Assembly (NCBI GenBank): GCA_035623985.1
Contig: DASPSJ010000109.1
Span: forward strand, 979-64,978
Direction of reading: 5' to 3'
Source of the DNA: Stellaceae bacterium
Lineage (GTDB): Bacteria > Pseudomonadota > Alphaproteobacteria > ATCC43930 > CGMCC-115725
DNA length: 64,000 nucleotides
Made by a program: the position numbers and the translations under genes. The stretch's first letter is position 1. Every line of letters starts with the position of its first letter. Below are positions 1 to 64,000 of the stretch, piece after piece. The notes below the pieces were generated by a model. It saw nothing but the letters and a program-made list of their open reading frames with translations, had not been told where the DNA came from and made no database searches.

Positions 1-3
1 GCC

Positions 4-714
4 ATGACCGCGGCGTGGACGGCAACCGTGCTGACCATCTTCCCGGAGATGTTTCCCGGGCCGCTGGGTCATTCGCTCGCCGGCAAGGCGCTGCGCGAGG
101 GGCTGTGGCGGCTCGAGACGGTGGACATTCGCGCTTTCGCGCGCGATAAACACCGCTCTGTCGACGACGCGCCTTTCGGCGGCGGTCCCGGCATGGTGAT
201 GCGTCCCGACGTCGTCGACGCCGCCGTCGCGGGCGCGACGGGGCCGGGTCCGCTGATCTATCTCTCGCCGCGCGGCCGGCCGTTGGACGAGGCGCGCGTT
301 CGAGCGCTCGCCGCGGGCGCCGGAGTGCGGCTGCTCTGCGGCCGCTTCGAAGGCGTCGACGAGCGCGTGATCGAGGCGCGGGCGATGGAGGAGATCTGCC
401 TCGGCGACTTCGTGCTGTCGGGGGGCGAGCCGGCGGCGATCGCGCTGGTCGACGCCTGCGTGCGGCTGCTGCCGGGCGTGGTCGGCGATGCCGGTGCGCT
501 GGCGGAGGAGAGTTTCGCGCGGGGATTGCTCGAATATCCCCATTACACCCGGCCGCAGAGCTGGCAGGGGCGCGCGGTTCCGGAAGTGCTGCTTTCGGGA
601 CATCACGAGGAGATCCGCCGCTGGCGCGAGGCGCAGGCGGAGGCGGCGACGCGCCAGCGCCGCCCGGATCTTTGGGAACGCCACCTTGCCCGGCGCGAGC
701 GGGCGGGGTCTTAG
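4..714 (+). CDS. trmD: tRNA (guanine37-N1)-methyltransferase
   Basis: 236-aa ORF with '[14 protein letters not shown]', '[11 protein letters not shown]' and '[12 protein letters not shown]' TrmD-type motifs. It is followed by rplS, as in the conserved trmD-rplS arrangement. Confidence 0.93.
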
Positions 715-728
715 TCGGAGGTGATGCC

Positions 729-1175
729 ATGAACGTTATGCAGACGCTCGAGCAGGAAGAGATCAAGAAGGCGCTGGCCCGGCGGCCGGTGCCGGATTTC
801 GCGCCGGGCGACACGATCCGCGTCACCGTCGTGGTCGAAGAGGACAAGGCGACGGAGAAGCCGGAGAAGGGGGCGAAGGAGGAGAAGCCGCATCGCCGCA
901 CGCAGGCCTTCGAAGGCATCTGCATCGCGCGCAAGAACGCCGGCATCAACTCCAGCTTCACCTTGCGCAAGATTTCCTACGGCGAGGGGGTCGAGCGCGT
1001 CTTCCCGCTCTATTCGCCGCGCATCACCGCCATCGAGGTCGTGCGCCAGGGCTCGGTGCGCCGCGCCAAGCTCTATTATCTGCGCGGCCGCCGGGGCAAA
1101 TCGGCGCGCATCGCCGAGCGCGAGCACGAAACCGGCGAAGCTGCCGCTTCCGGCGCCGAGAAGGGGGAGCAATAG
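729..1175 (+). CDS. rplS: 50S ribosomal protein L19 (with internal Lys/Glu-rich insertion and C-terminal tail)
   Basis: Lies in the frame of ORF 672..1175, with the start placed at ATG 729 ([11 protein letters not shown]...). L19 core motifs are '[10 protein letters not shown]', '[21 protein letters not shown]' and '[18 protein letters not shown]'. Confidence 0.92.
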
Positions 1176-1221
1176 CCGCTCTCCGGGGGGACAGAGCAAG
1201 GCGATGGCAGGAGTGGGAACG

Positions 1222-2628
1222 ATGGCAGGACCGCGCACGCTGTTCGACAAGATCTGGGAGAGCCATGTGGTGGACCGTCAGGCGGACGGCACCTGCCTCA
1301 TCTACATCGACCGCCATCTCGTGCACGAGGTGACGAGCCCGCAGGCCTTCGAGGGCCTGCGCGCCAACGGCCGCAAGGTGCGCCGCCCCGAGCTCACCGT
1401 CGCGGTGGCCGATCACAACGTGCCGACCACCGACCGCAGCCATGGCATCGCCGAGCCCGAGAGCCGGCTCCAGGTCGAGACGCTCGAGCGCAACGTCAAG
1501 GAGTTCGGCATTCCCTATTTCGCCATCGACGACATTCGCCAGGGCATCGTCCACATCATCGGCCCCGAGCAGGGCATGACCCAGCCCGGCATGACCATCG
1601 TCTGCGGCGACAGCCACACCGCGACCCACGGCGCCTTTGGCGCGCTCGCCTTCGGCATCGGCACCTCGGAGGTGGAGCACGTGTTGGCGACGCAGACGCT
1701 GATCCAGCAGCCGGCCAAGAACATGCGCATCACGGTGGAGGGCGACCTTCCCTTTGGCGTCGTCGCCAAGGATCTGGTCCTTGCCGTCATCGGCCGGATC
1801 GGCACCGCCGGCGGCACCGGCCACGTCATCGAATACGCCGGCAGCGCCGTCCGCAAGCTCTCCATGGAGGGGCGGATGACGGTGTGCAACATGACGATTG
1901 AGGCCGGCGCGCGCGCCGGCCTCATCGCGCCGGACGAGACCACCTTCGCCTATCTCAGGGGCCGGCCGCACGCGCCCAAGGGCGCCGCCTGGGAGCAGGC
2001 GATGGCGTTCTGGCGGACGCTGCCCTCCGATCCCGGCGCGCGCTACGACACCGAAGTATCGCTCGCCGCCGCCGAGATCGCGCCGCAAGTCACCTGGGGC
2101 ACCAGCCCGCAGGACGTGCTGCCGATCACCGGCAGCGTTCCCGACCCGGCCGGAGAGGCCGACCAGAACCGGCGCGCGGCGATGGCGCGCTCGCTGGAAT
2201 ATATGGGGCTCACGCCGGGAACCCGGCTGGTCGACCTCAAGGTGCAGCGCGTCTTCATCGGCTCCTGCACCAACGGCCGCATCGAGGATCTGCGCGCCGC
2301 CGCCGCCGTGGCCAAGGGCCGCAAGGTGGCGGCGGGCGTCAACGCCCTGGTGGTGCCGGGCTCGGGCCTGGTGAAGCACCAGGCGGAGGAGGAGGGGCTC
2401 GACCGCGTGTTCCTCGCCGCGGGCTTCGAATGGCGCGAGCCCGGCTGCTCGATGTGCCTTGCCATGAACCCGGACAAGCTCGAGCCGGGCGAGCGCTGCG
2501 CCTCGACCTCGAACCGCAATTTCGAAGGCCGGCAGGGCCGCGGCGGGCGCACGCATCTCGTGAGCCCCGCCATGGCCGCGGCCGCCGCGGTCACGGGCCG
2601 GCTCGCCGACGTCCGCGATCTCGGCTGA
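1222..2628 (+). CDS. leuC: 3-isopropylmalate dehydratase large subunit
   Basis: Motifs '[13 protein letters not shown]', '[17 protein letters not shown]', 'CGDSHT', '[12 protein letters not shown]' and '[10 protein letters not shown]'. The start is placed at ATG 1222 behind GGAG; ATG 1204 is an alternative. Confidence 0.93.
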
Positions 2629-2639
2629 GGGAGGCCTCG

Positions 2640-3251
2640 ATGGACAAGTTCACCACGCTCGACGGGATCGCCGCGCCGCTGCCGATGATCAACGTCGACA
2701 CCGACAAGATCATTCCCAAGCAGCATTTGAAGACGATCAAGCGCAGCGGGCTCGGCAAGGTGCTGTTCGACGAGCTGCGCTATCGCGAGGACGGCTCGGA
2801 GAATCCGGACTTCATCCTCAACCAGCCCGCCTACCGCCAGGCCAAGCTGCTGGTCGCCGGCGAGAATTTCGGCTGCGGCAGTTCGCGCGAGCACGCGCCC
2901 TGGGCGCTGATGGATTTCGGCATCCGCTGCGTCATCGCCGCGAGCTTCGCCGACATCTTCTACAACAACTGCTTCAAGAACGGCATCCTGCCGATCAGGC
3001 TGCCGCAGGCGGTCGTCGATCGGCTCATGGACGACGCGCGCAAGGGCGCCAACGCGCGGCTCAGCGTCGATCTCGACAAGCAGACCATCACCCGGCCCGA
3101 CGGCGGCGTCATCGCCTTCGACATCGATCCCTTCCGCAAGCACTGCCTGCTGAACGGTCTCGACGACGTCGGCCTCACCCTCGAGAAGGCGCCGTCGATC
3201 GCCGCTTTCGAGGAGAAGAACAAACTGAACCGGCCCTGGCTCGGATCCTGA
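2640..3251 (+). CDS. leuD: 3-isopropylmalate dehydratase small subunit
   Basis: Start at ATG 2640 (MDKFTTLDG...). '[17 protein letters not shown]' is the LeuD motif. The gene lies directly after leuC. Confidence 0.93.
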
Positions 3252-3276
3252 GCGGCGCGCGGAAAGGGAGAAGAAC

Positions 3277-4386
<1,110 letters not shown>

Positions 4387-4429
4387 GGGCGGGGAGGGAA
4401 CTCGGACGGCGTCCTATGCCAGCGGGCGT

Positions 4430-5260
4430 CTATTGCGCCGCGAGCGCCGCCGCCTCGCCGTGCCGCGGCGGCGCGAGTTCCGGCCCGAAGACGCGTTCGC
4501 GATTGAGCCAGCGGTCGACCAGCGCGGGATCGCGGAGGATGGCGGCCACCGCCTGGGTGAGTTCGACGAGATCGTCTTGCAGCCCCATGTCGCGCAGGAT
4601 GCCGCGCAGGCCGGCCTGATCGCCGAGGATGAAGTATTGCGCGAAGAGAAAGATCTCGACCGGCGCGTCGAGCCCGTCGAGCCCGGCGAGATAGGCCCGG
4701 TGGCAGGCATCGCCGTCGCTCGCCATCATCGCCCGGCACATCAGCGGCCGGTCGTCATAGACCGAGCAGCGCTTGTCCTCGCCGAGCAACGCGCAAGCCG
4801 CGCCGGTGCGCCGTCGCTCGCGCTCGGCAAGGCCGCGGAAGCGGTCGGCGTTCTCCAGCACGCGGCGGCGGCGGGGATCGGCGGGATCGGCGAGATGGGC
4901 GGCGACCAAAATCGCTTCGGGGATGGTCGCCTCGACGCTCTGATGGCAGCACCAGGCGCAGCCGCTCTTGCAGCCGAGCCTGGGCGCGCTGCCGGCGACC
5001 TCGTCGAGCGTCTGCTGCGCGCGGCCGAACACCAGCAGCTTCAGCAGCGCCAGCACCGTGCGCAGCGTGCTCGAGGGGTCGGCGGCGATCTCGCGCGCCG
5101 CCATGACGATGCCGGCGCCGCGGGTGACCCCGGCAAGCCGCTTCACCAGCGCCTCGAGCTCGGCATCGACCGGCTGCGGCATGCCGAAGGGCAGGCGCAG
5201 GCCGATATCGTCTATGGCGCGAAACGGGGTCTGGTCGGCGTCTTGCATCGCGGGTTCCAT
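4430..5260 (-). CDS. YkgJ/UPF0153-type cysteine-cluster (putative Zn/Fe-chelating) protein
   Basis: Cys clusters 'CKSGCAWCCHQ' and 'CALLGEDKRCSVYDDRPLMCR' are typical of the YkgJ family. The start could be M1 or M5. Confidence 0.6.
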   Translation of the reverse strand: MEPAMQDADQTPFRAIDDIGLRLPFGMPQPVDAELEALVKRLAGVTRGAGIVMAAREIAADPSSTLRTVLALLKLLVFGRAQQTLDEVAGSAPRLGCKSGCAWCCHQSVEATIPEAILVAAHLADPADPRRRRVLENADRFRGLAERERRRTGAACALLGEDKRCSVYDDRPLMCRAMMASDGDACHRAYLAGLDGLDAPVEIFLFAQYFILGDQAGLRGILRDMGLQDDLVELTQAVAAILRDPALVDRWLNRERVFGPELAPPRHGEAAALAAQ

Positions 5261-5369
5261 GGTCTCGAAGGCCGGGTTGGCGACGAAGCCTAACCCGTCC
5301 CTCCTAAGGAATTATTAACCACAAGGCGTGGGATGCCAAGGCTTGCACCGCGATGCGGGGAATGCTTCG

Positions 5370-6389
5370 ATGGCGGCCATGGAACGGGGCTATGCCGCGC
5401 TGGCGCGGCTCTACAACGCCTGGATCATCGGGCTCATCCTGACGGTGGTGACCGCGGTCGGCACGGCGGAAGCCGCGGAGCTGGTGTTCCGCCTGTTCCG
5501 CCGCCAGCATCGCGAGAAATTCCTCCCGGGCCTCGCCAAGCTCGGCCTTGCCGGCCTGCCCGACGCGGTGGCCGCCGCGCGCTATCACTATCTCTCCAAC
5601 CGCATCGGCGGCGTGCGCGTCGAATATATCGAGGAAAGCCCGCGCAAGGCCTGGGTTCGCTATCCGCCGCCGCGCTGGATGTGGCAGGGGACGGCGCTCT
5701 GCGCCGTGCCGAGCGAGGTGTCGCGGGCGATGCTGCGCGGCTGGCACGCCCATAACGGCGTGACGCTCGGCAATCCCGGCCTCGGCTTCGTCTGCACCAA
5801 GCAGACGGTGGACGAGCAGGATGCGCTCGAAGGCTATTTCCAGGATTACGGCCGTCCGCTCGCGCCGGAGGAGCGGCTGCGCTTTTCCCCGGGGGAAGAG
5901 GCGCCGCTCTTCGATCCCGCCGCCGCGCCGCGCCTGCCGGAAGGCGAATGGTCGCCCGAGCGCCTCGCCAAGGCGCAGCGCAACTACGCGCTCGAGTATG
6001 TGCGCAGCGCGCTGCCGGAGCTCTATGGCCTTTTCGGCGCGGAGCAGGCCGGCGCGCTCGCCGGCCGCGCGGCCTATCTCGTGGGCATGCAGTTCTGCGA
6101 GGAGATCAAGGCCGAGCTTGGCGTGAGCCAAGGCGGCGCCGAGGGATTCGCCGAGCTGTTCCGCCTTCTGGCCGCGGCGCAAGGCGAGGCGGCGGAAGTC
6201 GCGCGCGACGGCGAGACGATCCTGATCCGCCAGCGCTCCTGGCGCCTGCTGCCGCGCGGCGAGGCGGACGGGTTTCAGCCGTGGAACCGGCTCTGGGAAG
6301 GCGGCCTCGCCGCCCATGACCGCCGCCTGCGCTGGAGCGTGGCGGCGCGCGAGGAGGGCGAGATCGTCTGGCGGCTGGCGCGGCGGTGA
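5370..6389 (+). CDS. hypothetical protein with N-terminal TM helix
   Basis: Long ORF with coding-like composition (not Arg/Ala shadow-like) and an N-terminal hydrophobic segment 'WIIGLILTVVTAVG'. No family was recognised. The start is uncertain (5328 or 5370). Confidence 0.5.
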   Translation: MAAMERGYAALARLYNAWIIGLILTVVTAVGTAEAAELVFRLFRRQHREKFLPGLAKLGLAGLPDAVAAARYHYLSNRIGGVRVEYIEESPRKAWVRYPPPRWMWQGTALCAVPSEVSRAMLRGWHAHNGVTLGNPGLGFVCTKQTVDEQDALEGYFQDYGRPLAPEERLRFSPGEEAPLFDPAAAPRLPEGEWSPERLAKAQRNYALEYVRSALPELYGLFGAEQAGALAGRAAYLVGMQFCEEIKAELGVSQGGAEGFAELFRLLAAAQGEAAEVARDGETILIRQRSWRLLPRGEADGFQPWNRLWEGGLAAHDRRLRWSVAAREEGEIVWRLARR

Positions 6390-6593
6390 GCGGCGGCCGT
6401 CGCGAGGGTAACGCGCGCGCCGCCGACCCGAACGACAACGATGGGCTCGCCGTCATCCGGAACCCGACCGACGGACGGTCGCCGCTTCGGCCCCGCGTTT
6501 GCGGGCGAGAGGATTTCGGCGCGGCATGATTGCGCGTTGCATGAGCGCGTGGCAATTTGCGATTGCCATTTGCGGTCGTGGGGGAGACGGACA

Positions 6594-7853
6594 ATGGCAC
6601 AAGCAAATCCGCTCACGTCCGGCGACGCTCGTCCCGATCGGACGAGCGCGTCGTCCGCGTGCGATGCCTTCGATCGGCCCGACGCTCCGCCTTTTGGATG
6701 GCGCCGCGTCCTCACGCAAGCTTGCCATGACCTTTACGGGACGAAGGACGTTCAGGATGCGATCACCGCCAGCTATGTCTGGATGGCCGATCAAATCGGC
6801 CATCTGACGCTCGGACTGGTGCCGACGCTGCTGCTCTGCTGGATCTTGTACCTCGCGCTGTCGGCGGTAGGGATCGCCGCCCATTGGTGGGAATTCGCCA
6901 TCGTCGCCGGCGCGATCTTCGCCTATTGGATCAAAAAAGAGCTGGACGACCTGAAAGAGACGCGAGGCCGCGCCGGCAACGTTTTCCCGTTCGATTCGGG
7001 CGACATCGTCTGGAACGTGAAGACCGCCCTGCTTTATTTCGCGATCGGGGGCCTCTTCGGTCTCGCGGCCTTCATGTCCTGGCGTTGGTTGCTGCTTTGC
7101 GTCGTGCTGGCATTGTGGCCGATCGCGATCGTCGCGTTCTGGTGGCTGCGGCGCAAGCTCGCGTTCCAGCAGGCGGGGCTGCCTTATCTCTATCGCCTGG
7201 CCAATTTCACCAGCGCGCTCGAGCCTGCGCTCGTGGAGGTCGTCTGCCGGATCGCCAATCTCAGGAATCGCAAGATACGGCTCCTCGAGGTGCTGTTGGG
7301 TCGCGACGTCGCGCGGTCCGCGGACGCCGAGGTTCGGCACATGCTCATCACCGGCCCGCTCGGCGCCGGCAAAACCAGCCTCTGCGTCGGGATCGGCACC
7401 GAGTTCTCCTTCGCGCTGGGCAAGGCCCGCTACCTCACTGTGTCAAAGCTTGTGCAGCTCGTGCTCGACGGCCGCGGCGACGGCAACGATCGCGAGTACG
7501 ATGACGGCCGCGTGTTGTGGCGCTGGAGGGATTGCGAGCTGCTGGCGATCGACGATGTCGACGCAGGCGTCAGCGTCCAGGCGCGCGACGCCGCGGACCC
7601 GTCGGCGCACCTCATCGAACCGGATACGCTGGTGAGAGCCTTGTCGGCCGGCGGATCGCGCCCCCCGCTCGATTGGCTCGGCCGGCGACGATCGGTCTGG
7701 GTGCTCGGCGATGCCGCGGGAGCCAAATCGTGGAGACGCGCGATCGCGGAGCTGATCGGGGTCCGCGAGGACGAGATCGCGGTCGTCGAACTCGCCGGCA
7801 AATTGGGCGCCGCCGAGCCGTCACTCCGCGCCAGGGGGAGACTCGTTGCATGA
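6594..7853 (+). CDS. membrane-anchored P-loop NTPase (DnaA/DnaC/IstB-like AAA+ core fused to a ~4-TM N-terminal domain)
   Basis: ATG 6594 is preceded by GGGGGAGA. Hydrophobic helices include 'LTLGLVPTLLLCWILYLALSAVGIAA', 'FAIVAGAIFAYWI', 'ALLYFAIGGLFGLAAFM' and 'LLLCVVLALWPIAIVAFWWL'. Walker A is 'ITGPLGAGKTSL' and Walker B is 'ELLAIDDVD'. Confidence 0.6.
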   Translation: MAQANPLTSGDARPDRTSASSACDAFDRPDAPPFGWRRVLTQACHDLYGTKDVQDAITASYVWMADQIGHLTLGLVPTLLLCWILYLALSAVGIAAHWWEFAIVAGAIFAYWIKKELDDLKETRGRAGNVFPFDSGDIVWNVKTALLYFAIGGLFGLAAFMSWRWLLLCVVLALWPIAIVAFWWLRRKLAFQQAGLPYLYRLANFTSALEPALVEVVCRIANLRNRKIRLLEVLLGRDVARSADAEVRHMLITGPLGAGKTSLCVGIGTEFSFALGKARYLTVSKLVQLVLDGRGDGNDREYDDGRVLWRWRDCELLAIDDVDAGVSVQARDAADPSAHLIEPDTLVRALSAGGSRPPLDWLGRRRSVWVLGDAAGAKSWRRAIAELIGVREDEIAVVELAGKLGAAEPSLRARGRLVA

Positions 7854-7952
7854 TTGCCGACCCCTCTCTCGGGCCGCTCGGGCGGGGCGAAGACCTTGCT
7901 TCCTCGCGCTTGCCCGAGCCGTCTCCCGGCGGGCCGGCAACGGAAGCGCAAA

Positions 7953-8768
7953 TCATGCATGGATCAAGGTGCCGACCGCTTCTCCCGCAAGCGCGCGCGT
8001 GAGATTGCCGGGAACCAGCCCGTTCACGATCCGGATGCTTTTCGCCAGCCTCGCCCGCGTCAGCAGGTCCAGGACGACGGGCTCGATCGGGAGGGTGGCA
8101 AGCCGCATGCCGCTCAACTCGGCGGCGCCGATTTCCGGAATGAGCTTTGCATTGGGATCGGTCTTCGGGTCGGCGGTGTAAACGCCGTCGACATCCTTCA
8201 AGAGGATGACGGCCCGTGCTCCGAAGACTTCGCCGACGAGATAGGAACCCGCATCGCTGCCGTGCGGCGGTATCTTGCCGATTGCGGGCGGATGTTCCCA
8301 GAGATCGTAGGGCGGAATGCCGTTGAATACGGCGCCTCGCGCCGCCGCCAGCATCGCGGGCAGCAATTGAACGATGAACGGCGCCTCAAGATAGACAAAT
8401 CCATGATTGGCCAGCAGGCAGGACACCATGTAGGCGTTCTGTGCCGACGATTTCGCGGCGAGCACCGCAAGCGCGCCCGTCGGCAACCCCAAGTCGAGGC
8501 CGACCGAAAGGATGTGGCGCGCACGCACGCCCGGGCCGACGCCGACCACCTGACTGTGGTCTTTCTGGTTGCGCACGATCTCATCCAACAGCGGCAAGAG
8601 GGCGGCACGGCCGCGGTCCATGATCGAGAGGCCGCCGATCTGGATCACGTTGAGGTCGGGGAGGATGGCCCGAACCGGACCTTGCGTGCCCGCAATGAGC
8701 TTCTTGTCCACCAGCGACTCCCGCATCAAGCGCGAGACGACGTGGTGCGCGCCGGTTTCCGTGTTCAT
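7953..8768 (-). CDS. mosA: molybdenum storage protein subunit, alpha-like (amino-acid-kinase/UMP-kinase fold)
   Basis: Start at MNTETG, sharing an ATGA overlap with the upstream gene's stop. Motifs 'VIQIGGLSIMDRGRAALLPLLDEI', 'GPGVRARHILSVGLDLGLP', 'VDGVYTADPKTDP' and 'IVNGLVPGNLTRALAGEAVGTLI' closely resemble my recollection of A. vinelandii MoSto subunits. Confidence 0.7.
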   Translation of the reverse strand: MNTETGAHHVVSRLMRESLVDKKLIAGTQGPVRAILPDLNVIQIGGLSIMDRGRAALLPLLDEIVRNQKDHSQVVGVGPGVRARHILSVGLDLGLPTGALAVLAAKSSAQNAYMVSCLLANHGFVYLEAPFIVQLLPAMLAAARGAVFNGIPPYDLWEHPPAIGKIPPHGSDAGSYLVGEVFGARAVILLKDVDGVYTADPKTDPNAKLIPEIGAAELSGMRLATLPIEPVVLDLLTRARLAKSIRIVNGLVPGNLTRALAGEAVGTLIHA

Positions 8769-9622
8769 GCCGAACGCCCCCGAGCGGCCGCGTTGAAAAC
8801 GACCGTCCCGACCGGCTCGCCGTCCAAAGCGGCCGTCAACTGGCCGGGCTTGAGCCCGTTGACGAACTGGATTTCCCGAATGTTGCGCGCGTTGAGCATG
8901 AGCTCCAAAACCGCCCGCTCGACGATGAGGTCGTCGAGGTCTCGCGCCAGCAAATCCTGCAAGCTGATGCGCGGGACGTGCGTCGCCTCCGGATCCTTCT
9001 TGGGGTCCGCGGTGTAGAGCCCGTCTTCGTCCTTGACGAAGATCATCTTTCTCGCCCCGAGCACTTCCGCGATCAGGAAGCAGCCGGTATCGGTGCGCTG
9101 CGGCGGGATTTGCCCGAGGCGCGGATTGGACTCCCAAAGCTTGTAGGGCGGCATGCCTTGGCAGATGACGGCGCCTCGCTCCATGAGATAGTGCGGAAGC
9201 GACGCGAAGCCTTCGGGCTCAAGAAAGGCGATGCCGTGCTTCGCCAGCAGATATTGCAGCATCTGGGCGTTCTGCCAGGCGACCGCCGTGCCGAGCACGG
9301 TCAGAACCCCGACCGGAAGACCGAGATCGATCGCTAGGCTGTAGACGTGCCGGGCGCGGGTGCCGGCGCCGGTCCCCAGGATCATCTTGTGGCGATCGAG
9401 GTTGGCGACGATCTCGTCGATCAACGGACCGACCGCGCTTCGGCCCCGGTCCATGATGCTTTGTCCCCCGATCTTCACCACGTTCACCCAGGGAAGAATA
9501 GGCAGCGTCGGAATCTCCTCGGTCGCTCGCTGAAGCGCCGCGTCGCTCAGCGATCCGCTGACCAGCCGCCTGCCCAGATCGGTCAGCAATGCGTCGTCTT
9601 TCGCGCGATCCAGGTCAGGCAC
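8765..9622 (-). CDS. mosB: molybdenum storage protein subunit, beta-like
   Basis: GTG start at 9622 behind GGAGGA. Motifs 'VVKIGGQSIMDRGRSAVGPLIDEIV', 'GTGAGTRARHVYSLAIDLGLPVG', 'GMPPYKLW', 'MIFVKDEDGLYTADPKKDP' and 'FVNGLKPGQLTAALDGEPVGTVV'. It is a paralogue of the downstream gene. Confidence 0.7.
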   Translation of the reverse strand: MPDLDRAKDDALLTDLGRRLVSGSLSDAALQRATEEIPTLPILPWVNVVKIGGQSIMDRGRSAVGPLIDEIVANLDRHKMILGTGAGTRARHVYSLAIDLGLPVGVLTVLGTAVAWQNAQMLQYLLAKHGIAFLEPEGFASLPHYLMERGAVICQGMPPYKLWESNPRLGQIPPQRTDTGCFLIAEVLGARKMIFVKDEDGLYTADPKKDPEATHVPRISLQDLLARDLDDLIVERAVLELMLNARNIREIQFVNGLKPGQLTAALDGEPVGTVVFNAAARGRSA

Positions 9623-10406
9623 GTCCGTCCTCCCCGAATTTGAAGACTTGCAGCTCGAACGCGCTGGGCTCCGCCACGACGGCGTCGAGCGTACCGAAGG
9701 CCGCGACGGCCCAGGCTTCCAGCCTGCGCAACGCCTCGTCCCTGACCGGCTCCGCCAATGCCGAGAACCGCGCGCCCGTGCGATGGCGATCGAGGAAGCG
9801 GCGCGGCGTCCGCGCCGCGGTCCACGTCGCCGCGACAATCCGCGCGCGGCTTCTCGATCCGGCCTCGAGGCAGCGCAGCGCATCCTCGCGCGCATTCATC
9901 CGGTCGAGGTGGACGCCCATCTCCTCGAGAATGGCTTTCGCGCGCCGTTTCATTCGAGCATCGAGGCCGTCCTCGGGCGCCACCGAGCGGCCCACGCACA
10001 CCGTTCCGGCCGCCCGCAGGACGCGCTTCGCCTCGGCCACGAAGCGGCGCCAGTCCGTCAATCCGGCGAACACTTGAATCAGCAGGATGGCGTCGAATGT
10101 CCCGTCGCGAAACGGCAGAAGCTGCCCGTCCGATTGGACCAGCCGGGGCCTATGCCCATGGCGCGACGCCGCGCGTCCGACAAATTCCCGCAGCATCCCC
10201 AATGACAGATCGACGCCGACATAATCGTCCTTCGCCAAGACAAAGGGCCAACCGATCCGTCCGGTGCCGGCGCCGAGATCGAGGAGACGCGGCCGCGAGG
10301 TCGCTGCGATGGCGGCGAGGACAGCCGATCGGATCGCGTCCGGCACGCCGTCGGGCAGGGCGCGATAGCGATCAAAGGTCGGAGCCACGGCGTCGAACAC
10401 GGCCAT
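9615..10406 (-). CDS. class I SAM-dependent methyltransferase
   Basis: Motif I 'LLDLGAGTGRIG' and 'FDAILLIQVF'. Its stop overlaps the mosB GTG start by 8 nt. Confidence 0.8.
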   Translation of the reverse strand: MAVFDAVAPTFDRYRALPDGVPDAIRSAVLAAIAATSRPRLLDLGAGTGRIGWPFVLAKDDYVGVDLSLGMLREFVGRAASRHGHRPRLVQSDGQLLPFRDGTFDAILLIQVFAGLTDWRRFVAEAKRVLRAAGTVCVGRSVAPEDGLDARMKRRAKAILEEMGVHLDRMNAREDALRCLEAGSRSRARIVAATWTAARTPRRFLDRHRTGARFSALAEPVRDEALRRLEAWAVAAFGTLDAVVAEPSAFELQVFKFGEDGRA

Positions 10407-10644
10407 GGACGTGGTTCCCTAATCCCTGGTGAAGGGGCGGGACAATACTGCTCCCTCGGGCAAGCGATCTTGGCAGAGCACGTTTCGGTAGTCGAGGAGA
10501 AAACGACAACCCACGCGAGCGCACGCCCCGCGCCCAAGCCCGCCTCCTAGAATCATGATTTCGACCGATTTTAAATCCGGCGTAGGATCACGCCTCAGTC
10601 ATCCGGGCGGCAACCCCGAGCCGTCCTCTTGTGGCGAAGCAGCG

Positions 10645-11286
10645 ATGCCGGAAAATGAATACCCGCCGCCGAAACCTGCCGCTGCCGCCCCATGCGGGGC
10701 CGTCCAGCTCTTTCTCCTGTTCTCGCAACTCGGCCTTTCGAGCTTCGGCGGCGGCGTTCCCGCCTGGATGCACAGGGCGTTCGTGCAGCGGCGCGGCTGG
10801 ATAGGGGAAGGCGAGTTTTCCGCGGCCTTGGCCCTGGCGCGCCTCATGCCGGGCGTCAATGTCATCAACCTTGCGGTCCTGATCGGCCAGCGCTTGAAGG
10901 GGGCGGCGGGCGCCGCCGCCGGGCTGCTCGGACTGACGATCGCGCCGAGCGCCGCGGTGATCGGCTTGGCGGCTCTCTATGACCGGTTCGCCGGAACGAC
11001 CGGCCTCGCCGTCATGCTCGAAGGCTGCGCCGTGGCCGCGGCGGGACTCCTCATCGGCATGGGGCTCCAATCCGGCGGACGCATCATCGCCAAGGGCTTG
11101 AGGCGGCGCGCTCGTTCGCCTCACAGCATCGGCGCGCCTGCAATCCTTGCCGTGGTCTTCGTCGCCGTCGGCGTGCTTCATCTGCCCACGGTTGCGACGG
11201 TGCTGTGTCTCTCCCCGCTGAGCATCGCGCTGGCCTTCCGCTACGGCAGCGCCTCGCGACCGGACGCCCGCGATGACCGACGATAG
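10645..11286 (+). CDS. chromate-ion-transporter (CHR) family protein, short-chain half 1
   Basis: 'LGLSSFGGGVPAWMHRAFVQRRGWIGEGEF' and 'LARLMPGVNVINLAVLIG' are CHR-domain motifs. The gene is paired with, and overlaps, the next CHR half. Confidence 0.75.
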   Translation: MPENEYPPPKPAAAAPCGAVQLFLLFSQLGLSSFGGGVPAWMHRAFVQRRGWIGEGEFSAALALARLMPGVNVINLAVLIGQRLKGAAGAAAGLLGLTIAPSAAVIGLAALYDRFAGTTGLAVMLEGCAVAAAGLLIGMGLQSGGRIIAKGLRRRARSPHSIGAPAILAVVFVAVGVLHLPTVATVLCLSPLSIALAFRYGSASRPDARDDRR

Positions 11287-11815
11287 CCGGACATTGGCCG
11301 CCCTGGTCGTCATATTCGCGCCGCTGTCGCTCGTGTCGGTGGGCGGGGGACCGGCAATTTTCGCCGAAATGCAGCGGCAAGCCGTGACGATACACGGGTG
11401 GATGACGGCCCGCGAATTTTCCGATCTGTTTGCCATTTCGCGCGCCGCTCCGGGACCGGGCGCGTTGCTGGCCACCCTGATCGGATGGAAAGCGGCGAGC
11501 TGGCCGGGAGCGCTCGTCGTCTCGCTGGCTTTCTTCCTGCCATCCTCGATCATGGCCTATGCCGCCGCGCGGCTCTGGAACCGGGGGCGCGGTTCTCGCT
11601 GGCACAGCGCCGTCGAGGCGGGCTTCGCGCCGATCGCTACGGGACTCGTGCTCGCCGGGGCCTTCGCGATCCTGAGCACGGAGGGCCGCGCTATTCTCGC
11701 CTGGACCATCGCTTTCGTGGTGGCCGCGATGCGCCTCTGGCGGCCCACCATTCACCCGCTTCTGCTGCTCGGCTTCGGTGCGGCCGTCTTCCTGCTTGCG
11801 CATCACCTGGGGTAG
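11273..11815 (+). CDS. chromate-ion-transporter (CHR) family protein, short-chain half 2
   Basis: 'LSLVSVGGGPAIFAEMQRQAVTIHGWMTAREFSDLFAISRAAPGPGAL' is a CHR motif. The gene overlaps the previous gene by 14 nt. Confidence 0.75.
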   Translation: MTDDSRTLAALVVIFAPLSLVSVGGGPAIFAEMQRQAVTIHGWMTAREFSDLFAISRAAPGPGALLATLIGWKAASWPGALVVSLAFFLPSSIMAYAAARLWNRGRGSRWHSAVEAGFAPIATGLVLAGAFAILSTEGRAILAWTIAFVVAAMRLWRPTIHPLLLLGFGAAVFLLAHHLG

Positions 11816-12063
11816 GGCGCGCCGTTCCCCGCGGAACGGCCTCGGTGACGTGCAAAGACCTTCCAGGCCGAGCCGATAAGCCGCGCGCCCAGCGCCGCCG
11901 ATCGATCGTCGTCCTCGCCGGGCGCTTGCCGAGATGCCCGTGCCGCGCTCGAAAAATCGCGCGCGGAAAAACGTTCGTCTCGTGACGCAGCAAGACGGCA
12001 GTGGGTCAGTTTGAAAAAGTCTTGCGGCTCAACTAGAAATCAGCCCCTGGCCTGCCGGAGAGC

Positions 12064-12290
12064 ATGAAGGAGCGTGGCGATGTTGGCGATGTCGGGACCT
12101 GGACCGCGATTGATGCGAATACAAAGCTGATCCTCTCTTGGCTCGTGGCCGATCGCAGCGCCGAGGCCGCGCGAGTTCATGAACGACGTGGCGAGCCGGG
12201 TTGTCCGGCGCGTCCAACTCACGAGCGACGGGCGGGCGATACTCCACAAAATACGCGCCGCGATGCTCCTTCACGGTATCGAAAAATAGC
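12064..12290 (+). pseudogene. truncated, frameshifted DDE transposase remnant (IS1/IS1595-like fragment)
   Basis: Frame 1 reads '...GTWTAIDANTKLILSWLVADRSAEAA'. A +1 shift then continues 'EFMNDVASRVVRRVQLTSDGRA...' to a stop. Both pieces resemble the catalytic-core region of small DDE transposases as I remember them. There are no ends or inverted repeats, and no N- or C-terminal parts. Confidence 0.45.
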
Positions 12291-12390
12291 TTTTCAGGGG
12301 CTTCGGCTACGTTGCTCATGCGGTGAACGTACTCTTCTTAAGGTCTGCAGGCCCTTGAAATTCACAAGGGGCTTCCTGCGCGGCCCAGAT

Positions 12391-13623
12391 TTACCGTCGA
12401 ATATCGAATGCAGATTCCATGCGCCTGATTTCGCTTGCCGACAAGCCTAACGCGGCGGCCACCTTCGGCCAGTTTCCGATCGCCGCCCGAACTTCCGCCG
12501 CGATCGTTTGCGCCTTGTCGGGCTTGAGGCCGAATTGCCGCGCGACCGAGAACGCAAGATCGAGTGAGCCTGTCGCGTCCGCTTCGTCGATCGCCAATGA
12601 GAGGACGCGCGGCTTGATGTCGATGGGCGTTGGATTGAGATCATAGGCGGGTGCCAGCCGCCAGCCGCCGGCCGGATCATAGAGGAAGCCGTGATTTCTG
12701 AGGTGATCGTCGGTATTCGAGGTGAGGATGTTGAAAACGATCCGGCGCCACAGCTCGGCGCAGTCCTCCCCAGGCCGCGATCCGTGCTGGCGCAGCGCGT
12801 CGGCTATTTCAAGATAGCTGCGTTGTTCGCGGTCGTCGGCGCCCAGCATGCTCATGGCGGATAGGAACGGGATGCGCTGTCCTGCTTTGCGGTCAAAGCG
12901 CCGCAGAAGAAGCACAGGACGGTCGGCGATCCGCTCGACGCGCCATGAGGAGGTGGCGATATGCGCGGCGGCGGCGAGCTTAAGCGCGACGGCTTCCCAC
13001 AACTCGATGCGGGTGGTATCGTTGTGTTGCGGAAACTTCGCGATCAGCAGATGACCATCCCGGTCAATGATGGAAGCTTTCGGGCGGCTGCCGCCCAGGG
13101 AAGAGCCGGGGGCCAGTAAAATTCTCAAATCGTCGTCGGCATTCTCATCGGTCGTTATGTGAAGCGCCGCCGTCAGCAATTCCGGCAACTTCACGAGCGG
13201 GGGGATTTGCGTTGCATCGCCGGGCGCGAGATATGGCCCCCCTTCCTTTTCCGCAAAACGCAGCGCGCCCTGACGCAAGATGTCTCCGACGCCCAGGAGA
13301 TAATCGACTTCCGTAAGGGTGCGGGCGGTGCGTTTTTGCTGGCGGGCCTTGCGCCTTTCCTCCCGTTGAATGAGCATTCGGCCCCAGCGGTCCGGCGCCG
13401 AATCGCCTATGGCGCCGAACAGCAAGCGGCCGGCCGGAGTGTGATAAGGCCCTTTGCCGAGCGTGAGGGCAGGCTCAAGCGCAAAACGCGATGGATCATT
13501 CAGCCACCGATCATCATATTCGAAAGTGGCGCTGTCGCGGCCCTTGCTGCTTCGTGTCCATAGCCTGCCGACGAGTTGCGTCGTGCCGGCAAGGTCCACA
13601 TAGACCAGGAGCCGCGTGTCCAC
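12391..13623 (-). CDS. hipA: type II toxin HipA-family serine/threonine kinase
   Basis: 410 aa with 'LLVYVDLAGTTQLVGRLW', 'GSSLGGSRPKA', 'LIAKFP' and 'NTDDHLRNHGFLYD' (HipA catalytic loop). It overlaps the upstream HTH gene by 1 nt. Confidence 0.88.
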   Translation of the reverse strand: MDTRLLVYVDLAGTTQLVGRLWTRSSKGRDSATFEYDDRWLNDPSRFALEPALTLGKGPYHTPAGRLLFGAIGDSAPDRWGRMLIQREERRKARQQKRTARTLTEVDYLLGVGDILRQGALRFAEKEGGPYLAPGDATQIPPLVKLPELLTAALHITTDENADDDLRILLAPGSSLGGSRPKASIIDRDGHLLIAKFPQHNDTTRIELWEAVALKLAAAAHIATSSWRVERIADRPVLLLRRFDRKAGQRIPFLSAMSMLGADDREQRSYLEIADALRQHGSRPGEDCAELWRRIVFNILTSNTDDHLRNHGFLYDPAGGWRLAPAYDLNPTPIDIKPRVLSLAIDEADATGSLDLAFSVARQFGLKPDKAQTIAAEVRAAIGNWPKVAAALGLSASEIRRMESAFDIRR

Positions 13624-13955
13624 TAGCGCGCTCGCTTGGCCGACGCGGCAGGCCGGCGAACGCGTTTAGGCAGGCTTTCCTCGGCGAGCTGGAGCCCCAC
13701 CTCATCGCTTCGCACATCGGCAAGTTCAGCCAGGCGTTCGGTAAGTCCGAGCACGAAAAGAACCGTGGCGTAGATGCCTAAGGATACGCCGGCATCGCCA
13801 CGCTCGACTTTGAGGAGCGTCGAGCGCGTGATGAAGGCACGCGACGCCATGATCGCAGTCGGAATGCCGCGACGGATGCGGGCGCTGCGAATGTCGCTGC
13901 CGAGTTTGGCCAAAGCCCGTTTGACCGGCAGGGGCAAGGGAGGTGTGGTGCGCAT
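13623..13955 (-). CDS. hipB: HipB-like XRE-family HTH antitoxin
   Basis: 110 aa with HTH 'IRSARIRRGIPTAIMASRAFITRSTLLKVERGD'. It lies immediately upstream of hipA on the same strand. Confidence 0.8.
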   Translation of the reverse strand: MRTTPPLPLPVKRALAKLGSDIRSARIRRGIPTAIMASRAFITRSTLLKVERGDAGVSLGIYATVLFVLGLTERLAELADVRSDEVGLQLAEESLPKRVRRPAASAKRAR

Positions 13956-14223
13956 ACGAACCCTCTATGCGCGTTAATATAGTCAATAAATAAGATAGTG
14001 TCCATGATAAGAGACATTGTACAGTCCAACGCGAATCACGCGCTCGCACTGAACTATTGATTCTTACAAGAACAAGGTGCTCCAAAGTTATCGCGCTACG
14101 CTTCTGTCATGAGTTCGGGCATCAAGTTGGACTGCGGCGAAAGCGGGATCGCGTGGCGGATGGTACGGAGATAAGGCACGCGAAGCGCGGGGCGGGCCGC
14201 GAAATTGCGACGGCGAGCGCCGG

Positions 14224-15123
14224 CTAAAGTCCGTCGATGAACGCCGCCATGCGCTTGCGCCGGTCGGGATCGGGCAAAGGGCCGCGCATGGCGCCGAGAT
14301 TGTCCGCCATGTGCGCGGGGTCGGAGGTGCCGGGAATGACCGCCGTCACCCGCTCGTCGGCGAGCAGGAATTTGAGGAAGAACTGCGCCCAGCTCTCGGC
14401 GAAATCCGTCGCCCAATCGGGAATCGCCTTGCCGCGCACCGCGCGGAAGAGCCGACCGCGGCCGAACGGGAGCGCGGTCAGCACGCCGGCCTTGACCTCG
14501 GCCGCCAGCGGCAGGATGCGCCGCTCCGCCTCGCGGTCGTCGAGCGAGTAATCGACCTGCACGAAATCCGGCTTCTCGCGCCCGAGCACCGCCTCGACCG
14601 CGGCGAAATCCCCGTGGAAGGTCGAAGTGACGCCGATATAGCGGCAGACGCCTTGAGCCTTCCACGCCTTGAACGGCGCCAGCGATTGCCGCGGGTCGCG
14701 CACGTTATGGAGCTGAAGCAAATCGAGCTTCGCCGTCTTGAGCCGCGCCCGCGAGCGCTCGAGCTCGGCCTCATCGGGCGCTTCGAGCTTGGTGGCGATG
14801 AAGACCTTGTCGCGCAGGCCCGCGGCGGCGGCGACCTCGCCGAGCACGCGCTCGGCATCGCCGTAAGAGGACGCGGTGTCGATGAGCCGGCCGCCGCCCG
14901 CGACCAGCGCCTGAACGACCTCCGCCGCGCTCCGCCGCGTCCGCTCGTCGTCGCTGTCGAACACATTGGCCGTGCCGAGGCCCACCGCCGGCAGGCGCTC
15001 GTTCGTCCCCGGAATGGCGCGCAGGATCAGCGGCGCCTCGCCGGGTTGCGCAACGGCGGGCCGGGCCAGCAGCGCGCCGGCGGCAAGGGCGGCAAAGTCG
15101 CGGCGGGTGAGGCGGGTCGTCAT
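14224..15123 (-). CDS. aldo/keto reductase with twin-arginine (Tat) signal peptide
   Basis: Start at MTTRLTRRDFAALAAGALLARPAVAQ (Tat-type 'TRRDF' followed by a hydrophobic region and AxA). AKR core motifs are 'LPAVGLGT', 'IDTASSYG' and 'IPGTSDPAHMADN'. Confidence 0.8.
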   Translation of the reverse strand: MTTRLTRRDFAALAAGALLARPAVAQPGEAPLILRAIPGTNERLPAVGLGTANVFDSDDERTRRSAAEVVQALVAGGGRLIDTASSYGDAERVLGEVAAAAGLRDKVFIATKLEAPDEAELERSRARLKTAKLDLLQLHNVRDPRQSLAPFKAWKAQGVCRYIGVTSTFHGDFAAVEAVLGREKPDFVQVDYSLDDREAERRILPLAAEVKAGVLTALPFGRGRLFRAVRGKAIPDWATDFAESWAQFFLKFLLADERVTAVIPGTSDPAHMADNLGAMRGPLPDPDRRKRMAAFIDGL

Positions 15124-15290
15124 GCGTCTCCTTGGACCGCCGCCCTCGACCAAGGCGCGGCGCAAACGGTCAACGGAACCATGCCCGGTCATCGCAACCG
15201 GCTCCGGCGCGGCACATTATATAGAGAATGGGGGGAACCGGCAGGGGGATCGACGCCGCCGTCGGGGCGTCGGCGATCCGACGCCCGACC

Positions 15291-16034
15291 TCACCGCGCC
15301 CGGCGCAGCAGGATCTCGACATAGGAAAGGTGCTCGTGCGCCGCCTGCGTCGCCTTCTCCGGGTCGCGCGTCCTGATCGCCGCCCAGATGGCTTCGTGCT
15401 GGTCGTTCAGCTTCTTGCCCGCGTCCGGCTGCTCCCACAAGCGTTCGATCGTCGCGCCGATCGACGAGCGCAACAGGTTGAAGAGGCCGCGCATCACATA
15501 GGACAGAGCCAGATTGTGCGATGCGTCGGCCACGGCGAGATGAAAGGCCGCGTCGCATTCGCCGAAACTCAGCGGGTCGTTTTCGATCGCCGCTTTCCGC
15601 AATTTTTTAATGCAATCAATTATTCTCTTGCAATCTTCCGAAGTGGCGCGCCGGGCCGCATGCGAGGCTGCGACCTGTTCGAGCGCGTGGCGCAGCTCCA
15701 GGATGTCGAAGCGCGCCTCGGGATAGTCGTCGAGCAGGCGGGCGAGCGGATCGGTCAGGGTCGGCGCATAGGCGTCGACGACTTGCATGCCGCCGCTGCG
15801 GTGCGGCTGGAGAAGGCCTTTCGTCTCGAGCTTGCGGATCGCCTCGCGCAGCGACGGCCGCGACACCGTAAACATCTGCGCCAGCTTGCGTTCCGGCGGC
15901 AAGGTGTCGCCGGGCCGCAGCGCGCCGTCGACGATGAGACGCTCGATATGCGACACGATCGAATCGGACAGGCGCAGGCGCGGGGGCGGTTCTATCCGCT
16001 CAAACAAACGCACGGCGCTTTGCTTGCTCATCAA
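15291..16034 (-). CDS. GntR/FadR-family transcriptional regulator (FCD domain)
   Basis: N-terminal wHTH 'LPPERKLAQMFTVSRPSLREAIRKLETKGLL' followed by a helical FCD-like C-terminal domain. Confidence 0.85.
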   Translation of the reverse strand: MMSKQSAVRLFERIEPPPRLRLSDSIVSHIERLIVDGALRPGDTLPPERKLAQMFTVSRPSLREAIRKLETKGLLQPHRSGGMQVVDAYAPTLTDPLARLLDDYPEARFDILELRHALEQVAASHAARRATSEDCKRIIDCIKKLRKAAIENDPLSFGECDAAFHLAVADASHNLALSYVMRGLFNLLRSSIGATIERLWEQPDAGKKLNDQHEAIWAAIRTRDPEKATQAAHEHLSYVEILLRRAR

Positions 16035-16532
16035 ACGACCTTCGCAAAGCGGAACCGCGGTCGGCCAGGAGGCTCGAGCGGCGCCACCCCCAGAAGAACA
16101 TCACCCCTATTTTCCCTATTTCCCTATTTATAGCAAATCTCGCAAATTTTTCGCTGGGAACCAGGCGGGCCGGCCGCGCCGCGCGCCGTGACGGTCCTTG
16201 CGCGGCCCCTAATCGACCGTTCCCGCTCTCGGTGTTGTTGACTCTCGCGGACCAGCCGGTTTACTTTTGGTCTTACCGCTCTATCCGGTCAGTGTCGCCA
16301 GCCGTTGCGCCGGAGCGAGCGTCTCTTTCGACCGTTCGCGATAGCCGAGCTTGCGACCCGCGCCTCCAGGGCGGCGCCACGCCGCCGCCTGCTGGTTCGC
16401 GCCGCAGCAAAGGGAAGGTGACCGACACGCCGTCAATTAAGGGGTGATCGCGACGCGCTGTTCCGCGCCCAGATGCCAAGAACAGGTGTGCGTCGCTTTG
16501 CGCTGACGTCGTCTCCTTGGGGAGGAGCATCG

Positions 16533-17033
16533 ATGAAGGACAAGCTGAGGGCTCTGTTCACCGAATACGACACCTATCATCGCCATCCGATCAATCAACT
16601 CACGCACAAGATCGCGATCCCGCTGATCTTCTTCAACGCAGTCGCCATGCTCGACTGGCTGCCGCTGGCGCCGGTCGCGGCGTTGCCCAACGGAATGCTG
16701 ACGGCGGCGGACGCCGTCCTGGTGCCGGTCGGCATCTGGTATCTCAGAGCCGACCTCAAGCTCGGCCTCCTGGCGCTCATCGGCCTGCTCGCCTGCCTGC
16801 CGATCGGCTGGGTGACGCCCGTCTGGGCGGTCATCCTGGCCGGCATCGCCGGCTGGATCATTCAACTCCTCGGCCACCTCGTCTGGGAGAAGAAGGCGCC
16901 GAACTTCACGCGCAACGGCATTCAATCCCTGGTCGGACCGATCTATTTCATCGCGCTCTACACCGGCGACTGGGCCGTGCCGCAAGCCGCCGTCGCGCCG
17001 CTTGCCGCCCGGCCGAAGGGAGGCGCGCTATGA
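16533..17033 (+). CDS. DUF962 / Mpo1-like membrane protein
   Basis: Start at ATG 16533 behind GGAGGAG. 'YHRHPINQLTHKIAIPLIFF' and 'GHLVWEKKAPNF' match the DUF962 (yeast Mpo1/YGL010w-like) pattern. The stop overlaps the next start (ATGA). Confidence 0.7.
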   Translation: MKDKLRALFTEYDTYHRHPINQLTHKIAIPLIFFNAVAMLDWLPLAPVAALPNGMLTAADAVLVPVGIWYLRADLKLGLLALIGLLACLPIGWVTPVWAVILAGIAGWIIQLLGHLVWEKKAPNFTRNGIQSLVGPIYFIALYTGDWAVPQAAVAPLAARPKGGAL

Positions 17034-18091
17034 TCGGCATCGTCGAGACGAGGCCGGCGCAGCCGGGCGCGCCGGCGTGCTGGGACGTCATCAGCGGCGG
17101 CGACGCGCCGCTCGCCGAGATCCTCGACTGGCTCGGCGGCGCCACGGGCAACATCGAACGCACGCTGCTCGAGGCGGGCGGACTCTGCCTGCGCGGCTTC
17201 GAGCGGGTCGCGACGGCGGCCGATTTCTCCGACGTCATGGCGGCGATCGCGCCGGAGCTGATGGATTACGTCGGCGGCACCTCGCCGCGCGACACGCTCC
17301 ACGGCAAGGTGATGACCGCAACCAAGCTGGTGCCGAGCTTCTCGATCCCGCTCCATCAGGAAATGTCCTACACCGACGGCTTCCCCGTCGAGATCGCCTT
17401 CTTCTGCGCGCAGCCGCCGACCGAGGGCGGCGAGACGACGACGGGCGACATGCGCGTGTTGACGCGCGCGCTCGATCCGGAGGTGCGCGAGCGTTTCGCG
17501 AGAAAGGGCGGCATCCAGCTCCGGCGCACGCTGCCGAGCCCCGACAGCCTGCGCAAGAAGCCCGGCGTGCAGAAATCCTGGCACGAGGTCTTCGGCACGG
17601 ACGACCGCGCCGCGGTCGAGCGCATCGCCGCCGCGCGCGGCTGGCGCGTCGACTGGCTCAAGGACGGCTCGGTGCAGCTCTGGCAGGAAATCCGCCCCTT
17701 CACCATCCGCCATCCGCTGACCGGCGACGAGGTCTGCTTCAATCAGGTTCATTTCTACTCGCCCCATTGCACGCTGCAATGGGCGCGCGACGACGGGCGC
17801 GCGGAGGACGTGGCGGCGATCGAGCGCGCCTTCGCCGAGGCGCCTTACATGCTCGACCGGATCTTCCACGGCGACGGCACCGAGGTCAGCCGGGAAGACG
17901 CGCTCTACGTCTACGACCTGCATCGCCGCTTCGCCGTGCCGCATCGCTGGGCGCGCGGCGACATCGTGCTGCTGGACAACGTCCTGTTCGGCCACGGCCG
18001 GCGCGCCTTCGCCGGCGAGCGCGCGATCCAGGTCGCCCTGGTCCGGCGGCGGGCGGCCGCGGCGGCGGCAACGGTGCGGGCGGCGGAGTGA
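17030..18091 (+). CDS. clavaminate-synthase-like Fe(II)/2-oxoglutarate dioxygenase (TauD/TfdA superfamily), copy 1
   Basis: 353 aa. The HxE facial-triad element is 'PLHQEMSY' and the distal His/Arg is 'LLDNVLFGHGRRAF', as in AsnO/VioC-type hydroxylases. Confidence 0.8.
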   Translation: MIGIVETRPAQPGAPACWDVISGGDAPLAEILDWLGGATGNIERTLLEAGGLCLRGFERVATAADFSDVMAAIAPELMDYVGGTSPRDTLHGKVMTATKLVPSFSIPLHQEMSYTDGFPVEIAFFCAQPPTEGGETTTGDMRVLTRALDPEVRERFARKGGIQLRRTLPSPDSLRKKPGVQKSWHEVFGTDDRAAVERIAAARGWRVDWLKDGSVQLWQEIRPFTIRHPLTGDEVCFNQVHFYSPHCTLQWARDDGRAEDVAAIERAFAEAPYMLDRIFHGDGTEVSREDALYVYDLHRRFAVPHRWARGDIVLLDNVLFGHGRRAFAGERAIQVALVRRRAAAAAATVRAAE

Positions 18092-18188
18092 CAGGGGGCT
18101 TGATCGTGCGATCGGGAGGCATCGGCAGTCGGTTCTAACGGACCTCGGGCGGAAGGCGGCTCGCCCTGCGCCCGAAGGGAGGGATGTC

Positions 18189-19250
18189 ATGATCGGAATC
18201 GTCGAGACGAAGCCGGCTGAGCCGGGGGCGCCGGCGTGCTGGGAAGTCACGAGCGGGCGCGATGCGCCGCTCGCCGAGATCGTCGACTGGCTCGGCGAGG
18301 CCGTGGGCGATCTCGAACGCACGGTCCTCGCGGCGGGCGGCGTCTGCCTGCGCGGCTTCGAGCGGGTCGCGACGGCGGCCGATTTCGCCGCGGTCATGGC
18401 GGCGATCTCCTCGGAGTTGATGGATTACGTCGGCGGCGCCTCGCCGCGCGACGTGGTCCACGGCAAGATCATGACCGCGACGAAGATGCATTCGAGCCTG
18501 TCGCTCCCGCTCCACCAGGAGATGGCCTACACCGACGATTTTCCCGCCGAGATCGCCTTCTTCTGCGCGCAGCCGCCGACCGAGGGCGGCGAGACGACGA
18601 CGGGCGACATGCGCCTCATAACGCGCGCGCTCGATCCGGCGTTGCGCGAGCGTTTCGCGAGAAAGGGCGGCGTCCAGCTCCGCCGCACGCTGCCGAGCCG
18701 CGACAGCCTGCACAAGAAGCCGGGCGTGCCCAAATCCTGGCACGAGGCCTTCGGCACGGACGACCGCGCCGCGGCCGAGCGCATCGCCGCCGCGCGCGGC
18801 TGGCGCGCCGACTGGCTCGAGGACGGCTCGATGCAGCTCTGGCAGGAGATCCGCCCCTTCACCATCCGCCATCCGCTGACCGGCGACGAGGTCTACTTCA
18901 ACCACGTCCATACCTTCTCGCCCTATTGCACGGTGAAATGGGCGCGCGACGACGGGCGCCTGGAGGAAGCGGCGGCAATCGAGCGCGCCTTCGCCGAGGC
19001 GCCGCACATGCTCGACCGCATGTTCCACGGCGACGGCAGCGAGATCAGCGCGGAAGACGCGCTCTCCCTGCGCGAGCTGCATCAGCGCTTCGCCGTGCCG
19101 CATCGCTGGATGCGCGGCGACATCCTGCTGCTCGACAACATTCTGTTCAGCCACGGCCGGCGCATTTTCGCCGGCGAGCGCTCGATCCAGGTCGCCCTGG
19201 TCAAGCAGCGGGCGGCGGCGAGGGCGGCAACGGCGTTCGCGGCGGAGTGA
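18189..19250 (+). CDS. clavaminate-synthase-like Fe(II)/2-oxoglutarate dioxygenase, copy 2 (tandem paralogue)
   Basis: 353 aa and collinear with copy 1 (roughly 80% identical by eye). Motifs 'PLHQEMAY' and 'LLDNILFSHGRRIF'. Confidence 0.8.
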   Translation: MIGIVETKPAEPGAPACWEVTSGRDAPLAEIVDWLGEAVGDLERTVLAAGGVCLRGFERVATAADFAAVMAAISSELMDYVGGASPRDVVHGKIMTATKMHSSLSLPLHQEMAYTDDFPAEIAFFCAQPPTEGGETTTGDMRLITRALDPALRERFARKGGVQLRRTLPSRDSLHKKPGVPKSWHEAFGTDDRAAAERIAAARGWRADWLEDGSMQLWQEIRPFTIRHPLTGDEVYFNHVHTFSPYCTVKWARDDGRLEEAAAIERAFAEAPHMLDRMFHGDGSEISAEDALSLRELHQRFAVPHRWMRGDILLLDNILFSHGRRIFAGERSIQVALVKQRAAARAATAFAAE

Positions 19251-19306
19251 CGACCTGCCGCCGCGGCGATGGGATTTGACGCAATGATCGTTCGGGAGGC
19301 CTGCTC

Positions 19307-20263
19307 ATGCGATTAGAAGATATCGACAGCCGCTTCTACCAGACCGCGGACGGACGGCGGGGCAAGAAGGCGATCCAGAGCACGTTCCTGCGCCGCATCC
19401 AGATCCGGCACTTCCTGCTCTTCACCGTGCTGCCGCCGATCGGCACGGCGGCCGCCCTGGCGCTGCTGTTCTGGTACCCGCTGAGCTGGCCGGTGATCGC
19501 CGTCTTCCTCGTCATGTGGTCGATCACCAGCATCGGCCAGACGGTGGGCTATCACCGGCTTTTCGCCCATCGCAGCTTCAAGGCGCATCCGGCGGTGCGC
19601 GCCGCCCTCGCGGTCGCCGGCTCGATGGCGGGACTGGGGTCGCTGATCTCCTGGACGGCGATGCATCGCCGCCATCACGAATGCTCCGACAAGCCCGGCG
19701 ACATGCATTCGCCCAATCTCCACGGCGACAGCCGGTCGCAACGGCTTCGCGGCTTCGTCCACGCCCATTTCACCTGGATGATGGGCCACGAATATCCCAA
19801 CGTGAACTACTACACGCCCGACCTGATGAGCGATTTCACCCTGCTGCGGATCAGCCGCCATTACATGAGCTGGATCGTGGCCGGCCTGGTCGTTCCGGCG
19901 GCGGCCGCCGGGCTGCTCACCGGCACCTGGATCGGCGCCATCGAGGGCTTCCTGTGGGGCGGCGCGGTGCGCATGTTCCTGGTGTCGAACGCGATGTGGA
20001 GCCTCAACTCGTTCCTGCACATCTGGGGAAGCAAGCCCTACACCTGCCGCGACAAGAGCGGCAACAGCGCCGTCCTGGCGCTGTTCTCCTGGGGCGAGGG
20101 CTGGCACCACAACCACCACGCCTTCCCGCATTCCGCCTCCTTCGCGCTCACCTGGTATCGCTTCGACCCCGGCTATTACCTGATCCTGCTGCTGCGCAAG
20201 CTGGGCCTCGTCTGGGACGTGAAATCCGTCTCCGCCGAGAGCCTCGCGCAACGGGCGGCGTGA
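19307..20263 (+). CDS. membrane acyl-CoA/acyl-lipid desaturase (Delta9-desaturase-like)
   Basis: Three His boxes ('HRLFAHRSF', 'HRRHHECSD', 'HNHHAFPHS') plus TM helices. Confidence 0.85.
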   Translation: MRLEDIDSRFYQTADGRRGKKAIQSTFLRRIQIRHFLLFTVLPPIGTAAALALLFWYPLSWPVIAVFLVMWSITSIGQTVGYHRLFAHRSFKAHPAVRAALAVAGSMAGLGSLISWTAMHRRHHECSDKPGDMHSPNLHGDSRSQRLRGFVHAHFTWMMGHEYPNVNYYTPDLMSDFTLLRISRHYMSWIVAGLVVPAAAAGLLTGTWIGAIEGFLWGGAVRMFLVSNAMWSLNSFLHIWGSKPYTCRDKSGNSAVLALFSWGEGWHHNHHAFPHSASFALTWYRFDPGYYLILLLRKLGLVWDVKSVSAESLAQRAA

Positions 20264-20321
20264 GCCGACCGCAACGTCCCTTTCCGCGTCCATCCAAGAG
20301 AGAAGAGAGAGGAGAAATCCG

Positions 20322-20609
20322 ATGAGTGTCAGTCGTTCGCCGGCCCTGACCATGGCTTCCGTCCGCGATCATTGCGTCCAGTTTCTCGCCAAGACGCTGC
20401 ATGCCGACGCCGGCACGATCGATCCCGCCGCCGATTTCGACCGTCTCGGCCTCGATTCGGTGATGGCCGTCGCGCTCGTTCTCGACCTCGAGGAGTGGAG
20501 CGGCCTCGACCTCGAGCCGTCGCTGCTCTTCGAGTATCCGACGATCAACGAGCTTGCGGCCTACGTCGTGCAGACCGTGGGCGAGCAGCCGCAGGCGAAC
20601 GTCGCCTGA
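20322..20609 (+). CDS. free-standing acyl carrier protein
   Basis: 95 aa with the phosphopantetheine attachment motif 'DRLGLDSVMAVAL'. Confidence 0.85.
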   Translation: MSVSRSPALTMASVRDHCVQFLAKTLHADAGTIDPAADFDRLGLDSVMAVALVLDLEEWSGLDLEPSLLFEYPTINELAAYVVQTVGEQPQANVA

Positions 20610-20628
20610 GCCGCCGAGGGAGGGAAAG

Positions 20629-21567
20629 ATGAGCGAAGTCACCGCGCTGCGGCGCCGCGAGGAGCACAAATACGGCGGGTCGCCGGAAGGCATCAAGCAT
20701 CACTACGACATCGGGAACGAGTTCTGGCGCCTGATGCTCGGCCCGTCCTACACCTATTCCGCCGCGCTGTTCACCAATCCCAACGACGATCTCGAGACCG
20801 CGCAGCTCCGCAAGATCAACTGGCACCTGACGAGCGCCAACGTCCAGGACGCCGCCTCGGTCCTCGAGGTCGGCTGCGGCTGGGGCACCATCCTCACCCG
20901 GCTCAACCGGCTGGCGCACGTCCGCCGCGTCGTCGGCCTCACGCTGAGCCAGGCGCAGGCCGACCTTCTCAACGGCTTCGGCCTCGAGAAGGTCGAGGTG
21001 CGGGTCGAGAACTGGGCGAATTACGAGCCGAAAGAGACCTTCGATTCGATCATCTCGATCGGCGCCTTCGAGCATTTCGCCAAGCCCGACGAGACGCAGG
21101 AGGAGAAGATCTCGGTCTACCGCGATTTCTTCGAGCGCTGCCATCGCTGGCTCACCCCGAAGGGCCGGCTGTCGCTGCAAACCATCGCCTACGGCACGAT
21201 GCAGCGGCAGGACGCGAACGAGTTCATGATCACCGAGATCTATCCCGAATCGGATCTGCCCTATCTCGCCGACATCATCGCCGCGGTCGACGGCCTGTTC
21301 GAAGTGGTGGCGGTGCGCAACGACCGTTTCGACTACGCGCGCAGCTATGACGAGTGGCTGAAGAACCTGCGCGGCCGGCGCGACGAGGCCGTCCGCCTGG
21401 TGGGCGAAGAGCAGGTACGGCGTTTCGAGCGCTTCTACAAGCTCGGCTCCATCGGCTTCCGCATGGGCAAGATCTGGCTGTTGCGCTTCTGCCTGCGGCC
21501 GATCACGCACGACTGGCGCGCCACGGGCGAGCCGCTGAAGCTCGACGGCAGCGTGTCGTTCGCCTAG
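20629..21567 (+). CDS. cyclopropane-fatty-acyl-phospholipid-synthase-like SAM methyltransferase
   Basis: Start at ATG 20629 behind GAGGGAGGGA. Motifs 'IKHHYDIGNEFWRLMLGPSYTYSAALF', 'VLEVGCGWGT' and 'ISIGAFEHF' indicate the CFA/mycolic-acid methyltransferase family. Confidence 0.85.
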   Translation: MSEVTALRRREEHKYGGSPEGIKHHYDIGNEFWRLMLGPSYTYSAALFTNPNDDLETAQLRKINWHLTSANVQDAASVLEVGCGWGTILTRLNRLAHVRRVVGLTLSQAQADLLNGFGLEKVEVRVENWANYEPKETFDSIISIGAFEHFAKPDETQEEKISVYRDFFERCHRWLTPKGRLSLQTIAYGTMQRQDANEFMITEIYPESDLPYLADIIAAVDGLFEVVAVRNDRFDYARSYDEWLKNLRGRRDEAVRLVGEEQVRRFERFYKLGSIGFRMGKIWLLRFCLRPITHDWRATGEPLKLDGSVSFA

Positions 21568-22035
21568 CGCCGCCGCCGCACATGCCGAGACGGCGCGCGA
21601 TCGCGGTCGCCGTCTCCGCCGTCGCTCAGGGAGAGAGCCGCTCCGCGGTTCTCTCCCGTCCGCTCCCCGAGGGCACTTGCTTATGAGAATCACCACGGAG
21701 ACACGGAGGACACGGAGAAGCGGCCAACCCGGCCGGCCGCTTTGCGGCCGGCCTCGGAGGGTTCGATCGCGAAGCGATCGAATGGGTTGGCGGCGCGCTT
21801 CGCCCGGCTACGCGAAGCCGAAGCTTCGCTTCGGCGAAGGCAGGCGCGCCCAACAACGCTTCTCCGTGCCCTCCCTGCCTCCGCGGTCAATCTTTTCCGC
21901 CGGCGTCTGGGCGGCATATGCGATTGCCCGGCCGCCGCTCGCGGCGGCGGAGAGCGCCGGGGCAACGCGAAACGACGCGGCGTCGCGATCGGCGGCGGAA
22001 GCAAGAAGACCGGGTTCGGCGAGGGAGACTTCGAG

Positions 22036-23325
22036 ATGCTGAAAGCCGATTTGCGCCAGAACAGCGCCGCACAGCCGCCCGGGAGCACCGGTCGGAAGCC
22101 GTTGCGCTTCAATCCGGTGAGCGAGGAGTTCCATCAGGATCCCTATCCCGTCTATCAGTGGCTGCAACGCGATGAGCCGCGCTATCGGCTGCTCGGAAGC
22201 TGGGTCCTCACGCGCTTCGCCGACGTCGTCGAGGTCCTGTCGAATCGCGCCTACAGCTCCCGCCTGTTCGAGGACATCATCTGGAAGAACAAGCCCGATT
22301 TCGGGATTCCCGAGCCCGATCCGATACAATTCTTCATCCGCAAGGCGATCGTCTTCACCGAGAATCCCGACCATGCGCGGCTGCGGCGGCTGACCAACGA
22401 CAGCTTCACGCAGCGCCAGATCGACGCCGAGCGGCCGCTGATCGCGGCGGTGGTGGACGCGGCGATCGAGCGGGCCGCCCGGAGCGGCGTCGCCGACGTG
22501 GTCGAGGCGATCGCCGAGCCCGTGCCGCTGCGCGTCATGGCGGGGCGGCTCGGCCTCGAGGTCGACGCCCATCCCGGCTTCGCGCGCCGGATCAACGACG
22601 CAAGGCAGCTCCTCGATCCCGGGCTGATGACGCGGGAGGATTACGAGCGCACGCACGCCTCCATGACGGAGCTGATGGAGATCATGCGCAAGCAGGCCGG
22701 CGGCGGCTGCCCCTTCCACGGCGTCGGCAAGCACAACCTCATGGAAGGCCTGGAAGCGGCGCGCTGGGGCGAGGACCGTCTCGACCACGAGGAGATCCTG
22801 CTGCTGTCGATCATGACCTTCGTGGCCGGGACCGAGACGACGAAGGCGTTGATCGGCAACAGCATCTATCTCCTGCTCAGCCATCCCGACCAGCTTGCGC
22901 TGCTGCGCCGCGACCGCAGCCTCTTGCGCAACGCCGTCGAGGAGGTCATGCGCTATGAATCGCCGCTGCAACAGACCAAGCGGGTCGCGATCGAGGACAC
23001 CAGGCTCGGCGATGCGTCGATCCGCAAGGGCGAGCAGCTCTTGCTGTGCCTCGGCGCCGCCAATCGCGATCCCGCGCAATTCGCCGACCCGCAGCGCTTC
23101 GACATCGGCCGCGCCAACGCCAACGAGCATCTCGCCTTCGGCTACGGCATGCGCAATTGCCTGGGCGGCGGCCTCGCCGCGACGATCGCCGAGACGGTGA
23201 TCGAACGCCTTCTCCTCGACCGCACGGACGTGACGCTCGCCGGCGACGGGCTCCATTGGCAGACCAAGAGCCGCATCCTGCGCAGCCTCCAGCGATTGCC
23301 GGTCCGGTTGGGCGCGGCGGCATAG
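22036..23325 (+). CDS. cytochrome P450
   Basis: Start at ATG 22036 behind GAGGGAGA. I-helix 'FVAGTETT', 'EEVMRYESP' (ExxR) and the heme-thiolate loop 'FGYGMRNCLGGGLA'. Confidence 0.9.
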   Translation: MLKADLRQNSAAQPPGSTGRKPLRFNPVSEEFHQDPYPVYQWLQRDEPRYRLLGSWVLTRFADVVEVLSNRAYSSRLFEDIIWKNKPDFGIPEPDPIQFFIRKAIVFTENPDHARLRRLTNDSFTQRQIDAERPLIAAVVDAAIERAARSGVADVVEAIAEPVPLRVMAGRLGLEVDAHPGFARRINDARQLLDPGLMTREDYERTHASMTELMEIMRKQAGGGCPFHGVGKHNLMEGLEAARWGEDRLDHEEILLLSIMTFVAGTETTKALIGNSIYLLLSHPDQLALLRRDRSLLRNAVEEVMRYESPLQQTKRVAIEDTRLGDASIRKGEQLLLCLGAANRDPAQFADPQRFDIGRANANEHLAFGYGMRNCLGGGLAATIAETVIERLLLDRTDVTLAGDGLHWQTKSRILRSLQRLPVRLGAAA

Positions 23326-23335
23326 GGCGGGCGCC

Positions 23336-24130
23336 ATGGGCGATGCCGAGGTTACGCCGCTGGCCGGCTGGCTGCGCCTGCCGCCGGTCCAAGCCGCGAC
23401 GCGCGCGCTTCTGCTGTGCTTTCCGCATGCCGGCGGCAACGCCCTGTCCTTTAACGGCTGGGCGAAGGACCTGCCGGACTGGCTGGGGCTGGTGCGGGCG
23501 CTGCTGCCGGGGCGCGACGACCTCGCCGCGCTCGCGCCGGTGGAGCAGGCGGAAGAGATGGCGCCGCGATACCTCGCCGCGCTCGCCCAGCTCGGCGATT
23601 ATCCGCTCATCTTCTACGGCCACAGCCTCGGCGCCATCCTCGCTTTCGACCTCGCCCGCGCCATGCGCCGGCGCGGCCTGCGCCCGCCGCTTGCGCTCTG
23701 CGTCTCCGGCCGGCGCGCGCCGCCGCTGCCGCTCTCGCACGCCGCGCTCTCCACGCTCGCGGATGCGGCGCTGATCGCGGCGATGCGCGAGATGGGCGGA
23801 CCCATGATCGGCATCTTCGACAATCCGCGCTGGCGCGACCGCTTGTTCCCGTTGATGCGCGCCGATCTCGCCGTTTCCGACCACTACCGCTACGCCGCGG
23901 AGGCGCCGCTCGGCTGTCCGATCATCGCCTTCCACGGCGCCGAGGATTCGCTGGTCAAGGCCGCCGAGGTCATGGCCTGGCGCGCCGAGACGATCGGCGG
24001 CTTCCGCTTCCTGCCGGTCGAGGGCCGCCATTTCTTCGAGGCGCCGACGCGGCGGCGCATCATCGCGACGATCGTCGCCGAGGCCGAGGCGCGCCTGGCC
24101 GACCGCGCCGGCCGGGCGGAGGCGCGATGA
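23336..24130 (+). CDS. type II thioesterase (alpha/beta hydrolase)
   Basis: 'LLCFPHAGGNA' and the nucleophile elbow 'GHSLGA' are typical of PKS/NRPS-associated TEII. The stop overlaps the next start. Confidence 0.85.
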   Translation: MGDAEVTPLAGWLRLPPVQAATRALLLCFPHAGGNALSFNGWAKDLPDWLGLVRALLPGRDDLAALAPVEQAEEMAPRYLAALAQLGDYPLIFYGHSLGAILAFDLARAMRRRGLRPPLALCVSGRRAPPLPLSHAALSTLADAALIAAMREMGGPMIGIFDNPRWRDRLFPLMRADLAVSDHYRYAAEAPLGCPIIAFHGAEDSLVKAAEVMAWRAETIGGFRFLPVEGRHFFEAPTRRRIIATIVAEAEARLADRAGRAEAR

Positions 24131-25923
24131 GCGCCGCCGGCGCACCGCGGCCCGAGGAGCGATTGCTGCCCGAGGTGCTGGCGGGCTGGGCGGCGCGCGC
24201 GCCGGACAAGCCCGCCCTCGCCTTGCTCGACGAGCGCGGCGTCGAGATAGCGGCCCTCGGCTATCGCCCGCTTTACGAGCGCGCGCTGGCTCTTGCCGGG
24301 CGGCTCGCCGCCGCAACCGCGCGCGGCGACCGCGTTCTCATCGGCACCGAATCGCCGCTCGACTTCCTGATCGGCTTTTTCGCCTGCCTCATCGGCGGCC
24401 GCGTCGCCGTGCCGGTCATCCTGCCGCGGCGCAACAAGATGCGCGAGGCGACGCGCTCGATCTTCCAGGACAGCCGGCCGCGCTGCATCCTGACCGACGG
24501 GGAAGCGATCGAGCCGTTCCGCGCGCTCGCCGCCACGGCGCCCGAGGGCGAGCGGGCGACATGCCTCGCGATCGACGGCATCGCGGCGAGCGCGCCCGCC
24601 GGTCCCGCCTTCGCCGGCCCGCCGGTCGGCCCGGCGGACCTCGCCTTCCTGCAATACACTTCGGGCTCGACCTCCTCGCCGAAGGGCGTCATGGCGAGCC
24701 ACGGCAATCTCCGCGCCAATCTGGAGATGATCGCGGCGCGCTGGGGCAGCGGGCCGCACTCCCGGTTCGTGAGCTGGATCCCGCTGTTTCACGACATGGG
24801 ACTCATCCTGGTGGCGCTCCAGGCGATCCATGTCGGCGGCCTCTGCGTGTTCATGCGCCCGGCGCTGTTCTCGCAGCGCCCGCTGCTCTGGCTCAAGGCG
24901 ATCTCCGACTACCGCGCCGACATCGCCGGAGCGCCCGACTTCGCCTACGATCTCTGCCTGCGCCATTTCTCGGCGGAGAAGGCGTCGGGATTGGATCTGT
25001 CCTGCTGGCGCCTCGCCTTCAACGCCGCCGAGCCGGTGCGCGCCGACACCATCCGCCGCTTCTCCGCCGCCTTCGCGCCCTACGGCTTCGACGGCGCCGC
25101 GACCTATCCCTGCTACGGGCTTGCCGAGGCGACCGTCTTCGTCTCCGGCGGCAGGCCGGGCAAGGCGTTGCGCATGGCCGCGCTCGACCGCCGCGCGCTC
25201 GAAAGCGACCGCGTCCGTCCCGCGGTCCCCGGCGGCGAGGTCCAGGAGCTTGTCGCCTGCGGCCACGCGGTCGAGGGCGAGGAGATCCGGATCGTCGATC
25301 CGGAGACCCGCCTGCCGCAGCCGGAGCGGGCGCTCGGCGAGATCTGGGTTGCCGGCGCGAACGTCGCGCAGGGCTATTGGGAGAAGCCTGAGGCCAGCGA
25401 GGAGACCTTCCGCGCCCGCCTTGCCGACGGGTCGCCGGGCTCATTCCTGCGCACCGGCGACCTGGGCTTCCTCGACGGCGGCGAGGTGTTCATCGCCGGG
25501 CGGCGCAAGGACATGCTGATCCTGCGCGGCCGCAACTTCTACCCGCAGGACATCGAGAAGCTCGCCGAAAACGCCCATCCGGCGCTGCGGCCGACCTGCT
25601 CGGCCGCGGTGAGCGTCGGCGAGGGCGCCGAGGCGGCGCTCGTCATCATCGCCGAGGTCGAGCGGAGCTGGCGCCAAAAGGCCGATGGCGGCGAGGTGAC
25701 GGCGGCGGTGCGCGCCGCCATCGTCGCGGAGTTCGATCTCCACGTCCGCGAGGTCGTGCTGATCCGCGTCGGCACGATCCCCAAGACCACCAGCGGCAAG
25801 ATCCGCCGCGCGGAAGCGTGCCATCGCCATCTCGCGGGGACGCTGGAACGCCTCGACCGGGAAACGCCCGTTGCCGCGGCGCGGAGGGCGATGCCGGACG
25901 GCGGCATCGCTCTCCAGGACTGA
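24127..25923 (+). CDS. fatty acyl-AMP ligase (FAAL)
   Basis: 598 aa with 'LAFLQYTSGSTSSPKGVMASHGNL', 'YGLAEAT', 'LRTGDLGF' and 'PKTTSGKIRR'. It is a stand-alone adenylating enzyme with no fused carrier domain. Confidence 0.85.
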   Translation: MSAAGAPRPEERLLPEVLAGWAARAPDKPALALLDERGVEIAALGYRPLYERALALAGRLAAATARGDRVLIGTESPLDFLIGFFACLIGGRVAVPVILPRRNKMREATRSIFQDSRPRCILTDGEAIEPFRALAATAPEGERATCLAIDGIAASAPAGPAFAGPPVGPADLAFLQYTSGSTSSPKGVMASHGNLRANLEMIAARWGSGPHSRFVSWIPLFHDMGLILVALQAIHVGGLCVFMRPALFSQRPLLWLKAISDYRADIAGAPDFAYDLCLRHFSAEKASGLDLSCWRLAFNAAEPVRADTIRRFSAAFAPYGFDGAATYPCYGLAEATVFVSGGRPGKALRMAALDRRALESDRVRPAVPGGEVQELVACGHAVEGEEIRIVDPETRLPQPERALGEIWVAGANVAQGYWEKPEASEETFRARLADGSPGSFLRTGDLGFLDGGEVFIAGRRKDMLILRGRNFYPQDIEKLAENAHPALRPTCSAAVSVGEGAEAALVIIAEVERSWRQKADGGEVTAAVRAAIVAEFDLHVREVVLIRVGTIPKTTSGKIRRAEACHRHLAGTLERLDRETPVAAARRAMPDGGIALQD

Positions 25924-26076
25924 AAGCCCCTGGCCGCCGCCGGCCCCCCGGCGCCGCTCCTTGCCGCGGCGACTCGCGGGGATCTCGCGCGTTCCGGAGA
26001 AATGCGCCATAATGGTTCAAGCGAAGGTGGCGAGTCGACACAGTGCGCCTCCCGCATAAAGGGAAGGAACCCGCCC

Positions 26077-27573
26077 ATGGCGCTGCTCTCACCGTCATTG
26101 CCGGACGAACAAACGGCCTTCGACCGGGCCCGGGTCGCGGCCGACCTGCGCCGCCTGCTCGGGGCGCAGGCGGTCATCGCCAGCGAGGAGGGGATGAAGC
26201 CCTATGAATGCGACGGGCTCACCGCCTACCGCCAGCTTCCCGGCGTCGTCGCCATCCCGACCAGCAGCGAGGAGCTGCGCGCCGTCATCGGCTATTGCCA
26301 CGAGCGGCGCATCCCCATCGTGCCGCGCGGCGCCGGCACGAGCCTGTCGGGCGGCGCGCTGCCGCACTCCCAGGGCGTCCTGCTCAATCTCGCCCGGCTC
26401 AACCGCATCCTGTCGATCGACCCGCTGAGCCGCACCGCGCGGGTGCAGCCCGGGGTGCGCAACCTGCAGATCTCCGAAGCCGCCGCCAAGTTCGGCCTCT
26501 TCTACGCGCCCGATCCGTCCTCGCAGATCGCCTGCACCATCGGCGGCAACATCGCCGAGAATTCGGGCGGGCTGCATTGCATCAAATACGGCCTCACCGT
26601 GCACAACATCCTGAAAATCGAGGTCGTGCTGAGCAACGGCGAGCTGGTCACCATCGGCAGCGACGCGCTCGACACGCCGGGCTTCGACCTCCTGGCGCTC
26701 ATGACCGGCTCGGAAGGGCTGCTCGGCGTCGTCGCCGAGGCCACGGTGAAGCTGCTGGCCAAGCCGCGCTGCGTGCGCCTCGTCCTCGCCTGCTTCGACG
26801 ACATCGCCAAGGCCGGGGACGCCGTCGGCAACGTCATCGCGCGCGGCATCATTCCGGCCGGCTTCGAGATGATGGACAACCCGACGATCCGCACCGTCGA
26901 AGCCTTCAGCTCGTCGGGCTACGACGTCGAGGCGGCGGCGGTGCTGCTCTGCGAGCTTGACGGCTCGGTCGAGGACGTGGAGGAGAATTTCGGCAAGGTC
27001 CAGGCGATCCTGCGGGAGAGCGGCGCGACCTCGCTGCGCGTCGCGCGCGACGAGGCGGAGCGCCAGCGCTTCTGGGCCGGGCGCAAGGGCGCGCTGCCCG
27101 CGGCCGGACGCATCTCGCCCGACTATTACTGCATGGACGGGACGATCCCGCGCCGGCACATCGCCGTGGTGCTGGCCCGCATCGCCGAGCTGTCGCGCCA
27201 ATACGGGCTGCGCGTCACCAACGTCTTCCACGCCGGCGACGGCAATCTCCACCCGCTCGTCCTCTATGACGCGAGCAAGCCCAAGGAGCTGCGCATCGCC
27301 GAGGAGCTTGGCGGCAAGATCCTCGAGCTGTGCGTCGAAATGGGCGGCACGGTGACCGGCGAGCACGGCGTCGGCGCGGAGAAGCTCAACCAGATGTGCG
27401 TCCAGTTCGGCGCCGACGAGCTCGATCAGTTCCACGCCGTCAAGCGCGCCTTCGACCCCGCCGGCATCTTCAACCCGGGCAAGGGCGTGCCGACGCTGCA
27501 TCGCTGCGCCGAGTTCGGCGCGATGCACGTCCACAAGGGCGAGCTGCGCTTCCCGGATCTGCCGCGCTTCTAG
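26077..27573 (+). CDS. glcD: glycolate oxidase subunit GlcD (FAD-linked oxidase)
   Basis: Start at ATG 26077. Motifs 'IVPRGAGTSLSGGALP', 'HAGDGNLHP' and 'GTVTGEHGVGAEK'. It is followed by glcE and glcF. Confidence 0.9.
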   Translation: MALLSPSLPDEQTAFDRARVAADLRRLLGAQAVIASEEGMKPYECDGLTAYRQLPGVVAIPTSSEELRAVIGYCHERRIPIVPRGAGTSLSGGALPHSQGVLLNLARLNRILSIDPLSRTARVQPGVRNLQISEAAAKFGLFYAPDPSSQIACTIGGNIAENSGGLHCIKYGLTVHNILKIEVVLSNGELVTIGSDALDTPGFDLLALMTGSEGLLGVVAEATVKLLAKPRCVRLVLACFDDIAKAGDAVGNVIARGIIPAGFEMMDNPTIRTVEAFSSSGYDVEAAAVLLCELDGSVEDVEENFGKVQAILRESGATSLRVARDEAERQRFWAGRKGALPAAGRISPDYYCMDGTIPRRHIAVVLARIAELSRQYGLRVTNVFHAGDGNLHPLVLYDASKPKELRIAEELGGKILELCVEMGGTVTGEHGVGAEKLNQMCVQFGADELDQFHAVKRAFDPAGIFNPGKGVPTLHRCAEFGAMHVHKGELRFPDLPRF

Positions 27574-27581
27574 GCGACCGC

Positions 27582-28664
27582 ATGCCCGCCATCGCCCTCA
27601 CCGAGGCGCCCGACGCCCGCAACGAGTTCCGCGAGATCATCCGCGACGCCGCGGCGCGCGGCGCGCCGCTGCGCCTCCAGGGCAGCAACAGCAAGGCGTT
27701 TCTCGGCCGCGCCACCGCGGGAACCGTCCTCGACACGCGCGGCCACGCCGGCGTCATCGACTATCATCCCTCGGAGCTCGTCATCACCGCGCGCGCCGGC
27801 ACCCCGCTCGCCGAGGTCGAGGCAACCCTCGCCGAGAAGGGGCAGATGCTGGCCTTCGAGCCGCCGCATTTCGGCGACGCGGCGACGCTGGGCGGCACGC
27901 TCGCCTGCGCGCTGTCCGGCCCGCGCCGGCCCTATGCCGGGGCGGCGCGCGATTTCGTGCTCGGCGTCACGCTGATCGACGGGCGCGGGCGGCTGCTGCG
28001 GTTCGGCGGCCAGGTCATCAAGAACGTCGCGGGATACGACGTCTCGCGCCTCGTCATCGGCGCGATGGGAACGCTGGGGCTGATGACCGAGATCTCGCTC
28101 AACGTGCTGCCGCGCCCGGCGGCGGAGGCGACGATCCGGCTCGAGCGCGACACGGCCGAGGCGATCCGCACGGTCAATGAATGGATGCGCACCCCCTCGC
28201 CGATATCGGCGGTCTGCTTCGGCGACGGGCAGCTCCATGTCCGCTTCTCCGGCTCGGCGGCCGACATGCGCGCCGCCGCCGCCAAGCTCGGCGGCGCCGA
28301 GATCGAGGACGCCGGGCGTTTCTGGAGCGACCTGCGCGAGCACCGCCTCGCGTTCTTCCGCGAGGCGCCGGCGCTGTGGCGGCTCTCCGTGCCGCCGACG
28401 ACGCCGCCGCTGCCGCTGCCGGGGCGCTGGCTGATCGAGTGGAACGGCGGCCTGCGCTGGCTGGTCTCCGCCGCCTCGACCGAGGAGATCCGCGCCGCCG
28501 CCGATGCCGCGGGCGGCCATGCCACGCTGTTCCGGGCCGAGAGGCCCTGCAACGACGTCTTCCATCCGCTGGCGCCCGGCATCGAGGCGCTGCACCACGC
28601 CCTCAAGGCGGCTTTCGACCCGCACCGGATCCTCAATCCCGGCCGCCAATACGAGACGATCTGA
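27582..28664 (+). CDS. glcE: glycolate oxidase FAD-binding subunit GlcE
   Basis: Start at ATG 27582 (MPAIALTE...). Motifs 'LRLQGSNSKAFLG', 'VIKNVAGYDVSRL' and 'FDPHRILNPG'. Confidence 0.85.
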   Translation: MPAIALTEAPDARNEFREIIRDAAARGAPLRLQGSNSKAFLGRATAGTVLDTRGHAGVIDYHPSELVITARAGTPLAEVEATLAEKGQMLAFEPPHFGDAATLGGTLACALSGPRRPYAGAARDFVLGVTLIDGRGRLLRFGGQVIKNVAGYDVSRLVIGAMGTLGLMTEISLNVLPRPAAEATIRLERDTAEAIRTVNEWMRTPSPISAVCFGDGQLHVRFSGSAADMRAAAAKLGGAEIEDAGRFWSDLREHRLAFFREAPALWRLSVPPTTPPLPLPGRWLIEWNGGLRWLVSAASTEEIRAAADAAGGHATLFRAERPCNDVFHPLAPGIEALHHALKAAFDPHRILNPGRQYETI

Positions 28665-28675
28665 AGGAGAGCGAC

Positions 28676-29917
28676 TTGGACGGCGCGATCGAGCCGCAGA
28701 TCGAGACCGAGGCGATCGAGGAGGCGAAAGCCATCCTCGCCAAATGCGTCCATTGCGGCTTTTGCGCCGCCACCTGCCCGACCTATCAGCTCACCGGCGA
28801 CGAGCTCGAGGGACCGCGCGGCCGGATCTACCTGATCAAGGAAATGCTGGAGGGCAAGCCCGTCTCGACCGAGACGCAAACGCATCTCGACCGCTGCCTC
28901 ACCTGCCTCGGCTGCGAGACGACCTGTCCCTCGGGCGTGCGCTACGGCCACCTCGTCGAGGTCGGCCGCACCGTCCTCGAGCGGCGCGTGCCGCGCACCG
29001 CCGGCGACCGGCTGTTGCGCGCGGCGCTGACCGCGGTCCTCCCCCATCGCCGCCGCTTCGCCGCCCTGCTGCGCCTGGGGCAGGCGGTGCGCGGCGTGCT
29101 GCCGGCGCGCCTCCAGCGCGCCGTGCCGCCCAGGGCCCGGGCCGGCGCCTGGCCGCCGCCGCGGCACAAGCGGCGGGTCGTCCTCATGCAAGGCTGCGTC
29201 CAGCCCTCGCTCGCGCCCGACATCAACGCGGCCAGCGCGCGGGTGCTCGATCGCCTCGGCATCTCGGCGGTCACGGTCGACGATCGCTGCTGCGGCGCGC
29301 TCGGCCATCACACCGGAGCGCCCGAGCAGGCGCGCCGGCTCATGAAGCACAACATCGACGCCTGGAGCGCGGCCATCGCCGAGGGATGCGAGGCGATCGG
29401 CGTCACCGCCACCGGCTGCGCCGCCTTCATCAAGGACTATGCCTATCTGCTGCGCGACGACCGCGCCTATGCCGACAAGGCCAAGGCGCTGATGCCGCGG
29501 CTCAGGGACCTGGCCGAGATCCTGCGCGGCGAGGCGCTGCGCGACCTGCCCGGCGCCGGCAGCGGCCGCATCGCCTGTCACGTCCCCTGCTCGCTCCAGC
29601 ACGGCGAGAAGCTGCCGGGCGTCGTCGAGAGCATCCTGAGGGAGCGCGGCTTCACGCTCACGGAAGTGCCGGAGGCGCATCTGTGCTGCGGCTCCGCCGG
29701 CAGCTATTCGCTGCGCGAGCCGGAGGCATCCGAGCAGCTCCGGCAGCGCAAGCTCGCGGCGCTGCAATCGGATTCGCCCGAGCTGATCGCGACCGCCAAT
29801 ATCGGCTGCCTGATGCATCTGGCGGCCGAGGCCGAGCGGCCCGTGCTGCACTGGATCGAGCTCTTCGCCGCGAGCCTCGAAGGCGAGCCGGGCCAAGCCC
29901 GCGCGGCAGCGCGGTAA
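28676..29917 (+). CDS. glcF: glycolate oxidase iron-sulfur subunit GlcF
   Basis: TTG start at 28676 behind GAAGGAGA. Two ferredoxin-type clusters ('CVHCGFCAATCPTY', 'CLTCLGCETTCPSGV') plus CCG-type Cys-rich repeats. Confidence 0.85.
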   Translation: MDGAIEPQIETEAIEEAKAILAKCVHCGFCAATCPTYQLTGDELEGPRGRIYLIKEMLEGKPVSTETQTHLDRCLTCLGCETTCPSGVRYGHLVEVGRTVLERRVPRTAGDRLLRAALTAVLPHRRRFAALLRLGQAVRGVLPARLQRAVPPRARAGAWPPPRHKRRVVLMQGCVQPSLAPDINAASARVLDRLGISAVTVDDRCCGALGHHTGAPEQARRLMKHNIDAWSAAIAEGCEAIGVTATGCAAFIKDYAYLLRDDRAYADKAKALMPRLRDLAEILRGEALRDLPGAGSGRIACHVPCSLQHGEKLPGVVESILRERGFTLTEVPEAHLCCGSAGSYSLREPEASEQLRQRKLAALQSDSPELIATANIGCLMHLAAEAERPVLHWIELFAASLEGEPGQARAAAR

Positions 29918-30858
29918 TGTTCGAGGCGGTGATCTCGACGATCGTGCCGGTGCTCGGCTGCACGCTCACCGGCTATCTGCTCGTCCGCTCCGGCCTCATC
30001 GCCAGCGGCGCCGTCGAGATACTGAACCAGCTCGTCTATTACGCCTCGTTCCCGGCGCTGCTCTTCACTTTTCTCGCCCGCACCCCCATCGCCCGGATCT
30101 GGCAGCAGGACTTCCTCGAGACCTGGACGCTCAGCCTCGCCGTCATCTATGGCCTCACCTTCGTGGTCAGCCGCCTGTTCTGGCGCGGCGGCACCGTGGA
30201 AGCGAGCGTGCGCGCGATGAATTGCAGTTGCGCCAGCACCGCCTTCATCGGCATCCCGGTGCTGGTCATCGCCTTGGGCAAGGACGGCGCGTTGCCGGCC
30301 ATCCTGGCCACGACGGTCATCGTCACCATCTTCTTCGGCCTGACCTTCGCGGTGATCGAATCGGCCCGGCACGGCATCGCCGCTTCGGGGCGGGCGCTCG
30401 CCTCGACGGCGCGCTCGCTCCTGCGCAACCCGCTGATGCTGGGCGTCGTTTTCGGCGCCTTCAGCTCCGCCTTCCTGACGCTGCCGAAGCCCGTCCTGGC
30501 CTTGGGCGAGCTGGTCGGCAGCGCCGCCATCCCGTGCTCGCTCATGACCATCGGGATCTTCATCGCCGGGCTCACGGCCAGGGAAAGCGTCGCGGGCACG
30601 ATCGGCCCGACCGTGATCAAGCTCGTCGTCCACCCGCTGGTGACCTGGGGCATCGTGCGCTGGGTCATCCGCCTCGACCCGACCTGGGCGGCCGCGGCGA
30701 TGCTGCTCTCCGCGCTGCCGCCGGCGACGAGTTGCTTCGTCATCGCCAAGCAGTACGACATCCTGGTCGCCGAGACCTCGGGGGCGATCTGGCTGTCGAC
30801 GGTGTTGAGCATCGTTTCGGTCGTCGCGGTCTTGTTCTTCATGGGTATCCGTCCCTGA
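29917..30858 (+). CDS. AEC (auxin efflux carrier / malate-permease-like) family transporter
   Basis: The start ATG overlaps the glcF TAA. The protein is polytopic: 'MFEAVISTIVPVLGCTLTGYLLV...' with about 10 hydrophobic segments and an AEC-like organisation. Confidence 0.75.
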   Translation: MFEAVISTIVPVLGCTLTGYLLVRSGLIASGAVEILNQLVYYASFPALLFTFLARTPIARIWQQDFLETWTLSLAVIYGLTFVVSRLFWRGGTVEASVRAMNCSCASTAFIGIPVLVIALGKDGALPAILATTVIVTIFFGLTFAVIESARHGIAASGRALASTARSLLRNPLMLGVVFGAFSSAFLTLPKPVLALGELVGSAAIPCSLMTIGIFIAGLTARESVAGTIGPTVIKLVVHPLVTWGIVRWVIRLDPTWAAAAMLLSALPPATSCFVIAKQYDILVAETSGAIWLSTVLSIVSVVAVLFFMGIRP

Positions 30859-30888
30859 CGCCAACCCGGCCGCAGGGCAGAGGGAGGA

Positions 30889-31965
30889 ATGATGGATAGC
30901 GCCGAGCCCCCGGTCGTCACCCGCGAGATCAGGCATCTGCTGGCGCGCGATTACGCCGCGCTCGATCCGGAGCTGGGCCGGGCGATCCATCTCCTCGCCG
31001 GGCGCAACGCGGCGGTAAGCTGGCACAAGCACGGCGTGTTCCTCGATCACCTGATCGGCACCTATCGCATCCTGCGCCTCTGGGGAGAGCCGCGCGCGAC
31101 CTGCCTGTGCGGGCTTTTCCACAGCGTCTACGCCAACGAGTACGTCGATCTCGCGCTGTTCGACGCGCGAACCGAGCGCGGCGTCCTCGCCGAGGCGGTC
31201 GGCGGCGAGGTGGAGGAGCTTGCCCATACGCTGTGCCTGATGCCGCGCACCGAGTTCGCGCTCCGCGTCCTCGACGACGCGGCGGCGTTGCAGCGCGGCA
31301 TGACCCTCGGCGATCCGCAAGGCGGCGCGGCCTGGCGGCTTTCCGCCGAGACCGTGCGCGCCTTTCTCGCGGTGACGATCGCCGATTTCGCCGAGCAGTG
31401 GTTCGGCTGGCAAGACGAGGTGATGGGCGGCTATCCCCATACCGACGAGCGGCGGCGCGCCGCCGAGCATTGGACGAAGGCGCTGTGGCCGGGACCCTTG
31501 CAGCCGAGCGCCGCCAATATGAGCCTGCAATCGCGATTGGCGCGGCGCCTGCCCGAGTTCCCGGGGCCGGTTCCGCCGATCTTCGAGCGCTGCACGCGCC
31601 TGTTGTCGCCGGAGGACGAGGCGGCGGCGGCGGCGCTCTATTGGCGCGTCGCGGGCGCCGGGCCGGCGCCGGACTCGATCGGGCGCGCCGCCGACATGCT
31701 CGCCGAGGCGATCGCGCGCAACCCCTGGCTCGGCGAAGCCCATCTGCATCTCGCCCAGCTCGAGCTGCTCGAAGGCGATTTCGCCGCGGCGGGCGAGCAT
31801 GCGCAGCGCGGCTTGCGCCTGCTGCTGGACTGGGGAACGCCGCGCGACAAGCGGATCCCGTGGGAAGGCTGGGTCGCCTGGTCGCGCGTCCTCATCAAGG
31901 GGGCGCGCGAGCGCGCCTGGCCGCAGACCCTGCGCGCCCTCAACAATCTCGGCCTGGTCGAGTAG
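30889..31965 (+). CDS. conserved hypothetical protein (His-rich N-terminal motif 'WHKHGVFLDHL...GLFHSVYANEY', helical C-terminal half)
   Basis: 358-aa ORF with coding-like composition, co-directional between the transporter and larA. It resembles a DUF6817-type protein from memory only. Confidence 0.55.
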   Translation: MMDSAEPPVVTREIRHLLARDYAALDPELGRAIHLLAGRNAAVSWHKHGVFLDHLIGTYRILRLWGEPRATCLCGLFHSVYANEYVDLALFDARTERGVLAEAVGGEVEELAHTLCLMPRTEFALRVLDDAAALQRGMTLGDPQGGAAWRLSAETVRAFLAVTIADFAEQWFGWQDEVMGGYPHTDERRRAAEHWTKALWPGPLQPSAANMSLQSRLARRLPEFPGPVPPIFERCTRLLSPEDEAAAAALYWRVAGAGPAPDSIGRAADMLAEAIARNPWLGEAHLHLAQLELLEGDFAAAGEHAQRGLRLLLDWGTPRDKRIPWEGWVAWSRVLIKGARERAWPQTLRALNNLGLVE

Positions 31966-32009
31966 CCGGGCCGCCCGCGAAAGGACCACCGCGAAAGGAG
32001 CACCGCGCC

Positions 32010-33296
32010 ATGAAGATCGAGCTGAGATACGGGCGAGGCGTCGTTCCCGTCACTGTGCCCGAGGGATTGCAGTGCACGATCATCCGCAAGGGGTCGAGCC
32101 GGCCGCTGGCCGATCCGCATCAGGCGATCGAGCGCGTCTTCGACGCGCCAATCGGCGCAGCGCCGCTCGAGACCGTCGCGCGCGGCAAGAAGAGCGCCTG
32201 CATCCTCATCTGCGACGTGACGCGGCCGGTGCCCAACCACCTTTTCCTCCAGCCGCTCATCCGCCGGCTCATCGGCGCCGGCATTCCCGCCGAGGCCATC
32301 ACGGTGCTCGTCGCCACCGGGCTGCATCGGCCCAATGAAGGGGAGGAGCTGGCGCGGCTCGTCGGCGATCCCTGGGTGCTCGAGACGGTGCGGGTGGTCA
32401 ATCACTTCGCGCGCAACGACGCCGACCACGCCGATCTCGGCCGCACGCGCAGGCGCGGCACGCCGGTCAAGGTCGACCGCCGCTTCGTCGAGGCCGAGCT
32501 GCGCATCGCCACCGGCCTCGTCGAGCCGCATTTCATGGCCGGCTATTCCGGCGGCCGCAAGGTGGTGGCGCCCGGCATCTGCCATGCCGACGTGATCCGG
32601 ACCTTCCACAGCGCGCGGTTCATGGAGGATCCGAACGTCATCGAGTGCAATCTGGTCGACAACGCGCTGCATGAAGAGCAGCTCGAAGTCGTGCGCATGA
32701 TCGGCGACATCCTGGCGCTCAACACCGTGGTCAACGAGGAGCGCGAGCTGATCCACGTCACCTTCGGCGCGATCGTCGAGAGCCATCTCGCCGCGGTGCG
32801 CTTCGTCGAGGAGTTCGTGCGGATCCCGGTGCCGCGCCGCTTCAAGACGGTGGTGACCTCCTCGGCGGGCTATCCGCTCGACGAGAACTATTACCAGACG
32901 GTCAAAGGCATGGTGACGCCGCTCAGCATCCTCGAGCCCGGCGGCACCCTGATCATCGCCTCGGCCTGTCCCCGCGGCCTGGGCTCGGAGGAATTCCGCG
33001 CCTCGCAGCGCCGCCTCCTCGCCATCGGGCCCGATGCCTTCATGAAAAGCATCCTGGCGAAGAGCATGGCCGATATCGACGAATGGCAGTCGGAGATGTA
33101 TCTGAAGGCGCGGCGGGTCGGCATGATCCAGCTCTTCACCGACGGGCTTTCCGCCGAGGACCGCACCTTGACCGGCGTCGAGGTGATCGACGACGTCGAC
33201 GCGGCGGTGCGCGCCTCGGTCGCGGCGAGCGGCGACCGCGCCATCGCCGTCATCCCGGAGGGCCCCTATGTCGTGCCGAAATACGTGGCCGCGTGA
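32010..33296 (+). CDS. larA: nickel-pincer-cofactor-dependent 2-hydroxyacid racemase/epimerase (LarA family)
   Basis: Start at ATG 32010 behind AGGAG. 'ILICDVTRPVP', 'ATGLHRPNEGEE' (catalytic His) and 'EPHFMAGYSGGRKVV' (second His and the cofactor-tethering Lys). Confidence 0.88.
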   Translation: MKIELRYGRGVVPVTVPEGLQCTIIRKGSSRPLADPHQAIERVFDAPIGAAPLETVARGKKSACILICDVTRPVPNHLFLQPLIRRLIGAGIPAEAITVLVATGLHRPNEGEELARLVGDPWVLETVRVVNHFARNDADHADLGRTRRRGTPVKVDRRFVEAELRIATGLVEPHFMAGYSGGRKVVAPGICHADVIRTFHSARFMEDPNVIECNLVDNALHEEQLEVVRMIGDILALNTVVNEERELIHVTFGAIVESHLAAVRFVEEFVRIPVPRRFKTVVTSSAGYPLDENYYQTVKGMVTPLSILEPGGTLIIASACPRGLGSEEFRASQRRLLAIGPDAFMKSILAKSMADIDEWQSEMYLKARRVGMIQLFTDGLSAEDRTLTGVEVIDDVDAAVRASVAASGDRAIAVIPEGPYVVPKYVAA

Positions 33297-34502
33297 ATGA
33301 CCGGCCCGGCCTCTCCCGCGCACATCCTGCTCGATCCGCTCGGCGGCTTTGCCGGCGACATGTTCATCGCCGCGGCGCTCGACGCCTGGCCCGAGCTGGA
33401 GCGGCCGGTGCTCGAGGCGATCGGCGCGAGCGGGCTGCCGCGCGGCTGGGAGGCCACGGTCCGGCGCACGGAGAAGGCCGGCCTCGCCGCCCGCGCCTTC
33501 CACTGCGCCGGGCCGCGCGACGCGCCCGCCAGCGGGCGCTATCGCGACTTCCGCGAGCGCCTTGCCGCAGCACCGCTCGGCGCGGCGACGCGCCGCCACG
33601 CGCTCGGCCTGCTCGAGCTGCTGGGCGAGGCGGAAGCCCAAGTGCACGGGGTGGCGCGCGACAGCGTCCATTTCCACGAGCTTGCCGATTGGGACACCCA
33701 GGCCGATCTCGTCGGCGCGGCCCGCCTTATCGAGCAGCTCGAGGGGACGCGCTGGTTCTGCCGGCCGTTGCCGCTGGGCGGCGGCGTCGTGCGCGGCGCG
33801 CACGGCCCCTTGCCGGTCCCCGCTCCGGCAACGACCTGGCTGCTCGAAGGCTTCGCCTGGCGCGAGGACGGCATCGCGGGCGAAAGGGTGACGCCGACCG
33901 GAGCAGCGATCCTGCGCTATCTCGGCGCCGAGCCGCCGCCGGCCGCTTCGCTCGGCCGCCTTGCCGCGAGCGGCGCCGGCGCCGGCACGCGCGAGCTTCC
34001 GGGCATTCCCAACATCCTCCGCCTGCTCGCCTTCGCCGCCGCCGACCGGCTCGCCGACAGCCTTCTCGTCATCGAATTCGAGATCGACGACCAGTCGCCC
34101 GAGGACCTCGCGCGCGGCCTCGACCGGCTGCGCGCCCTCGCGGCGGTGCGCGACGTCGTCCTCTTCCAGGGCATCGGCAAGAAGGGACGGCCGCTGCAAT
34201 CGGTGCGCCTGCTCGCCGAGGCGGAGGGGCGCGAGAGCGTGCTCGACGCGATCTTCCGCGAGACGACGACGATCGGCCTGCGGCTGCGCGAGGAGCAGCG
34301 CGTCCTCCTCTCGCGCCGCGTGGTGACGGTGAGCGCCGGCGACCGGCGGGTCCGCGTCAAGCTCGCCGAGCGGCCCGGCGGCGGGCTCAGCGGCAAGGCC
34401 GAGGCCGACGACATTGCCGAAGCCGGCGACGCGGCGGCGCGCCAGGCGCTGCGCGCGGCGGCGGTGCGGCAGGCGCTGGCGGACGAGGAGGAGCATGGTT
34501 GA
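33297..34502 (+). CDS. larC: nickel insertion protein LarC (CTP-dependent cyclometallase)
   Basis: 'LLDPLGGFAGDMFIAAALDA', 'HFHELADWDTQADLVGAA' and 'VTPTGAAIL'. It is a single uninterrupted ORF. Confidence 0.85.
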   Translation: MTGPASPAHILLDPLGGFAGDMFIAAALDAWPELERPVLEAIGASGLPRGWEATVRRTEKAGLAARAFHCAGPRDAPASGRYRDFRERLAAAPLGAATRRHALGLLELLGEAEAQVHGVARDSVHFHELADWDTQADLVGAARLIEQLEGTRWFCRPLPLGGGVVRGAHGPLPVPAPATTWLLEGFAWREDGIAGERVTPTGAAILRYLGAEPPPAASLGRLAASGAGAGTRELPGIPNILRLLAFAAADRLADSLLVIEFEIDDQSPEDLARGLDRLRALAAVRDVVLFQGIGKKGRPLQSVRLLAEAEGRESVLDAIFRETTTIGLRLREEQRVLLSRRVVTVSAGDRRVRVKLAERPGGGLSGKAEADDIAEAGDAAARQALRAAAVRQALADEEEHG

Positions 34503-35301
34503 AGCGACCTCTGCGCTGCGGCGCGTCTTCGAAAGCTGCGCCCGCGTCGCGGTGGCGGTGAGCGGCGGCGTCGACAGCATGACGCTCGCTCACGTCGCTC
34601 ACGCGCATTTCGGCGCGCGCGCGCGCTTCTTCCACGCCGTCTCGCCGGCCGTGCCGCGCGCCGCGACCGAGCGCGTCAAGGCGCATGCCGAACGCGGCGG
34701 CTGGCGGCTCACCTGCCTCGAGGCCGGCGAGTTCGCCGATCCGCGCTATCGCAGCAACCCGGTCAACCGCTGCTATTTCTGCAAGAGCAACCTTTACGAC
34801 GGCATCGCCGCGCTGAGCGACGCCGTCGTCTTCTCCGGCGCCAATCTCGACGACCTCGCCGATTACCGGCCGGGCCTCGAGGCGGCGAGCGAGCGCGGCG
34901 TGCGCCACCCCTTCATCGAGGCCGGCCTCGGCAAGGCGGCGATCCGCGCTCTCGCCCGGCATCTCGGCCTCGACGAGCTGAGCGAGCTGCCGGCGGCGCC
35001 CTGCCTCTCCAGCCGCGTCGAGACCAGGCTCGCCATCGATCCCGGCGAGCTTGCCCTCATCGATGCGGTCGAGGAAAGCCTCCGCGCCGCCCTGGGCCCG
35101 GTCGACCTGCGCTGCCGCCTCACCGCCGCCGGCGCAAGGCTCGAGCTTGCCGGCGCGGCGCTCGACCGCTTCCTCTCCGCCGACTTCGCCGAGCTGCGCC
35201 GGCGCGCCGAGGCGATGATCCGCGGCGCCGGCAAGCCCTATCTCGGCGCCGCCCCCTATCGCCGCGGCAGCGCCTTCCTGCGTCCCACCGCCGATGCGTG
35301 A
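34495..35301 (+). CDS. larE: ATP-dependent sulfur transferase LarE (PP-loop)
   Basis: The start ATG 34495 overlaps the larC stop. PP-loop 'AVSGGVDSMTLA', 'RCYFCKSNLY' and 'PAAPCLSSRV'. Confidence 0.85.
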   Translation: MVEATSALRRVFESCARVAVAVSGGVDSMTLAHVAHAHFGARARFFHAVSPAVPRAATERVKAHAERGGWRLTCLEAGEFADPRYRSNPVNRCYFCKSNLYDGIAALSDAVVFSGANLDDLADYRPGLEAASERGVRHPFIEAGLGKAAIRALARHLGLDELSELPAAPCLSSRVETRLAIDPGELALIDAVEESLRAALGPVDLRCRLTAAGARLELAGAALDRFLSADFAELRRRAEAMIRGAGKPYLGAAPYRRGSAFLRPTADA

Positions 35302-35959
35302 CCGGATCTGCATGGATTGGGGGCGCGAGGCGCGCACCGGCATCGGCGAGGCGGTGTTCTGCGCCGGCAAGACGCCCGATCAGATCAACGGCATCGTCCA
35401 TCTCGCCCGCACCGGCGGCCGGCGCCTGCTGCTCACCCGCCTCGAGCACGAGCAGTTCCACTGCCTCGACGCCGGCGCGCGCGGCGCGCTCGATTTCGAT
35501 GCGCCTTCGCGCACCGCCACGCTGGGCGGGCCGGCGCCGGAAGCGGCGAGCGACCTGGCCATCATCGTCTGCGCCGGCACCTCGGACGTGCCGGTGGCGC
35601 TCGAGGCGCGCCGCACCCTCGCCTTCTACGGCGTCGCCGCGCCGCTGATCGGCGACGTCGGCGTCGCCGGGCTATGGCGCCTGCTCGACCGCATCGAGGA
35701 GATCGCGGCCTTTCCCGTGGTCATCGCCGTCGCCGGCATGGAGGGGGCGCTGTTCTCGGTCCTTGCCGGCGCCGTTCCCGGCCTCGTCATCGCGGTTCCC
35801 TCCTCGGTCGGCTACGGCGTCGCTCAAGGCGGGACGACCGCCTTGCACAGCGCGCTCGCCTCCTGCGCACCGGGCGTCGTCGCGGTCAACATCGACAACG
35901 GCTTCGGCGCCGCCTGCGCCGCGCTCAAGGCGCTGCGCCGGGCGAAGCGGCCGGTCTAG
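35294..35959 (+). CDS. larB: nicotinic acid adenine dinucleotide carboxylase/hydrolase LarB (PurE-like)
   Basis: 'GEAVFCAGKT', 'IIVCAGTSDVPVALEA' and 'AGMEGALFSVLAG...VIAVPSSVGYG'. It overlaps the larE end. Confidence 0.85.
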   Translation: MRDRICMDWGREARTGIGEAVFCAGKTPDQINGIVHLARTGGRRLLLTRLEHEQFHCLDAGARGALDFDAPSRTATLGGPAPEAASDLAIIVCAGTSDVPVALEARRTLAFYGVAAPLIGDVGVAGLWRLLDRIEEIAAFPVVIAVAGMEGALFSVLAGAVPGLVIAVPSSVGYGVAQGGTTALHSALASCAPGVVAVNIDNGFGAACAALKALRRAKRPV

Positions 35960-37174
35960 CGGGGCGGCGGGATCGCCCGACAACAGCGGCAGGACGTGGC
36001 GCAAGGCGAGCGCCACGCCGTCGCTCGCCCGATAGGCGCGCTTCAGCCGCTCGGCGGCGGCGCGGGGACCGCCGTCCGGCGCGAGCAGCCGCGCCAGCGC
36101 GTCGCGGCAATTCTCGTAGGTCAGCGCGCCCGGCGCGATGGCGATGCCGGCGCCGGTCTGTTCGAGGAAATAGCCGTTGATCGGCTGATCGCTGCACAGG
36201 GGAACGGCGAGTTGCGGGACGCCCTCGTTGAGCGCCTCGGCGATGGTGTTGGCGCCGGCATGGGAAACCGCGATGGCGGCGCGCTTCAGGAGGTCGAGCT
36301 GCGGCGCGTAGCGCACGGCCAGAGTCGAGGGCGGCAGCTCCTCGACGAACGCCGTCTCGGCCATCGGACCCATGGCGGCCACGAGCTGCAGCCCCAGCGC
36401 CTCGGCCGCGCGGGCGACGATGCGGAAGAGATCCGGCTGGTCCCAGTAGAGCGTGCCGAAGCTGACATAGGCGAGTGGCCGGTCGGCGGCGAGGCGGTGC
36501 CAGGGGAAGTCGCGGGGATCGTCGCTGCGCTCGAGATAGATCGCGCGGCCCGCCAGCAGCGTGCGCGGCGGCACGGGGGCGCCGGCGCGGACGAATTCGG
36601 GCACGACGAAGGCGATGTTGAGATAAGGCGAGAAATAATCCCAGCCGGCGAAATTGGCGGGCATGCCGTGCCGCTCGAAGATTTCGGCGCGGCGCGGCGC
36701 CACCGCCGCCAGCGTGCGCGTCAGGTCGCAGGCGAAGCCGGGCGGCATGAGAAAGGCCGGCGAGGTGAGGACGCAGACGTAAGGGATGCCCTCCTCATGC
36801 GCCGCGATCTGCGCCGGGGAAATCTGGCCGTCGGTGATCAGCAGATCGGCGCCGAACTCGCGCAAGGCGCGCCGGTAGCGCGGGACGAGCGGCTCGATGC
36901 TGTTGACCCGGCCCTCCAGGTTGAACGCGACGTATTTGGCGAAATCGCGCGCCACGCCGGCAAAGAGCAATTCCTGGCCCGGCGGCATCCAGTTCCAATC
37001 GATCTGCCGCAGCTCGACGCCCGGCACGTCGGGCCGCCCGGTCATTGCGCCCATCGGGCGCGCGAGCCAAACGCCGGTGTGGCCGAGATCGACGAGGCCC
37101 TTGGCGAGGGCCTGGATCGGGTTGATATGGCCTTTGGCGGCAAAGGAAGAGAAGAGAATGCGGCTCATCGTCAT
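35672..37174 (-). CDS. GT1-family (UDP-glycosyltransferase/MGT-like) glycosyltransferase with ~95-aa C-terminal read-on
   Basis: 'RILFSSFAAKGHINPIQALAKGL' and 'SHAGANTIAEALNEGVPQLAVPLCSDQPING' form the GT1 donor-binding motif. The first in-frame stop is only at 35672, which lies inside the larB antisense. Confidence 0.75.
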   Translation of the reverse strand: MTMSRILFSSFAAKGHINPIQALAKGLVDLGHTGVWLARPMGAMTGRPDVPGVELRQIDWNWMPPGQELLFAGVARDFAKYVAFNLEGRVNSIEPLVPRYRRALREFGADLLITDGQISPAQIAAHEEGIPYVCVLTSPAFLMPPGFACDLTRTLAAVAPRRAEIFERHGMPANFAGWDYFSPYLNIAFVVPEFVRAGAPVPPRTLLAGRAIYLERSDDPRDFPWHRLAADRPLAYVSFGTLYWDQPDLFRIVARAAEALGLQLVAAMGPMAETAFVEELPPSTLAVRYAPQLDLLKRAAIAVSHAGANTIAEALNEGVPQLAVPLCSDQPINGYFLEQTGAGIAIAPGALTYENCRDALARLLAPDGGPRAAAERLKRAYRASDGVALALRHVLPLLSGDPAAPLDRPLRPAQRLERGAGGAEAVVDVDRDDARCAGGERAVQGGRPALSDAVADRGGNRDDEAGNGAGKDREQRPLHAGDGDDHGKGRDLLDAVEQAP

Positions 37175-37281
37175 CCCCCTTTCATGTCGGCGCCGCGGCG
37201 GCGGCGGCCCGCGGCAGAACGCCGCGCGATGCCGGCGCGTCGCCGCGGCCGGCCACTTTCAAGCGGAGGGAATGCCGCGCG

Positions 37282-37707
37282 CTATTGCAGGACGGCGATG
37301 GTGGCGAGCGCGGCGGCGACGAGGCGCTCGCGCTCGCCCTTCGCGGCAAAGACCTCCGAACGGGCAACGACCATGGACCTGCCGGACTTGAGGACGTAGC
37401 CGCGGCCGATGAGCTTGTCGCCGACCGCCGGGGCCAGCAGGTTTATCTTGTATTCGGCCGTGACCACGTCGCCCGCGACCGAGCCCGCCGCCCAGGCGCA
37501 AGCGCTGTCGGCGATGCAGCCGATGACCGCGCCATGCGCGTAGCCGTGATGCTGTGTCAACTCGCGGCGCATCGCCACGTGCAGCTCGGCATAGCCGTCC
37601 TCGCATTTGATGATCTCGGGCCTGAGGAAGGCGGCAAAAGGCGTCATGTCGAGCAGCGTCTTGAGATTCTCCACCGTGATGCCGTCCTTGAAGACCTTTA
37701 CCGACAT
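37282..37707 (-). CDS. PaaI-family hotdog thioesterase
   Basis: 141 aa with 'HHGYAHGAVIGCIADSACAWAA' and 'VVARSEVF' motifs typical of PaaI/YdiI thioesterases. Confidence 0.8.
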   Translation of the reverse strand: MSVKVFKDGITVENLKTLLDMTPFAAFLRPEIIKCEDGYAELHVAMRRELTQHHGYAHGAVIGCIADSACAWAAGSVAGDVVTAEYKINLLAPAVGDKLIGRGYVLKSGRSMVVARSEVFAAKGERERLVAAALATIAVLQ

Positions 37708-38219
37708 GGTTCTCCCCCGCTGGATGTGCGCCGGTGGTCCGGCCGGCGCCGCTGCGATGCCTCACGATTCACACAACGCGACGGCCGACCCCACAATCGG
37801 CATTCCCGTTTCCGCCCCTGCGGCCCGGCACAGCCTCGGCCGCTGCGCACAAGGCGACACGGAAAGACGCGAATTTTGCAAAAACGGTCCGACGCCGGCG
37901 AAGGCAACCTGCCAACGGCTGGGATCGACGCCGGCATGCGGCCGGACTGCCATCGGCTGACGCGGAAATCGTCGCCAACGCTCAGGCCGCCGACGATGCC
38001 GGCGCGATCATCGCAATCGCTGCCAGGCAGCCGAACAACCGTATCGTTGCAATTTTTGGGAGTCAATTGGACAATTGATGCGCCGAACCGGGCGGAGAAT
38101 TTTCGTTTCCAACCTTCGCGCAGAAGACGCATCCGCCGGCGCCGCCGTGATATGGTGTGAGGCGACAATCCCCGGCGATGCCGGCGATGCAGAAGAAGGT
38201 CAAGGGGAGGGAGAGCAGG

Positions 38220-38663
38220 ATGGCCGAGATCCCCGCCGGCTTCGAGCCGTTGTTCCGCAGCAGCCCCTATACCGAGACGATCGGGCCGCTCTATCATCGC
38301 AAAGGCAGCGCGCCGCTCGTCCTCGCCGTCCGCATTCTCGACAAGCACGCCAATGCGCGCGGCTTCGCGCATGGCGGGCTGCTGCTGACGCTGGCCGACC
38401 TCGCTCTCGGCTATGCGATGGCTTTCCGCGAGGACCCGCCGGCCTCGCTCATCACCGCCAGCCTGTCGGCCGATTTCGCCGGCACCGCCAAGGTCGGCGA
38501 CTGGGTCGAGGCGCATGTCGACATCCAGAAGAGCGGCAGCCGGCTCGCCTTCGCCAACGCCTATCTCACCGTCGGCGGCGAGCGCATCCTGCGCGCGAGC
38601 GCAGTGTTCGCGCGCATGGGCGCCTTGACGCCGAAAACGCCTCCCGCCGCCGAGGGCGGTTGA
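38220..38663 (+). CDS. PaaI-family hotdog thioesterase
   Basis: Start at ATG 38220 behind GGGGAGGGAGAG. Motifs 'NARGFAHGGLLLTLADLALGYA' and 'RLAFANAYL'. Confidence 0.8.
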   Translation: MAEIPAGFEPLFRSSPYTETIGPLYHRKGSAPLVLAVRILDKHANARGFAHGGLLLTLADLALGYAMAFREDPPASLITASLSADFAGTAKVGDWVEAHVDIQKSGSRLAFANAYLTVGGERILRASAVFARMGALTPKTPPAAEGG

Positions 38664-38673
38664 GGGAGCGTCC

Positions 38674-40782
38674 TCACGCCGGCAGGAGGATGGCGTCGAG
38701 CGCGAGCGCGCCCTGTCCCTCGGGCAGCACCATGAACGGGTTGACGTCGAGGCTGCGGAGCGCCGGGCCCTGCGCCGCGGCAAAGCGCGAAAGCCGCGCC
38801 AGCGCGCGGGCGAGCGCCGCGAGATCGGCCGGCGGGCGGCCGCGCATGCCGCGCAGCACCGGCAGCGCGCGCAGCTCGGCGATCATGCGCCGCGCCTCGT
38901 CCTCCTCGAAAGGCGCCAGGCGGAAGGTCACGTCGCCCACCGCCTCGACGAAGATGCCGCCGAGCCCCAGCATCACCACCGGGCCGAAGACGGGATCCCA
39001 TTGCGCGCCGAGAATGACCTCGACGCCGTCCGTCACCATCGGCGCGACGAGGCAGCCGGCAAGCGCCGCCTGGGGCGCCGCCTGGCGCACGCGCGCGGTC
39101 ACCTCGTCGAAGGCGCGGCGCACCGCCTCGGGCGTCTGAAGGCCGAGGGCGACGCCGCCGAGATCGGTCTTGTGGGCGATGTCCGGCGAGACGATCTTGA
39201 GCGCCACCGGCAGGCCCAGCGCCTCGGCTGCCGCCGCCGCCTCGGCCGGCGACCCTGCCAGGCGGTGCGGCACCACCGGCAGGCCGGCGCGCGCGAGGAC
39301 GGCAAGCGCCGTCGCCTCGTCGCACGGCCCCGGCGGCAGCTTTTCCGGCGCGGGCAGCGCCGCGGGCGCGGCGGACATCGCATCGAAGCCGCGGCGGAAT
39401 TGCGTCAGCGCGGCGATGGCGCGCAGCGCGTGGGTCGGCTCGTCGAACACCAGGCAGCCCGCCTGGTCGAGCGCGGCGCGGAACTGCGGCGTGTAATAGC
39501 AGGCCACCGCGAGCAGGCTCTCGGGATAGCGCCGGCGCAGCCGCGGGAACGCCTCGATGAAGCGCGGCGCGTTCACCGGCGAGCGGCCGACCGAGCCGAC
39601 GAAGCAGGCGACGCTCTCATAGAAGCCGCTGGCGAGCGTCATCTCGATGGCGCGTTCGAGAATGCCCATGTCGCTGACGATCTGGCCGGTGACGTCGATC
39701 GGGTTGCGGGTGGCGGCGAAGGGCACCATGGCGCGGACGTCGTCCTGAAGCCGTTGCGGCGCCGGCGTCACCTCGAGGCCGCGCGCCGCCGCGCTGTCCG
39801 CCATCAGCACGCCGACGCCGCCCGAGACGGTGATGATGCCGACGCGCTTGCCGGCGGGCGGCTCGCGCACCTGGCCGGCGGCATAGCCGATGTCGAAGAA
39901 CTCCTCCATGCTGGCGCAGCGATAGACGCCGTATTGGCGGAACATGGCGTCGAAGATCTCGTCGGCGCCGGCGAGCGCCGCGGTGTGTGAGGCGACCGCG
40001 GCGATGCCCGCCTCGGTGCGCCCGACCTTGAGGCAGATCACCGGCTTGCGCCTGAGGCGCGCGCGCGCCAGCGCTTCGGCGAGCTTGCGCCCGTCGCGGC
40101 AGCCCTCGACATAGAGCATTATGACCGCGGTCTCGGGATCCTCGGCGAGATAGGCGATGCCGTCGGCGGCGTCGACATCGCCCTCATTGCCGGTGGTGAG
40201 GATGACGCTGTAGGCGAGGGCGCGGTCCTGCGCCACCTGATAGGCGAGGCCGCCGAAGGCGCCGCTCTGGGTGATGAGGCCGATGCGGCCCTTGGGCGCC
40301 AGGCCGGGGCCGAAGGCGGGGTGAAAGGTCGCCACGAGGCCGTTGGCGAAATTGACGAGGCCCATGCAGTTGGGGCCGAGAAGCCGCATGCCGCCGGCGC
40401 GGGCGATGGCCTTGATCTCTTCCTGCGCGCGCGCGCCGGCCTCGCCCATCTCGGCAAAGCCCGAGGTGAAAAGCACGACGGCGCGCACGCCCTTTTGGGC
40501 GCAGTCGCGCATCGCCTGCGCCACCAGCGTCTCCGGCACGGAAATGACGGCGAGGTCGACCGGCCCGGGGATGGCGAGCACGCTCGGGAAGGCAGGAATG
40601 TCCTGCACCAGGGGCGCGCGCGGATTGATCGGGTAGATCGGACCCTTGAAGCCGCTGGTCTTCATGTGAAGGAGCGGGATGGTGCCGAGCTTGGCCGGAT
40701 CGGTCGAGGCGCCGATCACCGCCACCGAGGCGGGGCGGAAGAGCGGCGCGAGCGAGCTGGGATCGAGGAGGTCGGCGTGCAT
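38674..40782 (-). CDS. ADP-forming acyl-CoA synthetase (acetate--CoA ligase family; CoA-binding, succinyl-CoA-synthetase-like and ATP-grasp domains)
   Basis: Start at MHADLLDP. 'SVAVIGASTDPAKLG', 'GMRLLGPNCMG' and 'SGAFG' in the N-terminal half, with an ATP-grasp-like C-terminal half 'LPVALKIVSPDIAHKTDLGGV'. Confidence 0.85.
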   Translation of the reverse strand: MHADLLDPSSLAPLFRPASVAVIGASTDPAKLGTIPLLHMKTSGFKGPIYPINPRAPLVQDIPAFPSVLAIPGPVDLAVISVPETLVAQAMRDCAQKGVRAVVLFTSGFAEMGEAGARAQEEIKAIARAGGMRLLGPNCMGLVNFANGLVATFHPAFGPGLAPKGRIGLITQSGAFGGLAYQVAQDRALAYSVILTTGNEGDVDAADGIAYLAEDPETAVIMLYVEGCRDGRKLAEALARARLRRKPVICLKVGRTEAGIAAVASHTAALAGADEIFDAMFRQYGVYRCASMEEFFDIGYAAGQVREPPAGKRVGIITVSGGVGVLMADSAAARGLEVTPAPQRLQDDVRAMVPFAATRNPIDVTGQIVSDMGILERAIEMTLASGFYESVACFVGSVGRSPVNAPRFIEAFPRLRRRYPESLLAVACYYTPQFRAALDQAGCLVFDEPTHALRAIAALTQFRRGFDAMSAAPAALPAPEKLPPGPCDEATALAVLARAGLPVVPHRLAGSPAEAAAAAEALGLPVALKIVSPDIAHKTDLGGVALGLQTPEAVRRAFDEVTARVRQAAPQAALAGCLVAPMVTDGVEVILGAQWDPVFGPVVMLGLGGIFVEAVGDVTFRLAPFEEDEARRMIAELRALPVLRGMRGRPPADLAALARALARLSRFAAAQGPALRSLDVNPFMVLPEGQGALALDAILLPA

Positions 40783-41083
40783 CTTTGCCTGTGCGTGGCC
40801 CGTGAGGCAGGCGAGGGAGATACACGAAGCCGCCGCGCACCGCAATTTTCCGCCACGCGGCGGCGGCGGCGGCGCGGAAAGCGCGGGCGGGGACCGATGG
40901 TCCTGAGCGGCGCGAGGCGTCGCGGCGACCGTTCCCTCTATCGCGCCACAATATTGTCACAGGCGACCGGCGCCGAGGCGTGAACCCTGCCGCCTTTGCC
41001 GCGTTTCCATAGGACCAAAGGCACGCCGGGCCGAAAGGCCGCGGAGGGCGACGATTGTTCCGCGCAAGAGAAGGAGGCGAACC

Positions 41084-41329
41084 ATGACACGATCGATCAT
41101 CGCTCTTGCTCTGGCCGGCGCCACGCTCGCCGGCTGCGGCACCACGCCGGGCGATCGCGGCCTGTCCGGCGCCGGCATCGGCGCCGCCACCGGCGCCGTG
41201 GTCGGCGCGCTGGTCGGCGCGCCGCTGGTGGGCGCCGCCATCGGCGCGGGCACGGGCGCGGCCCTCGGCGCCGCGACGAGCCCCTCCACGGTCGATCTCG
41301 GCCCGCCGGTCTGGAGTCAGCGGCAATAG
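41084..41329 (+). CDS. glycine-zipper lipoprotein
   Basis: Lipobox 'LAGC' after a signal peptide. Gly-zipper 'GAGIGAATGAVVGALVGAPLVGAAIGAGTGAALGAA'. Confidence 0.75.
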   Translation: MTRSIIALALAGATLAGCGTTPGDRGLSGAGIGAATGAVVGALVGAPLVGAAIGAGTGAALGAATSPSTVDLGPPVWSQRQ

Positions 41330-41379
41330 CGCTGCGCCCGCGCACCTGGCCGCGCGGGCGACCGGCCGGTGCCGCCGTC

Positions 41380-41850
41380 ATGAAACCCGCCGGGCATTGG
41401 CCTTCCGCGCGGCCGTTGCCACGGCCGACCCGATCCGCCCGATATCGGGCCGGGGCGGCGATGCTGGCGATCCTCCTCGTCGCCGCGGCGCACCAATTCG
41501 ACTTCGCCGCGCATCGCCTCGACGTCGCGGCGCCGGCACAGGCGCTGGCCATCCGCGCCGCTCTCTTCGAACTCGCTGCCGCGACGCGCGCCTTGCCGGC
41601 GGGCATGACCGGCGATAGCGCGGCGAAGGCGCTCTATCGCCACGTCGCGGACCGCGACGCCCTCCTCGACGTGACGCGCTTTCCGAGCGAAGTCGACGTC
41701 ACTTTCCGTGGGCTCGGCAGAGCGGCGTGCATCGAGACCGAAAGCATGGCGCGACGTCTCGAGGGCTCGGTGGTGGTCCAGCTCGAAGGCTATGCCACGG
41801 CGTCGGATTGCGGCGGCAGCAATGCCATGACTTGGCGCATCATGCCCTGA
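41380..41850 (+). CDS. hypothetical protein (signal-anchor-like N-terminus)
   Basis: In-frame ATG 41380 within ORF 40996..41850, with a hydrophobic 'AAMLAILLVAAA' segment. No family was recognised. Confidence 0.4.
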   Translation: MKPAGHWPSARPLPRPTRSARYRAGAAMLAILLVAAAHQFDFAAHRLDVAAPAQALAIRAALFELAAATRALPAGMTGDSAAKALYRHVADRDALLDVTRFPSEVDVTFRGLGRAACIETESMARRLEGSVVVQLEGYATASDCGGSNAMTWRIMP

Positions 41851-42359
41851 CCCGGCAGTCCCGCGCCCGGATCCGGATCCGCGACCGCGACCGCGGCAAA
41901 AGGGGTTTTCACATGGCGCCCTGGACACGCCTTCGACGGTTGCCGCAACGAGACGGCGCCGATGCGCCCGGGCGCGAGGCTGCGCCATGCCGGCCGCCGC
42001 TCGTCCCATCGGGTGCTTGAATAATCGTCGGAAGAGGAAGCACGAAAACCAATAATGAGTCGCTGAATCAGCATCAGCTCGCCGTAATTTCGTCACACTT
42101 CAGTGTAAGTGGTCAATCACTCCCAAGCAGGAACAGAGGCGCCGTGGGAAATTAACCATAAGTGTCATTTTTTGGACCAACCGTCTTTCGAATTGCGTCC
42201 ACGGAATCGCGATCTATATTGGATCAATCATCCCGGATTGCTGGCGTCGGCGATCTCGTGCGATCGACCGACCGCGGTCCCCGGCCGCCTCTTTGCGGCG
42301 GCGACCCGCCGGCCTCTCTTTGCACCACAAGATCCGAAACGGCCCGAGGAGGAACGAGA

Positions 42360-42899
42360 ATGGTCGCCACGCTGGGTGTCGAAATCGTCGAGCATCTGGA
42401 CCATCTGCGCGCCTGCGCCCGCAGCCTGGCGCGCGATCGCGCTCTCGCCGACGACCTCGTGCAGGAGGCCGTCCTCCGCGCGCTCGTCCATGCGGATCAT
42501 TTCCGCCCGGGCAGCAATTTGAGGGCCTGGCTCTCGACGATCCTGCGCAACGCATTCTTCGACGAGAAACGAGCCGAAAAGCGGCGGATGCAGTTCGTCG
42601 ATGCCCTCGCGAGCGCGCCGGCATCGACCAAGGGCGAGCAGGAGGCGCGCCTCGCGATGCAGGACGTCTGCCGCGCCTTCGCGCGCCTGCCGGCGGGCCA
42701 GCGCACGGCCCTGGCGCTGGTGGGCGCCGAGGGCTTCTCCTACGAAGAGGCCGCGCGCCAGGCGGGTTGCACCATTGGCACGGTGAAAAGCCGAGCATCG
42801 CGGGCGCGGGTCAACCTTCATCGGCTGCTCGATGCCGACGAGGGCCGCGCCGCCAACGATGCGGCGTCCGGCGGCCTCTGGCGCCCTCGGGCGGCCTGA
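42360..42899 (+). CDS. ECF-type RNA polymerase sigma-70 factor
   Basis: Start at ATG 42360 behind GAGGAGGAA. Region 2 is 'DDLVQEAVLRALVHADHFRPGSNLRAWLSTILRNAFFDE' and region 4 is 'GFSYEEAARQAGCTIGTVKSRASRAR'. Confidence 0.88.
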   Translation: MVATLGVEIVEHLDHLRACARSLARDRALADDLVQEAVLRALVHADHFRPGSNLRAWLSTILRNAFFDEKRAEKRRMQFVDALASAPASTKGEQEARLAMQDVCRAFARLPAGQRTALALVGAEGFSYEEAARQAGCTIGTVKSRASRARVNLHRLLDADEGRAANDAASGGLWRPRAA

Positions 42900-43073
42900 G
42901 GCCGGTGCCGGCGTCCAAGGCCGGCGAGGAAGGTGCAACAGCCGCCCGCTGATTTTCCGCTACGCGGCACTCCGGCCCCGCGCCATACTCCGGCAAGGCG
43001 TCCTCGGAGACGGTCAGATCAGAAAGGGCGCGCGGCGGCTTGCGCCGCCGCCACCGGGGTCGGGAGGAAGGGC

Positions 43074-44456
43074 ATGGCCGGCGGCATCACCATGGGCGCT
43101 CGGCTCGACCGGCTGCCGGTCGCGCCGTTCCATTACCGCGTCTTCTGCCTCATCGCCGCCGGCATGTTCTTCGACGGCTATGACCTCTACGTCGCGGCGC
43201 CGGTGCTCGGCGCGGCGATGCAGAGCGGCTTCTCCACCGTGGCGCAGAACGGCTGGTTCATCTCGCTCACCTTCCTCGGCATGACGCTGGGCTCGCTGCT
43301 GGCGGGCTTCCTCGGCGACCGCTACGGCCGACGCTTCGCCTATCAGTTCAACCTGATGATCTTCGGCCTGGCCTCGCTCGCCGCCGCGTTCGCGCCCGAT
43401 ATCGAGACGCTGAACGCGCTGCGCTTCGTCATGGGCGTGGGGCTCGGCGCCGAGATCGTCGTCGGCTACGGCACCATGACCGAGTTCGTGCCGCCGCGGG
43501 TGCGCGGCACATGGATGGCGCTGATGGCCCTCGTCGTCGTCGCGGGCCTGCCGGTCACCGCCTTCCTCGCCTGGCTGATCGTGCCCGGCCATGGCTGGCG
43601 GCCGATGTTCGTCATAGCCGGCCTGGGCGCGCTCGTGGTCTGGTATCTGCGCAAGAATTTGCCCGAGTCGCCGCGCTGGCTCGAGGCCAAGGGCCGAAAC
43701 GACGAGGCCGAGGCGCTGATGCAGCGCATCGAGCGCGAGGCGGCGGGGAGCGGCGCGTTGCCGCCGCCGGTGCCGGCGCCGCCGCTGCCGAGCCTCGGGC
43801 TTGCCGCGCTGCTGAGCCCGAGCCTGCTGCCGCGCATGGTGGTCGGCAGCGTCGTGCTGATCACCACCAATGCGCTGATCTTCGGCTTCGTCACCTGGCT
43901 GCCGATCTTCTTCGGGCAGCAAGGGCTCACCATCGCGAAATCGCTGGGCTATACGCTGGTGATCGACCTCGGCTCGCTCGCCGGCTGCGCGCTGGGCGCG
44001 CTCAGCGCCGACCGCGCCGGACGGCGCCCGACGATCATCGCCGCCTCCTTATGGACCATTCTTTTCGGCGCGCTCTACCCCCTCGTCGCGGCGTCGCGGG
44101 CGGTGCTCGCCGTGGGCTTCCTGCTGTTCATCGGCATCTATGTCCTGACCTCGATCCTCTACGGCGTCTATACCGCGGAGCTGTTCCCGACCGAGGTCCG
44201 GCTGCGCGCCAACGGGATCTGCAACATGTTCGGCCGCGGCGCCACCATCTTGACGCCGCTGATCGTCGTGGCGCTCTTCAAAGCCTACGGCGTCGCCGGC
44301 GTGCTCGCCTTCATGATCGCGCTGCTGGTTGTGCAGATCGCCGTCGTCGCGCTCTGGGGCATCGAGCCCGCCCGCCGCGGCCTCGAGGATCTCGACCGCA
44401 CGCGGGAGACCGGCCTGACGCGGGCTCCGGCGGCAAGGCCGAGCGCGCCCGCCTGA
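43074..44456 (+). CDS. MFS transporter
   Basis: Start at ATG 43074 behind GGGAGGAAGG. 'FFDGYDLY', 'GDRYGRR' (MFS motif A), 'PESPRWL' and about 12 TM segments. Confidence 0.85.
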   Translation: MAGGITMGARLDRLPVAPFHYRVFCLIAAGMFFDGYDLYVAAPVLGAAMQSGFSTVAQNGWFISLTFLGMTLGSLLAGFLGDRYGRRFAYQFNLMIFGLASLAAAFAPDIETLNALRFVMGVGLGAEIVVGYGTMTEFVPPRVRGTWMALMALVVVAGLPVTAFLAWLIVPGHGWRPMFVIAGLGALVVWYLRKNLPESPRWLEAKGRNDEAEALMQRIEREAAGSGALPPPVPAPPLPSLGLAALLSPSLLPRMVVGSVVLITTNALIFGFVTWLPIFFGQQGLTIAKSLGYTLVIDLGSLAGCALGALSADRAGRRPTIIAASLWTILFGALYPLVAASRAVLAVGFLLFIGIYVLTSILYGVYTAELFPTEVRLRANGICNMFGRGATILTPLIVVALFKAYGVAGVLAFMIALLVVQIAVVALWGIEPARRGLEDLDRTRETGLTRAPAARPSAPA

Positions 44457-44647
44457 ATCCGTCTCCTTCCGGAACACAGAAGAACTTGCCGCATAAGCAA
44501 TAGAGACGTGTGTTTGGGAAGAGGGCTGCCCGCGTTTATGGGCACACTATTAATCACTCGTTAAGGATTACCGGCCAGCTTAGAGGGCCAGAGTTTGGCG
44601 ACGCCAAGCGCCGGACGCGCACCGGACAACCGCCTTTTGATCGCGAC

Positions 44648-46072
<1,425 letters not shown>

Positions 46073-46108
46073 TCGGGCGCGCGCCGGCGCGCCGAGGACG
46101 GCGGCGGC

Positions 46109-46387
46109 TCAGGCCAGAGCGTGGTCGGGGACGCCGAGATAGGCGGCGAGGCGGCGGCGGACCCAGCCCGGCAAGGCCCGGGGGATGCCATGCTCGAGAT
46201 AGGCGCGCAGGTAGGTGCTTGGCATGTCGATCGCCAAGGAGACCTGCTCCGCCGATTCCCCCAGCTCCTCCAGGGCGGTTCCCAGCACCGCCCGCGGCGC
46301 CTCCTCAAAGGCTGCCGGGCTGTTGTTCGCAAGATTGGTCGGCGGCATGAGCCTACTCCATTTCATCGTCTTGCGAGTCTGATGCAA
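46109..46387 (-). CDS. small putative HTH (XRE-like) protein
   Basis: About 80-92 aa. 'GESAEQVSLAIDMPSTYLRAYLEHG' looks like a helix-turn-helix. It is divergent from the cqsA-like gene. Start ambiguous (46387, 46366 or 46348). Confidence 0.45.
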   Translation of the reverse strand: MHQTRKTMKWSRLMPPTNLANNSPAAFEEAPRAVLGTALEELGESAEQVSLAIDMPSTYLRAYLEHGIPRALPGWVRRRLAAYLGVPDHALA

Positions 46388-46407
46388 CTAGAGTTAAGAT
46401 TGTGTAA

Positions 46408-46434
46408 ATGGCATGGATCGCCAATCCGTGCCAT
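46408..46434. promoter_or_regulatory. imperfect inverted repeat ATGGCATGGAT-N5-ATCCGTGCCAT (candidate operator)
   Basis: Read directly from the sequence: 11-bp arms with 1 mismatch and a 5-bp spacer, located in the 109-bp divergent intergenic region between the small HTH gene and the cqsA-like gene. Confidence 0.35.
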
Positions 46435-46496
46435 GGGCAATGGCCGTTACCCTTGCGCTCCCTGAAAAAGAGGGGTAGGTCCAAAGGCGCAACGGA

Positions 46497-47735
46497 ATGG
46501 AGTCAACGGTCAACCGGTTTGACGGGAACGGTGTCGAAATGTCGTCGGGGGAACGCACTTTTGCCTTCAGGGATTGGAGATCGTCTCCGCCCTCGACCCT
46601 CCATGCGGTGAATCAGCGCTACCAGGAATGGAAGTCGGGCTATGCCGCGGCCAATCTCATCGTCGTCGGCGGCAAGCCCGGCCCCGGCGCCATTCTGCTG
46701 GCCGGCAATGACTACCTGTCGCTGGCAAGGCACCCGAAAATCGTGCAGGCGATCGCCAGTACCCTGCTCAACACCCATTCCGACGTGCTGATGTCGACGG
46801 TTTACGTCCAGCATCTCGACGAGCAGCAGCACTATGAGGCCGCCATGGCGGCCTATCTCGGGAGCGAGGCGGCGGTGCTGTGCCAATCCGGCTGGTCGGC
46901 CAATGACGGGCTGATCCAGGTCCTGGCCGATGAGGACACGCCGGTCTACATCGATATCGGCGCGCACGCCTCGCTCTGGCAGGGAATTCACAGCGCCGGC
47001 GCGACGGCGCGCCCCTTCCGGCACAATGACCCCGCCAGCCTCGCCGCGCTCGCCAAGCGCTATGGCCCGGGCCTCATCGTGGCCGACGCGGTCTACAGCA
47101 CGACCGGGGACATCTGCCCGCTCGCCGACGTCGTCGACATCGCCGAGCGGCAAGGCTCCCTGGTGCTGCTGGACGAGTCGCATGCGGTCGGCGTGCGCGG
47201 GCCGAAAGGCGCCGGGCTCGCGGCCGAGCTGGGCCTCGTCGATCGCGTCCCGTTCCGCACGGTCAGCCTGTCGAAAGCCTTTGTCGGCCGCGGCGGCATC
47301 GTCGCCGGGCCGAGGCAGTTGCTGGAATATTTCCGGTTCGTGGCGCGCCCGTCGGTCTTCAGCTCGGCGGTGCTGCTGCACGAGATCGCGGCGTTCTCGG
47401 CGGCGCTCGAGATCATCCGCCTGGAAGAGTGGCGCCGGCAGGCGCTGCGGCAGAAATCGGGCTATCTGCGGCAGGGCCTGCTGGCCGCGGGATGGCCGAT
47501 CGCGAACAACGATGCCCCGATCATCGCGCTGATGGGCGGCGCGGAGGAGATCACCGTGCGGCTGCGCGACGCGCTCGAGGCGCGCAACGTCTTCGGCGCG
47601 GTGTTCTGCGCGCCGTCGACGCCGAAGAACCGGTCGCTGGTCCGGCTGACGGCGAATGCGACGGTGCCGGAAAGCGATCTCGACCGGGTGATCGAAGCTT
47701 GCGCGGCGGCGAAACGGGAAGCGGGCCTAGGCTGA
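46497..47735 (+). CDS. cqsA: CqsA/LqsA-like PLP-dependent alpha-oxoamine synthase family enzyme (putative alpha-hydroxyketone autoinducer synthase)
   Basis: 'LAGNDYLSLARHP', 'VLCQSGWSANDGLIQ', 'VYIDIGAHASLWQG', 'RYGPGLIVADAVYSTTGD', 'LLDESHAVGVRGPKGAGL', PLP-Lys 'SLSKAF' and 'VFGAVFCAPSTPKNRSLVRL'. These match my recollection of V. cholerae CqsA better than BioF, Kbl or ALAS, and the ALAS 'GSGGTRNISG' loop is absent. An alternative start is ATG 46539. Confidence 0.65.
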   Translation: MESTVNRFDGNGVEMSSGERTFAFRDWRSSPPSTLHAVNQRYQEWKSGYAAANLIVVGGKPGPGAILLAGNDYLSLARHPKIVQAIASTLLNTHSDVLMSTVYVQHLDEQQHYEAAMAAYLGSEAAVLCQSGWSANDGLIQVLADEDTPVYIDIGAHASLWQGIHSAGATARPFRHNDPASLAALAKRYGPGLIVADAVYSTTGDICPLADVVDIAERQGSLVLLDESHAVGVRGPKGAGLAAELGLVDRVPFRTVSLSKAFVGRGGIVAGPRQLLEYFRFVARPSVFSSAVLLHEIAAFSAALEIIRLEEWRRQALRQKSGYLRQGLLAAGWPIANNDAPIIALMGGAEEITVRLRDALEARNVFGAVFCAPSTPKNRSLVRLTANATVPESDLDRVIEACAAAKREAGLG

Positions 47736-49214
47736 GACCGCGATATCGCCGAGCGAGGCGCCGGGCAGGGGAAACCACAGCACCGTCTCGTCGGTGCGTC
47801 CGAAGGCGATGGACCGCGTCACCGTGCCGCCCATGCGTTCCAGCGCCAAATTGGCCAGCGCCAGATCCGGCCGGTTGGAAAATTCCCGATCGTTCCAGGA
47901 GACGCGGCGCAGGAGCCGAACCGCCGTCCCGCGCAGGCCGGCCGAGGAATCGGTGAGGCGCAGATAGTTCCAGCAGCCGGCCTGGCCGAGATTGACCACC
48001 AGCTCCGCTCCGGTCTCGCTGTAGATCTCGTTCAACGCCGCTTCGAGGACGCGCGCCAGCACGTGCGCCATCAGGACGGGCGAGCCGTGGAAGAGGAAAT
48101 CGTTGCGGCGGTCGATGAGGATGCGGGCGCGGTCGAGCTCGGCCGCAAAGGGCAGCCGCGCGACGGCGTCGTCGAGACAGCGCAGCATCGACGCGGCGCG
48201 CTGCTCGCCGGCCGCGGCATCGCCGCCCTCGGGGATGAGCATGCCGATGATGCCGCCGATCTGCTCGGCGGCTTCCTCGACGCGCGCCGGAACGCGCTCC
48301 AAGGCGGCGAGCTGGCGCGACGTCGGCTCCGACGCGCCCGGCTGGCGCCCGCCCTGCGGATAGGCGTGCACCAGCGTCGGCAGGAAGCGGCTCAGGCTCG
48401 CGGCATTGGTCCGGATGCTGACCAACGGGGATTGCATCTCCTTTGCCAGGAGAAGGCCGAGCTCGAGCCGCGCGCGCTCCTTGGCCTGGCGCAGGCCGGC
48501 GGCCTTGTAGCTGAAGATGGTGCCGGCGGTGAGCGTGAACAGGAAGATGGGCACGAATTCGAAGTAGAGGTTGACCGAAGTGGGGACGCCCGGCGAGACC
48601 ATGGCGTGGATCTGCCAGGCCAGGAGGGAGCCGGTGATGAACAGCAGGAACACGCTGATCCAGTCCAACAGCAGCACCACCAGGAACAGGCCGGCCATCG
48701 TCGACATGAGCCAGATGGTGGAAGTGTCGTTCTGCAGCAGCATGAAGGTGAAGAAGAACGGCCCGCAATAGAGCACCGTGCCCAGCCACAGGACCGGCAG
48801 GTAGCGCCGCCAGCGGCTCGGCCAGCGGTCCTTGGCCGCAATCGCGAAGCAGAGCAGCGTGCCGAAGAGGCGGATCCAGATGTTCTCGTAAGGCTGGGGA
48901 AACAGGAACTTCCAGACGAACCAATAGGCCGGGAACATGACGGCGGCGCACAGGCAGACCGGCACCATGTTGCTTTCGACATGGCGGACGCCGCCGAGGA
49001 TGACGGCGGCGACGTATTGGGTTGCCCGCTGAAGGGCCGAGCCGATGTCGCCGCTGCCGGTGGGCAGCGGGTTGCCGGCATCGAGCACCGTCGTCTGGTC
49101 GGTCGCGAGCGTCATGAGGGAGAAGACGGCTCCCGTCTCTTGAGTGGTGCGTGCATCGGCGTCGTGAACAGCGCTCGAAGCATGGCAAAGCGCATCTCTG
49201 CCCCAATTTGGCAC
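47727..49214 (-). CDS. cqsS: CqsS/LqsS-like multi-TM receptor with degenerate histidine-kinase core (H-box His replaced by Lys)
   Basis: TM domain 'FPAYWFVWKFLFPQPYENIWIR' and 'NDTSTIWLMS' resemble the CqsS sensor domain from memory. The DHp H-box position reads 'LAKEMQSPLVSI'. N-box 'LEAALNE'; G1 is 'DSSAGL' and G2 is 'DLALAN' in place of DxGxG and GxGLGL. There is no receiver domain. It converges on cqsA with a 9-nt overlap. An alternative start is 49115. Confidence 0.6.
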   Translation of the reverse strand: MPNWGRDALCHASSAVHDADARTTQETGAVFSLMTLATDQTTVLDAGNPLPTGSGDIGSALQRATQYVAAVILGGVRHVESNMVPVCLCAAVMFPAYWFVWKFLFPQPYENIWIRLFGTLLCFAIAAKDRWPSRWRRYLPVLWLGTVLYCGPFFFTFMLLQNDTSTIWLMSTMAGLFLVVLLLDWISVFLLFITGSLLAWQIHAMVSPGVPTSVNLYFEFVPIFLFTLTAGTIFSYKAAGLRQAKERARLELGLLLAKEMQSPLVSIRTNAASLSRFLPTLVHAYPQGGRQPGASEPTSRQLAALERVPARVEEAAEQIGGIIGMLIPEGGDAAAGEQRAASMLRCLDDAVARLPFAAELDRARILIDRRNDFLFHGSPVLMAHVLARVLEAALNEIYSETGAELVVNLGQAGCWNYLRLTDSSAGLRGTAVRLLRRVSWNDREFSNRPDLALANLALERMGGTVTRSIAFGRTDETVLWFPLPGASLGDIAVSA

Positions 49215-49355
49215 CGTCTAGTACCAAGGGAGTGTTAACGACGACTTAAAAAGCGGTTAATGCAGACCCCGGAATGAAGCTTTTGTCGCCATGGAGTTTT
49301 TCCCGCAAGCGGCAGGAGGCGGCAGCAGGTCTTCCACTCTTTCTGAGAGTATCGG

Positions 49356-49685
49356 TTAAGCGAGGCTGGCGCGGTCGAGCTCGGCGCCGAGGCGGCCGGT
49401 CGCCCAGCAATAAAGCATGTAGAAATCGCCGCGGAACGACCACAGCGGGTGCGTGAAGGTGGCGGGGCGGTTGCGCTCGACATAGGCATGGGCGAACCAG
49501 GCGAAGCCGTAGCCCGCGACCGGCGCGCCCGCCAACAGCCGCCAGTCGCCGGCGAAGAGGAAGCCCGCCAGCAGCGCCACGCCCAGCGTGGTGCCGACAT
49601 AGTGGAGGAGACGGGTGAGCGGCCGGCGATGCTCGTGCAGGTAATAGGGCCAGAACTCGGCAAAGCTTTGGAAGTCCTCGACCAT
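49356..49685 (-). CDS. DUF962 / Mpo1-like small membrane protein
   Basis: Start at MVEDFQSFAEFWPYYLHEHRRPLTRLLHYVGT. 'FAHAYVERNRPATF' is the DUF962 pattern. It is on the same strand as the cqsS-like gene and directly upstream of it. Confidence 0.7.
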   Translation of the reverse strand: MVEDFQSFAEFWPYYLHEHRRPLTRLLHYVGTTLGVALLAGFLFAGDWRLLAGAPVAGYGFAWFAHAYVERNRPATFTHPLWSFRGDFYMLYCWATGRLGAELDRASLA

Positions 49686-49813
49686 CGACCGCTCCTTTGG
49701 CGCGAGCCCGTCCTTCGCCACTTTGGCCCGTCCCCGCCTCTTGTCAATCGCCCGCCGAATGCGTAAGTCAAGCCGTTGCAGGGGGCTGGTCCTCATTCCC
49801 GGGAGTGGATTTC

Positions 49814-50884
49814 ATGGGATTCAAGGTAGCGGTGGTGGGCGCCACCGGCGTGGTCGGCCATGAGATGCTGAACATCCTCGCCGAGCGCGATTTTCCGGTC
49901 TCCGAGGTCTATGCGGTCGCCTCCGAGCGCTCCGCCGGCGGCGAGGTCTCCTTCGGCGAGGACAAGGTGCTGAAGGTGCAGGATCTCGACCGCTTCGACT
50001 TCACCGGCGTCGATATCGGCCTGTTCTCGCCGGGCGCCAAGGTCTCGGCCGTGCACGCTCCGCGCGCCGCCAAGGCCGGCACCGTGGTGATCGACAACAC
50101 CTCGCAGTTCCGCATGGACCCCGACGTGCCGCTGGTGGTGAGCGAGGTCAACCCGCAGGCGATCGCGCAGTACAAGAAGCGCGGCATCATCGCCAATCCC
50201 AATTGTTCGACCATGCAGATGGTGGTGGCGCTGAAGCCGCTGCACGACATCGCGCGCATCAAGCGCGTGGTGGTGGCGACATACCAGTCGGTCTCCGGCG
50301 CCGGGCGCGAGGCGATGGACGAGCTGTTCACCCAGACGCGCGCGATCTACGTCAACGATCCCCCGAAGAAGGAGCATTTCACCAAGCAGATCGCCTTCAA
50401 CGTCATTCCCCACATCGACGTCTTCATGGAGGACGGCTCGACCAAGGAGGAATGGAAGATGGCGGCGGAGACGCGCAAGATCCTCGACCCCGACATCGCC
50501 GTCACCGCCACCTGCGTGCGCGTGCCGGTGTTCATCGGCCATGCCGAGGCGGTCAACGTCGAGTTCGAGCGGCCGATCAGCGAGGCCGAGGCGCGCGCCG
50601 CGCTCAAGGCGGCGCCGGGGGTCAGCGTCGTCGACCACCGCGCCGACGAGGGCTATGTCAGCCCGCAGGAATCGGCGGGCGAGGATCCCGTCTTCGTCAG
50701 CCGCATCCGCAAGGATCCGACCGTGCCCTACGGCCTCAATCTCTGGGTCGTCGCCGACAATCTGCGCAAGGGCGCGGCGCTGAACGCGGTGCAGATCGCC
50801 GAGATCCTGGCGCGCGACTATCTGCAATCCTCCGCATCATCCTCGGCCAAAATGGCCGGCGGCAGCCGGCGCAGCACCGGCTAA
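49814..50884 (+). CDS. asd: aspartate-semialdehyde dehydrogenase
   Basis: Start at ATG 49814. Motifs 'KVAVVGATGVVG', 'IIANPNCSTMQMVVALKPL' (catalytic Cys), 'SGAGREAMDEL' and 'CVRVPVFIGHAEAV'. Confidence 0.93.
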   Translation: MGFKVAVVGATGVVGHEMLNILAERDFPVSEVYAVASERSAGGEVSFGEDKVLKVQDLDRFDFTGVDIGLFSPGAKVSAVHAPRAAKAGTVVIDNTSQFRMDPDVPLVVSEVNPQAIAQYKKRGIIANPNCSTMQMVVALKPLHDIARIKRVVVATYQSVSGAGREAMDELFTQTRAIYVNDPPKKEHFTKQIAFNVIPHIDVFMEDGSTKEEWKMAAETRKILDPDIAVTATCVRVPVFIGHAEAVNVEFERPISEAEARAALKAAPGVSVVDHRADEGYVSPQESAGEDPVFVSRIRKDPTVPYGLNLWVVADNLRKGAALNAVQIAEILARDYLQSSASSSAKMAGGSRRSTG

Positions 50885-50971
50885 CGCCGTCGTCCGGCAA
50901 GCAGTGCGCCCAAGTCAAGCCAAAAAACAATGCGTAAGAAGAAGCACTAAGCGAACGTCGTCGGCGAGCGC

Positions 50972-51562
50972 CTAATCACCGTGCTTTAGGGGATGGGTCT
51001 GATCTTGATAGCGATCAGTGGGGCGAGTTCCATAGGCCATGTCTGGAGGTAACTCTGTCTTTAATTCAAAGAAGGTGATCTGGCAGGGTCGATCGATCAT
51101 GGGAGTTAGTTTTATGTCCAACGGACCGTTGTTCATCATTTCTAGAATTATGGGGCCGCTCCAGCCTGGCTGAATCCATGGAGCGGTTTGATGCATACTC
51201 AAGCCAACGCGCGCGTAGGTGCTGCGACCTTCGATAAGTGCGATCATATTGGTCGGCACTTTTATGCTTTCATACGTCATCCCAAGAATGAAGGCGCTCG
51301 GATGTAGTATAAAGCTCTCGGGATCTCCGAACTCGTCTTTGATCTTGAGTTCTTTGGTTGTGAAAAAACCGGATCGCCCAAGTGCGCCAAGACCATCTGC
51401 CACGGAGACGATTAGGCCTGGTGCCTTCTCGAGTTTCGTGAAGCTGAAGCCCAGTCTGAGATCAATAGAGGCCTCTCCCCATTGTCGCGGCTCCAATGGA
51501 GGATCAAAATCTATGGTGCCAGCTTCGACCGCCGCTCGCAGATTGACCTGCGAGAGTATCAT
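50972..51562 (-). CDS. dCTP deaminase family protein (dUTPase-fold, Dcd-like)
   Basis: 196 aa. 'ASIDLRLG', 'GRSTYARVGLSMHQTAPWIQPGWSGPIILEMMNNG' aligns with E. coli Dcd 'GRSSLARLGLMVH...DPGWSGCIVLEFYNSG', including the catalytic Glu. The gene is visibly AT-richer than the flanking DNA. Confidence 0.75.
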   Translation of the reverse strand: MILSQVNLRAAVEAGTIDFDPPLEPRQWGEASIDLRLGFSFTKLEKAPGLIVSVADGLGALGRSGFFTTKELKIKDEFGDPESFILHPSAFILGMTYESIKVPTNMIALIEGRSTYARVGLSMHQTAPWIQPGWSGPIILEMMNNGPLDIKLTPMIDRPCQITFFELKTELPPDMAYGTRPTDRYQDQTHPLKHGD

Positions 51563-51570
51563 TGTGCCCC

Positions 51571-51867
51571 CTATGCCGCGGGCTTAACGTGCTCTTTCGC
51601 CCATTCGCGGTTCAAGTACGCCAAGCCGGTAGTTGTAAAGAAAGAACCAGACACCACAACCGTAATCGTGTCTCCGGACACTTCTTGTATGGTTGCCCGA
51701 ATGTATCCTTCGTGTTGTCCCTCAGCTCTTTCAACGTTTTCACGGCGAACGAAACCCGAGAGAGGTCCTTCCGCAGTTTCAAAGGTCACGAGCACCTCGG
51801 TTGGGAATGCGCCTCTCTGAACCTCACAGCGAATACGGACGGCTTGGCCAGGAGCAAAGCTCGGCAT
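51571..51867 (-). CDS. hypothetical 98-aa protein co-transcribed with the Dcd-like gene
   Basis: ORF ending 8 nt upstream of the Dcd-like start, with the same low-GC composition and a beta-rich sequence 'AVRIRCEVQRGAFPTEVLVTF...YIRATIQEVSGDTITVVVSG'. No family was recognised. Confidence 0.5.
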   Translation of the reverse strand: MPSFAPGQAVRIRCEVQRGAFPTEVLVTFETAEGPLSGFVRRENVERAEGQHEGYIRATIQEVSGDTITVVVSGSFFTTTGLAYLNREWAKEHVKPAA

Positions 51868-52064
51868 AGAGTGTCCCTTCCCTATAAGTAGCTACATATA
51901 GCGCTTCGTTCTTCTTATGTACTCATATTCGATGCCATATCTAGTATGTTTGTTCCTGTCAAGAAGTGTCAATCCAATTTGTATCTTCTAGGACAACTAT
52001 CCCCCGCAATCTGTCTCCTGGGGATAAAAGTTTTTGAGATGCATAATTCTGCAGCGGTTTTTTT

Positions 52065-52343
52065 TCACTCCGCCTCGAACGCCCCGAGCTCCGGCCAAGG
52101 GGCTTGATCCGCCATTGCGGGGTGGAGACGTCCAGCCTGGCGGGTGAAGCTGAGCCGGCCGCGCTTCAGGCCGCAGAGCGGCTGCGCCAGCTCGGCGACC
52201 GCGGCTTTGGCATCGCGGCAATCGAAGATGACGAGGTCGGCCGGCCGGCCGACGGCGGTGCCGTACTCCGCGCGGCGCATCAGCCGCGCCGAGCGCGTCG
52301 TCAGCATGGCGAAGCACTCGGCGAGATCCTCCGCCCCGCCGAC
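52065..52343 (-). pseudogene. orphan duplicate of the 3' end (last ~90 codons) of the amidohydrolase gene; left copy of a 279-bp direct repeat
   Basis: It aligns base for base with 59196..59474, with 5 mismatches counted by eye. It translates to '...VGGAEDLAECFAMLTTRSARLMRRAEYG...PELGAFEAE' but lacks the rest of the gene. Confidence 0.85.
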
Positions 52344-52558
52344 GAAGGCAGGCGGTTGTCGCTGACTTTATGAATGGGTTCGACCTCGCCGCCAAGGCAC
52401 GCCGATGCGTCCCGGCCTGCGCTTGATCTACATGACAGGGTATCGGCGCCGGGATCGTAAGCCGACAGCAGCCTTGTCGATCCCGCAGCACTCGTTCTAT
52501 TTCTTGCCGGTCGCCTAAAAGCAGGGTGCTTACGAGGTGGTATCCCTTTCATCGTTGC

Positions 52559-55500
52559 TTACGACCAGTCGCGCTTTTCGACGTCTTGGTCGTGTCGGCG
52601 CGCGTCGTTTTCGTAAAATTGAGCGATGCGTTCCAGCATCGCGGCGGTTTGGGGCCATTCGATACGCAACGTCTGGGAAAAGCGCCGGTATTGCGCGGCG
52701 ATCTCACGCTCCTGATCGCCGCCATCGTTCATGGCCCGCCAGGTCGGGCCGCGCTTGCGGATTAATCCCATCATGACGCCGTCTTCGATTTCGGCACTAT
52801 GAAGCGTGTCAACGATGTCGCGCACCGGTGGTGGCGGCCAAATGCCGTCAGCCTCGGCGACAGCATAAGCGAAGACACTTCCAATTTGCCGGTCACAGAC
52901 CTTTCTGCGTCCTATCACCGCACACGCGCGCCGTGCCTCTGTAATCCATCGCTCAAGGGTATCCCGATTGATCGTAGCTCCTTCTTGGCCAGGGATTTGA
53001 GTCCACGAATTCAGGAGCTGATAACCGCGTGAGAACATTGCCTCCCGATTTTCAGACGAATCCGATTCCGGTTCGGAGATGCCGCTTTCGGGATCAGGCC
53101 GATAGACGATCCGGATTACCTCAGCAAAAAATGCCGGATCGTTCGCAAGTTCTCGATGAAGCGCGCTAAGTGACCTCTGCGAACGGCGGAGTATCGGACA
53201 ATACGCCCATTCAAGCTGCGCGATCGTGGAATTTTCGACTTCAGACCGCTTATCGAGCGCTTGAAGAACATGCTCAAGGTAATATTGGAAATTGCTGACA
53301 TCAAAATCGACACGCTTGTCCGTCAATGGTTCGCTCGCCGCGTTTTCAAGAATCGTAACGAGTGTGGCGGTCGGAATTTCTTTTCCGTGGCGTGCCGCGA
53401 CGGATACGGTTGCCCGTGGGCGGCCGACGGACATCAATTTGTTGATGGCAAACAGTCCTTCGCCGGGGACGCCGGCGGCGGTGATGGATGGGATCCGTCG
53501 CCAATACTCATTTTCGATATCTGATCCGAACACGCTGATGCGGTCCCAGAGGCGCCGCGATTCCCGAATAAGCAGGGCGACCACGATGACCATATCTTTG
53601 GTCCAGCTCTCAGCGAGCGCTCGGTCGAGCAGCTTATATCCCCAATCTGCATCGTTGGAGCGCAGGCAGCCGAGCACAATCCCTCGTGCGACATCGACCA
53701 ACTGGCTATCGCCCTTCAGACAGTGCACAAGGATGGTCTCGCGCCGCTCTTCGGTGATGGTTGCGCTGGCAATCGCGTTGCCGATGCTGAAGGGGCTTTC
53801 GACATAATGTGCGAAGCGGAAGACAGCATCGTCACCTTGTGTACCCAAGATTTTGTCGACGGCCTGCTGCCGCAAGAGATTTGCTTGAACCTCTTGAGCT
53901 TCCCAACCACCGTTCGGCGGATGTGGCAAGGGAACTTCACCATTGACGAAAAGCCAAGCAATCTGCTCGTCACGATCGTTGGGCGTTAGTTGCTCGTAGA
54001 TCGGGTCGAGCGGCGTGAGTTCAGCATCGGGCAGGGACCAGTCCGCATCGGGAAATTCCCGATGCTTATGAAGGAGCGAGCGGACAGCAACCCATACCGC
54101 CGATCGCGTTCTTTGGTCGAATTGGCCGACGCGCTCGCCGAGGAGAGTGATCGCGTTTCTCCGGTAGACTGGCGGAAGGTCGGCCAGGTGATCCACCAAC
54201 AACACCCAGCGGTTCCGGTCGGTGCCGACATCCTCAAGAAGACGTTTTGCAACTTCTTCGGCACTCTGGATCCAGAGTGGCGTCGTTATCTCTTCCTCGG
54301 CGCGGCCTTCGGAAAAATCGCGCCAGCGCGGCCGAGCTGATGGCCACATGGTGTCGTACGAAGTCGGCAGCAAGTCGCACATGAGGCGCCACGCAACCCC
54401 AGGTTCGTGCTTGCGAAGAATGGCATCCAGCACACCAAGCCGTTCGGTTAGAGATGCGTAGGTTTGGGGCATCCACAGTACGAACAAGTTGCGAAGGCTG
54501 TTAGCCGGACGATTACCGGAGCGTCCGCCGCCCGTATCCAGCGCGGCTAGCCGGGCGAGCAGGTGAGCCGCGCGGGAGATATATTTCGGGCTCCGAGCGA
54601 GGGTCTCCAGCGCCCAAAGCAAATGGCTATGATTGGCGCCGCTTGCGAGGGGCGTTTCGTCTTCAACAAACAACACCATGACCGGAGGATCGTTGAGGTC
54701 GAGGCTCGCCGCGACCGCGGATAAGAAGGTCTCCGGCGCGGCTTCGGCCAAAAGATCGAGAAGACGGGAAACCGACCACCACCGTCGTGCATCGGCATCG
54801 GTGAGAAGTTTTGAGACGATCGCCGCGGCTCTTTGCGCGGCGTCAGCGATACCGGCCTGATTGCCGAAGATCGCGAGTGCCATGAGCGTTTCGCTTAACC
54901 CGGCGCGGAGGAACTCCGAATGTTCCGGCATTTGCCCATGAATGGGCGCGTACCAGCGCTGGTCCTTGGGCATATCGAAACGAGGGTCGGGCCTGCCCAA
55001 CACATCAACCGCGACGTTGGCGTAAGCCTCAAGGGCCTGAGGCGTGAGGTAGGGTGCGAGCCGAAAGAGAGCGTCTCGTGGTGAGGCAATCTTCCACACA
55101 GAGCCGGATTTCCGTAGCGGGCTATCGGGGACTGTGAGCCAGGGGGTCAGTGACCGAACGATTGAATCGTAGTCGGCGTGAACGAGTTGCTCCATGACGG
55201 CACGGTCTGCGGGCTTTGCCTCATCCCAGGCCCCGGCAAGAAGCGCCGGGATCATGGTTGGGGCATGTAGCGGCGAAGCCCATTCGGGCACCATCCGCGC
55301 GTTTACGGACGGATGCAGCCTCCGAAATATTGCCAAACTGCCAGCCATGTCGCGTGCGACTTCGGATGCTTCTTGGTCGGGAAGCCCCATCGATTTGAGA
55401 GCAGCGTCTATCTCGATCCGGAGGGCACGGGAGAGGCGTATGACAGTTTCCGGTGTACCGACTTCGGACCCGAAGACGCTGTAGACGTGATGTCCTTGCC

Positions 55501-56599
55501 CCACAAGCCAGCGCGCTAATCCGGGATCGGCATTCTCAAGAACGATGATGAGCGACGTTGCGCTGTGCCCTAAAGCGCGTGCCTGGCCCGGCTCTGTGGC
55601 TATAAGGCACCGTGCCAGGTAGGAAAGGCGATAATCGGCAGGAAGGCGATCGATGGCGGCATAGAGGAACGCCATTGCCTCTTCCGGAGATTCCGCCTGG
55701 ATCGTGATTGGGGCGGGCTCGCCATAGAGCCAGTTCAGAGCCTGCGTGGTCTCTTCGTCGCGGCCAGCAAGAACGAGATCGGTGCTTATGGGCCATTCGG
55801 TCGATAACGACCACTCCTCCCAAACTTTCTCGATCTGGCGCAGGCCCAGCGGGAGCTTGCCGGTCAGCACGGCGAGCCAATGGCCGACGGCCGGGTTCAG
55901 CTCGATCCAATGAACAAGGTCAACGGCATCGAGCGCGCGGATATCGCCCCATTTTCCTTCTGCTTTTTTCTCGTTGAGCCACGCAGCCTTGCCGGAGAAC
56001 CGCAAGGGTGTCACGAAGACGAACGTCGAGTTCACCGGAACGATATCTTCCGGCTTTTGGCTGCGGTCGTTGAAAACCTTATCCGCCTTTTTGCGGATGT
56101 TGGCGGCTTGCGCCGTGAGCTCCCAACCGGATTCGCCTGCCGGAATATATTTCGAGCCGGCCGCGACGGTGCAACGGCCATCCCAACCGTGGAGGGAGAT
56201 GGCATCACCGCTCGGAAAGCGAAGCAAGGCCTCGTGCCCTTTTTCGGCGCGAATGAGGCGCGTCAGCAGTTCCGGCAGACGCGCTTGGCAATCGCGCGTT
56301 GCGGCCCATTGGCGTAGCTCGGTCTCATCGATGAAACGGAATGGGGTGTTGCCCTTTGGAAGGAAAGGCGGGTGTCCTGGCGGTGTTCCACGCACCGTGC
56401 CATCGTCGGAAAACGTAATGCGTTCTTTTTCGAAGCTTTTCACAATGGCATGAAGATTGTTCTGAATGGGTTCACGAAACCCGCGCTCAAAATCGGCGAC
56501 GGTGGATAGTGCCACGCCTGCTCGTTGCGCCAACGCGCGTTGAGACCAGCCAAGAAGCGCACGAGCGGCTTTGACCTGTGTGGCGGTGGGTATCGGCAT
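52559..56599 (-). CDS. 1346-aa protein of unknown function with N-terminal XRE-type HTH
   Basis: Uninterrupted ORF in a moderate-GC region. HTH 'QVKAARALLGWSQRALAQRAGVALSTVADFERG'. The following domain 'FPSGDAISLHGWDGRCTV...GESGWELTAQAANIRKKAD' is possibly nuclease-fold-like. The remainder is long and helical-repeat-like. No Walker A was seen by eye. Confidence 0.8.
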   Translation of the reverse strand: MPIPTATQVKAARALLGWSQRALAQRAGVALSTVADFERGFREPIQNNLHAIVKSFEKERITFSDDGTVRGTPPGHPPFLPKGNTPFRFIDETELRQWAATRDCQARLPELLTRLIRAEKGHEALLRFPSGDAISLHGWDGRCTVAAGSKYIPAGESGWELTAQAANIRKKADKVFNDRSQKPEDIVPVNSTFVFVTPLRFSGKAAWLNEKKAEGKWGDIRALDAVDLVHWIELNPAVGHWLAVLTGKLPLGLRQIEKVWEEWSLSTEWPISTDLVLAGRDEETTQALNWLYGEPAPITIQAESPEEAMAFLYAAIDRLPADYRLSYLARCLIATEPGQARALGHSATSLIIVLENADPGLARWLVGQGHHVYSVFGSEVGTPETVIRLSRALRIEIDAALKSMGLPDQEASEVARDMAGSLAIFRRLHPSVNARMVPEWASPLHAPTMIPALLAGAWDEAKPADRAVMEQLVHADYDSIVRSLTPWLTVPDSPLRKSGSVWKIASPRDALFRLAPYLTPQALEAYANVAVDVLGRPDPRFDMPKDQRWYAPIHGQMPEHSEFLRAGLSETLMALAIFGNQAGIADAAQRAAAIVSKLLTDADARRWWSVSRLLDLLAEAAPETFLSAVAASLDLNDPPVMVLFVEDETPLASGANHSHLLWALETLARSPKYISRAAHLLARLAALDTGGGRSGNRPANSLRNLFVLWMPQTYASLTERLGVLDAILRKHEPGVAWRLMCDLLPTSYDTMWPSARPRWRDFSEGRAEEEITTPLWIQSAEEVAKRLLEDVGTDRNRWVLLVDHLADLPPVYRRNAITLLGERVGQFDQRTRSAVWVAVRSLLHKHREFPDADWSLPDAELTPLDPIYEQLTPNDRDEQIAWLFVNGEVPLPHPPNGGWEAQEVQANLLRQQAVDKILGTQGDDAVFRFAHYVESPFSIGNAIASATITEERRETILVHCLKGDSQLVDVARGIVLGCLRSNDADWGYKLLDRALAESWTKDMVIVVALLIRESRRLWDRISVFGSDIENEYWRRIPSITAAGVPGEGLFAINKLMSVGRPRATVSVAARHGKEIPTATLVTILENAASEPLTDKRVDFDVSNFQYYLEHVLQALDKRSEVENSTIAQLEWAYCPILRRSQRSLSALHRELANDPAFFAEVIRIVYRPDPESGISEPESDSSENREAMFSRGYQLLNSWTQIPGQEGATINRDTLERWITEARRACAVIGRRKVCDRQIGSVFAYAVAEADGIWPPPPVRDIVDTLHSAEIEDGVMMGLIRKRGPTWRAMNDGGDQEREIAAQYRRFSQTLRIEWPQTAAMLERIAQFYENDARRHDQDVEKRDWS

Positions 56600-56716
56600 G
56601 AGAATATGACCTCATACTTTTTCTATGAGGTAGGATGAAAACTCGGCTGTTCAAGAGGCGAAGGAACCTGGCTATTTCCTATTTACCGTGTTGATAATAA
56701 TAGCTTAATTTTTATA

Positions 56717-56836
56717 GCAGAACACGCTTGTAATATTTCGACATAATATGATTGTAAATGATCGACATGATTTGCTTGTATAAATTCAACATGATATGCT
56801 TGTAAACATACGCAGAAAAAGCTTGTGGGACTACAA
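56717..56836. repeat. tandem array of four to five 24-bp units with core ACATGATATGCTTGTAAA (iteron/operator-like)
   Basis: Units start at 56717, 56741, 56765 and 56789 in exact 24-bp phase, with a fifth copy at ~56813 shifted by 1 nt. The core (G/A)(C/A)TTGT(A/G) recurs at 56726, 56750, 56774, 56798 and 56821. The array lies in the 259-bp divergent intergenic region. Confidence 0.8.
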
Positions 56837-56858
56837 AAGTTGAGTTGAGACGGGGCAT

Positions 56859-58421
56859 ATGCCGACACCCCACGAAAAGCTCGCTGCATCGCTCAGCGCG
56901 CTTCATGAACTCCAAAAGGGCGGGCGGCGTGTCTTCCGATCGAGCGAGCTCACGCGCCTCCATCGCGAACGCTTGACCCGAAACGGCTTCCTCCGGGAAG
57001 TCATGAAGGGATGGCTTATTTCATCAAGCCCCGATACGCGGGCCGGCGATAGCGCGCCTTGGTATGCCTCGTTCTGGGAGTTTTGCGCCCGCTATTGCGA
57101 CGACCGCTTCGGCGATCGATGGCACCTCTCGCCCGAGCAATCGCTGCTGCTGCTCGCCGAGAACACGGTCATCCCGCAACAGCTTATCGTCTATAGCCCG
57201 AAAGCGACGAACCACGATCTGAAGCTGTTGTTCGGCACGTCGCTTTACGATCTCAGGCAGCCGGAAATGCCGGCGCCCGCGAACCTGACCACACGCGACG
57301 GCTTGCGCCTTTTTTCACCGGCTGCGGCTTTGGTGAAAGCCCCGGAGGCATTCTTCGCCCGTTATCCGATAGAAGCACAGATTGCGCTGGCGAGCCTCAG
57401 AGACGCGACCGACGTGCTTCGTCGTCTTCTTGACGGGGGGCATTCTGTCGTCGCCGGCAGGCTGGCGGGCGCGTTTCGCCGCGTCGGCCGCGCCGACGCC
57501 GCCGACGAGATCGTCAAGACGATGAAGGCCGCGAGCTACGATGTCCGGGAATCCGATCCCTTCGCGCCCCAGCAAACATTTGGCGCGCTGCGCGGGGCCG
57601 CCGAGGCTCCGATTGTCGCCCGTATTCAGGCCCTATGGGAAACGACGCGCGGCTTGGTCATCGATGCTTTTCCGAAAGCGCCCGGCTTACCGGCGGATAA
57701 AACCGCTTACCTGGATTTCGTCGACGAGATCTATGCGCACGACGCCTATCATTCGCTCTCCATCGAAGGGTATCGCGTCAGCCCAGAGCTGATTGACCGG
57801 GTGCGATCGGGGGCTTGGAATCCCGCTCAAAACGAGGCCGACCGCAACAGCCGTGACGCTTTGGCCGCGCGCGGCTATTGGCAGGCTTTTCAGGTCGTCA
57901 AAGCCGATGTCGCGGAAATCATCGGCGGCGCCAACCCCGGCGCCTTGGTTCGCACCACTCATCGCGATTGGTATCGCGAACTATTCCAGCCTTGCATTGC
58001 GGCGGGATTGCTCCCCGCAGTCGCGCTCGCCGGATATCGCAACGATGCGGTCTATCTGCGCACGTCGCGTTACGTTCCGCCTCGGTGGGAAGCGGTGCGG
58101 GACGCCATGCCGGCGCTGTTCGACCTGCTTGAGAATGAAAAGGAACCTGCCGCACGCGCCGTCTTGGGCCATTGGCTGTTCGGCTACATTCATCCTTATC
58201 CGGACGGAAACGGAAGAATGGCGCGCTTTCTCATGAATGCGATGCTTGCCTCCGGCGGCTATCCATGGACCGTGATTCGGGTGGAGGACCGGGACGCCTA
58301 TTTGTCGGCGCTGGACCGCGCCAGCATCGATACGGATATTCGGCCATTTGCGGCCTTTATCGCCGAGCGCGTGCGGCGGTCGATCGACCAAGCGACACGC
58401 GGCAGTCGTCCCTCACAATAA
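56859..58421 (+). CDS. Fic-domain protein (putative AMPylase) with N-terminal extension
   Basis: Fic motif 'HPYPDGNGRMARFLMN'. A candidate intramolecular inhibitory motif 'SLSIEG' (S/TxxxE(G/N)) lies upstream of the core. Confidence 0.85.
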   Translation: MPTPHEKLAASLSALHELQKGGRRVFRSSELTRLHRERLTRNGFLREVMKGWLISSSPDTRAGDSAPWYASFWEFCARYCDDRFGDRWHLSPEQSLLLLAENTVIPQQLIVYSPKATNHDLKLLFGTSLYDLRQPEMPAPANLTTRDGLRLFSPAAALVKAPEAFFARYPIEAQIALASLRDATDVLRRLLDGGHSVVAGRLAGAFRRVGRADAADEIVKTMKAASYDVRESDPFAPQQTFGALRGAAEAPIVARIQALWETTRGLVIDAFPKAPGLPADKTAYLDFVDEIYAHDAYHSLSIEGYRVSPELIDRVRSGAWNPAQNEADRNSRDALAARGYWQAFQVVKADVAEIIGGANPGALVRTTHRDWYRELFQPCIAAGLLPAVALAGYRNDAVYLRTSRYVPPRWEAVRDAMPALFDLLENEKEPAARAVLGHWLFGYIHPYPDGNGRMARFLMNAMLASGGYPWTVIRVEDRDAYLSALDRASIDTDIRPFAAFIAERVRRSIDQATRGSRPSQ

Positions 58422-59195
58422 GAGATACGGAGTCGACGACGACGATAACGGAGCCTCGCGTGGTTCCAACGGTTGCTTTTGACACGAATACGCTCGCATC
58501 GGTGCTCTCTCCCGAGATCGCTCAACGGGGGACGGGGGTAACGGCGCGGTGATTGGAAACGCGATTTTGGAGGGACGCATACGGGGATTTTTCAGCGAAA
58601 CGCTCGTGACGCTTGAAGGCATCGAGAAAAAAGATCGTGCCGACGTTCTTGGGAGTCGGGCTCATCGCCACCAGAAAGGGTTCGGGCAACGGAAGATCGA
58701 GATCAACAGCGACCATGGCTGCCATCGCTTCCCGTACAAGGCCATTTACGCCCGTGTCCCAGCCGGCGGATAGCTTGACGAGACACTCAATCTCGTCCTC
58801 TTGCCCTTCCTATCGACAAGCTATCCAACACGGCTTGGTCCGACCCGACGTTGCGGCACGGTCAAAGCGTGTGGCCTGCACCAAGTCGAGCATGCATACC
58901 TCGCGCCCCTCACGCCGGCGACCGAACCGTCTTTGGGCTCCCGTCGCAATGCCGGCGCCGCGTCAACCCGTATCTTTGGTCCCGACGCTGACCGCACCGC
59001 CTTTCATAGACCAGACCAGCGCCGACTACCAGCGGTTGCGCGACCTTTCGAGGTCACTGCCAAGCGCTTGGGATATCGTTCGGTCATCGCGCTCCTACGA
59101 CACCTTCGATGATGCGATCGAATGGCAGGCAACGACCTTACCGGGAGCGCCGTCACATTCGCCGATCGGTACACGCGGGACAGGCGCGTCGCAGC

Positions 59196-59474
59196 TCACC
59201 CCGCCTCGAACGCTCCGAGCTCCGGCCAAGGGGCTTGATCCGCCATTGCGGGGTGGAGACGTCCAGCCTGGCGGGTGAAGCTGAGCCGGCCGCGCTTCAG
59301 GCCGCAGAGCGGCTGCGCCAGCTCGGCGATCGCGGCTTTGGCATCGCGGCAATCGAAGATGACGAGGTCGGCCGGCCGGCCGACGGCGATGCCGTACTCC
59401 GCGCGGCGCATCAGCCGCGCCGAGCGCGTCGTCAGCATGGCGAAGCACTCGGCGAGATCCTCGGCCCCGCCGAC
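59196..59474. repeat. right copy of the 279-bp direct repeat (forms the functional 3' end of the amidohydrolase gene)
   Basis: See 52065..52343. The repeat ends at the same '...CCGCCGAC' boundary in both copies. Confidence 0.85.
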
Positions 59475-60467
59475 ATGGCAGACATTGGCGTAAAGATTGG
59501 CCATGCGGATGAGCGAGGCGTCGCCATAGGGCGTGAAGGGGTTCAGCACGTTGTTGGTCGAGAGCGAGCAGTTGACGCCGAGGCGGAGCAGCTTGTGCGC
59601 CGGCGTCACGCCGCGCTGAACGCGGTGATCCTGCTGCCGGCCGCAGAGATAGAGATCGGTCGAGGGCAGCACGGTGACGGCAACGCCGACATCGGCAAGC
59701 CGCCGCGCGATCGCCTCGAAGCGCGCGGGCGGCACGGTGGAGAGCCGGGTGACGTGGCCGACGGCGACGCGGCCGCCATAGCCGTAGCGCTCGGTCGCGT
59801 CGCAGACATACTCGATGTCCATGCCTTCGGGGCCGTCGCCGAGGTCGAGATGCATGTCGATGTCGACGTCATGGGCGCGCGCGAGCGCGAAGATGCGATC
59901 GATCTGGCCGTGGGGATCGCTGTCGGTGTAGGGGACCGCGCCGATCACGCGCGCGCCGCGGCGAAGCGCCTCGGCGAGCAGTTCCTCGGTGCCGGGATTG
60001 TTGGTGAGGCCCTCTTGCGGAAAGGCGCAGATCTCGAGGTCGATCGCCCAGGCATAGTCCCGCGCAAGCTGCCGGATGGCGTCGAAGCCCAGAAAGCGGA
60101 TGGCGGGGTCGATCTCGACATGGGTGCGCATCAGCATGGTGCCGTTGAGGACGGCGCGCTCGAGCGTGCGCCGCGCCCGCGCGTAGACGTCGGCCTCGGT
60201 GAAGCGGCGCTTGGCCGCGGCGGTCAGCGCGACGGCTTCCTGCACGGTGCCCTCGCTCACGGTGCAGCGATCGATGATGCGCGTCTTGTCGAGATGGATG
60301 TGCGTCTCGACCAGCCCGGCCGAGACCAGGCGGCCGCCGGCATCGAGCCTTGCCGCCGCCGCTTCCAGCCGCGGCTCGATCGCGATGATGCGCCCGCCGG
60401 CGACGCCGATATCGGCGAGGCCGTCCTCGCGGCCGAAGATGCGGGCATTGGCGATAACGAGATCCAT
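59196..60467 (-). CDS. cytosine-deaminase-like metal-dependent amidohydrolase
   Basis: 423 aa with 'GLVETHIHLDK' (HxH metal site), 'VDIDMHLD', 'GHVTRL' and 'LSTNNVLNPFTP' motifs of the CodA/AtzC-type amidohydrolases. Confidence 0.8.
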   Translation of the reverse strand: MDLVIANARIFGREDGLADIGVAGGRIIAIEPRLEAAAARLDAGGRLVSAGLVETHIHLDKTRIIDRCTVSEGTVQEAVALTAAAKRRFTEADVYARARRTLERAVLNGTMLMRTHVEIDPAIRFLGFDAIRQLARDYAWAIDLEICAFPQEGLTNNPGTEELLAEALRRGARVIGAVPYTDSDPHGQIDRIFALARAHDVDIDMHLDLGDGPEGMDIEYVCDATERYGYGGRVAVGHVTRLSTVPPARFEAIARRLADVGVAVTVLPSTDLYLCGRQQDHRVQRGVTPAHKLLRLGVNCSLSTNNVLNPFTPYGDASLIRMANLYANVCHVGGAEDLAECFAMLTTRSARLMRRAEYGIAVGRPADLVIFDCRDAKAAIAELAQPLCGLKRGRLSFTRQAGRLHPAMADQAPWPELGAFEAG

Positions 60468-60481
60468 CCGCTCCTCCGCCT

Positions 60482-62965
60482 TCAGGAAGTGGGCTCGCGC
60501 CCGCCCAGATAGGCTTGGCGCAAGGCCGCGTCGCGGGCGATCTCGGCGGCGGCGCCGGCGCCGACCACCCGCCCGGTCTCGAGGATATAGGCGCGATCGG
60601 CGAGCGCCAGCGCCATGGCCGCCATCTGATCGACGAGCAGCAGCGTCACCCCTTCCTCGCGCAGCTCCGCCAGCGCGGCAAACAGGCGGGCGATGACCGC
60701 CGGGGCGAGGCCGAGCGAGGGCTCGTCGAGCAGCAGCACCCGCGGCGCCGCGACGAGCCCGCGCGCCAGGACCAGCATCTGCTGTTCGCCGCCGGAGAGC
60801 AGTCCGGCGCGCTGATGCCGCCGCTCGCGCAGGATGGGAAAGCGCGCGAGCAGGCGCTCGATATCGGCCTCGACCGCGGCGCCGGAGCGCGCATAGGCGC
60901 CGAGGCGTAGATTGTCGATGACGGCGAGATCGGGAAACACCTGGCGGCCCTCCGGCACCAGGACCACGCCTGTGCGGACGACGCGATGCGCCGGCTCTTG
61001 CGCGATGTCCACCGCGCCGACCCGTATCGTCCCGCTCACGGGCCGCAGCAAGCCGCTCACGGCGCGCATCATCGTCGATTTGCCCGCGCCATTGGCGCCG
61101 AGCACGGCCACCAGCTCGCCGGCGCGGACGTCGATCGTGATGTCTTTCAGCACCGGGACCGCGCCGTAGCCGGCCTCGAGCGCGGCGACGGACAGCGCCG
61201 GCGGCGCTTCGGCGGGCAGCGGCGAGGGCCGCGGCCGCGGCCGGACGTCGCCGTCGCCGAGATAGGCCTTGATGACCACGGGGTCGCTCTGCACCGCGGC
61301 CGGCGGTCCGGCGGCGATGCAGCGGCCGGCGTCGAGCACCACCACCCGGTCGGACAGCTCCATCACCAGCCCCATGTCGTGCTCGACCAGCACGACGGCG
61401 ATGCCTGCCGCGGCGATGCGGCGAAGCTGCGCCGCCAGGCGGCGCGTATCGGCTTCGCCGAGGCCGGCGGCGGGCTCGTCGAGCAGCAGCACGGCCGGCC
61501 GCGTCGCCAGCGCGCGCGCGATCTCGACCAGCCGCCTGTCGACATGGGCGAGATCGGCCGCGGCCCGGTCGCTCGGACCGTCATAGCCGACGAAGCGCAA
61601 CAGGCTTTCGGCGCGGCGCCGCTCTTCGGCCGCGCCGCGCCCCGAGACAACGGGAAAGAGGCCGCCGAGCCGCGGCCCGCGCAGCGCCACCGCGACGTTG
61701 TCGAGAACGGAAAGCTCCGCGAAGAGCCGGCTCGTCTGGAAGGTGCGGGCGATGCCGGCGCGCGCGACCTTGTGAGGCGGCAGGCCGGCAAGCGCCTGCG
61801 CGCCCAACCACACCGCCCCCGCCTTCGGCCGGCAGAAGCCGCTGAGCAGGTTGAGCAGCGTGCTCTTGCCGGCGCCGTTGGGCCCGATGAGGCTGGTGAT
61901 CTTGCCGGCTTTCGCGCGAAACGACACGTCGGCGACGGCGCGAATGCCGCCGAAGGCGACGGTAAGCGCCTCGGCCACGAGATCGCGGCCGCTCTCGCCG
62001 CGCAGGCCGTCGCCGGCGGGCGCGGTCGCGGCGGCCCGCGGCGCGCGCGGCAGCCGCCGCGCCACGGCCCCGACGATCCCCTCCGGCGCCAGCCACAGCA
62101 CCAGCAGCAGCGCCGCGCCGAAGCACAGGAGCTGATACTCGGCAAAGCGCGCGCCGAGCTGGGGCAGCAGCACGACGACGATCGCGCCGACCAGCGGGCC
62201 CGCGGTGGTGCCGGCGCCGCCGATGATCACCACCAGCAGGAACAGGATCGACTGAAAGAAGGTGAAGCTGCTCGGCCCGATGAAACCGCTCAGCGGCGCG
62301 AAGACGGCGCCGGCAAGGCCCGCCGCCGCCGCAGACAAGGCGAAGGCGGTGATGCGCACGGCGACGAGGTTGAGGCCCAGCGACTGAGCCGCCGCTTCCG
62401 AGGCGCGCACCGCGCGCATCGCGCGTCCCCAGGCACCCTCTCGCAAGAGATGAAAGAGAGCGAGCAGGAGCGCGGCGAGCACGAGCGCGAGGATCGCCGT
62501 GTCCTTGATGGCGAAGGCGTGGCCCAAAAGCATCGGCGGCGGGATGTTCATGAGGCCGTTGGCGCCGCCGGTCAGCGAGCGCCATTCGATCGCCGCGTTC
62601 TGGACGATGAAGCCGAAGGCGATGGTCACCATGGCGAGATAAGGTCCCGCGACGCGCAGCGCCGGCAGCGCGAGCGCGACGCCGAGCGCGCCCGCCACCG
62701 CCCCGGCGATCGGCAGGGCGAGCCAGAAATCGACGCCGTAGCGCGTCGTCAGGATCGCCGTCGCATAGGCGCCCAGCGCATAGAAGCCGACATGGCCCAG
62801 CGAGACCTGGCCCGTGAGCCCCAGCAGCACGTTGAGCCCGACGCCGACCATGGCGGTGAGGCACACCATGGCGATGAGATAGACCTGATAGCCGTTGCCG
62901 AGCCGGCAGCCGGCGACGGCCAGCGCGGCGAGCGCGGCCGACGCGGCGAGCGCGCGAGCGCTCAC
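60482..62965 (-). CDS. fused branched-chain-amino-acid-type ABC transporter: LivM-like permease + LivG-like ATPase + LivF-like ATPase in one ORF
   Basis: The GTG start at 62965 overlaps the livH stop (GTGA). The permease part contains 'GQVSLGHVGFYALGAY'. The first ATPase has 'GPNGAGKSTLLN' and 'LLLDEPAAGL'; the second has 'GANGAGKSTMM', 'LSGGEQQML' and 'LLLDEPSLGL'. There is no in-frame stop between the modules. Confidence 0.75.
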   Translation of the reverse strand: MSARALAASAALAALAVAGCRLGNGYQVYLIAMVCLTAMVGVGLNVLLGLTGQVSLGHVGFYALGAYATAILTTRYGVDFWLALPIAGAVAGALGVALALPALRVAGPYLAMVTIAFGFIVQNAAIEWRSLTGGANGLMNIPPPMLLGHAFAIKDTAILALVLAALLLALFHLLREGAWGRAMRAVRASEAAAQSLGLNLVAVRITAFALSAAAAGLAGAVFAPLSGFIGPSSFTFFQSILFLLVVIIGGAGTTAGPLVGAIVVVLLPQLGARFAEYQLLCFGAALLLVLWLAPEGIVGAVARRLPRAPRAAATAPAGDGLRGESGRDLVAEALTVAFGGIRAVADVSFRAKAGKITSLIGPNGAGKSTLLNLLSGFCRPKAGAVWLGAQALAGLPPHKVARAGIARTFQTSRLFAELSVLDNVAVALRGPRLGGLFPVVSGRGAAEERRRAESLLRFVGYDGPSDRAAADLAHVDRRLVEIARALATRPAVLLLDEPAAGLGEADTRRLAAQLRRIAAAGIAVVLVEHDMGLVMELSDRVVVLDAGRCIAAGPPAAVQSDPVVIKAYLGDGDVRPRPRPSPLPAEAPPALSVAALEAGYGAVPVLKDITIDVRAGELVAVLGANGAGKSTMMRAVSGLLRPVSGTIRVGAVDIAQEPAHRVVRTGVVLVPEGRQVFPDLAVIDNLRLGAYARSGAAVEADIERLLARFPILRERRHQRAGLLSGGEQQMLVLARGLVAAPRVLLLDEPSLGLAPAVIARLFAALAELREEGVTLLLVDQMAAMALALADRAYILETGRVVGAGAAAEIARDAALRQAYLGGREPTS

Positions 62966-63834
62966 AGCTTCCGCGTCCCCGCGGCGCCGAGCAGGCCGTT
63001 CGGCATCGCCGCCAGCGCCAGGATGACGACGGCGAAAGTCAGGATTTGCGTATAGGTCGAGCCGAAGAGCGCGGTGATCATCGCCTCGACCGCGCCGTAG
63101 CAGAAGCCGGCGAGCACCACGCCCCAGGGGCTGGCGATGCCGCCGACGATGGCGACGGCAAAAGCCTTGATGCCGAACAGCGTTCCCATATCGGAAGAAA
63201 CGTTGAACAGCGGCGCGATGAGGATGCCGGCGATGCCGGCGAAGACGGTCGAGACGGCATAGGCAAGAGCAATGGCGCGGCCGACATCGATGCCCATCAG
63301 CCGCGCCGCGTCCTGGTTTTGCGCCACCGCGAGCAGCGCCTTGCCGAGCCGCGTGCCGCGCGCCAGCAAATGGAGGACCGCGGCGGCGGCGAGCCCCACC
63401 GCCGGGATCGCAAGCTGCAGCGGCAGCACCGGGATGCCGGCGAGGTCGAGCGGCGTATCGGCCAGCACCGAAGGGTAGTTGCGCGGCTCCCTGCCGAAGA
63501 GAAAGAGCGTCGCGTTCTCGAGAATGATGCCGAGCGCCACCGTCGCCATCAGCCAGCCATTGGAGCCGCGCGCGGCAAAGGGCCGGACGGCGATGCGCTC
63601 GACGATCACGCCCCAGAAGCCGCACAGCAGCAGCGCCAGAAGGATGGCGGCGAGCGGCGGCCAGCCCAGCGTCACGGCGAAGCTGTAGCAGAGCACGGCG
63701 CCCAGCATCATCGAGCTGCCCTGCGCGAAATTGACCGTGCCCGAGACCGCGTAGGTGACGGAGAAGCCCAGCGCGAGCAGCCCGTACATGCTGCCGAGTC
63801 CGAGGCCGGAAACCAGGGCGAGGGCGATCAGCAC
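62962..63834 (-). CDS. livH: branched-chain-amino-acid-type ABC transporter permease (LivH-like)
   Basis: 290 aa with 'GLGLGSMYGLLALGFSVTYAVSGTVNFAQGS' and about 8 TM segments. Confidence 0.85.
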   Translation of the reverse strand: MLIALALVSGLGLGSMYGLLALGFSVTYAVSGTVNFAQGSSMMLGAVLCYSFAVTLGWPPLAAILLALLLCGFWGVIVERIAVRPFAARGSNGWLMATVALGIILENATLFLFGREPRNYPSVLADTPLDLAGIPVLPLQLAIPAVGLAAAAVLHLLARGTRLGKALLAVAQNQDAARLMGIDVGRAIALAYAVSTVFAGIAGILIAPLFNVSSDMGTLFGIKAFAVAIVGGIASPWGVVLAGFCYGAVEAMITALFGSTYTQILTFAVVILALAAMPNGLLGAAGTRKL

Positions 63835-63898
63835 GGCGATGGGCGTCCAGGATGCACCGGCGCTCGGCGCCCATCGGCGCCAGCGCCGGCGCCCGCGG

Positions 63899-64000
63899 TC
63901 AGTTCGTCACCGGCTCGATCTGGCTGCCGACGAAATGCACCATGATGTAATCGCCCGCGGAGAGCGCGTCGTGGTTCTGCGGCGAAAACGGCGGGTCATA
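63899..64000 (-). CDS. ABC transporter substrate-binding protein, C-terminal fragment (runs off the window)
   Basis: The reverse strand reads '...YDPPFSPQNHDALSAGDYIMVHFVGSQIEPVTN*'. Its position upstream of livH fits a LivK-like binding protein. Only 33 codons are visible. Confidence 0.45.
   Translation of the reverse strand, partial: YDPPFSPQNHDALSAGDYIMVHFVGSQIEPVTN

Follow-up and report, generated by a model that had tools for sequence, protein, structure and literature searches.

In the window analysed here, by which we mean the whole stretch of 64,000 nucleotides, a giant gene and a divergent Fic gene lie between two copies of a direct repeat. The features are given below with their coordinates, and the segments of the giant protein are listed with the evidence on which they were delimited.

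52065-52343, no strand: left copy of the direct repeat, orphan 3' end of an amidohydrolase gene and edge of the insert (weak Amidohydro_3 C-terminal match)
52559-56599, minus strand: gene of an HTH-fused, Walker-A-less Avs8-like protein, 1346 aa plus stop (ORF list, translation, homologues)
52562-55009, minus strand: aa 531-1346, HEAT/ARM-like alpha-solenoid, presumed ligand sensor (model, fold matches)
55010-55204, minus strand: aa 466-530, helices and a beta-hairpin, winged-helix-like (DSSP of the model)
55205-55789, minus strand: aa 271-465, AAA+/STAND-like alpha/beta domain with helical lid (fold matches, hhalign register)
55790-56344, minus strand: aa 86-270, restriction-endonuclease-like (PD-(D/E)xK) domain, presumed effector (model, fold matches, conserved residues)
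56390-56599, minus strand: aa 1-70, XRE/Cro-C1 HTH of R-M controller or antitoxin type (Pfam, PADLOC and PDB profile matches)
56604-56611: additional palindrome half-site GGTCATAT, adjoining the palindrome near the start of the giant gene
56610-56630, no strand: palindrome CCTCATAgaaaaagTATGAGG, core TCATA-N7-TATGA at 56612-56628, 10 nt upstream of the ATG, putative operator of the protein's own HTH
56726-56806, no strand: 24-bp tandem repeat, 3.4 copies, in the intergenic region between Fic and the giant gene (TRF score 93)
56859-58421, plus strand: Fic gene, SoFic-like, 520 aa, divergent neighbouring cargo (Pfam Fic E 8e-14; PADLOC SoFic E 1.8e-21)
59196-59474, no strand: right copy of the direct repeat, 3' end of the intact amidohydrolase gene and edge of the insert (repeat search)
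59196-60467, minus strand: intact amidohydrolase gene (Amidohydro_3 E 1.7e-31)

The preliminary description had taken this region for a horizontally acquired islet, which agrees with a GC content that drops to 0.50-0.62 between 51 and 59 kb from about 0.70 on either side, and with the 279-bp direct repeat bracketing the giant gene and Fic, whose two copies are 98% identical at a spacing of 7131 and duplicate the 3' end of the amidohydrolase gene. Neither an integrase nor a tRNA gene was found between the two copies. The divergent Fic toxin-like gene reported earlier is present with its HPYPDGNGRMAR motif intact. As a partner, however, it did not hold up, since no adjacent Fic gene occurs beside the closest relatives examined (P0002, P0003, P0005 and P0006) or in L002 (55% identical), and Fic is not an obligate partner of the giant protein. 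The intergenic array described as iteron-like also exists, but the regulatory element that the family conserves, judged by the alignment of upstream regions, is a palindrome at the start codon and not this array.

The giant gene is indeed an uninterrupted 4-kb ORF with an ATG start, and its full-length homologues, each of about 1350 aa, number more than 423. Mean column identity is 54% among 30 homologues from several phyla, and about 100 positions are conserved in at least 90% of 116 relatives. Two AlphaFold models (pLDDT 89.4 and 89.7) give the order HTH, restriction-endonuclease-like domain, AAA+/STAND-like domain with lid, winged helix and HEAT-like solenoid. The helical repeat that had been noticed by eye is therefore real, but its length of more than 1000 residues was overstated, because residues ~271-465 belong to the AAA+/STAND-like domain with its lid and residues ~466-530 to the winged-helix hairpin, leaving a solenoid of only about 800 residues.

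The XRE-type HTH was recovered by Pfam HTH_3 on aa 9-55 (E 5.9e-9) and by the PADLOC Control_protein model (E 2e-12), and the best PDB match of the family profile was the R-M controller 4yba, 'Regulatory protein C' (E 4e-18), followed by HipB and P22 C2. Weak matches to antitoxin-type HTHs were also obtained, namely to HipB/Y4mF, to HigA in Shewanella and to MqsA in a sister family. Membership in the type II antitoxins (HipB, HigA, MqsA) was rejected on a TIGR03070 score of 27 bits against a cutoff of 71.65, the lack of a family-wide toxin and the length of 1346 aa.

The palindrome core TCATA-N7-TATGA has a single match in the window and none in 100 shuffles; among homologous loci, 70 of 81 carry it between -120 and +40 of the start, where 0.0013 would be expected per 160 nt. 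Many of these loci have a TTGnnn hexamer 13-15 nt upstream of the palindrome, which would therefore contain the -10 element, and the region upstream of the giant gene in the window gave no strict match to the sigma-70 promoter consensus. An HTH_3 domain with a palindrome at the start of its own gene is the arrangement of autoregulators of the XRE or R-M controller type; binding is predicted, and autorepression of the giant gene by its HTH head is the most likely outcome. The members with a fused HTH make up a subfamily that is apparently new, as is apparently its conserved start-site palindrome.

Behind the HTH, the PD-(D/E)xK-like domain of about 170 aa suspected earlier is supported by an alpha/beta model of aa ~86-270 (pLDDT 89.4) with restriction-endonuclease fold matches, including FokI (prob 0.99, 173 columns) and, in a viral library, a phage 'Restriction endonuclease'. 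Its conserved residues are G138, D140, G141, W159, E160 and K171, with D140, E160 and K171 kept in 99-100% of 116 relatives, down to 28% identity, and hhalign places it in register with the Mrr-type motif 'DGGEDARIEW...QFQLKAG' of the PD-Lambda-4_A-type family. The lysine of (D/E)xK is absent at the aligned site (E160-L-T) and the conserved K171 lies on the next helix, from which catalysis would need to recruit it.

The segment at aa 271-465 matched RFC domains 1-2 (2chg, TMt 0.49, prob 1.0), NSF, Apaf-1, Dark, NRC2/NRC4 and ORC/Cdc6, and AAA+/RFC in the viral library. The place of Walker A is taken by A302-ESPEEAM-309, in which E307 is 97% conserved and the Lys position is A308; the Walker A GLSGVGKS of the PD-Lambda-4_A-type family aligns in hhalign onto AESPEEAM of the window protein. 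That Walker A is missing had been noted by eye, and it holds for the relatives, since GxxxxGK[ST] occurs in 0/116 and 0/79, that is, in none of 195, with a Walker-B-like acidic residue kept as E355 in LIIVLE. DSSP assigns strands to model residues 31-34 and 37-40 (aa 495-504), and in the model the position of this hairpin would fit the WHD of STAND modules. The STAND layout, with a nucleotide-binding domain fold, lid, winged helix and then repeats, is found in the models, which show the beta-alpha-beta core together with lid and hairpin, at modest fold-search scores for the N-terminal half (E 3e-3 to 5e-2, TM ~0.3 on the whole query). The solenoid (pLDDT 89.7, pTM 0.70) matched importin-beta, SF3B1 and CAND1 (E ~1e-4), and carries a C-terminal motif (G1293, G1294, E1297) conserved among the 116 relatives.

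Avs8, or PD-lambda-4, is reportedly treated in Vassallo et al. 2022, a 2025 preprint by Nagy et al. and Lee et al. (Nature 2026). In our comparison, the window family aligned with the PD-Lambda-4_A-type family over 1023 collinear columns (hhalign, prob 93%, E 3.3e-7), with the P-loop, Walker B and nuclease motifs in register. P0267, a sister giant encoded next to a homologue 61% identical to the window protein, matched PADLOC PD-Lambda-4_A at E 8.4e-91 over aa 89-1346, and in L093 the P0267-family protein lies 2 kb from that homologue. The same model was matched directly by 11 of 30 homologues (best E 1.1e-5), and among the PADLOC families without an HTH it is the only one that more than two of these 30 members hit. 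The window protein itself gave no match to it at E <= 1, so the Avs8 link rests on profile-profile comparison and on the relatives. Alignment with the Avs8A-type family ends at aa 1133, and with the final ~200 residues unaligned the sensor may recognise something else. We consider it probable that the 1346-aa protein is a remote and so far unrecognised relative of Avs8 (PD-lambda-4A) from the STAND-type antiviral receptor lineage, and that it came on the 7.1-kb insert. On this reading, what is new is a variant of a known immune receptor, with the ATP-binding loop lost and a DNA-binding head gained, and not a new kind of system. The earlier view that no described defence family fits is superseded by this link, and the reading as a candidate single-gene defence or conflict system gains from the homology to PD-lambda-4A/Avs8A, a validated sensor-nuclease that works alone, and from the closest relatives, which are likewise solitary genes on ICEs, plasmids or small inserts.

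The P-loop-less clade comprises 4458 clusters at 50% identity (2423 at E <= 1e-30), dominated by HTH-less forms of ~1260 aa, and this large size is apparently new. It is represented in nine phyla or more and in 1.5% of the complete genomes of E. coli. A 99%-identical copy is spread over 82 E. coli genomes, and an E. coli homologue bears the accession WP_022645558.1. The window family was found on plasmids and chromosomal islands, and not in phage genomes. Its neighbours include AbiE, Fic, HipA, a Dsr1-like gene, PDC-S71, Mrr_cat genes, Mrr_cat-nSTAND3, ICE genes and integrases, and a Hachiman pair adjoins the sister-family member L098. A divergent toxin-type module lies directly upstream in 47 of 82 loci (38 AbiE, 7 Fic including the window, and 2 HipA), and partners vary by clade between AbiE, Fic, HipA and none. 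Gene clustering found no cognate toxin conserved beside the whole family. One clade co-evolves with its divergent AbiE pair (Mantel r 0.92 between AbiEii and the giant protein), an association that is apparently new.

PD-lambda-4 is Avs8, in which Avs8A joins an Mrr-type nuclease to a STAND NTPase and, once it has bound HK97 capsid protein (Kd 127 nM for lambda gpE), degrades dsDNA, with Avs8B being dispensable (10.1101/2025.07.02.662641). Because E. coli Avs8A needed ATP in vitro for nuclease activation (10.1101/2025.07.02.662641), a protein without Walker A may operate in another way, or not be a nuclease switch; KpAvs8 is reported to lack nucleotide-binding residues naturally (PMC13581612 and its preprint). 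For the window protein, the domain order, the homology to PD-Lambda-4_A, the missing Walker A, the D/E/K conservation, the palindrome and the mobile-element and defence-island setting are observed, whereas the account that follows is inferred where it concerns cutting of DNA, what the trigger is, a switch free of nucleotides, HTH-mediated repression and phage protection. By analogy with Avs8, the ~800-residue C-terminal solenoid would be a sensor wrapping a phage protein, possibly an HK97-fold major capsid protein, and ligand binding would lift autoinhibition via the STAND-like module, a switch that, with the Walker A loop lost, would not depend on P-loop nucleotide binding. The restriction-endonuclease-like domain would then cut DNA and abort infection. 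An HTH dimer would bind the palindrome at its own promoter and gene start, and putatively hold a potentially self-toxic nuclease at low expression, as R-M controller proteins do. In a bolder and quite improbable extension, the P-loop-less clade would be NLR-like receptors without a nucleotide switch, AESxxEA filling the former P-loop, and the HTH subfamily would leave its operator on binding a phage protein, derepressing itself and the divergent AbiE, Fic or HipA module, so that the two form a sensor-plus-toxin composite and not two neighbouring defence genes.

The HTH and its strongly conserved putative operator, the toxin-type modules divergent and directly upstream and the AbiEii correlation could also point to a signal-sensing transcription factor of the STAND/MalT/AfsR type, in which the solenoid senses a ligand, the HTH switches both the divergent toxin module and its own gene, and the nuclease-like domain is a scaffold only; the STAND superfamily includes transcription regulators (PMC13581612). 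Yet most of the superfamily has no HTH, the nuclease triad is conserved even at 28% identity, the palindrome lies where the giant gene itself begins and not on the partner's side, and the closest relatives have no toxin partner. AbiE, HipA and Fic modules are, besides, normally self-regulated, autoregulation being established for AbiEi and HipB. We regard this explanation as unlikely.

A giant antitoxin or addiction-type protein, stabilising a mobile element instead of acting against phage, would fit the antitoxin-like HTH types, the location of the genes on plasmids and ICEs and the names under which relatives are entered in databases ('HigA family antitoxin', 'MqsA family antitoxin'). However, these names rest only on the 60-70-residue HTH, gene clustering found no conserved cognate toxin beside the family as a whole, the HTH-less members are the majority and the rest of the protein shows homology to a defence protein that has been validated, which makes such a role very unlikely. 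That the gene is the decayed, non-functional remnant of an Avs, a pseudo-enzyme that a degraded island passively carries along, is hardly credible, for although Walker A is lost, the canonical (D/E)xK lysine displaced and the island without an integrase, the intact 4-kb ORF, the family-wide conservation (including the replacement motif with E307 in a P-loop-less clade of thousands of clusters), the spread in E. coli and the conserved promoter palindrome indicate purifying selection.

A distant Avs8 relative of this kind bears on defence annotation, as the window protein goes unflagged by PADLOC models, standard defence annotation misses the P-loop-less clade, and databases name its members 'helix-turn-helix transcriptional regulator' or antitoxin despite thousands of lineages. 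The clade offers a natural large-scale test of STAND/NLR-type signalling without a P-loop, with a bearing on degenerate plant and animal NLRs. The conserved putative operator is a directly testable case of a self-repressing immune receptor, and the tight AbiE co-evolution a tractable case in which the genes of a defence cassette may co-operate.

Compared with known systems, the HTH head most resembles R-M controller (C) proteins, the closest HTH match, in having a palindrome at its own gene's promoter and in the rationale of keeping a self-toxic nuclease limited. In contrast, a C protein is a separate regulator of 80-100 aa, whereas the HTH of the window is fused to the nuclease-sensor, and the window locus has no methyltransferase. 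Past the HTH, the protein shares with Avs8/PD-lambda-4 the order of PD-(D/E)xK (Mrr-type) nuclease fold, STAND-type NTPase fold, winged helix and long helical sensor, and a size of ~1260-1280 aa when the HTH is left out. Both are single genes in mobile or defence-island settings; Avs8 counts as such because Avs8B is dispensable, and gene clustering found no conserved B partner beside window family members. Unlike Avs8, the window family lacks Walker A (0/195), has its nuclease lysine displaced and adds the N-terminal XRE HTH and promoter palindrome, and the window protein has an unalignable C-terminal ~200 aa and fails the PADLOC model. Compared by description, KpAvs8 of Klebsiella (Lee et al., Nature 2026) is similar in being without nucleotide-binding STAND residues and still treated as a capsid-sensing Avs. 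The P0267 family of Alphaproteobacteria ('MqsA family antitoxin' in NCBI) is likewise of ~1350 aa, carries an antitoxin-type HTH before the nuclease, occurs in the same hosts and is homologous to the window family over ~1000 columns, but it keeps Walker A GLSGVGKS (28/29), Walker B VVVDRC and a canonical QxK nuclease motif, and has an MqsA-type HTH and a full PADLOC PD-Lambda-4_A match.

The 1346-aa giant protein of the window is encoded in a stretch where GC content drops from ~0.70 to 0.50-0.62, and the features found there are as follows (positions in the window).

52065-52343 and 59196-59474: direct repeat of 279 bp, copies 98% identical, flanking the giant and Fic genes
52559-56599, minus strand: giant gene, 1346 aa, ATG start, uninterrupted ORF (ORF list and translation)
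56610-56630: palindrome CCTCATAgaaaaagTATGAGG, the only match in 64 kb, with 0 in 100 shuffles
56726-56806: 24-bp tandem repeat, 3.4 copies, consensus GCTTGTAAATTTCGACATGATAT, between Fic and the giant
56859-58421, plus strand: Fic gene, 520 aa, intact HPYPDGNGRMAR motif, PADLOC SoFic match, divergent from the giant and upstream of it
59196-60467, minus strand: amidohydrolase gene, its 3' end being the duplicated 279-bp repeat

An acquired islet had been proposed here in a preliminary description, and it is borne out as a 7.1-kb insert with recognisable edges, the 279-bp direct repeat. That description was also accurate as to the uninterrupted ORF, the HTH, the divergent Fic and the repeat array, all of which were found, together with the GC fall and the bracketing direct repeat. 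Neither an integrase nor a tRNA gene was found at the island borders, and the insert, which contains no integrase, has the look of an integrative element that has decayed or was mobilised in trans. Just outside the direct repeats, a stretch of ~50% GC (50972-51867) holds a 98-aa ORF and a dCTP deaminase gene of standard size (196 aa), which scores above the TIGR02274 cutoff and has no PADLOC hit; the low GC of this stretch, which adjoins asd, suggests that it was acquired separately. In a 1130-aa ORF on the minus strand (60482-63874), two ABC ATPase domains are joined to a branched-chain amino-acid permease domain, an unusual ABC importer arrangement in a single polypeptide.

HTH_3 at aa 9-55 is the sole Pfam domain in the window protein, and scans with Pfam, NCBIfam and PADLOC matched nothing beyond the HTH. 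Two confident AlphaFold2 models were built from 58-sequence alignments. The model of aa 78-470 (pLDDT 89.4, pTM 0.83) contains two alpha/beta domains, with RFC small subunit domains 1-2 (TMt 0.49, 210 columns), NSF, Apaf-1, Dark, the NRC2/NRC4 resistosomes and ORC/Cdc6 as AAA+/STAND matches; the fold search also returned FokI and a phage 'Restriction endonuclease', and the scores are modest, with two libraries in agreement. The model of aa 465-1346 (pLDDT 89.7, pTM 0.70) comprises helices and a beta-hairpin (aa 495-504), then an all-helical solenoid matching importin-beta, SF3B1 and CAND1. Among 116 relatives aligned at identities down to 28%, D140, E160 and K171 of the first domain are 99-100% conserved, and conserved residues are also found in the second domain (E307, H370, R427, W440 and D465) and near the C-terminus (G1293, G1294 and E1297). 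The absence of Walker A, first noted by eye, extends to the relatives, with GxxxxGK[ST] present in 0/116 and 0/79 of them. PDB sequences searched with the profile of the window family returned HTH proteins only, and the sister family that keeps the P-loop gave the same result.

This sister family provides the link to a described system. On the contig that encodes a 61%-identical homologue (P0003), there is a second 1350-aa gene 2 kb off; the product of this second gene, P0267, combines an MqsA-type HTH with a canonical Mrr-type nuclease motif (DGGEDARIEW...QFQLKAG), Walker A (GLSGVGKSRL) and Walker B (VIVVDRCDE), and is identified by PADLOC as PD-Lambda-4_A over its full length (E 8.4e-91). 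BLASTP between the window protein and this second giant is not significant alone (best E 0.016), and their homology is settled only by profile comparisons. Although the preliminary description could not assign the giant to any described defence family, hhalign of the window family against a 29-sequence alignment of the P0267 family gives 93% probability and E 3.3e-7 over 1023 collinear columns (aa 7-1133), and the PD-Lambda-4_A model is matched directly by 11/30 window-family members (best E 1.1e-5), which together connect the family to Avs8/PD-lambda-4. Besides PD-Lambda-4_A, no non-HTH PADLOC family is hit by more than 2 of these 30 proteins; the window protein's own score against the PD-Lambda-4_A model falls short of E <= 1. 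In the hhalign register, D139 and Q162 of the P0267 family correspond to D140 and E160 of the window protein, E355 stands opposite the Walker-B aspartate, and GLSGVGKS lies opposite A302-ESPEEAM-309, so that the Walker A lysine is replaced by A308. At this locus (L093, 7001-17134), and also at L094, the two giants are convergent and 2 kb apart in an ICE-like region (ParB_N, DUF7007, DUF6915), one giant having an XRE HTH and no P-loop and the other an MqsA HTH and a P-loop; the overlapping 406-aa gene after the MqsA-HTH giant has no family match.

More than 423 full-length homologues of the window protein (~1350 aa, 40-62% identity) were found, named in databases only as 'HTH transcriptional regulator', and a relative is encoded in 199 of 185,579 genomes in one-genome-per-species data. 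Relatives occur in Alpha-, Beta- and Gammaproteobacteria, Verrucomicrobia, Acidobacteria, Planctomycetes, Nitrospirae, Myxococcota, Chlamydiales and Actinomycetes, and the distribution is patchy and horizontally spread. Full-length copies reside on 20 plasmids or chromids, and no full-length homologue was found among the 50,697 records of a phage database. WP_022645558.1, which shares 99% identity with the Raoultella planticola homologue, was found in 82 genomes among 5426 complete ones of E. coli; in E. coli FDAARGOS_497 (NZ_CP033850.1 3660131-3682120) its gene lies in an island beside dhaR, with a divergent gene for a 1727-aa hypothetical protein on one side and one for a DEAD/DEAH helicase on the other. 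When aa 84-532 are used as a profile, 4458 clusters at 50% identity are recovered (2423 of them at E <= 1e-30), most with members of ~1260 aa that begin right at the nuclease-like domain, so the HTH is an addition in one subfamily. Two distant relatives (28-29% identity) have unlike N-termini: that of Shewanella baltica pS19502 (L082, 152-4264) carries an XRE-type HTH of its own (Pfam HTH_3) under the annotation 'HigA family antitoxin', and that of an Adhaeribacter plasmid (L083, 7001-10789) has no HTH and is preceded by separate HTH, ImmA/IrrE and YhcG-type PDDEXK genes. HTHs of the antitoxin or controller type appear to have been recruited repeatedly. HTH-less forms with a YhcG-type PDDEXK gene were considered as a conserved two-gene partnership, which was rejected because other HTH-less loci have different neighbours.

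The HTH of the window protein is nearest to the R-M controller protein 4yba (E 4e-18) and also matches PADLOC 'Control_protein'. Alignment of the upstream regions of 81 loci revealed a palindrome, consensus ATGTCATATAtttCATATGACAT, immediately before or across the start codon, regardless of phylum or neighbouring gene; TCATA-N7-TATGA with at most 1 mismatch occurs between -120 and +40 of the start in 70/81 loci, against a background of 12 hits per 1.48 Mb searched. Upstream of the left half-site, 37 of these 70 loci have a TTGnnn hexamer at a distance of 13-19 nt (mostly 13-15), which places a TATATT-like -10 element inside the palindrome, with an in-frame ATG inside the right half-site, suggesting a short-leader or leaderless transcript whose promoter would be covered by the putatively bound protein. 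Such a layout is that expected for autorepression by a protein that presumably binds there. A strict sigma-70 scan of the window's intergenic region found no promoter. The 24-bp tandem repeat, called iteron-like in the preliminary description, is distinct from the palindrome and was set aside as the family operator because the upstream comparison points to the palindrome as the conserved element; the repeat may instead serve as an operator linked to the unassigned N-terminal 287 aa of Fic.

When the ORFs of 82 loci were clustered, the only recurrent neighbours were an AbiEi-AbiEii pair, Fic and HipA. The AbiE pair (Pfam AbiEi_4 and AbiEii) is divergent and directly upstream of the giant in 38 loci, and the AbiE-linked giants form one clade of the giant's tree, within which the distances among the giants track those among their AbiEii proteins (Mantel r 0.92, 0/2000 permutations, 28 loci, identities down to 45%), so the three genes have moved together across phyla. 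In this clade (L008, L012, L037, L060 of Pseudomonas nicosulfuronedens and 34 further loci) the intergenic region also has a conserved TTGTCAAC...GAACAGTTG segment on its AbiEi side, ~100 bp ahead of the giant gene. This segment probably serves the AbiE pair as promoter or operator, in which case two autoregulated promoters would stand back to back. Fic adjoins the giant in 7 loci, the window included, and HipA in 2. Fic-linked loci fall in at least 3 separate places of the giant's tree, and the closest relatives of the window protein are without Fic, alone or on ICE-like DNA. An AbiEi-like identity for the N-terminal 300 aa of the window Fic was dropped at hhalign E 0.23, a single-sequence template making this a weak test. 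Among the other genes beside window-family members are a Dsr1-like gene, PDC-S71, Mrr_cat (also as Mrr_cat-nSTAND3), Schlafen/AlbA_2, a ResIII/DEAD helicase, IS elements and integrases. Judged from these neighbours, the context is one of mobile defence islands. A Hachiman pair (HamA and helicase) adjoins a sister-family member in L098.

The best-supported reading, from sequence comparison and predicted structure, is that the giant is a divergent Avs8-type receptor-nuclease that has lost the Walker A loop while keeping its endonuclease-like triad conserved and its large solenoid as the presumed sensor, and that in this subfamily it has acquired a controller-type HTH, which would repress its own promoter; the trigger might be a capsid protein or something else. 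Three rival readings, in which the protein regulates the adjacent toxin in the manner of MalT, acts as a giant antitoxin or is a decayed relic, are less well supported, because most of the superfamily has no HTH, the residues of the nuclease do not vary and there is strong conservation.

Functional selection in E. coli uncovered PD-lambda-4, for which the name Avs8 is now used; Avs8A combines an Mrr-family nuclease with a STAND P-loop NTPase, binds monomeric HK97-fold major capsid proteins (lambda gpE, Kd 127 nM) and then degrades dsDNA with Mg2+ and ATP, and nuclease-site mutants lose defence, Avs8B being dispensable (10.1101/2025.07.02.662641). Capsid sensing by Avs8 has been confirmed in a systematic STAND study, in which KpAvs8, the Klebsiella homologue, was described as naturally without nucleotide-binding residues (PMC13581612), and there is therefore a published precedent for a P-loop-less Avs8. 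The kind of system is already known (Avs, specifically Avs8/PD-lambda-4) and does not form a new category. Apparently new, as far as the literature examined shows, are how large the P-loop-less clade is, the fusion to an HTH that comes with a conserved putative operator, and the co-evolving AbiE cassette, and the window family offers a clean test case for nucleotide-independent STAND signalling.
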